Of a DNA stretch of 64,000 bases, positions 1-64,000 are shown in pieces. Under the pieces are notes generated by a model that saw nothing but the letters and a program-made list of their open reading frames with translations, made no database searches and had not been told where the DNA came from. The stretch is taken from contig CAVXYC010000001.1 in NCBI GenBank assembly GCA_963765765.1, positions 320,001 through 384,000 of the forward strand, in the 5' to 3' direction. Position numbers and translations under genes: made by a program. This stretch comes from an uncultured Chloroflexia bacterium (GTDB lineage Bacteria > Chloroflexota > UBA6077 > JACCZL01). Within the stretch, counting starts at the first letter, position 1. Every line of letters starts with the position of its first letter.

Positions 1-473
1 GCGTGGGTTTGGCTTCAAAATCACCTGCAACCCTCAACGTCAAACGGAAAACGGTCGTTTTCAGGAGGCTCCGATCAGCCCGTGGGCGGCCGATAAAATC
101 CGTTTAGGGGCCGGATGTGCCAATCTTGCCTCCTCTCCGCATAGCCCGGTGGTTGCTCTCAGGGTGCGGCAGAGCGTTCGCCGCGCCAGTCCTCCCGGCG
201 TCGGACGGCTAACCCGATCGTGGAAACACGACGACGCTCCCGATGGCACCGACCGAGGCTGCTGGCACAGTCCTTTCCGGCGCGCACGCGCTATCGTCAC
301 CGCATCGAGGGCGGCGATCAAAAAGCGGTTCCCCGGGTGCCAACGGCCAGAGCCGCTTTACTCAATCTCATTCGAATCCCATAACCCAGGAGTGGCGACA
401 ATTGTTCGGGTCCGAACGGTCGCAGGGCTGGTGTGCATGAGATCCGTAACCGACGAGGAGCGACAAAAGTTTG

Positions 474-677
474 ATGAATGACTCCGTGTGGACAGAACCC
501 GCGAGTGAGATCGATCCCGATGGGCGGATTCGAGCAGCGGTTCGCCGGCACCAGCTGACACCGGAGCAGGTGCCCGATTTCATCCACGCTTGCGCGGACC
601 TGGACGACATCTCCTGCTCGCCTGAACAGCTCAGGGCCTACGTCATGACGCTCGTCGACCACCCGCCGTTGGACTGA
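474..677 (+). CDS. small hypothetical protein
   Basis: ~67 aa ORF with GC3-rich codons; GAGGAG lies upstream; no recognised motif. Confidence 0.4.
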   Translation: MNDSVWTEPASEIDPDGRIRAAVRRHQLTPEQVPDFIHACADLDDISCSPEQLRAYVMTLVDHPPLD

Positions 678-792
678 TCGCTCTCGATATGGAACAGCAG
701 ACCCGGTTGCCAGCCCACGTCAGAGTGTGATCTCGACCACGTGACCTGGTCTCACCACGAACTCGGGTTGAGCGCCGGCTAGCACCTAGAAC

Positions 793-887
793 TCAGCGCG
801 AACCGCCCAGACCGGGCGTCAGCACACAGGCCACAACCGTCCGCTCATGCACACCGAGTCCCGCACAGCGCGGTGCACGACCTCCAT
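793..887 (-). pseudogene. IS110-family transposase N-terminal remnant
   Basis: After RBS GAGGAGG, restoring one base gives MEVVH(P)RCAGLGVHERTVVACVLTP, matching the IS110 start MEVVHxRCAGLDVHKxTVVAC; stops after about 30 codons. Confidence 0.75.
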
Positions 888-1140
888 ACCCATGCCTCCT
901 CAGGATCTGAGGGACCACGGGGCCGCCCAGGGCGACGTTCACGATTCTCTCGTGCGGGCTCGAAGCGCCAGGTACTGATGCCGATTGCCGGGCGGGGCCA
1001 ATCTCGGGAGCGGGATCGTGGCACCAGGCACGAACGGCCTGCCTGTCCCGGGTCCTCCACCGCTATCCTAGCGCCAGCGCACCGGCCTGTTGCCGCGCAT
1101 TTTCATCGGTGTTGGCGCGCCCCGGGCGCATGGGCATCTC
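888..1140 (-). mobile_element. IS110 non-coding end, putative bridge/seek RNA region
   Basis: Directly upstream of the IS110 remnant; two copies of CCTGG(T/C)GC-N2-CGA(T/G)CCCGC at 954-972 and 1010-1028; distal CATG...GATGAAAA segment. Confidence 0.6.
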
Positions 1141-1325
1141 GGCATGACAAGCGGCCGGCAGGGCGAAACGAGCCCAGCGAAAGTGTGTTCACGAGAGGTA
1201 CGAAGGATCTGCACGGACATCGCCGACAGCGATCATGCTGTGGGGTCGCTGGCTTCTGAGGTAGCACGAACACGTCTCCGCTGCCGTAAACGCTGTGACG
1301 CGAATGGAGCGACGCGCCTGGCTTA

Positions 1326-1568
1326 GTGCCGACGTCGCGGTACGACAATGCGGCCATGGACTGGCGAGATGAGCGTCTCCAGGAGCTCCTCCGCGCGGGC
1401 AAGCGCTATGACGAGGCCGAGCGGATCATCCGCGAGGAAGCTCTGGAGCTGAAGAAGCAGAGACGGCGCGAGCAACGTGGTAAACGCGCAGCAGCGGACC
1501 CGAGGGCGCGAATGCCTGCCGCAGACACAGTAGAAGAGCGAAGCGCTCCGGGCGAGGAGGATCGGTAA
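1326..1568 (+). CDS. small charged hypothetical protein
   Basis: 80 aa ORF with helical, charged composition. Confidence 0.4.
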   Translation: MPTSRYDNAAMDWRDERLQELLRAGKRYDEAERIIREEALELKKQRRREQRGKRAAADPRARMPAADTVEERSAPGEEDR

Positions 1569-1670
1569 TCCGGTCGGTCAGGGCACCGTCGTTCTTCTTC
1601 CGACCGGCGTCCTAGCCGCGCCGAGATGTACGCGGCTAACGTGCTTTCGACGACCGAGCGGCTTCGAGCC

Positions 1671-2097
1671 TCAGGAGACGCTGGATGCGGTCGGAGTACC
1701 CGGTGGCTTCACCAATGAGGCGACGATGCACAGCAGATCGTCCAGGTCGAACGGTTTGCACAGGAATGGTCCGGCGGCGAATGCACCGAATTCGCGCGTG
1801 AGCTGCTCAACGAGGGTCAGGCCGGCGGACATGGGCACGATGGGGATGCCGGGCCACAATCCGCGTTCCCGAAGATCGTGCAGGAGCTCGACCCCATTGC
1901 GGACCGGCATGCGGAGGTCCAAGAGCACGAGTGCCCGGTGGTGTGGCTTCGATCCGCCTCAGCGCCTCGACACCGTTGTCGGCTGTGTCGGTGGCGTAGC
2001 CCTCACTCTCCAGCACGTCGACTAACACCGATCGGATCGCAGCGTCATCGTCGACGACGAGGATCAGTGCGCCTCGGACGTCATCATCGAGGGCCAT
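1671..2097 (-). CDS. single-domain response regulator (frameshifted)
   Basis: ILVVDDD in ORF 1807..2097 continues as LLDLRMP...KPFDLDDL in ORF 1671..1928. Confidence 0.85.
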
Positions 2098-2388
2098 AGG
2101 TCGGCTTCACTCCACTCCAAAAGGTGCCAGGGGCGGCTGCGAAGGTATCCGGAAGGCGCGAGCTTTGTCAACCGATTAGGCGGATGCGATATCTGGTTAG
2201 ACCCGGCTCCGTTCGTCAACGAGGGCCGCTTTGCCATCTGAGTACATCACAGACATGTCATTCGGATGACGCGATCGTGCCAATGGGTATGACCAGATGG
2301 GTGGCCCTTGCTCCACCGATAAAGCGACTACTGGAACATCGAGCATGTGTAGACCAGCCGGCACGTCGTCTGCGAAAGCGATCCCGCC

Positions 2389-3363
2389 GTGCCGAGAATT
2401 GCTCAGACATTCGTTCGTGAACCAGAGTCGCTGACGCCCGAACAATACCAACGGCGGGTTACTCAGCTGGCCTGGGCGTACGTCGCCCTCTTTCTTTTCT
2501 CCCTTATTGGAGCGATATTGCTTGTCTGGCACGGCCAGCTCTTTGTCGGGCTCGCGCAGCGCTCTAATGTGGAGACACTGACGCTGGCTTTCTTTCTGGT
2601 GTTCTTTGCCTATATCGCGGTCATCAGCGCGCCGGGAGCCTGGGGCGCGCTGAGGGTGCTTCGATTCGATCTCGAACGCCATTGGGCAGGCGATCCCCTA
2701 TCGGTGGAGCAAAAGATGGCCGCGCGCCTCGGGCCGCCTCGCGCCGAAGCCCCGATCGCCGCGTTGAATCGTCTACTGGAACGAGACGGGATGGACGGCC
2801 AAGCATTCGATCTCGCGATCACGGACACCGCCGGCAGCCAGGGAAGCATCCGCGTCGATGGGGCGCAGATGACGCACTTTTCGAAATTCGGAGAGGGATC
2901 CAATTCCCTGCTCGCGTTCGTTGTGCATCAGGTCAATTCACTCATCACGCAGCGCGGCGAGCAGAGCCGGCTCGACGTGGTGGAGTGGCAAACCATTGAC
3001 GACGAAAGCGCCCAGAAGTACCTGAGCTCCGTGCACTTCGCCCGGAACCTCGAGCGCACGCTTAACGCCGGTGAGCTGTGGCCCAAAACCGTCTTAACTG
3101 GTGACGAGTGCTGGAGCTGGAGCGACGTCTCACGGCGGTCTGCCCTGCACTCCGATCGGAGGGTTTCCTGCCGGATTGGGAATTCAGCGGCGAGCACAAG
3201 CTGCCTATCATCCCCGAGCCGCTTGGCCTGGTATCCCTTCGGGCGTTCGGAGCGGCGCGTGGACCCACTGGCATCCATGGGATGCGCAGTCATCGTGGTT
3301 GTTGGCATTGTGATCATTCTCGGGCTCTTCATCCTGTTCCCACCATGGGTCCCGGGCGTGTGA
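2389..3363 (+). CDS. hypothetical membrane protein (probable compensating frameshifts ~3110-3240)
   Basis: Two N-terminal and one C-terminal hydrophobic helices; the alternative frame 3108.. reads more protein-like (LELERRL...LPIIPEPLG). Confidence 0.7.
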   Translation: MPRIAQTFVREPESLTPEQYQRRVTQLAWAYVALFLFSLIGAILLVWHGQLFVGLAQRSNVETLTLAFFLVFFAYIAVISAPGAWGALRVLRFDLERHWAGDPLSVEQKMAARLGPPRAEAPIAALNRLLERDGMDGQAFDLAITDTAGSQGSIRVDGAQMTHFSKFGEGSNSLLAFVVHQVNSLITQRGEQSRLDVVEWQTIDDESAQKYLSSVHFARNLERTLNAGELWPKTVLTGDECWSWSDVSRRSALHSDRRVSCRIGNSAASTSCLSSPSRLAWYPFGRSERRVDPLASMGCAVIVVVGIVIILGLFILFPPWVPGV

Positions 3364-3376
3364 GCGGAGTCGATCG

Positions 3377-3721
3377 TTGACAGTCCGGGGCATGATCCTG
3401 ATCGCTCTATTGGCGCTGATGAGCGTGGGCTGGTTGCTTCAGTGCACGGGTCCAAAGCCCGAGGTCCAGGCAGTGACCGTCCGCGAACCGGCCCAGCCGG
3501 GTCTCCCCTATCAAGTTGACGTTCAGGTGCGGAACACCTGGCGAGGGCACGGAGAGATGCAAGTTCAGGTTGAGCTGAATGACCAGGCGACTGATCGCCG
3601 CTATCAGGGACAGCAGAACGCCACGCTTGATGCGATGGAGTCGATTAATGTGGTTGTGCCCATCCACGCCCAGCCCGGCAACTACGAGCCGCGAGTGGAA
3701 GTGGTGTATCCGCCGCGATGA
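3377..3721 (+). CDS. secreted/anchored beta-sandwich hypothetical protein
   Basis: N-terminal hydrophobic segment, alternating beta pattern (YQVDVQVRN); follows the previous gene closely. Confidence 0.7.
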   Translation: MTVRGMILIALLALMSVGWLLQCTGPKPEVQAVTVREPAQPGLPYQVDVQVRNTWRGHGEMQVQVELNDQATDRRYQGQQNATLDAMESINVVVPIHAQPGNYEPRVEVVYPPR

Positions 3722-3942
3722 CCAGCAATCGCCGGGCCCCGTTGCTATGAGGACACAAGCCACCGTCAGCGCTCGCGATTGACTTTTGACCCTGTCATGC
3801 CGAGGGCGAAGCCGGCGGGCCACTTCGATTACAGCGCGCTCCGACGTCCGGGAATGCCTCGACCGTCTCGTCAACACCCCTTCGCCGGCTGTCCTCTCAA
3901 CCGTAGCATCTGGTCATCCTGAGCCGCGACGGTCATCCGCCA

Positions 3943-4192
3943 TCACCGCTGTCCGGGGATCGTTTCTTGGCCCGTGCCTCGGCGTAGTGTTTTGAGGAAT
4001 GAGACCAGGTCACTCAGCTCCTCGCTCGGCATCGTACCGGCGTAAGCAGGCATGCTCCCCCGTCCACGGAGAATCGTCTGAACCAGCGTGGCATCGTCAT
4101 ACCGGCCGCCCACGTTGGTTAGATCGGGGCCCGATTGGCCGCCAATATCGCCGACCGCGTGCCAGCTTCGGCAGCCAGTTGTCCTCGGCATG
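3943..4192 (-). pseudogene. cytochrome c domain remnant
   Basis: GCRSWH (degenerate CxxCH), GPDLTNVG, GRGSMPAY axial Met, ELSDLVSFL; no clear signal peptide or start. Confidence 0.65.
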
Positions 4193-4300
4193 ACCCCATT
4201 AGAGAGAGGCCGGGCAAAGGGAACGCCCGCGCACCCTCGTACGTGTCCTCTGCCGCTGGCACGCACGCTGCAATGGGAGCGTCACCCCGAGGACACGACC

Positions 4301-4549
4301 ATGTTGAACTTAATTGAACCACCCGCTCCCGAATCGCCCGAATACACTGAAACGAGCATTACCGATCGGCTACGAGAATTGGACACGGAGCTGGCGGAGA
4401 TTGACCGCCGTCTCGCCGATCTGCCTCTGACCGATTGGCTCGATCCGCGATCACTGGCCGCCGCGGACCGCCATGAGCTCCGATACCGACGGACGCGGCT
4501 GGAAGCTGAGCGGGCGGACCTGCTCCGCCTGATGTATCGGCCCGTGTAG
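4301..4549 (+). CDS. small coiled-coil hypothetical protein
   Basis: RBS GAGGA before ATG; stop overlaps the next start (TAGTG). Confidence 0.65.
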   Translation: MLNLIEPPAPESPEYTETSITDRLRELDTELAEIDRRLADLPLTDWLDPRSLAAADRHELRYRRTRLEAERADLLRLMYRPV

Positions 4550-5757
4550 TGATCGGTGATCGGTCAGTTGAGACCGTTGTAGTAGGAGCCGGACCGGCGG
4601 GAAGCGCTACCGCCACACTCCTCGCGCAGGCGGGCCACGAGGTAGTGCTTCTCGATAGTGCGAAGTTTCCGCGCCACAAGCCGTGCTCCGAGTTTGTAAG
4701 CCCCGGTACGGAGCGACTTCTCACCCGGTTCGGTGCAGCGGATCTGATTGCGCACGGAGGAGGTCGCCCCCTGAAGGGCATGGTCGTCCAGGCTCCCAAT
4801 GGTGATCGTTTTCAGATGGAGTATTCGTCGAGCGGCTCACGCCGAGTGGCGTTCGCCATCCCGCGGTTGCGTCTCGACGCGACCTTAGTAGACACAGCAC
4901 GATGCAATGGGGTGGAAATTCGGGAGCATCTTCGCGCCTGTGCTTTCCATCGATCAGCCCACGGCGTTCACACGCTCACAGTGAGAGACCGTGATGGGGA
5001 AACAGGTCAAATACACGCCAGACTTGTCATCGGCGCCGACGGTCGGCATTCGCTCGTTGCGCGCTCGTTGAACCTGCAGCAGGCTGTGAAATGGCCGAAC
5101 CGTCTTGGCCTGGTGACCCACTACGGAAACGTCCCCTGGAGTGCGAACGAGGGAATGATGAGCGTAGGGCCCAACGGATACCTCGGCGTTGCTCCGATAG
5201 CGCCGGACGTGGTTTCAATCGGACTCGTCGCCCCAATGCCTCAGGCTTCCCTTGGGTCGCCCGGAGATGCGTTTGAGTCCGCGGTTCGTGATTATCCGAC
5301 GCTAGCGCGACTGCTTGCGAGAGGCGAGCGAATGGAACCGGTGCGCGGGGTTGGCCCGCTCGCCCATCGCGTCAGCGCAGTGGCCGGACCAGGTTTTCTC
5401 CTGGTTGGGGACGCGGCGGGCTTTCTGGATCCGTTCACAGGGGAGGGCATTCACCGAGCGCTTCGCGGAGCCGAGCTAGCCGCGAAAGCTGCGCATCAGG
5501 CGCTACAACGCCCCGGACCTGTGGTGAATCCGTCACCGGTATATGAGCGCTTGCGCCAGCGTGTGTTTGGAGCAAAGGAGCGACTCACGATGCTCATTCA
5601 AATCTTCGTTCACGTGCCGACGTTGATGAATTACGTGGTCGCCCGGCTGCGTCGTCGTCCGGATCTTGCCGCGGAGCTCAGCAATGTTCTCGGCGATCTC
5701 GCACCAGCTCAACGGGTGCTCAATCCGACGTTTCTCACTTCTTTGCTGGGTCCCTGA
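4549..5757 (+). CDS. FAD-dependent oxidoreductase, geranylgeranyl reductase/halogenase-like family
   Basis: GAGPAGS, FPRHKPC, IGADG and LVGDAAGFLDPFTGEGI motifs. Confidence 0.92.
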   Translation: MIGDRSVETVVVGAGPAGSATATLLAQAGHEVVLLDSAKFPRHKPCSEFVSPGTERLLTRFGAADLIAHGGGRPLKGMVVQAPNGDRFQMEYSSSGSRRVAFAIPRLRLDATLVDTARCNGVEIREHLRACAFHRSAHGVHTLTVRDRDGETGQIHARLVIGADGRHSLVARSLNLQQAVKWPNRLGLVTHYGNVPWSANEGMMSVGPNGYLGVAPIAPDVVSIGLVAPMPQASLGSPGDAFESAVRDYPTLARLLARGERMEPVRGVGPLAHRVSAVAGPGFLLVGDAAGFLDPFTGEGIHRALRGAELAAKAAHQALQRPGPVVNPSPVYERLRQRVFGAKERLTMLIQIFVHVPTLMNYVVARLRRRPDLAAELSNVLGDLAPAQRVLNPTFLTSLLGP

Positions 5758-6303
5758 ATGGCCACGATTCGATCGAGCACAGCGCCATCTCGTGGCACCA
5801 GGGCAGAATACGAGCCGCACGGTGTGCACACCGAGATTCACATTCGCGCCCCGTCCGCGGTGGTCTTTCGGCTAGCCGCGGCAGTCGAGCATTGGCCGGT
5901 GTTGTTGCCACACTATCGTTCCGTCAAAATCGTCCGCTCCGACGGACGGCGTCGATTGGTCCGGATGGCTGCGCACCGGGACGGAATCCCGGTGCGCTGG
6001 ACATCGATTCAGGTGCTCCATCCTGACCAGGACCGTATTGAGTACCTGCATGTGGCCGGCATCACACGTGGAATGGAGGTCGCCTGGGTACTCCGGCCCA
6101 CGGATAGCGGAGTATGGGTTCGCATAAGCCATCGATTTCACCCACGCTGGCCACTCATTCCATCGGTCCTGGTGGACTGGGTGGTCCACAGGTTCTTCGT
6201 CAACGCGATCGCGACAAAGACGCTCTTACATATAAGAAGGCTTGCGGAAGCAGAAACTCCGACAGCCACCGATGTGGGATCTATTGAGTACGGCGATCGG
6301 TGA
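5758..6303 (+). CDS. SRPBCC / polyketide cyclase-aromatase family protein
   Basis: IRAPSAVVFRLAAAVEHWPVLLPHY, WTS and GMEVAW patterns. Confidence 0.88.
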   Translation: MATIRSSTAPSRGTRAEYEPHGVHTEIHIRAPSAVVFRLAAAVEHWPVLLPHYRSVKIVRSDGRRRLVRMAAHRDGIPVRWTSIQVLHPDQDRIEYLHVAGITRGMEVAWVLRPTDSGVWVRISHRFHPRWPLIPSVLVDWVVHRFFVNAIATKTLLHIRRLAEAETPTATDVGSIEYGDR

Positions 6304-6318
6304 AGCCCCCAGCCTCCA

Positions 6319-6405
6319 AGCCGCGACCGTGAGCGAGCGGTTCCCTCCGCGATTATCGCGGGCCCCAGGTTCGGAGAAAGGAATCGCTCGCTCACGGTCG
6401 CGGCT
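6319..6405. repeat. REP-like inverted repeat
   Basis: AGCCGCGACCGTGAGCGAGCG ... CGCTCGCTCACGGTCGCGGCT between convergent genes. Confidence 0.85.
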
Positions 6406-7102
6406 CGGAGGCTGGCGAATCGGGCGGCTGCTCCCAGACGCTAATGGACGGCTTCCGCGCATGGGCCAGAATGCCGAGCCCGTCCAGCACCTCGCGCGTC
6501 TCACAGCTCACGAAACCTGACCTAGCCAACGTTACGCTGAGTCCGCGCGGAGTAAAGCGGCCATGCAGGCGACTGAATAGCCGCCAGAGAGATGATGCCA
6601 GCAGGTGCCTTGGCTCTCGCTTGAAGCTGAAGAGCTGACGAATTGGCACCGGGCGACGATGAGGCTCCATGAGCATGATGTGCCCTCCCGGGCGCAGTAC
6701 TCGACGGATCTCGAACAGTGCTCGCCTGCGATCGGGCAACAGGTAGAGCAGACTGTGACCGGTAATGACGTCGACACTGCAATCCAGAAACGGTAGCCGG
6801 CCAGCATCCGCGCACATCCAAGTGATCGGCAGTGCATCCTTGCCATGCGCTGACCTGCGTTGGGCCTGGTGCAGCATGCGGGGCGCTAGATCCAGCCCTA
6901 CGACCAGTGCGTTGGGACGCGCACGAGCCAGCTCAATCGTGGATCCGCCGGGGCCGCACCCGATATCAACCACGCGGAGCGGCGCATCGGTCGGGAGCAT
7001 TTCTGCCAGCTCACGGCAGCTCGATTGCCACCTGGGCTGAGTCGTGAACCAGCGATAGAGCTCCGCTCCGAGGTTGAAGACCCATGCGACGTTGTGCCGC
7101 AT
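6392..7102 (-). CDS. class I SAM-dependent methyltransferase
   Basis: VVDIGCGPG, GLDLAPRML, ADAGRLPF, RRVLRPGG. Confidence 0.92.
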   Translation of the reverse strand: MRHNVAWVFNLGAELYRWFTTQPRWQSSCRELAEMLPTDAPLRVVDIGCGPGGSTIELARARPNALVVGLDLAPRMLHQAQRRSAHGKDALPITWMCADAGRLPFLDCSVDVITGHSLLYLLPDRRRALFEIRRVLRPGGHIMLMEPHRRPVPIRQLFSFKREPRHLLASSLWRLFSRLHGRFTPRGLSVTLARSGFVSCETREVLDGLGILAHARKPSISVWEQPPDSPASEPRP

Positions 7103-7265
7103 ACCGTCAACCCTTTGCCGGGTAAGGCTTCAGAATGTGGGGCATGTGTGCGGTCCTGCGCGCTGCAGTTCAGGCAATGGCTAACTGGCGGTCTGTCACA
7201 CGACTATGGCTCACCTGAAATTGTGCTCGCAATTCGCAGGGCATGATTGATGCCTATTCGGCTGC

Positions 7266-8495
7266 ATGAATGCCCGGCGCGTGGCCATTACCGGTATCGG
7301 GGTCGTCTCCCCCATTGGCAATAGCGCGACCGAACTGTGGAGCGGCGCCTTAGCCGGCCGATCGGCCGTTCGACACATCACCCGCTTTGATCCGAGTCCG
7401 TTCCGATCTCGGATCGCGGCGGAGATCGATGAGTTACCCTTCGTGTGCGGCGCATCTACGAAGCGCGCACGGCGACTCGATCGTTTCTCCAAGCTTGCCG
7501 TCGCGGCCGGCCTCCAAGCATGGAATGACGCCGGCATCGGGCCATGCTCCGCGGATCTGCGGGACCGCATCGGCGTGTCGCTGGGAAGCGCTCTGGGAGG
7601 CGTGGCTTCCGCGGAGGACGAGCACACTGACTTCGTCCATCAGGGCGTACGAAGCGTCAGCCCCAGTCTGGCGCTCTCGGTCTTCGGGGCGGCCGGGTCC
7701 ACCAATCTGGCGATGGAGCTGGGGCTCCATGGGCCGAATACCAGCAATTCAAACTCGTGCGCCTCAGGTGCAGTGGCAATCGGTGATGCACTGGCACATA
7801 TCCGCTCTGGGCGGGCCGATATCATGCTCGCGGGCGGGGCGGAGGCTCCTCTTGCTCCGCTCACCTTCGGGGCGTTCTCCGTAATCCGGGCCCTTTCCGA
7901 GCGGAATGAGGACCCAGAACACGCAAGTCGGCCGTTTGATCGAGACCGGGACGGTTTTGTGATGGCGGAGGGAGCAGCCGTTCTCGTGCTAGAGGAATGG
8001 GATCGCGCCGCTCATCGGGGAGCCCACGTATACGCGGAGCTGGTGGGCTACGCCACAACGAACGACGCCTACCATATGACGGTGCCCAGGCCAGACGGCG
8101 CGCAGGCGCGGCAATGTATGGAGCGTGCTCTTGTTGACGCGCACCTGACCGTGCAGGATGTCTCTCTCGTTTCGGCGCATGCGAGCTCCACTATGCTCGG
8201 CGATCGAGCGGAAGCGTGCGCCCTGGAACAGCTCTTCGGCGATTGCCGCCCTGTTGTATTCGCCACGAAGGGCGCCCACGGGCACGCGCTGGGCGCCACG
8301 CCAGCCATTGAAACAGCCATCCTTGCATTGGCACTACAGCATCAATGCGCTCCCCGGACCGTCAATCTCGCCCATCGGGACGGCGACTGTCATCTCTCGC
8401 TCACCGATTCCGCAACCCGCGTTTCCGCCCGATATGCGCTCAAGAACGCATTCGGGTTTGGCGGGATCAACGCCTGCCTGGTACTGGCAGCCTAG
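7266..8495 (+). CDS. fabF: beta-ketoacyl-ACP synthase II-like ketosynthase
   Basis: RRVAITGIG, NSCASG (Cys), SRPFDRDRDGFV, SAHASST and GHALGA (His), NAFGFGG. Confidence 0.9.
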   Translation: MNARRVAITGIGVVSPIGNSATELWSGALAGRSAVRHITRFDPSPFRSRIAAEIDELPFVCGASTKRARRLDRFSKLAVAAGLQAWNDAGIGPCSADLRDRIGVSLGSALGGVASAEDEHTDFVHQGVRSVSPSLALSVFGAAGSTNLAMELGLHGPNTSNSNSCASGAVAIGDALAHIRSGRADIMLAGGAEAPLAPLTFGAFSVIRALSERNEDPEHASRPFDRDRDGFVMAEGAAVLVLEEWDRAAHRGAHVYAELVGYATTNDAYHMTVPRPDGAQARQCMERALVDAHLTVQDVSLVSAHASSTMLGDRAEACALEQLFGDCRPVVFATKGAHGHALGATPAIETAILALALQHQCAPRTVNLAHRDGDCHLSLTDSATRVSARYALKNAFGFGGINACLVLAA

Positions 8496-8949
8496 AACAG
8501 GGGCCCATGAGCCTGGCCCATGTGGAGGCTCCATGGCCCACTCGGGCCCCGCTCACGTGCGGGATTATCAATTGCAGAAAGGCACGGTGCGTGCGGGCGT
8601 CCATCCCGCAACCGTACGAAAGGCTCTGACCTAGGAAAGCGAGGGGCTCTGGGCCGCGTGCCCGCGGGAAGAGAATCGATCATATCTAACGCGCCTTCGG
8701 TGCTTGTTGTCGATGACACAGCAGATATTAGGAGCCGACGCCCGCGGCGGGTGTGCTTGGGCGCAGGTCCTGATAGTTCCCGTAACGCCCTATTGACTCG
8801 GTTGGAAGCACCAGCGATGGCTGTGCCGGACGTATAGCGTCGCGAACGCAGTGAGTCTCCGAAGTCCATCCTGTCCGCATCGACCGCGGCTACTTCCATC
8901 TCTACACCGAGTAGACTCTCGGGACATTAGGCAATCCGGAGGCAAGCGT

Positions 8950-9502
8950 GTGAAGCTGGTCCAAATGCCAACCGACCTGCTGCACCTTGATGAAGCTGAG
9001 CTTTCGGCCGTGGGCGTTGCCCCGAGGCTATTGGAGGCGTTCCGCTTGTACCTGCCGCGTGCCCTGGATGATCGACGCGGCGCGGCGATGTTGGCACCGC
9101 CCTCAGCCCGAACCCGCGAGCTCCTAATGGTCCTTGCGCGACGCGTTGGCGCAACGCTCAGGGACGAGAACATCCGGTTACGCGAGCGGGGTGGCGACCT
9201 GCGGAGTGGACGCAAGAAGCTCTGCTACCTGCCGGGCCGGGCGGTGCCCAACGCGCTGCACGATCCGATCGCGCACCGAGCGCTGACGCATGAGGCGGCC
9301 TGCTTCATCCAGGATTTAGAAACGGCCTGGCCGGAGGATCAAATCGGCCGAAAGCCATTCGCGCCGACTGCTGTACTTGCCTTAATCGACGAGCGATGCG
9401 CCGCCGGGCGGCCTACGTTCATAACTGCCGACCCGGCACGGCTACCGAGTCGAGCTCGAGCGCGACTTACGTACCCGCTTGTGGATCCTGGAGATGTGCT
9501 GA
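8950..9502 (+). CDS. degenerate DnaC/IstB-like AAA+ fold protein (frameshift ~9450)
   Basis: RBS GGAGG + GTG; DnaC/IstB-like order of elements ending LALIDERCAAGRPTFIT, alternative-frame tail ELERDLRTRL; Walker motifs not canonical. Confidence 0.55.
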
Positions 9503-9626
9503 CTCCACGGCTCCTGGCGGCGATCATGGAGGAGCCATTTGGATCTTTCGGATGGCCCCTCATCGCAGTTGGCAGATCGACCGCAGGCGGCTGCTGATCC
9601 TCCGGGCGTGCCTGCGGTCGAAGTAT

Positions 9627-10499
9627 TTATGCGCCCGTGTCGGACGCAAGTCCCCCGGCTCGCGCGGCGGACAGCCGGCGCCCAAGGAGACCCCGCGGGG
9701 CCACGAGCGCCGAGACTCCAAACATCCCGGAAAGTGTCAACACGATGACGCCGGCAGGGGCTACGGCCACATAGTAGGCGACGTACAAACCCAATGCCCC
9801 GGCCAACGCGCCGATCGCGGCTGCCACCAGCATCACGTTCTTCAGGCTTCGGGCCCAGAGCCCCGCAGTGGCGGCCGGTGTGACAAGCGTGGCGATGGTG
9901 AGAATGACGCCGACGACCTGCACGCCGACGATCACCGTTCCGGCGACCGAGATCAGCAAGATGAGATCGATGAGCCCTGTCGGTAATCCGAGCGCTATCG
10001 CGGAGGTTCGATCAAAGGTAGTGAGCACCAGCGGCCCTTTGAGCAGCCAGATAGTGGCGCACAGCACCACCACCAGGCCCACGCTCAGCGCCAGTTCCGC
10101 CGGGCCTATGCCGAGCAGGTTGCCAACCAGCGCCGCCCCGACATCGCGCGAGCGGACGCGGAAGAGGCCCACCAGCACCACGCCCAGTGCAAACATCCCG
10201 ACGAAAGCGATCCCCACAGCGCTGTCCTCCGCAATGTGGCTTCGCCCTTGGAGCAGCAGGATGAGCGCCAGTGTGAGCATCGCGCCCGCGGCGGCTCCGA
10301 TCACGACGTCCACCCGGAGAATGGCAGCCAGTACGACGGCCGGAAAGATCGTTTGGGAGAGGGCGTGCGCCAGGAAGGTGAGATTCCGGTGCACCACAAA
10401 CGGCCCAATCAGACCGCATGCCAGGCCCAGGAGGACCACCTCTACCAGACCATTGCGCATGAACGGTAAGGCGAGCGGATCGAGCACGACGCCGATCAT
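9627..10499 (-). CDS. Zn/Mn ABC transporter permease
   Basis: Hydrophobic; FLAHALS, FDRTSAIALG, VGVILTIATLVTPAATA. Confidence 0.92.
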   Translation of the reverse strand: MIGVVLDPLALPFMRNGLVEVVLLGLACGLIGPFVVHRNLTFLAHALSQTIFPAVVLAAILRVDVVIGAAAGAMLTLALILLLQGRSHIAEDSAVGIAFVGMFALGVVLVGLFRVRSRDVGAALVGNLLGIGPAELALSVGLVVVLCATIWLLKGPLVLTTFDRTSAIALGLPTGLIDLILLISVAGTVIVGVQVVGVILTIATLVTPAATAGLWARSLKNVMLVAAAIGALAGALGLYVAYYVAVAPAGVIVLTLSGMFGVSALVAPRGLLGRRLSAARAGGLASDTGA

Positions 10500-11380
10500 G
10501 TGGCGGGCCGCGCCTCGCGGAGCTGGCGCCGCAAGCGGCGTGCGGTGAGGAGAGCAGGGATGCCCGCACGAGGCGACACGATCAACGTCACACCGAAAAG
10601 GCCGACCGCGGCGAGCACCACGGCGCCACCGGAAGCAACGGGGTAGTAATACGAGACATACAGTCCGATCCATCCCGCCAACGTGCCGAGGCCTGCGCTG
10701 ACCAGCATTTGCTTGTGCACGTGGTCTGTGAGCAGACGCGCCGCCGACGCCGGGACGATCAGCAACGCCGTGACCAGCAAACTCCCCACTGCCGCGAGGC
10801 CGGAGATGACCGCCAGAGCAATCAAGGCATACAGGACCGCGTCGAGCAGACGCACGGGCAGGCCGAGCGCGGTCGCGGACGTCGGATCGAACGAGGCCAG
10901 CACGAGTGGTCGATAGAGCAGCACGATCGCCACGAGGGCAATGAGTCCCGCGACAGAGCTGATGAGGATGTCGCTCTCGTTCACGGCCAGGACGTTGCCA
11001 AATAAGATCTCTGTCAGGTCGTTGAAGTAGCTACCGGTGGCGCTGATCATGGTCAAACCGAGCGCAAACATGGCCGTAAACACCACTGCGATCGATGCAT
11101 CCCCTCCCAGCCATCTTGTTCGTGCCAGCAGGCCGATGGCCCAGGCGGAGATCAATGCCGCCAGCAGTCCCCAGAGCTCGAAGCTCGTGCGCGTCAGAAA
11201 TCCGACCACGACGCCTGGGACGACGCAGTGCGCCAGCGCATCACCGATGAACGACAGCCCCCGCAGGACGACCAGGACACCGACCGCACCGCATGCCAGG
11301 CCCACGAGCGTCACCTCGATGAGTGCCCGTCGGGTGAGCTCGAATTCGAGCGGCCCCAGCAGCACACCGATCAACTCCAC
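10496..11380 (-). CDS. Zn/Mn ABC transporter permease
   Basis: LRGLSFIGDALAH, ILFGNVL, SFDPTSA. Confidence 0.93.
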   Translation of the reverse strand: MELIGVLLGPLEFELTRRALIEVTLVGLACGAVGVLVVLRGLSFIGDALAHCVVPGVVVGFLTRTSFELWGLLAALISAWAIGLLARTRWLGGDASIAVVFTAMFALGLTMISATGSYFNDLTEILFGNVLAVNESDILISSVAGLIALVAIVLLYRPLVLASFDPTSATALGLPVRLLDAVLYALIALAVISGLAAVGSLLVTALLIVPASAARLLTDHVHKQMLVSAGLGTLAGWIGLYVSYYYPVASGGAVVLAAVGLFGVTLIVSPRAGIPALLTARRLRRQLREARPAT

Positions 11381-11395
11381 GATGCACCCGGGGTG

Positions 11396-12202
11396 TTAGG
11401 CGCGATGTCCGCCCACCGAGGCCGGTTCGTGGTGGGCGTCGCCGAAGAACGTAGCCAGCTTTTCCGCCGGTACCCCGCCCCACGCCTGTGCGAGCGCCTG
11501 CGGCGTAAGAACCTGCTGGGGACGCCCGAGCGCTACCACGCGCCCATTGAGGAGACAGAGTCGATCGCAGACCTCCGCCGCCTGAGCGAGATCATGAGTC
11601 GCCATGACGAGAACCTGTCGCGATCCTCGGAGATCGGCCAGGAGGTTGAGAATAACTGCCTGGGTGCTCTCGTCCACTCCCGTGAGAGGCTCATCCAGCA
11701 GCATGACGTCGCCGCCCTGCGCGATCGAACGAGCCAGAAAGACACGCTGCTGCTGGCCGCCGGATAGCTCAGAGATCTGCGCGCGTCGATTTTCGGCCAT
11801 GCCGAGCCGCTCCAGCGCATCCAGCGCGATCCGCCGGTCCGTCGCATCGGGACGCCCAAAGAGTCCCAGCCGACCCTGCCGTCCGAGGAGCACGACGTCC
11901 TCCACGGTAATCGGGAAATTCCAGTCGACGTCGCTACGCTGTGGTGTGTAGGCCACGCGAGCGCGCATCGTCCGATCGAGAGACCGACCATCGAGCGTGA
12001 CCTCGCCGGCCACTTTGCCCACGAGCCCCATGATTCCCTTGAGCAGCGTACTCTTCCCCGAGCCGTTCGGCCCGAGCAGACCCAGCAGCTCGCCGCGCGG
12101 ACAACGTACTGAGACGTCTTCGAGCGCCAGGCGCGAACCGTAGGCAATCCGTAACTGGCTGACTCGCAGGCCATCATCAGGGCACGGTGCGGACGATGCC
12201 AC
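11396..12202 (-). CDS. Zn/Mn ABC transporter ATP-binding protein
   Basis: GPNGSGKST, LSGGQQQR, LLDEP. Confidence 0.95.
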   Translation of the reverse strand: MASSAPCPDDGLRVSQLRIAYGSRLALEDVSVRCPRGELLGLLGPNGSGKSTLLKGIMGLVGKVAGEVTLDGRSLDRTMRARVAYTPQRSDVDWNFPITVEDVVLLGRQGRLGLFGRPDATDRRIALDALERLGMAENRRAQISELSGGQQQRVFLARSIAQGGDVMLLDEPLTGVDESTQAVILNLLADLRGSRQVLVMATHDLAQAAEVCDRLCLLNGRVVALGRPQQVLTPQALAQAWGGVPAEKLATFFGDAHHEPASVGGHRA

Positions 12203-13134
12203 TACTTGAGGGCGTCCACGATCGTCTGAGTGTTGTATTGCATCATCGTGATATACGTATCGCCCTGGCTCCCTTCCGGCCCCAGTGAATCGCCGAAGAG
12301 ATCCGTCACGACCTTGACGCCTGCCTGCTGGGCGATCTGCTGCTCGAGCCTCGGGCTAAGACTCCGCTCGGTGAAGATCGCTTTCACCTGCTGGTCTTTG
12401 ATCTTCTGGATCAGCATCCGAGTCTCCGAGGCGGACGGCTGTGCCTCAGTACTCAAGCTGGGAATGATGGATCCGATGAACTCGAGACCGTAGCGATCAA
12501 TGTAGTACCCAAATACGTCATGGTTGGTGACCATCTTGCGCTGACTCGCCGGAATTGTGGAGATCTGCTGTTGTATCTGGGCATCGAGCTGATCCAGCAG
12601 GCCGCTGTAGTTCTGCGCGTTCACCCCATAGCTCGAGGCGCCTTCTGGATCGGTCGCGCTGAGCGTATCGCGGATGGCGCCGACCATCCTCTGAACGTTG
12701 GTCGGGTCGAACCAGACGTGCGGGTCATCGCCGCCCTCCGACTCTTCCCCCGCGCGAACGGTCAGGACCGCGGTCTCGGCAAGGTTCACGATAGGTACGC
12801 CTGGACGGGTGTTGTAAGCGAGATCATCCAGCCAGCTCTCCAGCCCGACGCCGTTGTAGAAGACCACGTCAGCCTGAGCAAACTTGCGCGCATCCTCGGC
12901 GGTCGGCTGGTAGTCGTGCGCATCGGCATCCGCGGGCAGGATGCCCAGCATGTTGATGCGGCTCATACCGACGTTTCGCGTGAAGTCCTGAACCTGGGTC
13001 GTCGTAGCAACCACGTTGAGTTTCTGCGCGGGCGCGTCGTCGGCCTGAATATTCAGAGACGGAAGAACCAGGCCGATCACCACTACGGCCGCGGTAACTC
13101 CCCATTGCAACAGGCGAACCGTCATATCTCGCAT
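12202..13134 (-). CDS. Zn/Mn ABC transporter substrate-binding protein (ZnuA/TroA family)
   Basis: DAHDYQP, DPHVW, TNHDVFGY, GDSLG. Confidence 0.93.
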   Translation of the reverse strand: MRDMTVRLLQWGVTAAVVVIGLVLPSLNIQADDAPAQKLNVVATTTQVQDFTRNVGMSRINMLGILPADADAHDYQPTAEDARKFAQADVVFYNGVGLESWLDDLAYNTRPGVPIVNLAETAVLTVRAGEESEGGDDPHVWFDPTNVQRMVGAIRDTLSATDPEGASSYGVNAQNYSGLLDQLDAQIQQQISTIPASQRKMVTNHDVFGYYIDRYGLEFIGSIIPSLSTEAQPSASETRMLIQKIKDQQVKAIFTERSLSPRLEQQIAQQAGVKVVTDLFGDSLGPEGSQGDTYITMMQYNTQTIVDALK

Positions 13135-13233
13135 CTCTCCCCGTTCGCTTCCATGAGCCTGCACATTCCTCAGCCACAAAGCTCACGTAGCGTCGGTCGC
13201 GCGTGTCGCGTCCTACAGCGGGCGCGAAGTCAA

Positions 13234-13248
13234 TGAGACCCGCTCTCA
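13234..13248. promoter_or_regulatory. candidate Zur/Fur-type operator
   Basis: TGAGA-N5-TCTCA palindrome between the divergent ABC operon and the Fur-family gene. Confidence 0.55.
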
Positions 13249-13333
13249 ACGATACACTATATCAATACCTTCTTGAAGGGCGTGCGGGCGCTATACTCGC
13301 GAGTGCGGGTATCTCCCGCTGCCGGGAGGCATC

Positions 13334-13808
13334 ATGAGATCGGCGGAGAAAGCGCCGCTGCCCGAGGGCCGCGCCGCGGACATACTCGAGCGTTTGGCGG
13401 AGGAAGGCCATCGGCTCGACCGGCCCGCGCCAGGCGCTCGTTCAGCTTCTCGCCGATCGCGATCATTTATTTACCGCTCAGGAAGCCTGGGAGCAGGTTC
13501 AGGCCACCGGACTGCAGGTTGGCCGAGCCACGGTATTCCGGACACTCGATCTACTTGCCGAGCTTGGTGCGCTCGATCGCGTGCACGAGGGAGATGGCTG
13601 CCATCGGTATATCCTATGTGCGCCCGCCCACCACCATCATCTCATGTGCACCGAATGCGGGCGTGTGCAGCCCTTTGCGGCGCCTGAGGTAGAAGCCATA
13701 ATTCGTCACGTCGCACAGGAAGCGAACTTCGAACCGCTGACGCACCACCTTGAGCTGGTAGGCCGGTGTGGCGACTGTACGCCCCGCTCTGAAGCGTCGA
13801 AGCAATAA
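13334..13808 (+). CDS. Fur-family (Zur-like) regulator (frameshift ~13420)
   Basis: GRATVFRTLDLL, HHHHLMCTECG, C-terminal CGDC. Confidence 0.88.
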
Positions 13809-13917
13809 TTCAATGTGGTCCCGCTAGCAGGATCCGCATTCCGCTGGCGAAAGTCCAGCGGATTCATGGCTTGGGCCTGACCTGGCGGGAGCGAGAGATG
13901 AGCCGATTACGGTACGC

Positions 13918-13948
13918 CCTCTGTATCGATCCGAGATCGATACAGAGG
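13918..13948. repeat. perfect 14-bp hairpin
   Basis: CCTCTGTATCGATC-CGA-GATCGATACAGAGG. Confidence 0.7.
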
Positions 13949-13971
13949 CCACCGACCCTAATCTGGGAGCT

Positions 13972-15216
13972 ATGAACTCCGGGGTCCCGAAGGTGTCACT
14001 CCGCTCTGCCGACTATGGGCCACGTTTAAGAGGCGGTCGCCGCACAAGAGGTTCGCGACGGGCTTCCGGGATGTTGGTGCCCCTGGTTATCGGGCTGATG
14101 TTTCTGGTGAGCTGGGTCACTGGATTGGGTCCGTTTGCCATCTGGTGGTTGACAAACACTGAGCCGCCATCGGTCTCATTGAGCGGCCCGACGGGACCGG
14201 TGCGCGGTGTGGTACAGATTGACGTCAAGCTCAGCCCAGCCGATCGGGCGAGCATCGTCCGTGCCTTCGTTGACGATCAACCTATCTCGGTGCAGCGTCC
14301 TCTGACGGTCGATACGGCGGCCGGTGAAGATGGCCTGCATCGCCTACGGGTCCAGGCCGAGGACACGTCTCGACTCCGCAATCAGTCCGAGGCCGAGTTA
14401 ACGCTGCGTTCTGATAATACGCCGCCTCGACTGCGCATGGAGCTCAGCTCGGACGCCGTGGACCAGGGGGGGACGCTGCTACTTACCGTGCGTGCAAACG
14501 AACCCAGCACCACCATGGCTTTGTTGGACGGTCAGCCATTGGAGCTCCAACACGAGGCCGACGTCGACTGGGCCGTCGTCGGGATCGGCCCCGACACGGC
14601 GGCACAGTCGATCCCCATCGTGATGCGCGCCACCGACCAGGCCGGGAATGTCGCGGAGCAGACGAGCTCCGCCCGAGTGGCGACGCATCGGTTCACCGAA
14701 GACCGGGTTCAGGTCCCTCAACGACTGGTGGCCCTCCTGGAAGCACGGATCCGTGCCGAGGAAGATGCGCACCTGGCGCCCGCCTATGCCCGACGTTCTC
14801 CTGTGCGCCTCTGGTCCGGTCCATTCGCGGTGCCGGTGCGCGGCACGATCATCACGGAGTTCGGGGAGATCCGCTCGTACAACGGCGGACCCTTCGAAGG
14901 ACACCACGCCGGCGTGGACTTCGCCGTGTCAGCCGGGACACCGGTCACGGCGCCAGCGCGCGGAATTGTGGCGCTGGCGGATCCGGTCGCGTTGCGGGGC
15001 AACGTGGTCATCCTGGATCACGGACTGGGCGTCTTCACCACCTACGCACATCTATCATCCATTGTCGTGAAACCCGGTGATGAGATCCAGCGCGGGCAGG
15101 CGTTCGCAAGCGTGGGCAGTACCGGCCTTTCGGAAGGGCCTCACCTCCATTGGGAGCTCTGGATCGCCGGGCAGAACGTTGACCCGCTGCCCTGGACTCG
15201 ACGCGCATTCCCCTGA
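13972..15216 (+). CDS. membrane-anchored M23 peptidase with Ig-like domains
   Basis: HAGVDF, YAHLS, GPHLHWE; N-terminal TM helix. Confidence 0.92.
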   Translation: MNSGVPKVSLRSADYGPRLRGGRRTRGSRRASGMLVPLVIGLMFLVSWVTGLGPFAIWWLTNTEPPSVSLSGPTGPVRGVVQIDVKLSPADRASIVRAFVDDQPISVQRPLTVDTAAGEDGLHRLRVQAEDTSRLRNQSEAELTLRSDNTPPRLRMELSSDAVDQGGTLLLTVRANEPSTTMALLDGQPLELQHEADVDWAVVGIGPDTAAQSIPIVMRATDQAGNVAEQTSSARVATHRFTEDRVQVPQRLVALLEARIRAEEDAHLAPAYARRSPVRLWSGPFAVPVRGTIITEFGEIRSYNGGPFEGHHAGVDFAVSAGTPVTAPARGIVALADPVALRGNVVILDHGLGVFTTYAHLSSIVVKPGDEIQRGQAFASVGSTGLSEGPHLHWELWIAGQNVDPLPWTRRAFP

Positions 15217-15489
15217 ACCGATGCGGATTCCGAGCTAACTTCCTGTGCGCCAGGTGTCCGAATTCGGCACCTGGCTTCACCCTCTAGGCGCCGGGCGGAA
15301 GGACAGAGGGAGTTGAAGTGATGCGCGGCAGACAAGCTCAATCCCGCATTCGTACCCGGCCTCTCCGCCCTGGATGTTCGGCTCACCGACGAGGACCGCG
15401 ATTGCATACATACCGGTGATGACCTCAGCGAGCTGGCTGCACAGCCTCTCGTCGAATGAGGAGTGGGCGACGGCCACTCCCCGGCCGTC

Positions 15490-15651
15490 AGCTTTGAGAC
15501 GGAGACTTACTCAATTGACACCATCGTTGTGATCTTGCCGGAATTCGTCCCTGGTCGCTGGTGGGAGCATCTGCTGCACAACCAGACCGCCCTGCTCCTC
15601 AAGGCCGTACTGCTTTCCCACCCGGGGGTCATCGTCGCGAGCATCCCTTAG
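15490..15651 (+). pseudogene. C-terminal fragment of KimA/YdaO-like APC permease
   Basis: VVILPEFVPGRWWEHLLHNQTALLLK...PGVIVASIP with no upstream gene body. Confidence 0.7.
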
Positions 15652-15841
15652 CATCTCCAGCCGGCCGTGTGGCGAGTCGAACAACTCTCGCGGCGGAGTC
15701 TCAGAGAGCGCGGCTTATAAGGACCGCGTTCCCTGAGACTGACTCAACGTCCTGTTACGCTTGGCTACGCATGGGCACGCATCTTGCGTCATGCGCCGAC
15801 ACGGACTCGGCGCCGAGCGTCGAGTTGTAGAAGGTGCTTGA

Positions 15842-18304
15842 ATGGTCCCCGCACATCCTGCCGGCGCCGCTTCTCGAGCGCTGAGCAACGGCGAGTCACG
15901 TTACTGCAACGTCTCTGAGGCGGCCGCCCTGCTCGGTGTGAGCCGAATGACAATGTCACGTTGGATCCGAGACGGCCGCGTACCCGTAGCTCGCCTCGGT
16001 CACCGAACGATTCGCATACGGCGCGAGGACCTGGACCAGCTTCTCCACGACGCGGGGAGTCCCGTTCAGTCTCGACTTGACCGCATGCCCGGTGAGTTGC
16101 CTTCGGGTGGCCTTGAAGGGGAGCGCGCAATCTGGAGCGGCCTCGAAGAGGCGGACCACTTCCTCCACTTGTACGAAGAGGACGCTGTGCTCATTGACTC
16201 GGTCGGTGAATACATTGGCGCGGTCCTGCGCGCGGAAGGCGCCGGAATCGTGATCGCCACAGCCGCCCACCGCAACGGGATCGAGTCGCTATTGCGGGCA
16301 AATGGGCTGAATCCCGACGAAGAGCGTGCGGCGGGCCGTTACGTCGATCTCGACGCAACCGAGACTCTGGAACGCTTTCTGGTGAACGGCCAGCCGGACG
16401 CCGATCGGTTCAATGAGGTGATCGGCTCTGTCGTTGAGACGGCCGCGGCGGGTGGACGTCCGGTCCGAGCGTTCGGAGAAATGGTTGCCATTCTGGCGGC
16501 CGATGGAAATCATGCTGCGGCGATGGAACTGGAACGACTCTGGAATCAGCTCCAGGAAAGGCACCGATTCGCGCTCTTTTATGCCTATCCGATGGACGTC
16601 TTTCGTGATGCCGGCCTATCAGAGGCGTTTGAATCGATTGCCGACGAGCATGGCCATGTCATCCCCGCGGAGAGCTTTACGGCGCGCGCGAATCTGGAGG
16701 AGCGACGGCGCGAAGTGGCAAGGCTGCAGCAGCAGTCCGCGGCACTTCGCGCAGAGGTTGCGGAGAGCCGCCGCCTCCAGGCGGAGCTCCGCCGCAGCGA
16801 GCGAGAGCTGCGCGACTTCGTTGAGAACGCGACCGAAGGACTTCATTGGGGAGGGCCGGACGGGCGAATTATCTGGGCCAATCAGGCGGAGCTGGAGCTG
16901 CTTGGATACACCGCCGATGAGTACATCGGACGCTCGATTACCGAGTTCCATGCCGATCAGGACGTCATCACTAACATTTTGAACCGCTTGCGGGCTGGCG
17001 AAGAGCTCCGCGATTACGAAGCCACCCTCCGTGCCAAAGATGGCTCACTAAAGCACGTACTGATCAACTCTAGCGTGTACCGAGAGGACGGCCGTTTCAT
17101 CCATAGCAGGTGCTTCACTCGCGATATCACCGCGTGGAGGCAGAGCCGAGGAAGCCTCGCGGCGACTGGCAGCTATCGTTGCTTCATCGGATGATGCAAT
17201 CATTGGCAAGACGCTCGACGGAACGGTTACGGACTGGAATCAGGGCGCCGAGCGACTGTACGGATATACGTCCGAGGAGATGGTGGGGCAGCCGATCTCC
17301 CAGCTCATACCCATTGACCGTCCGGACGAATTCCCGTCAATCATGAATCGATTGCGACGCGGCGAGAGAATCGACCATTACGAGACGGAGCGCATTTGTA
17401 AAGACGGGCGGCGTCTGACTGTCTCGGTAACGATCTCACCCGTTCGGGATTTATCCGGCCGTATTGTTGGAGCCTCCGCTATCGCCCGCGACGTGAGCGA
17501 ACGAAAAATGATTGAACGCGAGCGTGAAGCGCTGTTGGCTCGGGAGCGCGAAGCGCATGCATCAGGCGGCTGCCGCGTTACGTCTGCGCGACGAATTTCT
17601 CTCAGTCGCGGCGCACGAGCTGCGGACGCCATTGGCGAGCCTCAAGGCGCACGCGCAAGTTGCCATGCGGCGACTCGAGCGATCGGGTGAGCTGGAGCCA
17701 GAGCGCGTCGCCGAAGCGCTAAAAGCAATGGCATCTCAGTCGGACAAGCTCAATCGCCTTCTAGGACACTTGCTGGATATCTCACGGATCAATGCCGGTA
17801 AGCTGGTCCTGGACGTGCAGCAAGTGGACCTGGTGACCATGGTGGAGGAAGTCGTCAAGAATGCGCGGACGCGGAATTCCACGCATCAGATCACCCTCGC
17901 AGCTCCGGCCCGCTCTTGAGGTCGAAGTCGATCCATTGCGGCTTGAGCAGGTCCTAACAAACTTACTGGATAACGCCGTGAAGTACAGCGCCGAGGGGAG
18001 TTCGATTGAGATTGACGTCTCTCAAGCGGGAGAGGGTACGCTGGAAATTGCTGTGCGCGATCACGGCGTCGGTATTCCGACTGAAAAACGCGCCCGAATT
18101 TTTGAGCGCTTCTACCAGGCGCACGGCTCCGGATTTCAGAGCGGCCTGGGGCTCGGGCTGTATGTGAGCGGGGAGATCGTGGAGCTGCACGGAGGCGAGA
18201 TTCGGGCCGAGTTTCCTCCGGATGGCGGGAGTCGCTTCGTCGTTCGACTGCCGATCCAATCAGGGGCGGAGCGCGCGGATTGCTCTGGAGACGCGGCCGC
18301 TTGA
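15842..18304 (+). CDS. excisionase-type HTH-MEDS-PAS-PAS histidine kinase (split by ~3 frameshifts)
   Basis: VSEAAALLGVSRMT HTH; RAFGEMV MEDS; two PAS domains; AHELRTPL; NLLDNAVKY, DHGVGI, GLGLGL. Confidence 0.88.
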
Positions 18305-18673
18305 CACCAATCCTCAAATGGCATAGCGTCCGTCCTGGTCATTGACGATGACCAGGACCTGAGGCGGGTGCTCACGCTGGCTCTTACGGACGAGGGTTAC
18401 GCGGTGCGTGCTGCGCCAAATGGACGAGACGCCCTGGCTCTGCTGGAATCGTGGCGCCCCGACGTCATTCTGCTCGATCTGATGATGCCCGAGATGGACG
18501 GCTGGACTTTTCGAGCTCGGCAGTTAGCCACGCCCGGCTCGGAGGATGTGCCGGTCATCATTCTGTCGGCGGCCCGAGAAACAAAAGCCGAGGCGCTTCG
18601 GCCGGCGGCTATCGTGGCCAAGCCCTTCAACTTATCGGACCTCCTGGACACTGTTGCCGCGATCGCGCGTTGA
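18301..18673 (+). CDS. single-domain response regulator (start uncertain)
   Basis: VLVIDDD, PDVILLDLMMPEMDG, KPF. Confidence 0.9.
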
Positions 18674-19400
18674 GAAACCATCGAACTTGGGCCGGCACGC
18701 TTCGCTCGCTGCATCGTGCCGGCGATGACGCGCGAAAGCGCTGTCTAGATTCAACGTCGTGCGTGCCTGCAACGCGCCTCGGCCGCCTCTCGACCGGATT
18801 GCCACACCCGGCCAATAATCCGATCCGCTGGCCCATCTAGACTGGGCACATGCAGCAAATTATTCATTGATTCCGCGAACAACGAGGTCTTAGCAGCGCT
18901 GATCGCGTCATCAATAGACTCGAGACTGCGATCGACTCCGTGGAGAGGGAGCCGCTCATCTTTCCCGTGCGCCGCCGTCATGCGATGCGTTGGTCAGATC
19001 GCAGATACCCAGGGAACGTCCGCGCCCTCAGTCCTCGCTAATAGCCGACACGCTCCACGAGCCGTTGTTGGTTCCAAGCTGACGACTGTCAGTGTCGCCG
19101 TGCTTGACTTCGGCCTCAATCAATGAGCGTGCGCATCAGGTTGGCGGATACGGCCCGACGTCTGTAGGAGTCAGGCCGAGAGTATGACTCGCCCGCTACC
19201 GAGCTCTCATGAAGCCCCCAATATGGCATGAATATGCCGCCGGTCGTTCCCTGGCGGGCACAGCTGCTCCACTTCTCATATTCCCAACACAGAATGAGAC
19301 GCATCTGTTATGCATTCCCTCCTTTCATCAATGCGATAGGGCCGTTAATTAGAGTGGACGGTATGGGGCCGGATGGACGGCTAACCGATACGGAGGGACT

Positions 19401-19664
19401 GTGGCTCAGCGATTTATCAGCGTTGTGGCGGATGGAAACGAGCGCGTGTGGATTAACCCGGAGCGTATAACCCGGATCCTTCGACACGGTGCTGGTTCCA
19501 CAATCTACTTCGATGGTGTCTCGGGAGCTGACGCACTCGACCGTTGCTGTGGTCCGCTCAATGTGCGCGATCACCCTGCTGATATTGCGCGCCGGATGGA
19601 GCAGCTCCATGAAGGCGCCCAGGATCTCAATCCTGGAACATCAGCCGATTTGGTGGAGCTGTAG
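19401..19664 (+). CDS. small hypothetical protein
   Basis: RBS GGAGG; VWINPERITRI pattern loosely FlbD-like. Confidence 0.55.
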   Translation: MAQRFISVVADGNERVWINPERITRILRHGAGSTIYFDGVSGADALDRCCGPLNVRDHPADIARRMEQLHEGAQDLNPGTSADLVEL

Positions 19665-20047
19665 CGAGAGACAGTCGCTCCACAACGCTTCATTTCTGGT
19701 TGGACTTCAAACAGAGCGCCCCCTTCCGGTCGCTACCCTGTGAATTTCATATTGATGACCGCCGTGCATTGGCATGCGTTGAAGTGGCGGAGCCAGCAGG
19801 TGTCCCAGGCGCGCCAATAGCGTGCGCTCAAGACGAGAATGAATTTCCATGAGAAATGGGAAGATTCACACTTGCCGCCACTGCCTTGAAGATGGTTAAG
19901 TGTGCCGGCGCAAAGCGCGATCTGGCGACTCAACTGCCAGGCGCGCTAACGTCGGTGCACTCATCATCCTTCGCCCATGACATTCCGCCTCTGTAATGGC
20001 TCTCCCAGTTCGCACAGCGTCAGGATTCTGATGCAGGCGGAACCTCG

Positions 20048-21805
20048 GTGCCTGCTGGAGAGACGTTCGTGATGAGTCTCCAGCGCATGGTTAGCGCACT
20101 GATTGTGCTGCTCGCCATGACGCTGTCGACTTCGACCCAAAGCGCCATGCGCGCTGATTCTGAGGACGATGGCTCTTCGCTGGAATCGGATCAACCTCGG
20201 CCGCCGCTTACTCCGCGCTGGGTGTTCCTACCCTGGGCCTGGGAGGACGACGACCAGGATGCTCGTGCCGTCATTGATCTCGTTGACGGTTATCAATCCC
20301 GGGGCATCCCGCTCGGGGCGGTCGTCATCGATAGCCCGTGGGCTACGAACTACAACACCTTTGAATTTGGACCCAATTACGCGAAGCCTGCCGAGCTCAT
20401 GTCCGAGCTCAAACAACGAGGCATTCGAGTCATTCTGTGGACTACCGGAATGATCAATGTGTCGTCTACTGATGGAGCCAATCTCGGCAAGGCCGACAAC
20501 TACGATGAGGCTTACGCGGCCGGCTACTTCGTCAATCGCGGTCAGACTTACAACTGGTGGAAGGGTGTAGGAAGCGGCATCGACTTCTTCAATCCGGCCG
20601 CCGTCGCCTGGTGGGAAAAGCAGCTCGATAAGATCATGTCGCTGGGAGTCTCAGGCTGGAAGGTGGACTATGCCGAACGCCAGCTTCCATCAAAGGTAGA
20701 AACCGCCGCTGGCACCAAGACCCAGGCGGAGTACGGAGATGCCTACTATCGAGCTTTTTACAGGTACACCATCAGCCGCGACCCGGAGGGCATCATCCTG
20801 GCGCGGCCATTCGATGACAAGGAAAATTTTGCACCTGTAGATGCGAACCCGGCTGGCTGGGTAGGCGATCAGAACCCATCCTGGGGCAATGACGGCATTG
20901 ACGAGGCAGTGGACAACATGATGATTTCCGCCGAGCGCGGCTATGCCGTGGTTGGATCGGACATCGGCGGCTACGCTTACGGCGAGCGTGACGCTGAGCA
21001 GTTCGTTCGATGGGCACAACTTGGCGCTCTTAGTCCGCTCATGGAAAACGGCGGTAGAGGCGAGCATCGTCCGTGGCGGTATGGCCCCGAGGTGCTGAAC
21101 ATTTATCGGCGCTTTGCCATTCTGCACTATGAGCTTGTGCCATACCTGTACAGCCTGGGCATCGAGGCGCATCGAACGGGTACACCAATACTCCGTCAGA
21201 CCAATCGGAACAATCGTCAATACCAGCTTGGCCCCGACCTGCTGGTCGTTCCGATGACGGGCGCGGGAGGGCAGCGTGCAGTGGAGCTGCCTGAAGGCGA
21301 GCGCTGGTACGACTTCTGGGACGACGATGAGGTCCTGGAAGGCGGGGCGCGGTTTCAGGTGTCAATGCCGCTCGACAGGGCGCCACTCTACATCCGCTCC
21401 GGTGCGATTCTGCCTCTTCAGGTTGAAGACGACACGTGGGGGCACGGCGGCGCGGCTTCGGCTGACGCATTGACGCTGCTCATCTATCCCGCGGCTCACT
21501 CTCGCATTGCCTACTATCCGGACCCCAGTCACAAGATCGATATCGAGGTGAAGCGCCAGATGTTCTCCGGCTCGGTACAGATAGGGGCGGGGCAGGACTC
21601 GTTCGTCCTGCGGATCAAAGAGTCGTCCGCCCCCGCGTCCGTGTCAGCGCAGCAGCGTAATTCGGAGTTGAGCGTCGATGAGATAGCAACCTGGGATGCA
21701 TTCGACCGACCTGTAGACGGCTGGTACTACGACGCGGCCGGTCAATATCTATGGATAAGACTCACCGGTGATGGCTCTCCGCTGAGCGTCTCGTACCGCT
21801 TCTGA
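20048..21805 (+). CDS. secreted glycoside hydrolase family 31
   Basis: VIDSPW, GWKVD (nucleophile), WVGD (acid/base), GSDIGGY, RWAQLGA, LVPYLYS. Confidence 0.92.
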   Translation: MPAGETFVMSLQRMVSALIVLLAMTLSTSTQSAMRADSEDDGSSLESDQPRPPLTPRWVFLPWAWEDDDQDARAVIDLVDGYQSRGIPLGAVVIDSPWATNYNTFEFGPNYAKPAELMSELKQRGIRVILWTTGMINVSSTDGANLGKADNYDEAYAAGYFVNRGQTYNWWKGVGSGIDFFNPAAVAWWEKQLDKIMSLGVSGWKVDYAERQLPSKVETAAGTKTQAEYGDAYYRAFYRYTISRDPEGIILARPFDDKENFAPVDANPAGWVGDQNPSWGNDGIDEAVDNMMISAERGYAVVGSDIGGYAYGERDAEQFVRWAQLGALSPLMENGGRGEHRPWRYGPEVLNIYRRFAILHYELVPYLYSLGIEAHRTGTPILRQTNRNNRQYQLGPDLLVVPMTGAGGQRAVELPEGERWYDFWDDDEVLEGGARFQVSMPLDRAPLYIRSGAILPLQVEDDTWGHGGAASADALTLLIYPAAHSRIAYYPDPSHKIDIEVKRQMFSGSVQIGAGQDSFVLRIKESSAPASVSAQQRNSELSVDEIATWDAFDRPVDGWYYDAAGQYLWIRLTGDGSPLSVSYRF

Positions 21806-22073
21806 CCCATAGGAGCGCTCATTCTTCGAAGCATCCCGCGTTGTCATGGTGTCCTGGTAGCCAACGTTGATCCGCTCGTTTTGCGCTGACGCTGGCTGCG
21901 CGGGGTTTCGGACCTGAGCGCAATATCAACGTTCTATAAAAAAATCACACCGTGGTCCGATCAGTGCCTATTGTGTATGGAATTAGTCGTGTCGATGCGA
22001 TTGAATGAAGTGAGGAAATACGCCGGAAGAAGAATTCGACGCGAGACTCCTTCCGCACAGGAGAATCCGACAT

Positions 22074-22589
22074 ATGACCAAGAGAACGGCGCTGGTGGAA
22101 CAGGCCGGAGGAATCGTCGTCTGGGGCGACAAACTGATACTTCATCGGACCGACAAGCGAAACCTGATATTTCCCAAGGGACACGTAGAAGCTGGTGAAT
22201 CCACCGTCGAGGCGGCGGTGCGCGAGGTGGAGGAGGAGACAGGGCTGATTGCCGAGCCGATCGAGTGCGCCGGCACGGCGGAGTTCACGGAAGACGAGGA
22301 GATCCGTCGAGTCACCTACTTCGTGATGCAGGCTTGCCGTGAAACCCCTGAGTGGCGCAAACATTGTGGAACCGACGCGTTCCCGGTTCCGCTTGAGTGG
22401 GCAGATTCGCTCCTGAAGCATGAGCAGACTCGGGCGATCCTCGCCCCCGTGCTGCCGCGAGTGGAGCGGCTCGCTCACGCTGGGAACAGACGGAAGCGAT
22501 CAGCAGGACGCGAGGCCGTTTTGATGGGCGCGCCTCTGGGGTTGTCATCAATGGACCTGCAAGGTCTGCTTACGCCCACGCTAGATTAG
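22074..22589 (+). CDS. NUDIX hydrolase
   Basis: Nudix box GHVEAGESTVEAAVREVEEETG. Confidence 0.92.
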   Translation: MTKRTALVEQAGGIVVWGDKLILHRTDKRNLIFPKGHVEAGESTVEAAVREVEEETGLIAEPIECAGTAEFTEDEEIRRVTYFVMQACRETPEWRKHCGTDAFPVPLEWADSLLKHEQTRAILAPVLPRVERLAHAGNRRKRSAGREAVLMGAPLGLSSMDLQGLLTPTLD

Positions 22590-23606
22590 CGCCAGGCGTC
22601 ATCATCCGGCGGTGATTGCGGCCACTCGGAGCCACGCTCCGAGAACCCGGCTATCTGGTGCGACGGCTCGCAGTCAAAGTACGGACCTTGCCCATCGCCC
22701 CCGATGCGAACTACTGAGAATTGAGCATTCTCAACGATGCTCATGCACACAGCCACGTCATGTCCGGTCGGGAGACTGACCGGACTGGTGAGCGGCCAGC
22801 GAATCCGAACCACGCTTCGCATAGGCGCTTCCAACATGGGTGGACGTGCGTGATCTCGCTCACATTGGAAATGGTGCTGGTGCAGCTCGAGGATGAGGGC
22901 TGATGCGAGGTTGCTGTGCATCCGTCGGTCTTGACTCTTTTCTCTAGTTTGTGAGGATTTTGACTGCGGCGAGAGGTGCAGCATTTTCGCGGTAACCGTA
23001 GCTACTTGAGCCGGCGCACTGGTTCGGACGCGGTGCACAAAACTCCCATCGAGTCAACGCCGATTCTTCGTTAACCGCGTAGCTCTTTGATGTCGGGGAG
23101 CCGAGCACGTCGGAACGAAATCCGCACCACTAATGAGAGATGGGCTCCGGCGAATGAGGCAACCCGGCTTGACTGATCTATCGAGGGCTAGTCCTGAAGC
23201 TGGCCGAGCAGAGAGCCCACTGTAGACGGTCGTAAGAGATCACGCTCCTCCGCGTTGCCGGGGCTGAGTGTGACTCCGCGGCCGCTTCCACGGCCTCTTC
23301 CGAGACTTTGCCGGATGACGAGCTCAGAATCGTGCCGAGTTTCGGTCCGGTAGCGGGCAATCCTCAGCCTGGTGATCCCGCCCAAGAAAATCCGCCATCA
23401 CACTCCTGAAAATTGCCATTGCTGAATGTAGTTTATATCTAGATACTACACACCGCTCGTGTGCGGGCCATCGATTCTGATCGAGCCTCTCAGTCGCAAA
23501 ATGACGGTGTCATTCGGTAAGCCCGGTCGGGCGAGACGAATCCGGCTGACAATGTGTTCATTGAGGGCTTGACTGACAATGCCTCTTGGTTGATTCCGAC
23601 GGAGAT

Positions 23607-24161
23607 CTAGGCGGGACGCGGAGCTCCGGAAAGGCGCCAGGCAGCACGCTCCTCGTAGCGATCACCGCGCAGCTCCAGCAACACGACCCGGTCAATAGTC
23701 CAGGGCTGCTCAAACCTCAAGCCGGCTGTGATTCGGCGAGTCTCTTCGAGGTCTCGCCGGGCGCCGTAGCGAATACAAGTCACGTGCCAGGTCCAGGTCT
23801 CTGGTCCCGAGAGCTTCAAATGCGTTCCATCGAATAGTCGGCGCCGAGCCGTATCCAGCTCCTGCGTATTTTCGACGCTGACGTAGAACGTGTGATCGGT
23901 GTTGTCCAGCTCGTGAACGTCATCCAGCGTGACAGTCACAGGGCGCGGGAACGCGCGTCTGATCTGGAGTCCGAGTGCCGCGGTCGCATTGGGTGCGCGA
24001 TAGCAGAGCGTCGCGTGAGGGGGAAGTCGCTGCGCTTGCTCGGGGTCGTGCTGTAGCCGAAACTCCTGGATTCGATCACCGGCAACACCGCTGACGACGG
24101 CTACGAGCACGCGCCGTGCAGCGGGTGAGTCATCTGACGGGGGTAAGCTTTGATTCGACAC
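23607..24161 (-). CDS. 2H phosphoesterase (2'-5' RNA ligase family)
   Basis: Two HxT motifs, PPHATL and WHVTC. Confidence 0.85.
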   Translation of the reverse strand: MSNQSLPPSDDSPAARRVLVAVVSGVAGDRIQEFRLQHDPEQAQRLPPHATLCYRAPNATAALGLQIRRAFPRPVTVTLDDVHELDNTDHTFYVSVENTQELDTARRRLFDGTHLKLSGPETWTWHVTCIRYGARRDLEETRRITAGLRFEQPWTIDRVVLLELRGDRYEERAAWRLSGAPRPA

Positions 24162-24561
24162 TGGCGCGCCGGCCTCTATTTAGAGCACCAGAGCGTGGCC
24201 ACAATCGAGATGGGTTGATCGGGTAGCTGCACACATCTCGCAAATGAGGCACAAGCTTCAGTGAGCGAAAGCCCGGGTGCTTCCTTCATCATGCCGCAGG
24301 AACAGGATGAAGTCGATAGAGCACGTTGCTCGTGACATTTGCTGATTCCACGGTGGCCTACTACCTCAGCTAATCTGCCATGAAGCGCCAGTGCCAGATT
24401 GCGTGTTCTCAATGCCGCGATCAACGCCCCGGCATTTCGGACCGCCGTAGCGGTGGACTTCCAGCCCATCCGCATAGCGAGGCGAAGTTCCACGAGCGAT
24501 GTCCATGCTCAGACGCAAGCCAATGGGACGCAACGCAAATGCACTTCGGTACGAGAATTGG

Positions 24562-24590
24562 TTGACGGAGGAGTAAGCGATGGGTAGCGT
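24562..24590 (+). promoter_or_regulatory. sigma70-type promoter
   Basis: TTGACG-N17-TAGCGT; equivalent element upstream of the paralog. Confidence 0.7.
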
Positions 24591-24691
24591 TAATGCGCAA
24601 ACACGGAGTGGGGGAGCGACTGCACGCGGGGATTGAAAACACGCTGACAGAGTGAGGCTTGTAGATCGGATACACGGCCAAAGGGGTTGCC

Positions 24692-25961
24692 ATGGCTCGT
24701 CGAAGCAGATCATCAGTGAGCGCCGGCGAAGTGAGTCGCCGAGGTTTCTTGCAGGTCCTTGTCGTGAGTGGAGGCGCGGCGCTTCTCTCCGCCTGTCAGT
24801 CGGCCCCCGCGGCCGCTCCCACAACTGCTCCCAAGCCTGCCGCCGAGCCGACGGCTGCGCCCGCCGCGGCTGCGCCCAAGGTGGCCCCAACCGCGGCGCC
24901 CGCACAGGCCGCCGCTGCCGCGGCTCCCGCGGAGTGGGACGAGATGCAGCGGCTTGCCAAACAAGAGGGCGAGGTCGTTATTTCCATGGGCCGCGCAGCA
25001 TCTCGCCAGATCAGCCCAGTCTTCAAGCAGTTCGAGGAGAAATTCGGCGTCAAGGTGACCGGCCTTATTGGCTCAGGTACCGAGAACGCGCAAAAAGTAA
25101 CGGCAGAGCGCGACACCGGGCTGTTCACCGTGGATGTCTGGATGGGCGGCCTCACGTCGATGAACACCCAGCTTGCGCCGCAGGAGCGCCATGGACCCGA
25201 TTGCACCGTACCTTGTGCTGCCCGAGGTCAAGGACGAAAAGCTCTGGTTCGGGGGCAAGCATCTGTACGGCGATAAGGATGGGAAGCTCATTTTCCTTTT
25301 CGCCGCCAGCCCCACCGCCTACCTCGCCTATAACACCAACATGGTGAAGGTTGACGAGATCCAATCCTGGTGGGACCTGCTGGATCCGAAGTGGAAGGGC
25401 AAGATCGTCGGTCGCGATCCAACAGTCGCCGGCACTGGGGGCAGCCTGCTTGGCTTCTATTTCACACCCAGCCTGGGCCAGGACTTCCTGAGGCGCCTGT
25501 ATACCGAACAGGAGATCGTGCTCACCAAAGATGGCCGTCAGGGTGCGGAGTGGCTGGCGTTGGGTAAGTACCCGTTGTACTTCATCCCGTCAGGCAGCGA
25601 TCCGGAGGAGGCCAAAGCGCAGGGCCTACCCGTGGACACGGTGGTGCGACCGATGAAGGAGGGCGCCTGGATCACCTCGGGCGGCACAGGCACCATCGCC
25701 CCGATGAACAAGGCTCCGCATCCTAACGCCGGCAAGCTTTTCATCAACTGGTGGCTGAGCAAGGAAGCTCAGTTAGCGTATATGAAGAACAATCCGATCG
25801 ATGAGTCCCTGCGTGAGGACATCTCCAAGGACGACGTGGACCCCGAGTATCGCCGCAAACCGGGCGTCAACTACATGCACCTGGACTCCGACCAGAACAT
25901 CATGGGCAAGGACGGTGAGCCGAACGAGTTCATGAAGAAGGTGATCGAAGCGCGGAGCTAA
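24692..25961 (+). CDS. Tat lipoprotein ABC substrate-binding protein (Fe3+/thiamine-type fold; frameshift ~25180)
   Basis: SRRGFL, LSAC lipobox, WWDLLDPKWKGKI, APHPNAGKLFINWWLS. Confidence 0.9.
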
Positions 25962-25978
25962 GTCCCAAGATCAGTCCG

Positions 25979-26064
25979 AGCCGCGCACGTGAGTAAGCGG
26001 TTCCTCTCGAGACAGCTCTGACTCCGGACGTCTCGAAAGGAGCCGCTTACTCACGTGCGCGGTT
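25979..26064. repeat. REP-like long inverted repeat
   Basis: CCGCGCACGTGAGTAAGCGG ... CCGCTTACTCACGTGCGCGG. Confidence 0.85.
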
Positions 26065-26129
26065 CTGTCGCTTTGTGGGACCGCCGCAGGGAACCGCACC
26101 CTTATGGGCTGTGGCTGCGTTTTGCTTTC

Positions 26130-26620
26130 CGCAGCGTGGCGATGCCCGGGCTGATGCCACTGCCCGCGTAGCTGACTTCCTCACCCCGCCGCGGCGCGCC
26201 ACCTCCGCGCCCCAGCGCCGACCCACGCATCCCGTCCCGCGCGCCCGCTACGTAGCTCGGCGCACCAGGCGCTGCTGCTCGCGCGGCAGGTCCGCGTTCC
26301 ACCCGCCACCACCGCCAGTTTCACTCGTGCCACCCGTCTCGATAGCGCACCAGCACGCCATCGGTCTCCGCACCAGCTCGACCTGAGCCGATCGATGGGC
26401 CGACGGGGCCTTGGTCCGGCCACCGTGGCGGCGTCATCCTGGAGCTGGGCGTCGAGCGCCTCGCAGCGATTCGGTGAGGCGGCGCAGCTCTCGGCCTCAC
26501 CGGCACGGGTCAACGTGGCGAGCTGCGCGCGGCGTGGCGAGCGCAGAGGCGCCAGGGACACCAGCATGCTGGAGGCGGTGCTGCTGCGTTGCTGCGGCGG
26601 CACGCCGAGGTGGAGTGGGG
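26130..26620 (-). pseudogene. decayed ISKra4/UPF0236-like transposase fragment
   Basis: Across shifting frames: LRRLTE...EALDAQLQ, ETDGVLVRYRDGWHE(V)KLAVV, SYVA, AEVARRG. Confidence 0.62.
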
Positions 26621-26631
26621 CCGTCGATTAG

Positions 26632-26660
26632 TTGACTGAGCATCGAGCGTTAGGTAGCGT
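26632..26660 (+). promoter_or_regulatory. sigma70-type promoter
   Basis: TTGACT-N17-TAGCGT. Confidence 0.7.
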
Positions 26661-26764
26661 TTCGATATCCGCTAAATGAGTAGGAGGAAGCCGCGAAGGG
26701 CAGTCGAATACGTGCTGACTGGTTGAGACTTGTAGATCCGTCCACGGCCAAGGGGGAATTCACC

Positions 26765-28025
26765 ATGGCTCGTCGAATCAGATCACGAATTAGCGGTGGC
26801 GAAGTAGATCGCCGTTACTTCTTACAGGTGCTTGTCGCGAGTGGAGGCGCCGCGCTTCTGTCAGCCTGTCAATCGGCCCCCGCGGCCGCTCCGACAACTG
26901 CTCCCAAGCCAGCTGCCCCGCAGACGGCCGTCCCTGCGCCCGCGGTTTCGACGGCACCGCCAGCGCAAGCCGCCCCCGCCGCCGCCCCTCCTGCCGAATG
27001 GGAAGAGCTGCAACGCCTCGCCAAGCAAGAGGGCGAAGTCGTCATCTACATGGGTCGGGCGGCCTCCCGCCAGATCAGCCCGGTGTTCAAGCAGTTTGAA
27101 GAGAAGTTCGGCGTCAAGGTGACCAGTGTCATCGGCTCCGGTAGCGAGAACGCGGACAAAGTGGGCGCTGAGCGTGACACCGGCCTGTTCACCGGAGATA
27201 TCTGGATGGGCGGCCTCACCTCCATGAACACCCAGTTGGCGCCGAGAGGCGCGCTGGATCCGATCGCGCCCGTACATGTTGCTCCCCGAGATCAAGGACC
27301 AATCGCTCTGGTGGGGGGGTAAGCATCTCTACGGCGACAAGACTCAGAATCTCATCTTCCTGTTCGCCGCCAGTCCGCCATCCTACCTGGCGTACAACAC
27401 TCAGCTCGCCAAGGTGGATGAGATCCAATCATGGTGGGATTTGCTCGATCCCAAGTGGAAGGGCAAGATCGTGTCACGCGACCCGAGCGTAGCCGGCACG
27501 GGCGGAAGCATGGCGAGCTTCTACTTTACACCCAGTCTCGGACCCGAATTCCTGCGCAAGATTTACACCGAACAGGACGTCACACTCACTCGCGATGGGC
27601 GACAGGGCGCCGAGTGGCTGGCGCTCGGCAAGTACTCGCTCTACTTTGCCCCCGGGGGCAGCGATCCAGAGGAGCTAAAGGCGCAAGGTCTGCCCGTGGA
27701 CACGGTCATGCGACCGATGAAGGAGGGCGCCTGGGTAACCTCTGGCGGTACCGGCACCATCTCGCCGATGAACAAGGGGCCACATCCGAACGCCACCAAG
27801 CTATTCATCAACTGGTGGCTCGGCAAGGACGCTCAGCTAGCCTACCAGAAGGTCAATCCCATTGATGAGTCCCTCAGAGAAGACATCTCGAAGGACGACG
27901 TGATGCCCGAGTATCGTCGTCGCCCAGGCGTCCAGTACATGCACATTGATGCCAATGCCGACATCATGGGACGGGACGGGGAGCCGAATGAATATATGAA
28001 GAAGGTGCTCGAGGGTAGAACCTAA
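26765..28025 (+). CDS. Tat lipoprotein ABC substrate-binding protein, paralog of 24692..25961 (frameshift ~27275)
   Basis: DRRYFL, LSAC; long near-identical stretches with the upstream copy. Confidence 0.9.
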
Positions 28026-28138
28026 ACGCGGGCTGCCGCAGAGCGCCGGTTTCTCGAGATCGCCAACTTAGGGTCGCGATCTTGAGAAACCGCGCCATTG
28101 TACGTGCACTCCAGCACTTCGCGCCCACCGTTGCCGGA

Positions 28139-29113
28139 TTATCTCGTGAGCTCGCTTCCCCGTAGCAGAGCCTTCTCCGCCTCCGCGACGATCCGCCCCA
28201 CAATTTCGGCCGCGGGCAAAACTTCGTGGATCATTCCCGCCGTCTGACCGGCAAACGGCAGAAGCTCGTGCAGCCGCCCCTGGCGGAGAGCCGAGACCAC
28301 CTCGCCGCGTATGCGCTCAGCTTCTTGCTGTGCCTCGTCGCGCCGGCCGCGCCACTTTTCCACAAATGGAGACGCGATCAGGCGCGGTACCACTGAATAC
28401 GCACTACCACTTGCCGGCGCGAAGAACGCCGACCACTCCTCGAATCGCGTGACCTCTTCAGACTCCGCCGCCAGGATGGCTTGTTTCCAATTCGCGTGGG
28501 CCGAGGTTTCTACGGATGCCAGGAACCTTGTGCCAATGTTCACGCCCTGCGCTCCCAGGACCAGCGCAGCCGCGAGCCCACGCCCGTCGGCGATCCCGCC
28601 TGCCGCCAGAACGGGGATGGGTGCTACCGCGTCCACGATCTGAGGTACGAGGGCCAGTCCACCAACTCCCAGGGCAGGTCCCTGACCACCGGCCTCACTA
28701 CCCTGGGCGACAATCGCGTCCACGCCGAGCTCTGCCGTCACACGCGACTGTTGCACGGTATGCACCTGGTGGACGACCAGAGCCCCTGCTTCGCGGGCGC
28801 GCCGTACGAGGTCTCCTGGGTCTCCAAGGGCGAATGAGATCACCTTGGGCCGGGCATCGAGCGTGAGAGAGAACGCCTCCTCGTTTAACGACGGCACGAC
28901 GTGATTCACCGCGAATGGCGCGTTCGTTAGCTGCCTCACACGCTCGATCTGTCTTCCGAGGCTCTCGGCCGACTCGTTGACCGCACCGATGCTGCCTAGG
29001 CCGCCGGCGTTCGATACGGCCGCCACAAGCTCCGGCGCGGATGCCGGCCAGATGGGTGCCTGCACGATTGGATGGTCGATGCCGAAGAGATCACATATTT
29101 GTGTGCGTAACAT
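28139..29113 (-). CDS. nitronate monooxygenase / 2-nitropropane dioxygenase family
   Basis: HPIVQAP, AVSNAGGLG, QGSEAGG, AAGGIADGRG, GTRF. Confidence 0.92.
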   Translation of the reverse strand: MLRTQICDLFGIDHPIVQAPIWPASAPELVAAVSNAGGLGSIGAVNESAESLGRQIERVRQLTNAPFAVNHVVPSLNEEAFSLTLDARPKVISFALGDPGDLVRRAREAGALVVHQVHTVQQSRVTAELGVDAIVAQGSEAGGQGPALGVGGLALVPQIVDAVAPIPVLAAGGIADGRGLAAALVLGAQGVNIGTRFLASVETSAHANWKQAILAAESEEVTRFEEWSAFFAPASGSAYSVVPRLIASPFVEKWRGRRDEAQQEAERIRGEVVSALRQGRLHELLPFAGQTAGMIHEVLPAAEIVGRIVAEAEKALLRGSELTR

Positions 29114-29145
29114 AGCCGTATCCAAATGAAGCGATACGCCGGAGG

Positions 29146-30075
29146 CTAAACCTCCGCGAAGAGCTCCTCCGCCGAGGGAGCGCTCGGAAGGATCTCCTGT
29201 TCAACGAGCGCTTTGACGAGCAGATCGATCGAGTGCTTGTTCGCCTTGACTCCGTACGGAAGCGGATCGCCACCAATGACCGAGGCCTGCCAGAGGATGC
29301 GCTCATCCGCGGGGGTGTTTGCCGTTCCCGCCTTCAACGCCCCGAGATAGACATCGCGCGATGCTTCGAAGAGTCGATAAAGCTCACCAGCGAGCCAGGG
29401 ATACTCATTGATGAGAGCGTCCTTGACCACCAGAAAGGAAACCAGCGGATAGTCCAGCGTGCGGCGATACGAGACCTCTTCCACAGGACGAGGATCCGGG
29501 ATGAGCAGCTTGACTCCGTCAGTCTGAGGCAGGCCACCAGCGATGCCGGCATCGATCTCCCCACCGATGAGCATGTCGTTGAGCTTCTTGCCCGCCGGCG
29601 CGCGTGAGACGATAAGCGGCTCGTGATACTCCGCCACGTGCGGGTCTTCGTACGAGACGTAGCGGATAGCCTTGAGGTCCACATCGTAATCCGTCCGCAG
29701 AACGATGCGGCCATAGACGCCGGTGGTGATAGTCCATGAGCCGACCCCAGCCGTTCGACCTTCCAGATCCTTCGGTTCTCGAATGCCGGAGGCCACGTTG
29801 TAGGCCATCACCCCATGATGGAAATGCCGATCCAGAAACACGGGTAGCGCCGTCACCGGCTTGCCCACGGATCGCGCAACCAGATAGGTCGTGGGTGACA
29901 TCTGGCACAGGTCATAGGCCTGGTCGCGCACCATTCGTGGATAGGCGTCATTCACGCGAGGCATATCGACAAACTCAAGCTGCACGCGATCGGATTGGAT
30001 GTCGCCATCCTTTAGCGCCTTTGTCCAGGGCGCCGTGGCCAGCACGGTGGAGAGTTTCAGTGGTGCTCCCGACAT
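29146..30075 (-). CDS. 4,5-dihydroxyphthalate decarboxylase-like protein (PBP2 fold)
   Basis: TKALKDG, ALPVFLDRHFHH, PKDLEGR, GEIDA, GDPLPYGVKAN; no signal peptide. Confidence 0.75.
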   Translation of the reverse strand: MSGAPLKLSTVLATAPWTKALKDGDIQSDRVQLEFVDMPRVNDAYPRMVRDQAYDLCQMSPTTYLVARSVGKPVTALPVFLDRHFHHGVMAYNVASGIREPKDLEGRTAGVGSWTITTGVYGRIVLRTDYDVDLKAIRYVSYEDPHVAEYHEPLIVSRAPAGKKLNDMLIGGEIDAGIAGGLPQTDGVKLLIPDPRPVEEVSYRRTLDYPLVSFLVVKDALINEYPWLAGELYRLFEASRDVYLGALKAGTANTPADERILWQASVIGGDPLPYGVKANKHSIDLLVKALVEQEILPSAPSAEELFAEV

Positions 30076-30229
30076 GTCAGGCTCCCCTGTGATTCATTGG
30101 TCGGACGGCACGAAGATCGACGAGATCGTCATGCCGGACTGCAGCTCGAGTGTACTCCTCGGCGGCCTCCGGCCTGGGAGACGGGGCGTCCCGCCGTCCC
30201 AGGCTTGCCGTTCTCTGCCTCGGTGCGCG

Positions 30230-30860
30230 CTAGCGACTCATGAGCCCGATCGCCTCGTCCACCGTCATCACCCGCGCGAAGAGCGGGAAGATCTCATTCA
30301 TATACATATCGAACACGGACTTGCGACCCGAGCTACAGGCGTCGCGCAGGATGATCTGATTGAAGTCCAGGTCTCTGGCCGCGCGAGCAGTGTTTGCGAG
30401 TCCCACCTCTACGGATCCCCCGGCGAGCATGAGCGTGTCGATGCCGGCGGTGCGCAGGCTCAGCTCGAAGTGCGTTTGAAAGAATGCGCTCCAACGATGC
30501 TTCTTGATAACGTAGTCGCCGGGTTGCGGAGCGATCTCGTTCAGGATCTCCGTCCCGGGGGCTCCAGCGATCGCCGCGGATGGGAGGCTCCGCTTGGGGC
30601 CGGAACCTGGCTCGCCGTGGATGCCCGCATCAACGATGAGTGACGCGGAATCGCGGAAGTCCGGCCGATGGTCAGCGCCCGGATAGAACACGGCAATTCC
30701 GGCAGCGCGACTGGCCGTGTTGATTCTCTTGAAGGCATTCGACAATTCCCGACGCCTCGACCTCGGCGCGCTTCACGGGGTCCTCGGGCTGGTAATACAG
30801 CTTCAGACAGTCAAAGAAGACCAGTGCCGTTTTTGATGGCTCGATCGGAAATTCGGGCAT
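30230..30860 (-). CDS. isochorismatase-family hydrolase (frameshift ~30740)
   Basis: KTALVFFD, IKKHRWSAF, TARAARD, RDACS. Confidence 0.88.
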
Positions 30861-30884
30861 CGCTGTTTCCCTCTCTCTCCGAGA

Positions 30885-31514
30885 TCAGGCGTTGATCAAG
30901 GCGATCGCATCGTCCACATCCATCACGCGGGCGTAAATAGGAAACACGCGCGTCATGAATATGTCCTTTACTTCCGGGCGCATGGAGCTGCAGGCATCGC
31001 GCAGAACGATCTGGTTGAAATCCATATCACGGCCCGCGTAAGCGGTGCTGGCGATTCCCACTTCAATGGCACCGCCGGCCAGCAGAATGGTGTCGATGCC
31101 TGCTGTGCGTAGGCTGAGCTCGAAGTGCGTCTGGAAAAACGTGCTCCAGCGGTGCTTCTTGATAACGTAGTCGCCCGGCTGGGGGGCGATCTCGGGGATG
31201 ACCTGAGAGCCGGTGCTGTCTCCTACCACGGGCGGTGGCATGGTCTTTCTCGGTGGATCGCCCGGACTGCCCGTGTAGCCAAGATCAGCGATGTGCGGCG
31301 CAAAGTCTTTGTGGTCGGGGCGATGATCCGCCTGTGCATAGAACACCGAGATGCCCGCCTCACGACAGGCGGAATTGATTTTCTGGAGCGTTGGAATGAT
31401 TCCTGACGCGTCCACGGCGGCCTGCTTCTCAGGGTCGTCAGGATGCAAATAAATATTGAGACAGTCGAAGAAGAGCAACGCTGTCTTCGATGGGATGATC
31501 GGGAACTCAGCCAC
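30885..31514 (-). CDS. isochorismatase-family hydrolase
   Basis: KTALLFFD, IKKHRWSTF, STAYAGRD; tandem paralog. Confidence 0.9.
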   Translation of the reverse strand: MAEFPIIPSKTALLFFDCLNIYLHPDDPEKQAAVDASGIIPTLQKINSACREAGISVFYAQADHRPDHKDFAPHIADLGYTGSPGDPPRKTMPPPVVGDSTGSQVIPEIAPQPGDYVIKKHRWSTFFQTHFELSLRTAGIDTILLAGGAIEVGIASTAYAGRDMDFNQIVLRDACSSMRPEVKDIFMTRVFPIYARVMDVDDAIALINA

Positions 31515-31606
31515 GGTGGACCTCCATGCGATTAGGCCTAAACATTGATGGATGGATTGTCGGAATTTCGAGCTGCTTCATCCACAGACGCAGCTCACAG
31601 GCTGTT

Positions 31607-32830
31607 TTACTGAACCGCGCGTTTGAGCACCGGTTCCTGCTTCGTCCAGAATTCAAACTCGCGCTCTTTGAGCTGTCGAAATTCGCGTGCTGAAACCGGG
31701 GACAGCTCGGACTCGAACCCCGACGTCTTTGTCCATTCGAGGAACGTCGGGTCCGCGGCAGCCCTGAGCGTGGCCCGCTCCAGTATGTCCAGGATCTCGG
31801 CTGGCGTGCCGGGCGGCGCCGCGAAGCCGGAACGCATCGCCCCAACGCCCTCGATGGTCTCTTGATTCGGCAATCCCAGCTCGCGTGCGTTGGGGACATC
31901 CGGAAGGAGCGGGCTCCGCCCGTCCTGTGGCCACAGGACGGCCACCGGTCGCGAGTCACCCGACTGAATAAAGGGCAGGCCGGATGACACGCCCGCATTG
32001 ATGAACACGTCCAGGTCCCCACGGGCCATCGCTGGCATGAGATCGCCGGTTCCGGCGAAGCCGCCCACGTGAACCACGTTCTGCAATCCCAACGCCGCCG
32101 CGACCACGGCATGAGTGGACAAGAAACCGCCGAGCCCGTTGTGGCCCATACGGATGCGCTGCCCAGCTTTGTCCGCCGCGATGATGTCCGCCACGGATTT
32201 GAACGGCGCGTCTCTTCCTACTACCAGGACGGACGGGCTGTGATAGCGAAGGCCAGCCACCCAGCTCCATTTCGAGAGATCCACTCCCTGCGGGTCCTCG
32301 ACGAAAGCACTCACAAAGAGCTGGGTGTCCGAAAAATAGCCCATAGTATAGCCATCTGGCGGTGATGACTGAAACTGGCGCGCGCCGATGCGCTGACCGC
32401 CGCCCGGGACGTTCTTGATGGCCACGGGCTGGCCAAGCTCCTTCTGGAGCGGGATGGCGATCTGCCGCGCCAGCGCGTCAAACCCGCCGCCGGGCGGAAA
32501 CGGCAGCACGATCTCGATGGGCTTATTGGGAAAGCCGCCCGCGGTTTTGGCAATGGGTGGCGGGAGCGGCGCCGAACTGACCGCCGCTGCCGGTGATGCT
32601 GCCGGTGAGCTGGCCGGCGCTGGCGAGCCAACCGGTGATGCCGCAGGTGAGCCCGCGGGCGCAGGTGCAGGCGTGGCCGCGGGCTTCGCCGTTGGCGACG
32701 GAGCAGCCGCGGGAGCGCACGCGACTATCGCGGCCAGCATTGTAAGAAGTGCCAGCGACGTGAACGAGCGGGACCCGAAACCGCAAAGCGAGACTGCGAA
32801 GAACGACGGGCGATTCAACCTCATTGCCAC
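31607..32830 (-). CDS. tripartite tricarboxylate transporter (Bug/TctC) binding lipoprotein
   Basis: FPNKPIEIVLPFPPGGGFDALAR, NVPGGG, PDGYT, PPGTP. Confidence 0.92.
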   Translation of the reverse strand: MAMRLNRPSFFAVSLCGFGSRSFTSLALLTMLAAIVACAPAAAPSPTAKPAATPAPAPAGSPAASPVGSPAPASSPAASPAAAVSSAPLPPPIAKTAGGFPNKPIEIVLPFPPGGGFDALARQIAIPLQKELGQPVAIKNVPGGGQRIGARQFQSSPPDGYTMGYFSDTQLFVSAFVEDPQGVDLSKWSWVAGLRYHSPSVLVVGRDAPFKSVADIIAADKAGQRIRMGHNGLGGFLSTHAVVAAALGLQNVVHVGGFAGTGDLMPAMARGDLDVFINAGVSSGLPFIQSGDSRPVAVLWPQDGRSPLLPDVPNARELGLPNQETIEGVGAMRSGFAAPPGTPAEILDILERATLRAAADPTFLEWTKTSGFESELSPVSAREFRQLKEREFEFWTKQEPVLKRAVQ

Positions 32831-33174
32831 ATCCCTCAGCTCAAACGAGCAGCAGCTTCGTACCGCGATCCCCGGTGCTTGTCAAGCATAGGATGGGCGA
32901 GCGGGGACAGACCCTGGGGAGACAGCCGGCAGTCTGGCCAAGCGAGGTCACTGAATCCAGTTGCGCCAAAGCTCCTCTGCTCGGTCTGCGATTTCACGAC
33001 CGATGATTTGACGCAGTACGGTGCGATGTCTCTTGTCGTAGTATTCTCAGCGGCAATGTATCCACTGTTTCGGTTTCATGATGCCGACAACCACCCGCTA
33101 GGCGTGCTGATGAAGAAGGGATTCGCGTTGAGCGTTGTCGAGTTCAAGCTCCGAGCTCGGGAGATTGAATTCCG

Positions 33175-34163
33175 ATGCAGGTAGCCCCGGGCATTGAGAG
33201 CATCCGATTACCCATGCCGGATAGCTTTACGACCTCGGTGAACGTCTACCTGATTCGTGACAACGATGGTTTCGTTCTGGTCGATACCGGTCTGAGATCG
33301 ACGACTCAAGAGAGACGCTCGTGGCCGCGCTTGCCGACCTGGGAACCACGCCCGACGATATCCACACGGTTGTCTCCACGCACGGGCATCACGATCACTA
33401 CGGATTGGCGGCGCACCTCGGTCGGGAGCATGGTACCCGCATCTGGCTCCATGAGAGTGACTGGGCCTATATCAAGCTTCGCTATGGTTCTCCCGACTCG
33501 TTTCGCTCCATGCAGCTCGAATGGCTCACGCGATATGGGATGCCCGAGGATGTAGGAGCCCGAGCTACTCGTTCGCTGGGAATGGGTACTCAATCCATTT
33601 CCCTCGTTGAACCCGACCGCACACTGACCGGCGGTGAAACGCTTGATGTTGGCCCGTATCACTTCGAGGTCCAGTGGACTCCGGGACATACGCCGGGACA
33701 CGTATGTCTGCTGGACCGTCAACACGAGCTGCTCTTTTCCGGCGACCACATTCTGCCCACTATCAACTCGAATGTGAGCCTTCAGCCCTATTCCAGTGTC
33801 AACCCTTTGCCCGGTTACTTGGACTCATTAAGAGAATTAGCGACGACGCCCATCCGTCTGACTATGCCGGGTCACGGCGACTCCATGACGACCGTGTCAG
33901 ACCGCGCTCACCAAATCGCGCAGCACCAGCTTAAGCGACGCGAGCGTCTCCTTGACGTAATTGCAACGCGGGCCCAGACACCATACGAGCTCGCGGCGTT
34001 CATCTGGGCCGAAAGCAAGCCGAATAATTGGGATCAGTTCCCGGATTTTCTGCGCCGCAATGCGGTCGGGACGCTCATCGCACATCTAGAGCAGTTGGCG
34101 GATGAGGGGCTGGTGTCGCGCGAGGAGGACCAGACCGTAAGGTTCGCATCGCTCGCGGGCTAG
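33175..34163 (+). CDS. MBL-fold metallo-hydrolase (frameshift ~33310)
   Basis: VNVYL, LVDTG, THGHHDHYG, TPGHTPGH, FSGDH, PGHG. Confidence 0.9.
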
Positions 34164-34184
34164 TGGCCGGGCAGATGCCGAACA

Positions 34185-34577
34185 TTACGTGCGAACGAGG
34201 CGAGCCACGGTTTGGAGAAGATCTTCCAGCTCAAAGGGCTTGGGGAGAACGTCAACACCGCTTTCGCGCAGATCGGAGGCCGTTTCTAGAAGATGTGCTC
34301 CGGCGGTGCAAATGAGTATGGGGAGCGCGGCCGTTTCGGGTGAGCCCTTGATGGCGCGAAACAGTGCTTCACCGTTCATGGATCCGCGGATGAGCCAGTC
34401 GATGAGCACCAGGGACGGCGGAGATGAGGTCAATGCTGATAACGCGGAGGCGGCGTCACCAAAGCTCGAGGTTTGATAGCCTTCTCCATCGAGAATTGCA
34501 CAGATGACCTCGCAGATCGTCGGATCGTCATCAACCACAACGATCACCTGATTCTCCGCCTGAGATGCTGTGTTCAT
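34185..34577 (-). CDS. single-domain response regulator
   Basis: VVVDDD, LVLIDW, KPFELEDL. Confidence 0.88.
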   Translation of the reverse strand: MNTASQAENQVIVVVDDDPTICEVICAILDGEGYQTSSFGDAASALSALTSSPPSLVLIDWLIRGSMNGEALFRAIKGSPETAALPILICTAGAHLLETASDLRESGVDVLPKPFELEDLLQTVARLVRT

Positions 34578-34714
34578 TCGACTCGGCACCATACCAGGCC
34601 AATACCCGTGTGTCTGTACGGTTGATGACTTAGCAGCCGAAGTTATGTAGAAATACATAAAGTCTGTGCGAGGACTTCCCCGCGGCCGATATGGGGCAAC
34701 GTGGTCTGAGAAGC

Positions 34715-35578
34715 TCAGATACGCGAAGCCCGGCACTCAAGGACCGTGACTGGCGTCCGCTCGAGCGCTTCCCGAAATGCCTCGACGGAAGCGTAGCGTT
34801 GATCGGGAATGAGCTTCGCTGGCAGTGGGAATATGCCGGGCGAGTCGTCGAATGGGTAGGGATCGAGCGTCATCGAGAGCTCACCCGCGGCGGTGCATTG
34901 AAGCCTCGTTTCCGAATCGTTCGGCAGGGGCAATGGGGCAAGTTCTCCACCAGCGGCGAGACGGAATGTGTACAGGATGGAGAGTCGGTCCCATATCTGT
35001 AGTAGACGGTAGTTCCGCCAGAGCTCAGTTTCATCAGTGATGTCCGAGCGCATCGGTCGGCCGAGAACTGTGGGAGCGAGTGTGCGGCGCAAATCCTCTT
35101 GCTCGGCCAGAAACGTTTCTGCCAGGGCCCGCTCGTCGGTATTCCAGGTTCGCGGCATTGGCGCCGTGCCAAAGCGGTTGTTATAGAGGCCACTCAAATG
35201 CAGACTCACCAGCATCCCCTGGAACGGTCCACGCGCAAGCGCTTGCTCAACGCACCCACGGTACATTGGCACCTGGTAGTGCGGGGAGAGCTCACGGAAG
35301 TCCCGCGGCCAACCGGTCTCGGGATTCAACGGAGGGTACGTGTCCGTGGCCCAGCCGCCATCGTGAACCGTAGCGGCTTCAAGGACGTTTGAGCGAGGAG
35401 ACGGCTGTGAGACGACGTCATTCCCCCAGTGGTGTGCGAATTCGCCGACCTGACGACTGTGATCGGTGAGATGCACCACCAGGAGCTGACCTCTGAACCG
35501 CTGAAGTATGAGCACGTCCTCATCATCCTGCGCCTCAGGGGCCGCCTCGTCAAGCGTTGTGACCGTCAGTCCTTCCAT
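34715..35578 (-). CDS. DUF3891-like protein
   Basis: DHSRQVGEFAHHWGN, HDGGW, LVSLH, LLQIWDRLS, LDPYPF. Confidence 0.78.
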   Translation of the reverse strand: MEGLTVTTLDEAAPEAQDDEDVLILQRFRGQLLVVHLTDHSRQVGEFAHHWGNDVVSQPSPRSNVLEAATVHDGGWATDTYPPLNPETGWPRDFRELSPHYQVPMYRGCVEQALARGPFQGMLVSLHLSGLYNNRFGTAPMPRTWNTDERALAETFLAEQEDLRRTLAPTVLGRPMRSDITDETELWRNYRLLQIWDRLSILYTFRLAAGGELAPLPLPNDSETRLQCTAAGELSMTLDPYPFDDSPGIFPLPAKLIPDQRYASVEAFREALERTPVTVLECRASRI

Positions 35579-35629
35579 TGGGCTGAGTAGAAGTCCCGCT
35601 TCGCCCACGCGATGGATCATTCGGCACAA

Positions 35630-35670
35630 TTGACACTGTTCCAAATGTGGCCTAGGCTCGTGCTAGGCCA
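35630..35670 (+). promoter_or_regulatory. sigma70 promoter overlapped by palindromic operator
   Basis: TTGACA-N17-TAGGCT, with TGGCCTAG-N7-CTAGGCCA over the -10. Confidence 0.65.
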
Positions 35671-35693
35671 GCGACCGCAAGAGGAGGTGAGCC

Positions 35694-36236
35694 ATGGCGT
35701 CATTGGACCCCATCGATATACCGGTGAATGCGAATCCGTACACGCTGCCGGCGGATCGGCACGGCTGGCGCGGTTTGAGCTTGCCGGGGCATCGGCGGCG
35801 CAAGTGGTACACATTGCTGCACAACGACACTGTCCTGGTGACCGCCCTCCTGCTCATTCCGGGCGAGGCCAGCGTGCGGCATTCACACGAAACGGGCGAG
35901 CTCTCCATCCAGTACGACGGTGTGATGAAACCTCGCGTGCTCTGGCACCCTCCCGGGGAGATCCACAGTGGCGCGCCGGCAAGCGCCCCGGACGAAGCAG
36001 CCCGCCAGGCGGCGGAAGACCAAGCCCTGCGTGGCGCTGATGGGTCGCCAATGGCGGAGCTCCTGGAGAGGCTTGTCATTGACAACCGCGAAATGCGCGC
36101 CAAGCTCGACGCAATATCCCAGTCTCAGCGCGAGCCACGCATCATCGTGGACGTGTTGTTTCCACCGTTCAAGACGACAATTGACGATCCCGACTATCCA
36201 GAGCAGGTCACTATTGCAGGTCAGTGGTACGACTAA
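35694..36236 (+). CDS. cupin-like protein
   Basis: RBS GAGGAGG; PGEASVRHSHETGE ... PPGEIH, later IVDVLFPP. Confidence 0.7.
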   Translation: MASLDPIDIPVNANPYTLPADRHGWRGLSLPGHRRRKWYTLLHNDTVLVTALLLIPGEASVRHSHETGELSIQYDGVMKPRVLWHPPGEIHSGAPASAPDEAARQAAEDQALRGADGSPMAELLERLVIDNREMRAKLDAISQSQREPRIIVDVLFPPFKTTIDDPDYPEQVTIAGQWYD

Positions 36237-36284
36237 GCCCGCGGAGTAGACGGCGGGAGACCGCAGTAATAATGGGAGAACGCA

Positions 36285-37571
36285 ATGCTATCGCGTGAAG
36301 AAAACGAAGCGCTGTGTAGGGTGGGGCCCGGCACGCTGATGGGTGCGCTGTTCCGACGCTACTGGCTGCCGCTCATGCATGAATCCGAGCTCAAGGTTGA
36401 CGATGCGCCGATGCGCGTTCGCATCCTGGGCGAGGACCTCATGGCCTTCAAGGATAGCGAAGGCCGCGTGGGGGTTACGGAGGAGCTCTGTCCTCATCGA
36501 CTGGCGCCTCTTTACATTGGAAGGAACGAAGAGAGCGGCATTCGCTGTCTCTACCACGGCTGGAAGTTTGACATCACCGGCACATGCGTGGATATGCCCA
36601 ATGAGCCAGCCGATAGCACGTTCAAGTCGAAAGTGAAGCTGCGTGCGTACTCAGCGCACGTCCATGGAGGCCTCGTCTGGGTGTATATGGGTGATCCCGA
36701 GCGCGTTCCCGGGTTCCCCGTCTATCGCTGGACCACCGTTCCTGAGTCACACCGAATCTCGGCGCGGTGGATTCAGGACGCCAACTGGATGCAGAGCCTC
36801 GAAGGCGGAATCGACACCTCACATGCGTCATTCCTGCATCGTCGCTTTGATCCAATGACGCGTGCGGTGGAGCAGCAAAAAGGAAGTGAGGCCGGTAATC
36901 GCGATCTCATGTGGCATGACAAGGCGCCTCGCTTAGAGCTGCAATACACCAACTACGGGTTTCGCTACGCGGCCATCCGCGAGGCGCCGGAGGGCAAAAA
37001 GTACGTCCGCATCACCCCGCATATCATGCCCTGCAGCTCCAACCCGCCCGGAGTGTACGGGCAGAATCGGATCTGGAACTGCTGGGTTCCGCGGGATGAC
37101 GAGAGCTCCTGGGCCTGGGACATCTCGTATCACGAGACACGGCCGCTGGATCCCGTCGAGGTCGAAGGACTGAGAGAGGTGCGCGGCTACAACTCATACG
37201 ATCCAGCCACCTTCCGTAAGTACGGCAATCGCGAAAATCGCTGGCAGCAGGACCGAGAGTCCATGAAGACGGTGAGCTGGTCGGGTATTCGCGGGATCTT
37301 TGTCCAGGACAACGCGGTCCAGGAGGGGATGGGCGCGATCGTCGATCGCACTCGCGAGCATCTTGGCGCCGCCGATGTGGCCATCATTACCGCGCGGCGC
37401 CTGTATTTAAAGGCGGCGCGCGACCTGGCAGAGCGCGGCATCGAGCCGCCCGGGGTGGAAACGCCGGAGACCTACGCGGACATCGATTCGCACGCGGTTG
37501 TCCAGGATCCAGACGTCATCTGGCACGAGGCGTTGCCATTGGACCCGAAATTCTCGGTGGCTGCATCGTGA
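36285..37571 (+). CDS. Rieske non-heme iron oxygenase, phthalate 4,5-dioxygenase/LigXa-like
   Basis: CPHR...CLYHGWKF; NWMQSLEGGIDTSHASFLH; QD...QEGMG. Confidence 0.93.
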   Translation: MLSREENEALCRVGPGTLMGALFRRYWLPLMHESELKVDDAPMRVRILGEDLMAFKDSEGRVGVTEELCPHRLAPLYIGRNEESGIRCLYHGWKFDITGTCVDMPNEPADSTFKSKVKLRAYSAHVHGGLVWVYMGDPERVPGFPVYRWTTVPESHRISARWIQDANWMQSLEGGIDTSHASFLHRRFDPMTRAVEQQKGSEAGNRDLMWHDKAPRLELQYTNYGFRYAAIREAPEGKKYVRITPHIMPCSSNPPGVYGQNRIWNCWVPRDDESSWAWDISYHETRPLDPVEVEGLREVRGYNSYDPATFRKYGNRENRWQQDRESMKTVSWSGIRGIFVQDNAVQEGMGAIVDRTREHLGAADVAIITARRLYLKAARDLAERGIEPPGVETPETYADIDSHAVVQDPDVIWHEALPLDPKFSVAAS

Positions 37572-37785
37572 TGCTCGGGCTTGGTGGGCGGGTCTCCGTA
37601 GCCCGACGGCCTGTCGTCCTTGACGTCTGGCGAGCACGGAGATCGCCATCGGGCCGCCGGTGGCGATCTAAAAGCGCACCGACTGTAAACCACCTGGCCG
37701 TCATGTCGTAACGCCGCGCGGCGCACCGAAGCACCTTCGGTGCGCCGTCTTCTTCCCCCGGCGCGGGCGCCGGAAGGAGGATCGA

Positions 37786-39465
37786 ATGACCGTTCGACGA
37801 ATGGGGACGAGGTCCCTCAACATCGTAGGTATCCTGATCATCCTTGCGCTATCGGCCGCGTGCGCTGGCGCCCCGCCCGCTCCCACGGCTGGGACCACCA
37901 AAACTGGCGTCACTCCGAAAGTTAATCGGGTGGTCATGTCGGTCATACCACCGGCAGAGGAGAGTAATGAGCTCAGGCAGCTCAATCAGCCACAGAACTG
38001 GCAGCTCCGCCCCATGTACGAGCACCTCATTGGCATGGACGCGGAGACTGGCCAGCTCGTTCCCCAGCTCGCCACAGAGTGGACTCTCGAGCCTGACGGA
38101 ATGTCCTACCGCTTCAAGCTACGTCAAAACGTGCCGTTCCACGGCGGTCACGGCAACTTCGGGGCAAAGGATGTGCTGTTCTCCTGGAAGGACTTGACGC
38201 AACAGGACTCTATCCATGGTGAGGCCGGGTACTGGCGCTCGGTGGTGAAGGATATTGAGATCGTCAATGACAACGAGGTCGTGTTCCGCATGGCCGGGCC
38301 AGACGGGAACTTCCTCGTGGCGGTCTCACAGGCGCAGGGCGGCATGGAGATGCGCAGCAAGCAGCACTTTGACGCCATGGGTCCGCCCACCATGCAGAGC
38401 GGCCCCCTGGCTGGTACTGGCCCGTACCAGTTCAAGGAACGGACGCAGGGGCAGAATGTCATCTTCGAGCGCGTGCCGTATCAGCACTGGCGGGCCACAC
38501 CCGACTTCCCAGAGTTCGAGTTCCGATTTCAGCGTGAGCCTTCCACGCGTCTGGCCGCGCTGCTCTCGGGCGAAGTGCACGTCACTAGTCTGCCGGAGGA
38601 CCTTCTTGGGCAGGCCGAGAGTCAAGGCTACGGCGTCGTGAAGGGCCGCGTGCCGGGGCTGCGCACGTTCCTGTCGTACTACTGCTGCTATGTGGCGGAT
38701 CCGAACGATCTGTCCAAGGGATACAAGTATCCTGACACGCCGTTACAGGACGTGCGCGTCCGCAAGGCGCTGGACAAGGCGATCAATCGCGATCAAATCA
38801 ACAAGTCGTTCTTCGCCGGCAAGGGCGAGCTCATGATCATGCCGCACCATCATCCCACGCGCATGGGCTGGAACCCGGACTGGGAGAAGCAGTTCCAGGA
38901 GGAGTACGGCTACGATCCGGACAAGGCACGGGCGCTATTGGCCGAGGCCGGGTATGGTCCGTCGAAGCCGCTGACCACGTCCATGCTGCTCCAGCCGCTT
39001 CCTCAGTACGCCGGCGCGGAGGACGTGCAGGAGGCCATCGCTGGATTCTGGCGCACGGTCGGGGTGAATGTGGAATCGCTCCAGCGAGACCCTGGCGAGA
39101 TCGCACAGCGCTCGCGCCAGCAGCAATACGACAATCACGTTACGGTGACGGGCACCAGCTCCGCGCAGCTCATTGCCATGGTCTATACCAGCACCACCGC
39201 CGGACGAAACCCTGGAGCGGCAGCGGTGCAGGACCCGAACACGGAGAGGTTGGTCCGCCAGCTTTACAGCACCGTGGACACGCAGAAGCAGGAGCAGCTC
39301 TGGCGTGAGCTGGGCGACTACCTCTTCCCATTCCACGGTCAGGTCTCGCTCTTCTGGCTCCCGGCCCAGGCGGTGATCAACACCAAGATCGTATCGGACT
39401 ACGTCTTCCCGGGCGCGATCACCGGAACCTGGACGCATGTGGAGGGGGTGAAGGCGGCTCAGTGA
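37786..39465 (+). CDS. family 5 (peptide/nickel) ABC substrate-binding lipoprotein
   Basis: SAAC lipobox, PQLATEW, FKLRQNVPFH, GTGPYQF, DVRVRKAL. Confidence 0.92.
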   Translation: MTVRRMGTRSLNIVGILIILALSAACAGAPPAPTAGTTKTGVTPKVNRVVMSVIPPAEESNELRQLNQPQNWQLRPMYEHLIGMDAETGQLVPQLATEWTLEPDGMSYRFKLRQNVPFHGGHGNFGAKDVLFSWKDLTQQDSIHGEAGYWRSVVKDIEIVNDNEVVFRMAGPDGNFLVAVSQAQGGMEMRSKQHFDAMGPPTMQSGPLAGTGPYQFKERTQGQNVIFERVPYQHWRATPDFPEFEFRFQREPSTRLAALLSGEVHVTSLPEDLLGQAESQGYGVVKGRVPGLRTFLSYYCCYVADPNDLSKGYKYPDTPLQDVRVRKALDKAINRDQINKSFFAGKGELMIMPHHHPTRMGWNPDWEKQFQEEYGYDPDKARALLAEAGYGPSKPLTTSMLLQPLPQYAGAEDVQEAIAGFWRTVGVNVESLQRDPGEIAQRSRQQQYDNHVTVTGTSSAQLIAMVYTSTTAGRNPGAAAVQDPNTERLVRQLYSTVDTQKQEQLWRELGDYLFPFHGQVSLFWLPAQAVINTKIVSDYVFPGAITGTWTHVEGVKAAQ

Positions 39466-39651
39466 GCAGACGCCCTTGACTCTTTATCCGTCCCTGTGTG
39501 GCGGTCATATAGCTACCCGCCGAAGTTATGAGAGTCACGCATGTCCGCTGTGGCGCCCGAGGTTGAGAGCCTCGGGCGCTGTCGCGCTTGCTAATCGCGG
39601 AGACGGACTGACGCACGGGATTGAATATCCCCATTAATCCCGGGAGCGAGG

Positions 39652-41497
39652 CTAACGCGGGATTTCCAGTGTCGTTCCGTCGCTGTCCCCATCGGCATCG
39701 TGGTTCTCCGATGGCACGTAATTGGGGCTGAGATGGGTCACCGTGAAGCTGGCGCTGGTGGTGTTGGTCGGAAGCGCCTGCGAGTTGATCAGGCATGACC
39801 CACTGGATCCGGTGGTGCAGGTGCCGGAGCGCGATCCGCCAGTCCAGGTGTACGTTCCGGAGACTGTCACATTGGGTGCCGCCGCGTGGGAGGCGTTGTG
39901 CACGGTGATCTTCACCTCGGCTGACCACTGACGCTTATTCCGCTGGGTCGAGCTCCCGTTCAGGTCGCCCACGTGATTGTCAGCGGAAGGCGTGGCAGTA
40001 ATGGTGGCCGTTGACGTGGGCGTGCTGGACGGACCCGCAGTTGGCGTGAGTGTGGGCGTGCTTGACGGGCCAGCCGTCGGTGTACTGGTTGGCGAGGGGT
40101 TACTCGCGCCCAGCGCCTTGGCCACGTCTAGGCGGCCTCCGGTGACCACGCGGCCCGCGAGCGATGCCGTGGGAGCGCTGTTGTTTAAGATGGCGCTCTT
40201 TATCTGGGCGGCGCTGGCCCCGGGGTTGAGCGCCGCGTAGAGGGCGATGGCGCCAGTCACGTGTGGCGCCGCCATAGAGGTACCGCCCTTCGATCCGTAC
40301 GCACTCGTGGATGAGCCCAGAGTGGAGAGGATGTCCCCACCGGGCGCACCGAGGTCTACTGAGCTCGCTCCCCAGCTCGAGCTGGAGCGTTTGGCGCCGT
40401 CCTTCTCGATTGCCGCGACGGAGATGACGTTGGGCTGGTCGTAACTGGACGGGTAGTACGGTGAAGAATCGTTGCTGCGATTGTTGTTGCCCGCCGAGGC
40501 GACAAACAAGATATTGGCCGTATTTGCGCGGCCGATCGCCTCCAAAACCGCCTGTGAAAAACCCGATCCACCAAACGAGTTGTTGGTCGCGACGATGTTG
40601 ACTGGCCTTTCCTTACGGGTCTTCAGAGCAATCAGGTAGTCAAGCACGCGGGGAATGTTGGCGCTCGTACCGCCGTTGTCGTTCAGGTACTTCGTGACGA
40701 TGAGCTTCACGTTCCAGCTCACCCCGGCCACGCCTGCCGCATTGCCGCCACGGGCTCCGATGGTACCCGCTACATGAGTTCCGTGGCCGTCCGTGGAGTC
40801 CTGTGTGCCCGAGTCGAAGACTGTCTTATCGTTGTTGGAGAAGTCCCAACCGTTGATATCGTCGATGTAACCGTTCCCGTCATTGTCGATGCCGTCGCCG
40901 GCAGTCTCCAACAGGTTGGTCCAGAAGTTCATCTTCAGATCATCGTGATCAAGTCGCACCCCGTGATCGGTCACGGCAACGTAGACGTCGCCCGTTTGCG
41001 GGATTCCTACGAAGCCCGCCGCCCATGCCTCACCGGCCTGACTACCATACTGGTTGGCTGGCGAGGTGGCATCTCCGTACATGCCCCAGAGCTGGTTGCT
41101 GGTGTAGTACGGATCGTTCGACGATTCATCCGCGGTGTAGATGAAGTTGCGCTCGGCGAATCGGACCGAGGGGTGCCCATGCAGACGCGTGATGGCCTCG
41201 CTCACCGAAAGGCCGGGCGGGAGATGCACGAGCTCGAGGTCGCCTTCGGTGGGGGATGCGCGGAGCACCTCTTTGCGCGCCGCGTTCAGCGGCCCGCGAA
41301 TACCGGACTTGCCTGGCTCGTCTACCCCCGGGCGGTACTGGATGACGACCTCATCGTCGACGTAACGGGCTGACGGCGGAATCGGGTCCGCCTGCGCGGA
41401 GACGCTTGGCGGCCCCGGGCGGACTCTGCGCGCCTGCGAGCAAGCTCAGGGCCAGTGAGAGTACCAGACTGAAGCGAGCGAGATGCCGGGCATTCAT
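39652..41497 (-). CDS. secreted S8 subtilisin-like serine peptidase (frameshift ~41410)
   Basis: RBS + MNARH signal peptide; VAVTDHG, GHGTHVAG, GTSMAAPHV; PT-rich linker and C-terminal beta domain. Confidence 0.93.
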
Positions 41498-41642
41498 CGA
41501 TCAGGCCTCCAGGGCACGCCCGGCTGTAGCACGGGCGACTACATCGGCAGCCAGTGTAGCGATACCTCAGGCAGATGTACAGAGGGCAGTACCGAGATCC
41601 TCGGACAGCCCCGTGGAGTGCGGCGCGTGGTACAACGAACCC

Positions 41643-42099
41643 ATGGCACGCGCGACTTTACTGCTGGTCATTCTGGCATTCGCCGGCGTTTGCGGCTCGC
41701 CCCGCATTGCGCGAGGTGAGACGCCGGCGCCGCTTGTCCTGCTGGTGGCAACCGATCGACCGAGCTACGCTCAGGGAGACACGGCGACGGTTACCATTGC
41801 GATCGACAATCCGACCGCGTTAGCTGTACCCGTCGCGTTCCACTCGGCGCAGCGATTCGACCTCGCGGTGCGCGCTGGCGATGTCGAGGTCTGGCGCTGG
41901 TCCGCGGATCGCGATTTCGCCCAGGTGGATTCGGAGCAGGCAATTGCGCCGGGGGTGACCCTGTTGGGCCGCGTCACCTGGGATTGGCGCGACGCAACTG
42001 GCGCGCCGCTGCACCCGGGGCCTATCGGCTCGTCGGCTCGATGAGCGGAACGCCCCCGTGGAGGGAAACGTCCTGCTCATCGAGCTGAGCGCGCCGTAA
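41643..42099 (+). CDS. BsuPI-like proteinase inhibitor domain protein (C-terminal frameshifts)
   Basis: Signal peptide; FHSAQRFDL...EVWRWSADRDFAQ...IAPG pattern. Confidence 0.78.
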
Positions 42100-42114
42100 G
42101 ATTCTAGAGCTCCG

Positions 42115-42543
42115 TCAGGCTGTCGTCACACCGAGCTGCTGCTGGATGGCCGCCAGGTCGCACCAGGCTTGCTCGCGAGTGATTTTCCCGTCCCTCACCT
42201 CGAAGACGTGCAATAGGCGAAAGCTCACCGGGCCGCTCTTCCCGTCACACAGGAACGGCTTACCGTCCTTGATCTTGCCGTGCCACAGCGTTTCGTCGAT
42301 CACGAAATCGTCGCCGTAGTAGCGGCGGATTGGCGTCACGCCTTCACCTTCCACGTTGCTGAATAGCATTTCGTAGAACGACCGAATGCGATCCTTGTCC
42401 GTTGAGACGCCCATGGGTGACGGGACAACCTCATGTTCTACGGTGTCAGCCAGGCTGTCCATCACGGCGTTGACGTTGTCCGTCGCTTCGAACATGAAAT
42501 GCTCGTTGATGATCGAATCGAGCTCCGCGGTCCTAAGGCGCAC
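42115..42543 (-). CDS. SnoaL/NTF2-like protein
   Basis: FVIDETLWHG, FRLLHVFEVRDGKITRE. Confidence 0.88.
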   Translation of the reverse strand: MRLRTAELDSIINEHFMFEATDNVNAVMDSLADTVEHEVVPSPMGVSTDKDRIRSFYEMLFSNVEGEGVTPIRRYYGDDFVIDETLWHGKIKDGKPFLCDGKSGPVSFRLLHVFEVRDGKITREQAWCDLAAIQQQLGVTTA

Positions 42544-42565
42544 TACGATACCTCCGTATACTCTT

Positions 42566-42610
42566 GTCTCGTATCGAGACTTGCTGTCTCATGAGACTGA
42601 TGTGTATCAT
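42566..42610. promoter_or_regulatory. candidate TetR operators
   Basis: Repeated GAGAC/GTCTC half-sites (GTCTCGTATCGAGAC-TTGCT-GTCTCATGAGAC) between divergent genes. Confidence 0.6.
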
Positions 42611-42611
42611 A

Positions 42612-43262
42612 ATGAGCATGAATGTATCGAGTCAAGAGGATCCGCGCAAGAACCAGAAAGATCGCACGCGGGCGGCCATCGTGGACGCGGCGCTCGCGCT
42701 GATGCGGGACGGAGTGACGCCGACGGTCACCTCGGCCGCCGAAGCGGCGCGAGTCTCACGACCCACCGCCTATCGTTATTTCCCCAGCCAGGAATCGCTC
42801 ATGAGCGAGATCATGGATATGACTCCCACCACTGAGCCCGTGGAGGAGCTCATTCGCTCAATGGACGGCTCAGACGCGAAGAAACGCCTGAGCGAGCTCC
42901 TGGGCATGTTCAACGGAATCGTCGTTGCCAACGAGGGTCAGTACCGCGCGGCGCTCCGTGTCTATCTCGACACCTGGTTCGCGGCCCGAAAGGCCGGTCA
43001 GAACGCGCCCGATGTCCGCTTTGGTCGACGTGGCCGCTGGCTGGAGAGTGCCCTGGAGCCGTTGCGCGATTCGCTGTCGCCCGACCAGTGGCGTCGACTG
43101 ATCAACGCCCTCTCGCTCACCCTAGGCGCCGACAGCCTGGTCATCCTCAAAGACGTGTGCGGTCTGGACAACGACGAGGCGCTGGATGTGCTCCATTGGA
43201 CGGCCCAAACGATTTTGGATGCGGTGCTGCGTGAAGCCAGTCGGCGACCCAGCGGCGATTAA
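42612..43262 (+). CDS. TetR/AcrR family regulator
   Basis: RTRAAIVDAA, AAEAARVSRPTAYRYFPS. Confidence 0.92.
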   Translation: MSMNVSSQEDPRKNQKDRTRAAIVDAALALMRDGVTPTVTSAAEAARVSRPTAYRYFPSQESLMSEIMDMTPTTEPVEELIRSMDGSDAKKRLSELLGMFNGIVVANEGQYRAALRVYLDTWFAARKAGQNAPDVRFGRRGRWLESALEPLRDSLSPDQWRRLINALSLTLGADSLVILKDVCGLDNDEALDVLHWTAQTILDAVLREASRRPSGD

Positions 43263-43349
43263 CTGTAGGGCGTGCTGTTGTCCAACCCGCGGCATCAATA
43301 AATTTCGCGGGCCTGATTGGAACCCCGCTCTATAGACGATGAGCGTCAG

Positions 43350-44996
43350 CTAGTCACCGCCGCTACCCAGTCTCCGCAATAACGACTGTATCGCATCCCA
43401 CGCGGGGAGGCCCCGGACTTCCGATGGAAGCGCAGCAACTCGGTTTTCAAAAGCTCGGATCTCGGCTCTCAGTCCACGTTCCGTTTCAGTGAGCATGCCA
43501 TCATAGTTAGGGTCCAGTAGGTGTGCGGGGCTACTTGTGGCGGTACACAGGAGAAGATCGAGAAAGATTTCCAACTTTCTAGCCGCATTAGCGAGCGACC
43601 GATCGTCCACTTCTCCTTCTGGTGAGCTGGGTGACATGCTGACAAAATTGATATCGCCTCGCCACAGCTCCTGAACGAGCTGATCATCGTATAGCAAGAG
43701 TGCGGTTGCATATGGTCTTATCTCGGAGCTGGATGACGAAGGGGTTCGAACTGCCTTCCGCACGTCAGCCGCGATTCGATGAAAATTGTCGTCGGTCAAC
43801 GAGAAGCCGACAAAGAGCATATGGCGAGTAATTAATAAGGCCTGGACAATGCCGCGAGAGCGGCTCGTTGCTCGGAGTACCGCTGGTAATCTTCACGCGT
43901 GAGCACGATATCGTCCGGATGCTAAACACAGCCATGCATTTTGAGAAGCCACCGCTCGCCGCTTGCCGCGGCTTCATATGGCAGGACCGCGACTGGAGAT
44001 CCAAGCGCTCGGGCCGCGGACTCGAAGAGCGTGTCGTAATTCATCGTTGCCGCTTCGCGGATAGGGAGCGCAGCGAGTAGTGAGTCGGCCAGTGGGCATT
44101 GATCGGTGCGCAACTGATCGGCGATGATCTTTCCCATATCAAGGCCCTCCGCGATCAGTCGCCCCTGGATAATTCTTGCCCGGTCGATTCCAGGCAGCCG
44201 TTCGAGCGCTTTAAGCTCGTCGGCGTTCATTCCCGCATTCGTGGCGAGCGATTGAAGAAGTGTGGCCCACGTCGGAAGCCCGGCTGCGGCGCTCGTCCCC
44301 GCACCGAGAAAAAGCACGAGATTCCCTCGCGCTGCATGTGCGGCGAGCGAGTCCGCCGAATCGCGGAGCTGCTGGTCAAGGTCTGACCACGGATCGGCCG
44401 TCGCTTCAGAGCCATCACTGGCTATCTGACGACGTACAGATTGGCTCGCGGCGAGTGCGGCCGTGGTGGACGTCATCAGGACAACGTCGAAGTCCAATTC
44501 CCTGGTCTCCTCATAAAGTACTTCGAGCATCGCGCGAATCATGTCTCCTTTGATCCTGTCCGCACCTCCTTGCCCGGTACCAACTAACGGGATGCCAATC
44601 AGATGACGAACTCGGCCGAATCTAGGATCGTGGACCACGAGTCTGGTGTGAGCAGCATGAAGAAACTGTCGCAGACCGTCCGCGTACCAGGATGGCGGAG
44701 TTGATTCCACAGCACCGACATTCACAAGTAGTGGCTCCGGCTCACGCTCGGGCCAATCGGAAAATGTCGCGACTCGCGCGCCATCATTCGCCCAATCAGA
44801 AGGGAGATGAATCCGTGACACGGGGATCAGTGGGGTAGCGGGCGGTCTGGAGAGACTCCAGACGATTCAGCAGTGTGGTGGACGCGCCATTCTGCCAGCC
44901 GCGCGTTATACGGAGCGACGCATCGCACGGGAGCAGCCAGAGATCACAGGCGAGGCGCCGTAAGTCACCCTGCGCAATAAACACATGTCCCGGCAC
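43350..44996 (-). CDS. macrodomain-like + SIR2_2 fusion protein (split by frameshifts)
   Basis: VFIAQGDL and IPLVGTGQGG (macro-like); LVLFLGAGTS..GLPTW, TMNYD, KMHG, LFVGFSLTDDNF (SIR2). Confidence 0.85.
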
Positions 44997-45170
44997 ATCT
45001 TGCTCCGTGAAGGGCGTAGTCGCAATTTTACGATGGGGGAAACTGGCCTCCTTGTACTACTGCCCGCACCGTGGAGCGCGCTGGTTCCAGAGTCCCGATC
45101 TCAAGCGGCTCTAGACGCGGATGCATGGAGCATCAGAAGCATTGCGCTCAAGTCCGCTATTGGGTCGAAT

Positions 45171-45716
45171 TCAGATGTTGAAAAGGGAGAGGGCGATCCC
45201 CCCAGCCCCGGCCGCCCCGAGAACGATAATGGGATGGATCTTGCCGGTCCAGCTCAAGCCAAAGCCCAATGCTGCCAGGGCCACGCTGCCGGCGAACCCT
45301 GGCGTAACGCCAACGCCGGTTGACAGCAGTATGCCGGCGCTCACGGACAGAAGGAGGCCTGCGGAGGCCAGAGCGATGCCTTGCATGGCTCCGCGTACCC
45401 ATGGCCGGTGCAGCGAGCCTCGAATAATGGGCGCGAGCGGGAGCACCAGTAGCGGCGGAATGGTGGCGCCTAGCATGGCCAGAAATACGCCCGGCCAGCC
45501 GGCAACCATGTACCCAAGGCTTACCACGAACATGCCGGTGGGGCCTGGGCTGAGCCGGCCCACGGCCAGTGATTTGGCGATGTCTGCCTCGGTTACCCAA
45601 CCGCGAAGCTGCACCATTTCCTGGTTCAGCACCGGCAGGGCCGCCTGACCGGCGAAAGTGATCAGGCTGGACTTGAAGAAGACGGTGAACACTTCAAAGT
45701 AATAATCCCAGGGCAT
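45171..45716 (-). CDS. chrA: short-chain chromate transporter
   Basis: FFKSSLITFAG, SPGP, hydrophobic. Confidence 0.85.
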   Translation of the reverse strand: MPWDYYFEVFTVFFKSSLITFAGQAALPVLNQEMVQLRGWVTEADIAKSLAVGRLSPGPTGMFVVSLGYMVAGWPGVFLAMLGATIPPLLVLPLAPIIRGSLHRPWVRGAMQGIALASAGLLLSVSAGILLSTGVGVTPGFAGSVALAALGFGLSWTGKIHPIIVLGAAGAGGIALSLFNI

Positions 45717-46342
45717 TAGTGGATCTCGCCTGAGACGCGCTCCTGAGACCAGGCGGACATAATGGCACGAATGAACGCCGCGCCGAGCAGAATGAAGAGC
45801 ACCGGCGCCTTGACCACGCCCACCAGCACGGCCGCCACGAGAACGATGCACCAGTCCACTAGGCCCAGCTTGCCTTTCCGAGCGGTGGTGCGGCCGAAGA
45901 AGACTGCCAGCGCCAGCGTCATCCCCGCCGTGGCCGGGATGATGCCTCTCAGCATCCATTGCACAACGGGAAACTGCTCAATAACCTCCAACCCGGCGGT
46001 GAACAGACCGGTGAGTATGGCCGACGGGATGACAAATGCGGCGACGGCCACCGGAATGCCCCAGATCCCGGAGACGTGATGTCCGAGCATGCCCGCAAGC
46101 GCGACGAGATGGATGCCCGGACTTGCCTGACCAATGGCCCAGCACTCCCGAAACGTGCTGGTTGGAACCCACTTGGTTCGCTCTACCATGAGCGAACGGA
46201 TCATGTACATGGTGCTCGGTCCACCACCCAGCGATTGCGAGCCGATGGCGATCCAGGTACGCGCAAGCTTAGCGAGCGACGGTCGGTCGTCGGGGACGCT
46301 CGTGTCGCCGCGATTCCCGGTAACCGCGGACGCGTCAGTCAC
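45716..46342 (-). CDS. chrA: short-chain chromate transporter
   Basis: IGSQSLGGG, GQASPG, FVIPS; overlaps its partner gene. Confidence 0.85.
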   Translation of the reverse strand: MTDASAVTGNRGDTSVPDDRPSLAKLARTWIAIGSQSLGGGPSTMYMIRSLMVERTKWVPTSTFRECWAIGQASPGIHLVALAGMLGHHVSGIWGIPVAVAAFVIPSAILTGLFTAGLEVIEQFPVVQWMLRGIIPATAGMTLALAVFFGRTTARKGKLGLVDWCIVLVAAVLVGVVKAPVLFILLGAAFIRAIMSAWSQERVSGEIH

Positions 46343-46979
46343 GATCTATCCCGTGTTCTAGCGCCGCATCGCTCGGCACTCCGTCAGCGACGCGGAAGTT
46401 CTGATGAATGCAAGCGGCCGCCGGACCGCGTCGTTCGCTTCTGACCATTGTGCTCACAATCCCAATCAGATTCTTTCACGTGACGGCTCGGCGCATGATG
46501 CCGGGTGTGGTCGGCGGGGAAGGCGTACCACGGGGGCAACGGATCGCTCCTGGCTAGTCGCTGATCAGGATAGCGCCCAACGGCCATCCAGGTACATCGG
46601 CTCCGCACACAAAGACACGAAGTGCGAATCACTGAATGGCGAGTCTCGAGATGGCCTACGGCGTACGAGTCACTGAGAGTGATCGGTGACGAGTGGCGGT
46701 GGGCGGGAACGGAAATCAGCGATCTTGGGCCGATCGTTGAAAAGGCAGCTCCAGTTCGATTCCGTGCATCTCTTTGTCAAGTCGGACGACCGCTGCCGCC
46801 AGGTCGACCTCCAGCCAGGGCGGCGGCGCACCAAGCTGCTCCAGAGCTCATCCGTTTCGCGCGCTTCGGCCAGTAGGCCAGTCCGTGAAAGATGATAAGG
46901 ACTCACCGCCTCGGAGGTGCCTGATCAAGGCGGCTGGCACCTGTCATTCATTGCGTCGGGCGGTGATCACGACCAGGAA

Positions 46980-47026
46980 GCAGTAAGGAGGCGCTCATCC
47001 GCCGGGATCGAGCGCCTCCTTACTGC
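46980..47026. terminator. strong hairpin, possible terminator
   Basis: GCAGTAAGGAGGCGCTC ... GAGCGCCTCCTTACTGC. Confidence 0.5.
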
Positions 47027-47216
47027 TTCATAACTTCAAGCTAATGCTGTCGGAGCCGGGACCCCGCGGAAGCTTGGCGCGCTGAGCACAGCGAGTATGA
47101 CTGTTAAAGCAACACAGCTTGAAGCCGAACGTTCGAGGCGGTAGGAGTGTTCTGCGGTAGGAAGTGTTCTTTAGGAAGAGTCGCGCAGGAGCGAGCGCAG
47201 TATCAAGGGGAACGCC

Positions 47217-47691
47217 ATGAGCGCGAGCGAAGCCGGGATAAGCAGGGTGCTGACGCGTATCGACGCGCGCTGGCAGGAGCTTCAAAATTCGATCGAAGGA
47301 CTTGACGGACGCTCAGCTCGTTGAGCCCGGGACTATGGACGAATGGTCCATCCGAGACATGCTGGCGCACGTCACCACCTGGGAAGAGCAGGCGCTGGAG
47401 CATCTTCCGACGATCATCGCGGGCGGTCGCCCGCCCAAGTACGTGACCTACGGCGGAATCGATGCTTTCAACGCCATGATGACGGAGAAGAAGCGCGATC
47501 TTTCAATTCATGAAGTGAAGCGGCAGATGGCTGACACGCATCGTCGATTGGTGGACTTCGTTCGCAACGCGCCCACGGAGCATTTCAGCACCGATACACG
47601 CGCACGTCGCCGACTGCGCTGGGACACCTACGGACATTACGCACTCCACGCCAAGGCAATTCGGGAGTGGCGCAACGAGACGAACGCGTAG
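47217..47691 (+). CDS. DinB-like / ClbS-DfsB four-helix-bundle protein (frameshift ~47300)
   Basis: WSIRDMLAHVTTWE, DTYGHYALH. Confidence 0.85.
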
Positions 47692-47791
47692 CTCGCGCCT
47701 GGGGCCGCGGGCGTCCCGCCCGACCCGGTGCTCGAGTTTGTGCGGAATGTGATCGTAGGTACCGGGGTCGGGCGCCCGCGGTCCCAGGAGG

Positions 47792-48688
47792 TCAGACGCG
47801 AATCGAGCTCAAGAACTCCAACGCCAGGGAGTTGAAAATCTCAGCAGTCTCGATCTGAGGCCAATGGCCACAGCGGGGTAACAGGGTGGTGCGGCAGTTG
47901 GGGATGACCAGGCCAGCTTCAGCGGCTGCGCGGATCAGCGCGGGCGCAATGTCCGCCGGAAAGAAGTGCCGTTCGTCTCGCCCATAGATGAGATATGTGG
48001 GTGCCTGGATTTTTGCCAGACCCTCGGACCCGAAGTTGGAGCGCCCCCGAGTGACTTGCTGGAACGCATCGGCCCGCGCGCGCTCCAGCATGCCCGGCTG
48101 CTGGAGAGTCTTGAGTCGCATGGCTGCCACTTCGTCGACGGCCGGATGATTCGCATCATAGAAGAAGTCGGCGGTGGCCTTGCGGATGTGCTCTGGCCTG
48201 ACCTCGGTCTGGCTCAGCATTTCGCGCACGAACTCGAGCCGGGGTGTCTTGCCGAGCTCCGGTACGATTGTCGCCGCTTCTGTCGTATCAGCCCGTGGCT
48301 CTCCGCCTGTCAAGATTGCGCAAGCGACGCGCTCGGGCTGGTCGATCGCCGCGGCGGTAATCGTCATGGAGCCCATGGAGTTGCCGATCATGGCCGCGCG
48401 CCGAATATCAAAGTGATCCATGAAAGCGGCCAAGAATCGAACGCCGCTCACCGAGTTTCCGGACGAGGCTCCGGTTTGTCCAAACCCTGGGGCATCCGGC
48501 GCGAGCACATGGTATCCGGCGCCGGCGAGCGCATCGAAGTTGCGGTACCAGCACATGCCGGCTGAGGTTCCGTGCCCTCCGGTCTGCATCAAGATGAGCG
48601 GCGGGTCGCCAGCATCGCCGGCTTCGTGAAAGTGGACGTGCATGCTGTCGCCGTCCACCGTAATGGTGGTGAACTCATCCTGAACCAT
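47792..48688 (-). CDS. alpha/beta hydrolase, meta-cleavage-product hydrolase-like
   Basis: APDAPGFG, GNSMG, GRDE, CGHWPQ. Confidence 0.88.
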   Translation of the reverse strand: MVQDEFTTITVDGDSMHVHFHEAGDAGDPPLILMQTGGHGTSAGMCWYRNFDALAGAGYHVLAPDAPGFGQTGASSGNSVSGVRFLAAFMDHFDIRRAAMIGNSMGSMTITAAAIDQPERVACAILTGGEPRADTTEAATIVPELGKTPRLEFVREMLSQTEVRPEHIRKATADFFYDANHPAVDEVAAMRLKTLQQPGMLERARADAFQQVTRGRSNFGSEGLAKIQAPTYLIYGRDERHFFPADIAPALIRAAAEAGLVIPNCRTTLLPRCGHWPQIETAEIFNSLALEFLSSIRV

Positions 48689-48759
48689 AGTCGCTTTCTC
48701 CATACTTAGAGCGCTCCGCGGAATGGCCCAAACACGCCTCATTTAGTGCAGTGTAATGA

Positions 48760-48859
48760 CCCCTGTGGTGGTGTCGGGCGTCTCGCCCGACTGTCCTCAC
48801 ATGATCCGGAGGGCATCATCGAGAACGCTCCGGCGAGACGCCCGACACCACCACAGGGG
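48760..48859. repeat. REP-like inverted repeat
   Basis: CCCTGTGGTGGTGTCGGGCGTCTCGCC ... GGCGAGACGCCCGACACCACCACAGGG. Confidence 0.85.
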
Positions 48860-48938
48860 GAGCGCTACGCGTGCCGGCAAGATGCCCAGCGCCACCGTCC
48901 TGACCCGGGCGCGAGGCCTGCAAGACGCCGCGCCTAGC

Positions 48939-50141
48939 TTACTGCGTGGCCTGGTACGCCTTGTAGATGCCGAAGACTTTGCCCAGGAGGTCTTTGCCGC
49001 GCTCAGTGTTGGGTGAGGCATAGGACTCGAGCTTGCTGAAGTCGGGAAACTCGGCGGCGTTGAGGACGGGCACGTCCGTGCGCCGGCTGTTGCCCTGCAT
49101 AGCCTCGGCCCAGGCCATCTGCCCCTCGCGTGAGAGCAGCCAGTTGACCCAGACTTTTGAGGCGTTGGGATGCGGAGAATTCTTGAAAACACCAACGCCT
49201 CGGGCCGCCATATAGAGCGGGCCCTGCTGGAAGTCCACGTTCTTTCCAATATCCTGCTTCTGGAACTCCAGAAGGAAATTCTTGTCCACCCCCACGGCCA
49301 ACGGATAGCGGCCAGTGGAGATCCATTCAGTAGTGACGCGGACGTTCTCTTGAATCACTGGTTTTTGCTCAGTGAAGAGCTGCTTCACAAAGTCCTCGCC
49401 TTTGGCAAAGAGGAATCCAGTGAGCGAGAGGCTGCCATGCGCGGGTACAGACGGATCGTCAAACACGATCTTGCCGCGGTATTTCGGATCGAGCAGATCG
49501 TCGACGCTGTTCATCTCGCCTCGTGGAACGACGTCGCGATTGACCGAATAGCCGCCAACGACGTCCATCGCATGGACGAAGACCAACGTTTGCTTGGTCA
49601 CGTCATGGGCCCATGACTCGAATCCGCCGGCCCACTTGCTGTCGTCCATCGCGTCCGGAAGTAGGAACTGTGTTCGCAAATCGATGAACGCGCCGGTTGG
49701 CGCCAGCACGTTGATCATGTTGGACGTCGATGCGGTCATCACGTCCCAGGAGTAGACGCCGTTCTGCTGCTCCGCGATCACTTTGGGGGAGATATCACTT
49801 GGCCGAGCGCCGGTGTGCTCCACTTTGATGTCCGGGTACTTCTCCTGGAACAGCTCCACGAGACGCTTATAGTCCGTGCCCGGATGCGTGATGAGGGTCA
49901 TTTTGCCTTCTTGCTTGGCGGCGGCCAGGGTCTTGTCCCATTCAGCCTGCCAGCCGTCCTTCGCGGCGGCGGGAGCGGCCTCGGTCTTGGCAGCCGGCGT
50001 ACTCGTAGGTGCCTTGGCAGCAGCGGGAGCCTGGGTTGGGCTCGATTTACTCTCAGAGGGTGCTGATGGCGCGGGCGAGCATGCCACCACCGCTACGACG
50101 GAGAGAGCGATGGTGGCCTGAATGAGCGAGCGGATAGTCAT
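48939..50141 (-). CDS. ABC substrate-binding lipoprotein (Fe3+/thiamine-type fold)
   Basis: VVAC lipobox, AAAKQEG, DLLDPKYRGKI, PHPNASKVWVNWLLS. Confidence 0.9.
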   Translation of the reverse strand: MTIRSLIQATIALSVVAVVACSPAPSAPSESKSSPTQAPAAAKAPTSTPAAKTEAAPAAAKDGWQAEWDKTLAAAKQEGKMTLITHPGTDYKRLVELFQEKYPDIKVEHTGARPSDISPKVIAEQQNGVYSWDVMTASTSNMINVLAPTGAFIDLRTQFLLPDAMDDSKWAGGFESWAHDVTKQTLVFVHAMDVVGGYSVNRDVVPRGEMNSVDDLLDPKYRGKIVFDDPSVPAHGSLSLTGFLFAKGEDFVKQLFTEQKPVIQENVRVTTEWISTGRYPLAVGVDKNFLLEFQKQDIGKNVDFQQGPLYMAARGVGVFKNSPHPNASKVWVNWLLSREGQMAWAEAMQGNSRRTDVPVLNAAEFPDFSKLESYASPNTERGKDLLGKVFGIYKAYQATQ

Positions 50142-50210
50142 GGTCGGTGCCTCCAGAATGCTCCGGTTCATGTCCGCGCGGACGCGCCGAAGAAGAATCG
50201 GGTGTGCTCG

Positions 50211-51515
50211 CTAAGCAATGCCAGCTAGCTCGCGGTCCTCCGCGTGATACATTTGCGAGAGCAGCACATCTCGCCACGATTGTTTGTCCGGCACAATCTG
50301 CTCAATCGCGCGGATGCGATGGTAACTGTCGGTGACCCCGGGCGGATCGCCTCCTGCTTCCACCTGCCTGACCGCGTTGATCAGGATTTGGCGTGCCACG
50401 ATCACCGCCCGGTCAGCCGGGCCAAGATGCTCACGAGTCCGGTCCACGATGGTCCCCATGGTCTCTTGCATGGCTCGGTCCTGCGTGTTGATACCGGCGA
50501 TGCCCGTGAACGTCTCCGTGCGCTGCACGGCTCGATCGATTCGGAAGTTGTTGCGCGGATGGCTCATGGATCGGAACGTGCGCTGGTCCACGTGATCCGC
50601 GCCGTTGCCGTTGCCGCGTTCCAGCTTGTCTTCCTCAGTGAGCGGCTCGTCGCCAAAGCTGTAGCCCCAATTCCACACCATGGTGGTGTGGTCGTCCATT
50701 GGGACCCAGTAGTGGCCGTGAATCTGAGGAAGGTACGAATCCGGCTTGCCCGCGCCCGCCTGGAACTGTTGCGGTCGAATCTGCGTGAACGGCATCACGA
50801 AGTGGTAGCCGCGCACGTAGGTGTTTCCATCGCCCATGTCCCGCACGCCGAAATATCGGTAGCCGTAATCGGTGATGTCCACCTCGAGCGTGGGTGCCTT
50901 TCCACGCACAAACGCGGACGCCATCGGGATGCCAGGATGCTTAGAAGCAGGGTTCATCTTGCGGTGCAAGATAGGCGCGTGAGACGAGTCGATGCCGCCT
51001 TCAAGTCCTTGCAGCCAGTTGGACTCCTGGATCACTTTGGACACATGGCGATGACTCTCCGCCGCGCGGGTCCATTCAAAGCTCGGATCTGGCGGCCTGT
51101 TTTCGGGAGCTCCGAGGTATGCCCAGATGATTCCGCCCATCTCCACCGTCGGGTAAGCGGTCAGCTTCACCTTGTCTGTAAACGGCACCGGCTCGTTCAT
51201 CTGCTCGACGCAGTTGCCATCCACGTCAAACTTCCAGCCGTGGTAGACGCAACGGATGCCGTTCTCCTCATTACGCCCGAACCACAGCGAGGCCAGCCGA
51301 TGCGGGCAGGATTCCTCGACCATGCCGACGCGGCCGCTGGTATCGCGAAACGCGAGCAAATCCTCGCCGAGAAGCTTGACGCGCACTGGCTCACAATCTG
51401 GGGCGGGCAGCTCCCACGAGAGCAGCGCCGGCATCCAGTAGCGGCGCATCAACGTACCCATGGGCGTTCCGGGCCCTACGCGCGTGATGAGCTGGTTGTC
51501 CTCGCGATTCAGCAT
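50211..51515 (-). CDS. Rieske non-heme iron oxygenase, phthalate dioxygenase-like paralog
   Basis: CPHR...CVYHGWKF; EGGIDSSHAPILH; QDRAMQETMG. Confidence 0.93.
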   Translation of the reverse strand: MLNREDNQLITRVGPGTPMGTLMRRYWMPALLSWELPAPDCEPVRVKLLGEDLLAFRDTSGRVGMVEESCPHRLASLWFGRNEENGIRCVYHGWKFDVDGNCVEQMNEPVPFTDKVKLTAYPTVEMGGIIWAYLGAPENRPPDPSFEWTRAAESHRHVSKVIQESNWLQGLEGGIDSSHAPILHRKMNPASKHPGIPMASAFVRGKAPTLEVDITDYGYRYFGVRDMGDGNTYVRGYHFVMPFTQIRPQQFQAGAGKPDSYLPQIHGHYWVPMDDHTTMVWNWGYSFGDEPLTEEDKLERGNGNGADHVDQRTFRSMSHPRNNFRIDRAVQRTETFTGIAGINTQDRAMQETMGTIVDRTREHLGPADRAVIVARQILINAVRQVEAGGDPPGVTDSYHRIRAIEQIVPDKQSWRDVLLSQMYHAEDRELAGIA

Positions 51516-51869
51516 TTGTCTGCACTCCCGCCACGAATGAATGCGACGCGGCTCTTTCCGAAACCGTACGAGCGCATAGGTATGAATGTCAAAGATGTGA
51601 CGAGTTCTATGGTTATTTACAAGCGCCTCCGCGTGGAGAGGATAGGCTTCAGCATGCCTTCGTCGCGTCGGACGGAGCGTCTGAAATATCGAGGACCGAG
51701 CTGTGCGGACCCGCGGGTAGGCCGCTGAGATTGGGCAGAGCGCCGACATGCGAAATCTCGCGCGAATGCTTTGAGGCCGGTCAGGAAGGCGCTATGAAAA
51801 CACGGATTGAACCGGCCGAGCGTTGATCTGATGAAGCTGGAGGGCCGCCCATCTGGGTCGGATGACGAC

Positions 51870-52030
51870 CGCGATGACCCGGCCCTCGCCGCCAATCGCG
51901 TATCTTTCGCCAGAGCTTGCCATCCACGGTGGAGGTCTCTTCGAGCGGCTCCAGGACCGTCCCGTCGGACAGGAGCGCGATGGCGTTCGTAGCAGTGCCG
52001 GCTCCGTCACGATAGGACACCGGTAGTGTC
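51870..52030 (-). pseudogene. bacterial SH3 domain fragment
   Basis: RDGAGTATNAIALLSDGTVLE...VDGKLWRKIRD without a gene body. Confidence 0.5.
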
Positions 52031-52149
52031 GACACCTTGTCCGATTTTTCGTGAACCTAGATCTGTTTTAATCCTAGGGATCGATGCCCTTCGGGCAAGA
52101 TGCCGGACACCACCAAGACCTGCACGCCTGCCGACGCTTCTCATTCGCG

Positions 52150-53303
52150 CTAGTTCAGCGCCTCTTTGGCTATTTCGGCGGTCTTCTCCACGGCATCGAC
52201 GGATGACTGATACGTCACCAGATATTTGATGCCTGGGCTTGGGGCGAGATCAGGATGGGCTGCCGGGACGTCGGTGCGGCGGCTGTTCGTCAACGATGGC
52301 TTGGACCAGGCCTCTCCGCCCTCCTTGCTCAGGAGCCAGTGGATGAACAATTTAGCTGCGTTGGGATTGGGAGCTTTGGCGAAAAGGGAGATGTTGCTGG
52401 AGTCTGTGACGTAATTGACATTGTCAAGCTGGACCTCCTTGATGTTCTTTGCCAGCCCTTCGGAGAGGAATTCCTGGAGCACCACGTCGTAGACCGCGCC
52501 GAGGCCGATGGCGTGCGTGCCGCGCACCATAGCTTCAGTGCTCTGGCGATTATTCCGCAGCAGCAGGACGTCCTGGTCTTTGTAGAGACGCTTGATGATG
52601 GTGTCGTCATTGAGCGCGAGACGCATGACCGTGGCGGGCCACCAGCCTGCCCCCACGGCACGCGGATCCGAGGAGACGATCTTGCCCTTCCACTTCGGAT
52701 TGAGCAGGTCTTCGATCTTCGTGATCTCACCCTCTGCCACCATGTCCGTGTTGATATACAACGACTGTGAGCGATTCACGAAGGCGCGATAAATCCACTT
52801 CTTCTCGTCGTCGACGAAGCCGGCCTCGAAGCCGTCTTGCCAGATGAGTCGGCGGTGAGCGCCGAGTCGTCGATCGCCGCCCGCACCGGCGTGATGACGC
52901 CTTCCTTAATAAGCGGGATCGTTGACGGCCCAAACGTATTAGCCTGCACGTCATACGCGTAGACGCCGGACTGGTATTCCTGAACGGCTCGTGGCGTGAA
53001 CTGGCTTGAGTTGAGGTTAGTGTGATCGATGGAGATGCCAGGGTAGGCTTCCTCGAACGCGCTGATCCCGACGCGATAGCCTTCGCCAATCGTCGTGACG
53101 ACCGAAAGCTTGCCTTCGCGCTTTGCCGCGGCCACGAGCTCATCGTGCGCGCTGGAAGCGTTGCTCTTTCCGGCGCTGCCAGGACCCGTGCTAGCAGGGG
53201 ACGGAGCGCAGCCGACCACGACCGCCATGCCGGCGCTCGCAACTCCAATCGCGCGAATAAACTGACGGCGTGTCAACGTGGATGCAGATGCACGTGATGT
53301 CAT
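52150..53303 (-). CDS. Tat lipoprotein ABC substrate-binding protein (frameshift ~52845)
   Basis: TRRQF, VGC, AAAKREG, DLLNPKWKGKI, PNPNAAKLFIHWLLS. Confidence 0.9.
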
Positions 53304-53367
53304 GGGCTCCCTCTCCTTCGGTGTGCGGGCGTTCTCGATCCTTCAACTGTCCAATATGACCTCGGGT

Positions 53368-53456
53368 CACTGTCATCCTGAGTGCAGCGAAGGATCTTTC
53401 CACCGGATTCATTGACACCGGCGGGGAGATCCTTCGCTGCACTCAGGATGACAGTG
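53368..53456. repeat. GTCATCCTGAG-type palindromic repeat
   Basis: 30-bp perfect arms CACTGTCATCCTGAGTGCAGCGAAGGATCT. Confidence 0.9.
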
Positions 53457-53508
53457 CTCGGTGACGTCGGTAAGCGTTCGGCGCAGGGTTGATGCTCGTT
53501 AACGAGGA

Positions 53509-55246
53509 TCACCGTTCGCCAATACTCCGGTATCCAAACGCCCTTACCACCAGCGCCAGCCCGAGACTGACGAACAGCAGCATGGTCGCCATGACCGAAG
53601 CGACCTCGTACTTACCCTGGGCGATGTATTCGAGCTGCATGATCGAGAGCGGCCTGATGGACGCGTTCGATAGGAGCGCTACCTGGGCAACGTTGCGAGC
53701 CGCGGCGATGAAGCTGATCACGGTAATGACCACCAGGCTCGGACTGATGAGTGGGAGCAGAATCTGGCGATAGGTGCGCCACCAATCGGCCCCGCTCAGC
53801 CAGGAGGCTTCCTCTAGCTCCTTGCTCATCTGCATCAGGTTGCTCTTCATCACCTGCACGGCCAGCGGCATGCCCGGCCACTAGCAGGACCAGGATGAGC
53901 GAGACCATAGATCCGTAGATCGGTCGGAACGGCGGCTGAAGCAGCATAGTCAGCATGCCGAAGCTGAGCAGAATGCCCGGCACGGTCACGGGTAGCCAGG
54001 TGAGAAAGTCCAGCGAGCCGCGTCCATAGAAGCGGGTTCGAATAATCACGTAGGCAATGAGCGGCATCACCAGCAGGCTGACGACAGCGGTGCCCGCGGC
54101 GAGCACACCTGTGTTCTGGATGGCTCGGACCAACAGCCGATCGTTGAACGCGGTGATCCAGTGCTTGAGCGTCCAGGGATCATCGATGAAGAAACCGAAC
54201 AGCTTCATGAACGTGCCCATTACTGAAAAGACGATTGGTACGCCGATGATGAGCAGCGCGGTGACCGTGACAAAAGAGAAGGCGAGCCAGCGGGCGCGCG
54301 AGCCCAGTTGGGTGACCTGACCCTGGAATTGGCCGGTGACCGTCGTGAATTGGCGCTTATGGAGGTACGTGCGCTGGAGAAGGATGAGCCCCAGCGCCGC
54401 CAGCAGCATGAACGTGCCCGTGGCTGAGACGGCCGCGTACCGAGGATTCGTCTGGTAGAGCTGGTCGTACATCCAGGTGCTAAAGACGAAGATCCCGGCC
54501 GGTGTGCCGAGAATCTGCTCCACCTCGAAGGCCTCGAGCGATCGAACGACCGAGAGGATCTGGACGGCGAGGATCGCCGGCAGCATGAGCGGCACGAAGA
54601 CGCGCGCCATGGTGCCCAAGGTGCTGGCGCCGGCCACCAATGAGGCCTCCTCGTACGCCGAGTTCATGTTTCGGAAGATCGGTGTGAGAATCATCACCTT
54701 GAGGGCGATGCTGCTACCCACCAGATGCACCCAGACGATGCCCCAGAACGAATAGATGTTCAACGGGCCGATGCCCAGGTCAGTCAAACCGACGCGCGCC
54801 AGAAGCTGATTGAACAATCCGAACTTGGGGTCAAGAATCAGGATCCAGCTCAGCGTCACCGTAAGACTGGGAAGGAAGAACGCCAGCCAGAAGACAAACT
54901 CAAAGACGTTTCTGCCGGGCAGATCGGTGCGAGCCAGTAACCAGGCGATGAACACGGCGATGACCAGAGCCAGGAGCTGACGAGCCACCGTGAGGGTGAT
55001 CGTGTTGTAAAGGGCTGTCTGAAGGGCGCGTTCTCCGAACACAGCCCGCCAGCCATCGATCGACCATGCGCCCGCTTGCCCCGGCATGGCCGTACGGAAG
55101 CTCTGCACGACCATCTGCACGATAGGGAAGAGGACGAGCACTGCCACAATCGCAAGCAGGGCGGTGAGCCCCAGCGTTTCCCGAGAAGGGAGCCGTCGTG
55201 CTGGAGCCGGCACACGAGCGCGCGGAGCGGCGACTTCTGCTGACAT
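53509..55246 (-). CDS. Fe3+-type ABC transporter double permease (frameshift ~53875)
   Basis: RTDLPGR, two EAA loops (YEEASLVAGA, LEEASWLSGA), many TM helices. Confidence 0.92.
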
Positions 55247-55302
55247 CGATCAACTCCTGAGGGGCTCAGGCTACTGGATCGAGGGTGTTCGACTGAGTTC
55301 AG

Positions 55303-55401
55303 CGTAGTGGCGTCCCCTTGCCGGCGCCACCTGGGTCGCAACTGCCGGCGATTGCCGTCAGATGCCATTTCAGGTGGCGCCGGCAAGGGGACGCCACTAC
55401 G
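55303..55401. repeat. GTAG-type REP inverted repeat
   Basis: CGTAGTGGCGTCCCCTTGCCGGCGCCACCTG and its reverse complement. Confidence 0.88.
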
Positions 55402-55420
55402 TCTGGATCTGCGTTAGCGC

Positions 55421-56452
55421 TTACGCCGCTACTGGAACCTTCAGCCCGTAGAGCTTGCACACGTTTTCGCGCACTAGCTTGGCACGGTCCGCTTCCGGCA
55501 GATGGCCGAGATCGCGCTCGATGACCTTCAGCGAGTTCGGCCACGTGGAGTTGGGGTGTGGGTAGTCGTTGGACCACATGCAGTTGTCCACGCCCCACCA
55601 CGCCAGGTTGTGCCCGCCGGTGGCGTCATTGAAGAAGGTGGCGAACACTTGCTCACGCACGTACTCGCTGGGCAGTCGCTCGATGGGTGGTGGGTTCACG
55701 GGATAGAAGCGCTTGTAGTAGTAGTCCCACTGCTGGATGAGGAACGGTAGCCAGCCGATCTCGTTTTCCACGATGACTAGCTTGAGTCCCGGGTGCTTGT
55801 CCAGGATGCCGTAAAAGACGAAATCAAACAGCGCATTTGCCGCGTCGAGCAGCTTGAGGTTGACGCTCCCGCGGTAGGTCTCCACGCCCTGGCGCGTACC
55901 GGTGCTGTGGTAACTGTGGCCCGTCAGGATATGCAGGCTGATGGGCATGTCCAGGTCCTGGGAGGCTGCCCAGAAGCGGTTGTAATGATCGGACGTAAAG
56001 GGGAGATCCGGGTGCGGCGCTTGCCAGATAATGGAGCCTTTCAGCCCAGCCTTGGCACAGCGCTCGAGCTCGGCGACGCCGTGATCAACGTCGTACATGG
56101 AGATCGCCGGAATGCCCACAAGTCGATCGGTCATGCCCTGGCAGTACTCGATGAGCCAGTCGTTGTAGACGCGGAAGCACGCTTCCTGAAGTCGCGCGTC
56201 CTGCAGCGCGAACAATGGCAAACCGAGCGTGGGATAGAGGACCTCGGCGCTCACGCCATCGGTTGCCATCTCTTTCGCTCGTTCCCTGGGGTCCCACCCA
56301 CCCGGCTGTGCTTGAAACCCCTCGCCAACCTTCCTGGGCGGATAGGTCGGCGCCACGTCGGCAAACTCTCGGGGCAGGCGCTCGACCCAGAGATTCGGGT
56401 CCTCCATCACATGGGAGTCCGCTGAGATGATCACTCCGGTGTTCGCAGCCAT
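55421..56452 (-). CDS. amidohydrolase_2 family protein
   Basis: ISADSH, EVLYPT, YNDWL, SLH, WSNDYPH. Confidence 0.92.
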   Translation of the reverse strand: MAANTGVIISADSHVMEDPNLWVERLPREFADVAPTYPPRKVGEGFQAQPGGWDPRERAKEMATDGVSAEVLYPTLGLPLFALQDARLQEACFRVYNDWLIEYCQGMTDRLVGIPAISMYDVDHGVAELERCAKAGLKGSIIWQAPHPDLPFTSDHYNRFWAASQDLDMPISLHILTGHSYHSTGTRQGVETYRGSVNLKLLDAANALFDFVFYGILDKHPGLKLVIVENEIGWLPFLIQQWDYYYKRFYPVNPPPIERLPSEYVREQVFATFFNDATGGHNLAWWGVDNCMWSNDYPHPNSTWPNSLKVIERDLGHLPEADRAKLVRENVCKLYGLKVPVAA

Positions 56453-56554
56453 TTGGGAAACCTCCGTGCTTCAATCGATCGCAGAAATGGACATGAGCTT
56501 GGCTTACGTGCTCGGGTTGATGCGCCGGGAGATCTGTGAACTAGCTAGGCAAGG

Positions 56555-56583
56555 ATCATAGGCGGGTTGCGGAAAGCCGTCAA
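56555..56583 (-). promoter_or_regulatory. sigma70-type promoter for amidohydrolase
   Basis: TTGACG-N17-TATGAT on the minus strand. Confidence 0.65.
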
Positions 56584-56608
56584 CGGATTGAGAGGGTGCG
56601 CGAAGCGC

Positions 56609-56707
56609 TTTGGACTGCGGCGGTTTCGCCGCTTCCCTCCGAGCCGAGCGATGCGGAGGGCGGCTTGCAGCCTCGCGAGAAGGCGGCGAAGACCGCGGCA
56701 GTCTAAA
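56609..56707. repeat. degenerate REP-like repeat
   Basis: TTTGGACTGCGGCGG ... CCGCGGCAGTCTAAA. Confidence 0.6.
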
Positions 56708-56794
56708 TGACTAGGCACAGATCCCTTCGGCAGTGCTCACAAATTAGTGTGACCAGACTCGCGCCCACTCGGCGTTGGTACATCGATTCGACAA

Positions 56795-56823
56795 TTGACG
56801 CTCCTTCCTAACTGGCGTACTCT
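56795..56823 (+). promoter_or_regulatory. sigma70-type promoter
   Basis: TTGACG-N17-TACTCT. Confidence 0.6.
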
Positions 56824-56898
56824 CTTGCGCAGTCGTCTCTCTGCTAGTGCAGCCTGGTGTGATCACACCCGTAGTGTGTATCGCGAAGGAGGTCCACA

Positions 56899-58096
56899 GT
56901 GATCGGCAGCTCACGTGTGCGCATCAGCATTCCGCTGGTTTCTCTGATGGTGATGACCGCGTGTGGACCCGCGAGTCCCGCGGTCTCACCGACCGCGCCA
57001 CCCGAAAAGCCAGCAGCGGCAGTCGCAACCGCCGTTCCGGCCAGCAGCTAAGGCTGCTGCCGAGCCAACCGCTCCGGCCCCAGCTCAGCCAACAGCGGCG
57101 CCCACTGAAGACCCTGCGCTCGTGTCGCTCTGGAGAGGTAAGACGATCACGATGATCGTCGGTGATGCCGCCGGCGGGGGAACGGACACAACAGGTCGAA
57201 TCGTCTCGCGCCATCTATCTCGATATCTGCCAGGTCAGCCTCAAATCATCGTCCAAAATATGCCCGGAGCGGGTCATCGGGTGGCTACTAACTTCGTCTA
57301 TCAGGCGAAAGCCGATGGACTCACGATTGGTCTGGTGGACCGTGGCGTTCCCTCATATCAGCTTCGCGGTGAAGGCGCTGATCAGGGAGTGCGATACGAC
57401 TCAACTGCCATTACCTGGCTCGGCAGTCCAACCGTCGTGACGCAGGCACTACTCGTGCACCAACGCGCCGGCATTACCGCGAAGGATCTCAAACCGCTGG
57501 AACAGAAAACGATAACGATTGGCCAGACCGACGTTGGCGGGGCTTCGCACGCGCCACAACTCGTCTTGAACAACGTGCTTGGCTGGAAGACCAAGGCGAT
57601 CTTTGGCTACGAGGGCAGTACCGGACGACTCTTAGGGATCGATCGCGGCGAGGTCGATGGCATTCTGACCGTCTGGGACTCGCTCCGTCGGCAGAAGGGC
57701 GACGAAATTCGTAGCGGTGTTCTACTTCCGCTGGTACACATTGGTCAGAGGGTGCCGGACCCGCTGCTCGCTGGCGTCCCAACAGCCGATGAGCTCTTTG
57801 CGGAGAAGAGCGTCGCCGACAAGCAGCTTCTCGCCCTCACCCAGCGCCCGTACGATTGGGGGCGCCCGGTTATTGCCCCTCCCGGTCTGCCCCAGAATAC
57901 AGCTACTGCGCTCCGAAACGGCATGACCGCCATGATGGCTGACTCGCAATTTCTTGCCGAGGCGAAGCAGATCGACCTGGACGTCATTCCGGTCACAGGC
58001 GAACGAATCCAAGCGCTGATCGAGGAATACATGAGCACGCCTCGAGCAGTGATCGAGAGACTTGACGAGCTGATTCAGGCGGACACGCCGTCCTGA
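56899..58096 (+). CDS. Bug/TctC-type binding lipoprotein (frameshift ~57040)
   Basis: RBS + MTAC lipobox; GKTITMIVGDAAGGGTD, NMPGAG, GRPVIAPPG. Confidence 0.9.
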
Positions 58097-58135
58097 ATCA
58101 AACTAATTTCACGGTCCGATTTGGGCCGAGGTGCT

Positions 58136-59128
58136 CTAACCCCGAGTGAACTTCTGAATATCGTGCGTCCCCTCCGGCACCAGACCGGAGCGGCCGCCCA
58201 TGGTGTGGGTGACCTCGGCGACGTAGACGTTGCCCTTTGAGTCCACGGTGATGCCGTGCGGCGCCACGAAGTTGCCTTGCGCGGCCATGTCCTCACCGCC
58301 CCAGCGTGCCTGGACGCGACCATTGAGGTCGTACACGCTGACGCGCCCGGGCCTGGGCTCGGAGATAGTCCCACGGGTGTACGAACGCCAGCCGGCGTCG
58401 TTGCGCAGCTCGGCCACGTAGACGAAGCCGGAGGGATCAATGAATAGCGCGCATGGTCGCTGCACATCCGTCCACTCTTCCATGAACTCGCCGTCCGGGG
58501 TGAAGACCTGGATGCGCTCGTTCTCTCGGTCCGCCACCAGCACGCGGCTCTCGCGGTCGATCCAGATACCGTGCGGCAGATAGAACTGGCCAGGACCAGT
58601 GCCCGGCTCTCCCCACGATTGGATCAGCTCGCCATCGGCCGTAAACCGATGCACACGACAGTTCCCGTAGCCGTCTGAGACGTACAGCTCGCCGTTAGGC
58701 GCAATAGCCAGATTGGTGCAGGTGTTGAACGGCCCGGCGGCGCGCACCACAGTGTCGAGGTTGCTGCCATCGTAGCCCGTGTCAGACGGGACGCCCTCAT
58801 TCCCCATGACTGCAAGCAGTTTCCCGTCCAGCGTGAACTTGCGGATCACGTGATCGCCATTGCTGGTGCAGTAAACCATGTCGTCCGGGCCGATGGTGAT
58901 GCCGTGCGTTCGGGCGGTGAGAATATCTTCACCCCAGCTCGTCACGAAGGTGCCGTCTGGCTCGTAGACCATCACGTGGTTGTCAAAGCGCGTGAAGATG
59001 TACACGCGATCGTTCGAGTCGACGCTGACCCCTGCTACGTCCAGGTGCATCAGACCGTCTGGGCGCTTCTCCCAGTCGGGCACGACGTGAAACGCGAGTG
59101 CATTCTCGGTGGAGCTAGTCTGAGTCAT
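58136..59128 (-). CDS. NHL-repeat protein, peptidyl-alpha-hydroxyglycine amidating lyase-like
   Basis: VSDGYGNCRVH, GQFYLPHGI, VADRENERIQ, PHGITVDSKGNVYVAEV. Confidence 0.9.
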   Translation of the reverse strand: MTQTSSTENALAFHVVPDWEKRPDGLMHLDVAGVSVDSNDRVYIFTRFDNHVMVYEPDGTFVTSWGEDILTARTHGITIGPDDMVYCTSNGDHVIRKFTLDGKLLAVMGNEGVPSDTGYDGSNLDTVVRAAGPFNTCTNLAIAPNGELYVSDGYGNCRVHRFTADGELIQSWGEPGTGPGQFYLPHGIWIDRESRVLVADRENERIQVFTPDGEFMEEWTDVQRPCALFIDPSGFVYVAELRNDAGWRSYTRGTISEPRPGRVSVYDLNGRVQARWGGEDMAAQGNFVAPHGITVDSKGNVYVAEVTHTMGGRSGLVPEGTHDIQKFTRG

Positions 59129-59299
59129 CCTGATCTCCTTCACAGGTTGGACAGCATAGCAGTCGCAGGGGTCAGAGGTTAGAGATCACGGGCTAGAAGT
59201 TAGGTCAGTCTGCCAAGTCTTCTATCTGGGACGCTAGGCCCTGGCCCCTACTGGTATTCCCGGAACGCGCTATGATCGGCTCCGATAAGGGGGAGAGCC

Positions 59300-60530
59300 A
59301 TGGTCGTTGTAGCTGAGCCCGCTGCCTCGAAAGTGCGCACACGCCTGATGAAGGTGGGTGTCGCGGGATTGGGAGCCGGCGCTATTCAAGTGGTCGCGGC
59401 GATGGAAGACGCGCCATATGTGGACCTCGTGGCCGCCGCGGACGTTCGCCCGAAAGCGCTCGAGGCGTTCGCCCAGCGCTATGGCGGGCGGGGGTACGGC
59501 TCGGTTGAAGAGCTGGCCAAAGACCCGGACGTGGAGTGCATCTGGATCTCCACGCCGAATCAGCTCCACTGCGAGCACGCGCTCACGGCTGCCCGCAACG
59601 GCAAGCACATCGTGGTGGAAAAGCCGATGGCCGTCACCATGCAGCAAGCTGCGCAGATGGTGGAGGAAGCCGAGCGGAACAATGTGAAGCTGCTATGCGG
59701 TCATACCGCCAGCCTCATGGCCGGTTTCCGCGCGATGCGCCGCGTGATCACCTCCGGCGAGCTCGGCAAGCCCATGGCGATCAACTGCTGGTCATACGTC
59801 GACTGGCTGTTCCGACCGCGGATGGCTCCTGAGATCGACATCAGCATCGGCGGCGGGGTGCCCTATCGCCAGGGACCGCACCAGTTCGACGTGGTACGGC
59901 TAATGGGCGGCGGCATGGTGAAAAGCGTACGCGGCGCCGTGCGCGACTGGATGCCGTTCCGTGGCAATACGCCTGGTTACTACACCGCGTTTCTGGAGTT
60001 TGAGGACGGCCTGCCGGCCACCGTGGTGAAGAATGCCTACGGCTACTTCCACACCACGGAGCTTGTACCCTGGGCGGGCCCCACGGAAATCCCGGAAGCC
60101 AATCGCCTACTGCGCAAGGCGTTACGCGCTGGTGAGAAGGTGGACGAGAGCGAGCGCAAAGAAGCGATACGTTTCGGCAGCGGCCGCGAGGCACGCGATA
60201 TTCAGAATCGCGATCGGCCGGTGCGCACGGGCTTCCAGCAGGACGCTGGGCTGGTGATCGTGAGTTGTGAGAAGGGCGACATCCGCCAGTCAGCCAACGG
60301 ACTGACGATCTACGACGATGAGGGACATCACGACGTCCCGGTCGACCGGCGTACACGATGAGCGCATGGCCGAGCTGGACGAGATGTACGACGCCGTCGC
60401 CGAAAACCGCCCCGTGCACCACGACGGTCGCTGGGGCATGGGGACGCTCGAGATCATCCTGGCGATGATGGAGTCATCACGCGACGGGAAGGAGATACGG
60501 CTGAGCAATCAGTGCCCCGCGTGGGAATGA
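59300..60530 (+). CDS. Gfo/Idh/MocA oxidoreductase, phthalate cis-dihydrodiol dehydrogenase-like (frameshift ~60350)
   Basis: GVAGLG, VEKPMA, DWLFRPR..E, GGGVPYRQGPHQ, HDGRWGMGTLE. Confidence 0.88.
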
Positions 60531-60571
60531 GTCGGCTAATGGACTCTGTGTGAGTTGGAACAGGCGAAAAT

Positions 60572-60678
60572 ACGACCCCACCCCAGCCCTCCCCGCTGCG
60601 GCAGGGAGGGAGCGTGTTTAGGAAAACGAGAATCCGGCTCCCTCCCTGCCGCAGCGGGGAGGGCTGGGGTGGGGTCGT
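60572..60678. repeat. CCCCACCCCAGCCCTCCCC-type REP pair
   Basis: ACGACCCCACCCCAGCCCTCCCCGCTGCGGCAGGGAGGGAGC and its reverse complement. Confidence 0.9.
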
Positions 60679-60695
60679 TCCTTAAGCCGAACCGA

Positions 60696-60959
60696 TCAGC
60701 CAGTCTGCCCGGGCGAGCGCATGCGGAATTTTCCATCCCGCACCATTCGCTCCAGCTCCTGGACCAGCATCTCAACGGCCTGATTGTCGGACTGTGTGAG
60801 CTGTTGCCAGATCTGGCCGTCCGCACCGCTCTGAGAATACTTGCGATAGGCTTCCAGGCCCTCCAGTTTCGATTGGAGCGCTGTCAGTACGTTGTACGCC
60901 TCGTTACTGATTGGTGAGCCTATCGTTCCGCTTCCCTGCGCACCCTGTGTCATTGTCAT
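60696..60959 (-). CDS. small helical hypothetical protein (ferritin-like pattern)
   Basis: RBS AGGAG; YNVLTALQSKLEGLEAYRKY. Confidence 0.75.
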   Translation of the reverse strand: MTMTQGAQGSGTIGSPISNEAYNVLTALQSKLEGLEAYRKYSQSGADGQIWQQLTQSDNQAVEMLVQELERMVRDGKFRMRSPGQTG

Positions 60960-61121
60960 GTGATCAACTCCTGAAATCTTGTATCGGCAATAAGCGCGAA
61001 TTGCAGCGTGCGTGCCTTGACCCTTTGGTCCGGCCCGCGCCGTGCGTTAACTCGCGGCAACGCAGCGCTACGATCCGGCTACGGGCGGACAATACCGGCT
61101 CAGCGCGGGGAGGACACGACG

Positions 61122-61430
61122 ATGTACGTGACTATCCGGCAGTACGAGGGCGTGGACGTTGAAGCGGTCAAGCGCATGGCTCAGGACCGCCCAGACAATG
61201 AAGGCATGGCCGCGATTGCCAGCGAATTCCCAGGGTTTATTGCTTACTTCCTGGTGGACACAGAGGATGGCGGGCTATTGGCCATAAGTGCCTACCTGGG
61301 CCAAGCCGAGGCGGAAGCCTCCACCGACACGGCGATCCAGTACGTCCGCGAGAACCTGGGTACCCTGGTGCCCAATCCTCCGAAGCTTCTGGCCGGTGAG
61401 GTGATCGCCCACAGCATCCGACCTGAGTAG
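61122..61430 (+). CDS. ABM-like dimeric alpha/beta-barrel protein
   Basis: RBS GGAGG; MYVTIRQY, PGFIAYF, GEV. Confidence 0.75.
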   Translation: MYVTIRQYEGVDVEAVKRMAQDRPDNEGMAAIASEFPGFIAYFLVDTEDGGLLAISAYLGQAEAEASTDTAIQYVRENLGTLVPNPPKLLAGEVIAHSIRPE

Positions 61431-61457
61431 CTTCGAGGCTTCCTCGGCTATTTTTTA

Positions 61458-61564
61458 CCGAACGCCTTGTCATCCTGAGCGTCTAGCGAAGGATCTATCC
61501 CACCGGCTTCAGAGGCCGTGGGGATAGATCCTTCGCTAGACGCTCAGGATGACAAGGCGTTCGG
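61458..61564. repeat. GTCATCCTGAG-type palindromic repeat
   Basis: >40-bp perfect arms; same family as 53368..53456. Confidence 0.9.
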
Positions 61565-61596
61565 GTGGCGCGCTCTACAACGCTCGAATCGAGTGT

Positions 61597-62698
61597 CTAT
61601 CGCCCCATCCGTGACTCCACACCGTCCCGGGCGCATTCTTGCTCGTAGAGCGCCAGGACCCGCGGATCTTCGTCCTCATACTCGATCTGGTTTCCGCCGT
61701 CGTTCGTCGACTTGTCCATGTTTTCGTAGCCTCGCTTTGCGGCGTTGGATACGAAGTATCGCGGGCCGCCCCAGTTCGGGCTGCCCAGGGCGAGGTATCG
61801 GCTGGGCACATCGGCTGTGTTGAAGTGCTGGTGGAATGTGGGGCCATCGGGCGGGGCGTAGAGCGTTCCGGGTTTCCAGTCCACTCGCACGGTATTCACC
61901 GGGTCCTCGTCGTCCTTCCATAAGAGGCTGTATCCGTGACCCGTGACGCAGAAGATGTGCGCGCCGGCGTTGTGGCGGTGCGCCTTCTTGTACGTGCCCA
62001 CGCCGAACTCTGAGATGTGCGCGTGAAGCGTGCTGTCCGCTAGCGTGAAGTTGACGGTGCGGGCATTGACTCCACGGGCCTTCCACTCCGGAAGCTGGAA
62101 ACTGGTCAAATCGGCGACGAAGTTCGTCTCCCACATGTCCCGGCCAGGCTTGACCGCGCGGAATTCACCCTCGCCGCGATAGTAGCGCTCTTCTCCAACG
62201 CGATCTCCGAAGCCGTAGGGGTTGTCGAACACGAAGCCTTCGTTATGGAAGAGATTCAGGATGATTGGAAGGTTGGTAAGCGCGGCGAATCGGGCCGGCT
62301 CAGATCCGGACCCATTGTGATGCTGATGCTGCGCGTTGATTGGGACCCCGAAGAGACTGCCCGGTCCCCATTCAAAGCTATGCGTTGAGCCGTCCGCGCC
62401 TTCCACCGTGGTTGCGCCCGCTACCGGCCAGGACGTAGATGACTTTGTCATAGAGATGACGCTCCGGCTTGAGCGAACCGCCGGCCGGAATCTCGGCCAG
62501 GTAGAGATTCATCGTGTCGCCCCGACCCACCAGGTGAACAAGCGCACCGAGGCCGCCAAGGCGCTCCCAGGGCTCGAGTGGCTCTGTGAGGCAATCCACC
62601 GAATATGAGTCGATGATCGGAATGCCTTCTCGTTGAGCCCAGTTCATATAGGAGTCGATCTGGTAGTAGGGATTGTTCTGCCAGTTGTCGTTGGTCAT
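61597..62698 (-). CDS. bicupin protein (frameshift ~62430)
   Basis: EIPAGG..PERHLY, FEWGPGSLF, YKKAHRH, FHQHFN, QIEYEDED. Confidence 0.88.
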
Positions 62699-63100
62699 GC
62701 TCTATTCCTCAGAACTTCCCCGTGACTGTAGCCGAGGCAGGCTAATCCAGAAGCCGCGGTTTCATAGTGTGTCCGGCCCGCATCTGAAGGAAATCGTGAT
62801 CGGCGGTCAGCAGGGCCTCCTGGCCATCAGCCAGGCCGGGAGCCGTTACACAGCTGCTCTGACGCTCGTGGTTGAGGTATCAGGAAGACCTCTGCGGTCG
62901 TTCCCATTAGCCAGAGCCAGGCCGCGCCTCCTCGCGGCGCGGCTTCGATCCCCTCCTGCCCGAACAGACCCCAACTCGCAAAAAAAGCGGACCAAAACGT
63001 GCGTACGGCTGGACACCCGGACACCTGATCATTAGATCTCGTGTTCGTGAAATCGAGAGCCCGGGGACGCCACGCCCCTGAGCGAAAGGAGATCGCTACG

Positions 63101-63450
63101 ATGACGCACCGATTCCGAGGAGCGGACCAATAAGGGTGGCGAGCGCGGTGCTTGCATTGATGGGGTCGATCATCGGTGCAGGTAGCCGCGAGGCTCGGGC
63201 GCAGGGCGGCTGCCCCGATATCATCATCGAAATCTTTGGTGAGCGTGCGCCGCAAGCGTGTCGGGTTGCTCTCTGTGAGAGTAGCTGGCGCTCCTGGGCC
63301 ATTTCACCTAACGGCCAGAACGTTGGCTACTTTCAGATCAATCGTGGCTGGGGCGCCTACGCCAGCACCGATCCCGAAACCAACGTTCGATTCGCATACC
63401 AGCTCAGCCGCGGCGGCTGGGACTGGTCACATTGGAGCTGTAAGCCGTAG
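63101..63450 (+). CDS. small secreted lytic transglycosylase/lysozyme-like protein (N-terminal frameshift)
   Basis: Signal peptide; CES (catalytic Glu), GYFQIN, DPETNV, WSHWSC. Confidence 0.8.
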
Positions 63451-63839
63451 CGGACGAAGCTCGACGCTAAGCCGCCGAATCGCCGCTACGGTGATTCCCG
63501 ATAGCGGTCCAGCATCTTCTCCGCGGGTGGGGCGTCACCCGTGGAGAAGATAGCCACCATCCAGGACTCCGTTCCCCTGTCAGGCGGTTTCTGCTTCCCT
63601 CGCCAGGGATCAGAGATTGACGAGACGTAGCGGGAGGACACAAAGAACGATGGGGCACGGCGATTCTTTCGGACCATGAAGTGGGCCCGGTTTGACATCG
63701 CCGTCGCACCGCTTCCCCACCAAATCCACCGACCGTAACCTATCGATTACGCGTGAGCGAGGCCGCCACGTGACGCCAGAACGCCCGGAGCTATCGATGT
63801 CGACGACGGCCCCGGCCGCACTGCCAGATCTCGACGCGG

Positions 63840-64000
63840 CTATTCCCCGCTCTGGCTGATGGTAGGGCCTACCTCGCCAGTGCACCACGGGATATAGCCC
63901 TTCATGCGGCAGGTTGCACCGTGCTTGGCGAGATCTGACTCGAAGAGCTCATGGACCTTGCGCTCCTCGTCCTCGTACTCGATCTGATTGCCGCCCAGCT
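63840..64000 (-). CDS. C-terminus of a second bicupin paralog (partial)
   Basis: Minus strand reads LGGNQIEYEDEERKVHELFESDLAKHGATCRM, matching the end of 61597..62698. Confidence 0.8.
   Translation of the reverse strand, partial: LGGNQIEYEDEERKVHELFESDLAKHGATCRMKGYIPWCTGEVGPTISQSGE

Follow-up and report, generated by a model that had tools for sequence, protein, structure and literature searches.

Truncated left end of an IS110-group insertion sequence with a still legible guide RNA gene in an uncultured Chloroflexia bacterium

We analysed a stretch of 64,000 nucleotides (the window) from an uncultured Chloroflexia bacterium whose assembly comprises 6.49 Mb in 33 contigs and is 91.84% complete. 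On the minus strand, window positions 1137-799 contain the left end of an IS110-group insertion sequence, that is, a 250 nt leader followed by about 30 recombinase codons. The leader, or left non-coding end (888..1137, minus strand), is recognised by its DNA identity to two loci of a related genome and houses the gene of a bridge RNA. It includes a ribosome-binding site GAGGAGG at 895..901, downstream of which an ATG is read at 887-885. The stump of the recombinase gene occupies 799..887 on the same strand and is delimited by protein similarity, DNA alignment and a contig from a close relative. The frame of the ATG encodes MEVVH and is then lost, with a stop after 22 codons. The -1 frame, an open reading frame at 793..942, reads ..RAPRCAGLGVHERTVVACVLTPGLGGSR*. 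Judged against the relatives, one nucleotide is deleted between 874 and 873, and a Gly codon (GGT, 855-853) replaces the first catalytic Asp of the homologue. The stump breaks off at 799|798.

A DNA search of the genomes of 40 relatives with the window yielded two loci, L017 and L020, in one genome of the same family (G009). Window positions 1150-812 align with them at 72-73% DNA identity (E 3.1e-40 and 2.4e-39; alignment A1). L017 is a full-length homologue with an open gene for a 424-aa protein starting MDVVHERCAGLDVHKRTVVACV. This protein contains the domains PF01548 (1.2e-28) and PF02371 (3.1e-25) and also matches NF033542, 'IS110 family RNA-guided transposase', with 290.6 bits. Both elements (L017/L022 and L020/L031) are complete and about 1.56 kb in length, their right end being TAGCGACACTCCTCCCGCCCCTATTTTCACGAGAG. 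It spans 35 nt in L017 and L020 (..CCCCTATTTTCACGAGAG), after which the remaining half of the respective REP-type target follows. The window shares with these elements the architecture, the REP-type target motif GTCATCCTGAG and the donor guide ACGAGAGAA. The upstream flank of L031 carries three tandem copies of CCCCCTGTCATCCTGAGCTCT, which are repeated left halves of its target.

When the 424-aa protein was compared with the whole 6.49-Mb assembly by tblastn, the stump matched residues 7-30 (75% identity, E 2e-4). The other matches were a 34%-identical fragment on contig C25 and a weak piece on contig C15, and nothing else was found in the assembly. The recombinase domains of the IS110 family are therefore absent from the window, where only the approximately 30 codons matching residues 7-30 are present, and judging by the sequence the locus is a fragment of an IS110 member rather than a functional member. 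No match to DEDD_Tnp_IS110, by which the sequence-only reading had proposed to identify the peptide, was obtained in Pfam searches with the 49-aa and 26-aa peptides of the stump, because the piece is too short. The homology follows from the DNA alignment and tblastn instead.

In two RNA libraries the bridge-RNA core is represented by contigs of close relatives (more than 90% identical by likeness bands). The RNA-library contig X19, from a close relative, differs from window 799-1038 at 17 positions and by one gap. It has one extra base behind 873, restoring the reading ..VHPRCAG.., and its codon opposite the GGT of the window is GAT (Asp; 854 C>T on the plus strand). Thus the deletion and the change from Asp to Gly are derived changes of the window copy. 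Below 799 the contig departs from the window, and its 18 loose letters continue in frame and resemble the 424-aa protein. Since X19 stops fitting there, the break lies at 799|798. The minus-strand ribosome-binding site with MEVVH, the one-nucleotide deletion, the loss of the catalytic Asp and the early truncation had all been proposed in the sequence-only reading, and the homologue and the relative's contig agree with it. The coding lesions fit neutral decay. The RNA-library contigs stem from relatives only, at other loci, and may reflect DNA carry-over; elements of the stump lineage are present in soil communities and perhaps expressed there.

The sequence upstream of the left end is repetitive. 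Positions 1138..1197 (minus strand) belong to a host repeat, family A, that has four other copies in the genome and ends in the left half of a REP-like hairpin unit. The four other copies end at ..TGTCATSCCGAG (..GTCATSCCGAG) and are followed by GGACGAGGGATCT-like sequence, not by the element. Homology to L017 and L020 in alignment A1 starts directly after ..TGTCATSCYGAG, which corresponds to 1138|1137 in the window. The left boundary is thus fixed by the end of the host repeat, independently of the guide match described below. Upstream of the target, positions 1195..1256 (minus strand) are the degenerate terminal part of another host repeat, the MITE/REP-like family B, recognised by repeat similarity and 82-84% identical to C14:63500, C2:182164 and C23:51063.

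The insertion target consists of the left half GTCATGCCG at 1148-1140 and the core dinucleotide AG at 1139-1138. This AG is seen at the left junction of the stump, the right junction being deleted; related loci have ..NNNNN-AG at both junctions. The target belongs to a REP-like family, GTCAT-SCY-GAGGSACGAR-RGS-ATCTC.CGGACATCGG, which sometimes lies inside longer repeats such as families A and B. The strict pattern GTCAT[CG]C[CT]GAGG[GC]ACG[AG][AG]G[GC]AT occurs 11 times in the genome. The arms of these units show compensating changes (ATCCC..GGGAT, ATGCC..GGCAT, ATCCT..AGGAT, ATGCT..AGCAT), and thus the loop of such a hairpin serves as the target. None of the family's 9 other genomes has a locus orthologous to window 1-3400, so the state before insertion is not reconstructable.

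Related loci were fetched from Chloroflexota/Chloroflexia, Streptomyces, other Actinomycetota, Bacillota and other groups (47 loci, 39-100% identity by best segment). Their left ends share a common plan. The junction is followed by a hairpin and then CACCA, the box GATGAAAAT, a variable stretch, GAGGUCG and a segment of 7-8 nt. Next come a hairpin (U)GGYGC..GAGCCCG, one base, a 9-mer, GGAC.., a further hairpin and GGCACCAC. A hairpin UGUUGC..GAGCACG, one base and another 9-mer then lead to the ribosome-binding site.

The bridge-RNA gene is recognisable in every part in the window, on the minus strand. A putative 5' hairpin (GCGC..GCGC) followed by CCAAC lies at 1111..1134 and corresponds to the hairpin-plus-CACCA block in the left-end alignment of 25 elements. 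The conserved box GATGAAAAT, a block of conserved columns in that alignment, lies at 1099..1107. The core of the bridge RNA occupies 933..1049, where it matches a covariance model of the family, R1, with 59.2 bits (E 1.4e-13) over model positions 1-117 of 117. By the position rule of the family, the right-target guide CGUGCCU, the reverse complement of AG+GCACG, is at 1026..1032. The distal hairpin of the target-binding loop (UGG.GC / UCCCG; helix 2) follows at 1010..1028, and the left-target guide, UCCCG plus the core AG plus AU, at 1001..1009. The distal hairpin of the donor-binding loop (UGG.GC / GCCCG; helix 4) is found at 954..972, with the left-donor guide, ACGAG plus the core AG plus AA, at 945..953; this guide is identical to that of L022. 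The hairpins are the two similar modules that had been noticed from the letters of the window, 1028-1010 and 972-954, which lie 56 nt apart and are alike at 15/19 positions.

The guides follow a simple logic across the family. The first 9-mer, after hairpin 1, repeats the left junction (5 nt, AG and 2 nt) at 8/9 or better in 23 of 24 full loci, a count that is partly circular, as the junctions of the other loci were picked by best guide match, whereas the junction of the window was fixed independently. The 7-mer after hairpin 2 repeats the right end (..ATTTTC-NNNNN-AG|flank) at 7/7 in 11/24 loci and at 6/7 or better behind TTC in 16/24, several of the misses being broken genes, so that the script searched the wrong place. 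The right-target guide, before hairpin 1, is the reverse complement of the core and the right flank. It fits its own flank with a mean of 6.09/7 (7/7 in 11/22, several near-identical Streptomyces and Bacillota elements included), versus a mean of 4.07/7 in 402 non-cognate pairs, two of which reach 7/7. The outliers are L022, which fits only at a shifted register (6/7), L026 (4/7) and L065 (3/7).

The left guide of the window, UCCCGAGAU, agrees with its own junction TGCCGAGAT (1144-1136) at 8/9. A comparison of the loops with the flanking junction had been suggested in the sequence-only reading, and it comes out in favour of a guide. The right guide CGUGCCU fits the right half of the REP-like units at 7/7 at C2:125613 and C20:685348; since the window's own right target is deleted, this match rests on paralogous repeats. 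Together, the left and right guides predict the target TCCCG-AG-GCACG. It agrees with the 11 REP-like units at 12/12 once (C20:685348), at 11/12 three times, at 10/12 six times and at 9/12 once. In the genome as a whole the predicted 12-nt target is not enriched at up to 2 mismatches (925 occurrences vs a mean of 1136 for 20 shuffled 12-mers), and genome-wide 12-nt matches are meaningful only within REP-like units.

The guide also varies together with its target. Among close relatives the left guide differs at one base (position 1006, UCCCGAG vs UCCUGAG), and both repeat variants are present in the genome. The same single base separates the left-target guide of L017/L022 and L020/L031 (UCCUGAG) from that of the window (UCCCGAG), in step with the repeat variant hit. 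Thus guide and target co-vary between close relatives, UCCCGAG and UCCUGAG answering to the CCCGAG and CCTGAG variants of the repeat. As for the donor, the right end of L022, ..TTTTCACGAGAG, matches the donor guide ACGAGAGAA, which is identical in L022 and the window, at 7/7; the right end of the window copy is lost. The donor matching the left-end RNA of the window is predicted to be ..TTTTCACGAG-AG-ATGCC... The right-donor guide could not be convincingly located in any member of the family.

A model of four helices, with a basal stem and a distal hairpin in each loop, was tested on an alignment of 21 sequences (A2) from which the window had been excluded. The helices pair in 90.4% of cells, versus 26-53% with slid partners, a contrast inflated by the origin of the model in these very sequences. 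Covariation reaches a score of 0.274, compared with 0.03-0.145 for slid partners, and 0/500 shuffles attain it. In total 9/17 pairs change on both sides. In helix 4, paired in 95.2% of cells, 4/5 pairs have such changes. A further long-range helix, UGGYGC/GCACCA, plausible in the window and in L022, was rejected: it pairs in 73.3% of cells, is equalled by 214/500 shuffles and shows no covariation.

The window score of 59.2 bits lies within the range of the training members of R1 (54-94 bits) and between those of two loci outside the training alignment (L068, 63.7; L060, 52.4). One of the 16 modelled pairs is marked as non-standard (GAUCCCG). No difference at this place is listed for the two close relatives, and the mismatch is probably common to both. 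Unlike both close relatives, the window has U for C in GGCACCAG (978), and the intact three-copy element L023 also has U. Folding of single sequences gave structures no better than those of shuffles for the left ends of the window (z -0.75) and L022 (z +0.43). RNAalifold applied to a plain MAFFT alignment of whole left ends recovered only parts of the structure, and an anchored alignment was needed. A search of window 400-1700 against Rfam at E<=10 returned nothing relevant, only a chance match to SNORD23 (a snoRNA) at E 7.1. The two-loop fold anticipated from the sequence is present by covariation in the family and by the full-length match to R1, while neither the single-sequence fold nor an Rfam family bears it out. 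The DNA homology, the guide-junction rule and the R1 score likewise agree with the earlier proposal of an IS110 non-coding end with two related loops of the bridge-RNA type.

The best described system of comparison is IS621. According to the available text of two reports (PMC11208160, PMC11208158), its left end encodes an RNA of about 177 nt with a 5' stem loop and two loops, each ordered as stem, left guide, stem loop and right guide; the core is CT and the targets are REP elements. The stump lineage has a recombinase of the same DEDD/Tnp family, as seen in the full-length homologue. Insofar as that text describes IS621, the lineage also resembles it in the long left end, whose RNA has a 5' hairpin and a pair of analogous loops, in the REP-type repeat targets and in the short right end. 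It differs from the same descriptions in core and guide order. The core is AG in the stump lineage (AA in its Bacillota branch) versus CT in IS621. In primary sequence the guide order is opposite, the right-half guide being 5' of the loop hairpin and the left-half guide, of the same sense, 3' of it. The right ends of the lineage finish in ..ATTTTC-NNNNN-AG, and the guide order is seen in the left ends L022-L068 as well as in window 1032-1001 and 972-945. The use of this right-guide-first order, the reverse of the published IS621 text, is a likelier proposition than the retention of orphan left ends for action in trans discussed below; published figures or supplements may already show such variants.

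In IS621, again by the text available, the promoter of the bridge RNA is rebuilt only across the joint of the right and left ends in the excised circle (PMC11208160). For integrated copies, weak read-through is described as the only transcription, and excision is abolished when a terminator is set upstream of the left end (PMC13626964). Compared with IS621, the window copy is devoid of the recombinase, the right end and the junction promoter. A second parallel is ISPpu9/ssr9 of Pseudomonas putida KT2440, reported as stand-alone RNA genes of the IS110 family that lie away from the transposase and have REP targets (PMC12288879). The ssr9 modules are reported to be located downstream of the transposase, to have both ends and to use the IS ends for moving as independent circles, whereas the stumps have no second end. 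This, together with the differing truncation points described below, argues that the stumps are deletion products and not modules.

R1 finds two further stumps in the same genome, at C16:31547-31664 and C23:117601-117725. The former (C16:31375-31760, plus strand) scores 35.8 bits and fits its own left junction at 8/9; about 15 codons of its gene precede the onset of decay. The latter (C23:117560-117790, minus strand; 52.7 bits) is cut inside the donor-binding loop and shows no distinct junction. Neither adjoins a recombinase gene, the stump on C16 being about 3 kb from an intact IS110 of another clade. The three stumps of the genome are mutually 41-50% identical and are thus separate old insertions.

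A scan of 39 genomes of the order with R1 gave 31 rows, of which 29 loci were examined after two partial matches of 68 nt in one genome (G022) had been dropped. The gene reads to at least residue 407 in 14 loci, five loci are cut by contig ends, and ten are stumps inside contigs. Three of the 29 loci come from an unpublished genome (G006), and none of these is a stump. In the same 39 genomes there are at least 11 C-terminal-only fragments of the family at 40% identity or higher (one in G006; counted irrespective of contig ends). Hence no bias towards left ends is seen, and selective retention of left ends was rejected.

A mini-element, in which a left end and a right end move without a gene, was likewise rejected. 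No right-end-like sequence was found downstream of any of the 10 stumps (best 7-8 of 10), and blastn of the L017 right end against window 1-3000 gave no match. Within 1400 nt downstream of the window stump there is no sequence resembling the right end (best 8/10), and the right end TTTCACGAGAG has no copy in the assembly.

One may ask if the truncation or the frameshift is an artefact of assembly or sequencing, the element being complete in the real genome. Other single-base frame breaks do occur in this assembly, namely in the split response-regulator gene at 1671-2097 and in one of three resident IS110 copies. No DNA contig matching the window spans 799|798 or 1137|1138, the uncovered parts being uninformative. 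However, the break is bordered on either side by unique sequence within a 398-kb contig, the change from Asp to Gly is a substitution and not a typical indel error, and further stumps, two from this genome plus seven from others in the order, are cut at different points. An artefact is thus very unlikely.

The truncation points of the stumps lie within the donor loop, at the start codon, at about codon 15 and at about codon 30. One orphan left end in another genome (L080, G023:C9:129540-129664), cut at about the start codon and with no recombinase gene after it, reaches 73.5 bits with R1, as high as complete elements. Such persistence, and that of three stumps from 41-50% identical lineages in one genome, could be taken to mean that the left-end fragment has been co-opted by the host in another role, that of a small regulatory RNA or structured leader, for instance. 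On the other hand, the window locus is not conserved in the 9 other genomes of the family, the truncation points differ, the single-sequence fold is no better than shuffles and no downstream gene is in register. Co-option thus appears extremely improbable, and the reading of the stump as a decaying remnant is preferred.

The only intact IS110 elements of the genome are three copies from a distant clade, at C16:27.2-29.2 kb, C30:283-285 kb and C32:94.5-96.5 kb, although the first of them has a frameshift. They encode a 320-aa recombinase with the N-terminus ..VVVGIDVAQAELVV, which matches the 424-aa protein by blastp only at E 0.008, and they have a different repeat, being inserted beside GCGGAAT(G/A)AATTCCGC hairpins. 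Their left ends contain two GGGGATAA-containing modules, presumably their own bridge RNA, and score 12.4 bits with R1 (E 0.22, on the opposite strand). The cognate recombinase is absent from the assembly, where tblastn with the 424-aa protein found residues 7-30 of the stump and the fragments on C25 and C15. With repeated IS copies often remaining unassembled and a completeness of 91.84%, the assembly may have failed to capture a cognate recombinase.

Neither a promoter-like nor a terminator-like site was found in window 600-2300. Upstream on the same strand lies a gene for a response-regulator receiver (1671-2097, minus strand), represented by two overlapping open reading frames that both match PF00072 (profile positions 1-43 and 46-109). 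The split is a frameshift, which marks a pseudogene or else stems from an indel in sequencing; C7:168291-168646 is a paralogous stretch of 74% identity. Because no terminator-like site was found, read-through from this gene (2097-1671) into the stump is possible. Since the right end is lost, the junction promoter cannot form and there is no donor site.

One alternative, considered here because the sequence-only reading had raised it, is that read-through or a weak promoter in the flank still yields the orphan bridge RNA, which then acts in trans with an unassembled or incoming cognate recombinase, steering insertions into REP-like repeats. An intact RNA is conceivable, as the RNA part shows no obvious damage apart from the one non-standard pair of 16. 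The core is of full length, scores like the loci outside the training alignment and retains 15/16 standard pairs; its target guides match host repeats, at 12/12 at C20:685348. Bridge RNA supplied in trans is reported to work for IS621 in the available text (PMC11208160), close relatives are found in soil RNA libraries, one of them with an intact frame and the Asp, and the incompleteness of the genome leaves room for a partner. However, the assembly holds no cognate recombinase, donor or right end, and the flank no promoter-like site, while a junction promoter, as described in that text, requires the right end that is lost. As any incoming element would itself supply a bridge RNA, the orphan would add nothing. 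The coding part is decaying, and in the order C-terminal-only fragments (at least 11 loci) are about as common as left-end stumps, so there is no sign of selective keeping. Action in trans is therefore unlikely. With an intact IS110 already resident in this genome, as had been suggested, it finds no support, given the distance of the resident copies (E 0.008; 12.4 bits with R1) and the missing recombinase, right end and promoter. The wider idea that orphan left ends are kept since their RNAs load onto incoming or unassembled sister recombinases, pre-programming their landing in REP-like repeats, is decidedly unlikely.

The stump is very probably an inert, slowly decaying relic of an IS110 insertion, left behind by ordinary deletion. 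An IS110-group element, with its bridge RNA as the guide, would have landed in a REP-like hairpin loop (..GTCATGCCG-AG | GCACGAGG..). Later, an ordinary deletion would have removed everything from about codon 30 onward, taking with it the remainder of the gene, the short right end and the right half of the repeat that had been the target. Positions 1137-799 remain, the left end with a bridge-RNA gene recognisable in every part: the 5' hairpin, a loop for target binding and one for donor binding, each loop with the putative right half-site guide 5' of a small hairpin and that for the left half-site 3' of it. Without the right end there would be no junction promoter and no donor, and without a cognate recombinase the RNA would have no partner. 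The data show the homology, the boundaries, the match of guides to junctions, the structure model and the lack of partners in the assembly; from these we infer the order of events and the lack of both transcription and function. A deletion guided by the bridge RNA itself was also considered as the cause of the break and rejected, as the joint ..GGTTCG|CGCTGAG.. does not contain the AG core and matches the donor guide at only 3/7.

The dead IS110 left end with its still legible guide RNA gene is a real but ordinary feature. The suggestion, made from the sequence, that the guide-RNA end has outlasted its recombinase is upheld, R1 matching at full length where only about 30 codons of the gene are left. 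If orphan RNAs of this kind acted in trans, this would be a new layer of IS110 biology; nothing here points that way. The value of the observation lies mostly in annotation: pipelines based on open reading frames miss such stumps, which may be mistaken for new non-coding RNAs. The stump records a past bridge-RNA-guided insertion into a host repeat family. Alignment A2 and model R1 provide a usable description of a bridge-RNA lineage common to elements of Chloroflexota, Streptomyces and Bacillota, and the AG (or AA) core and the guide order of this lineage could aid the mining of programmable recombinases.
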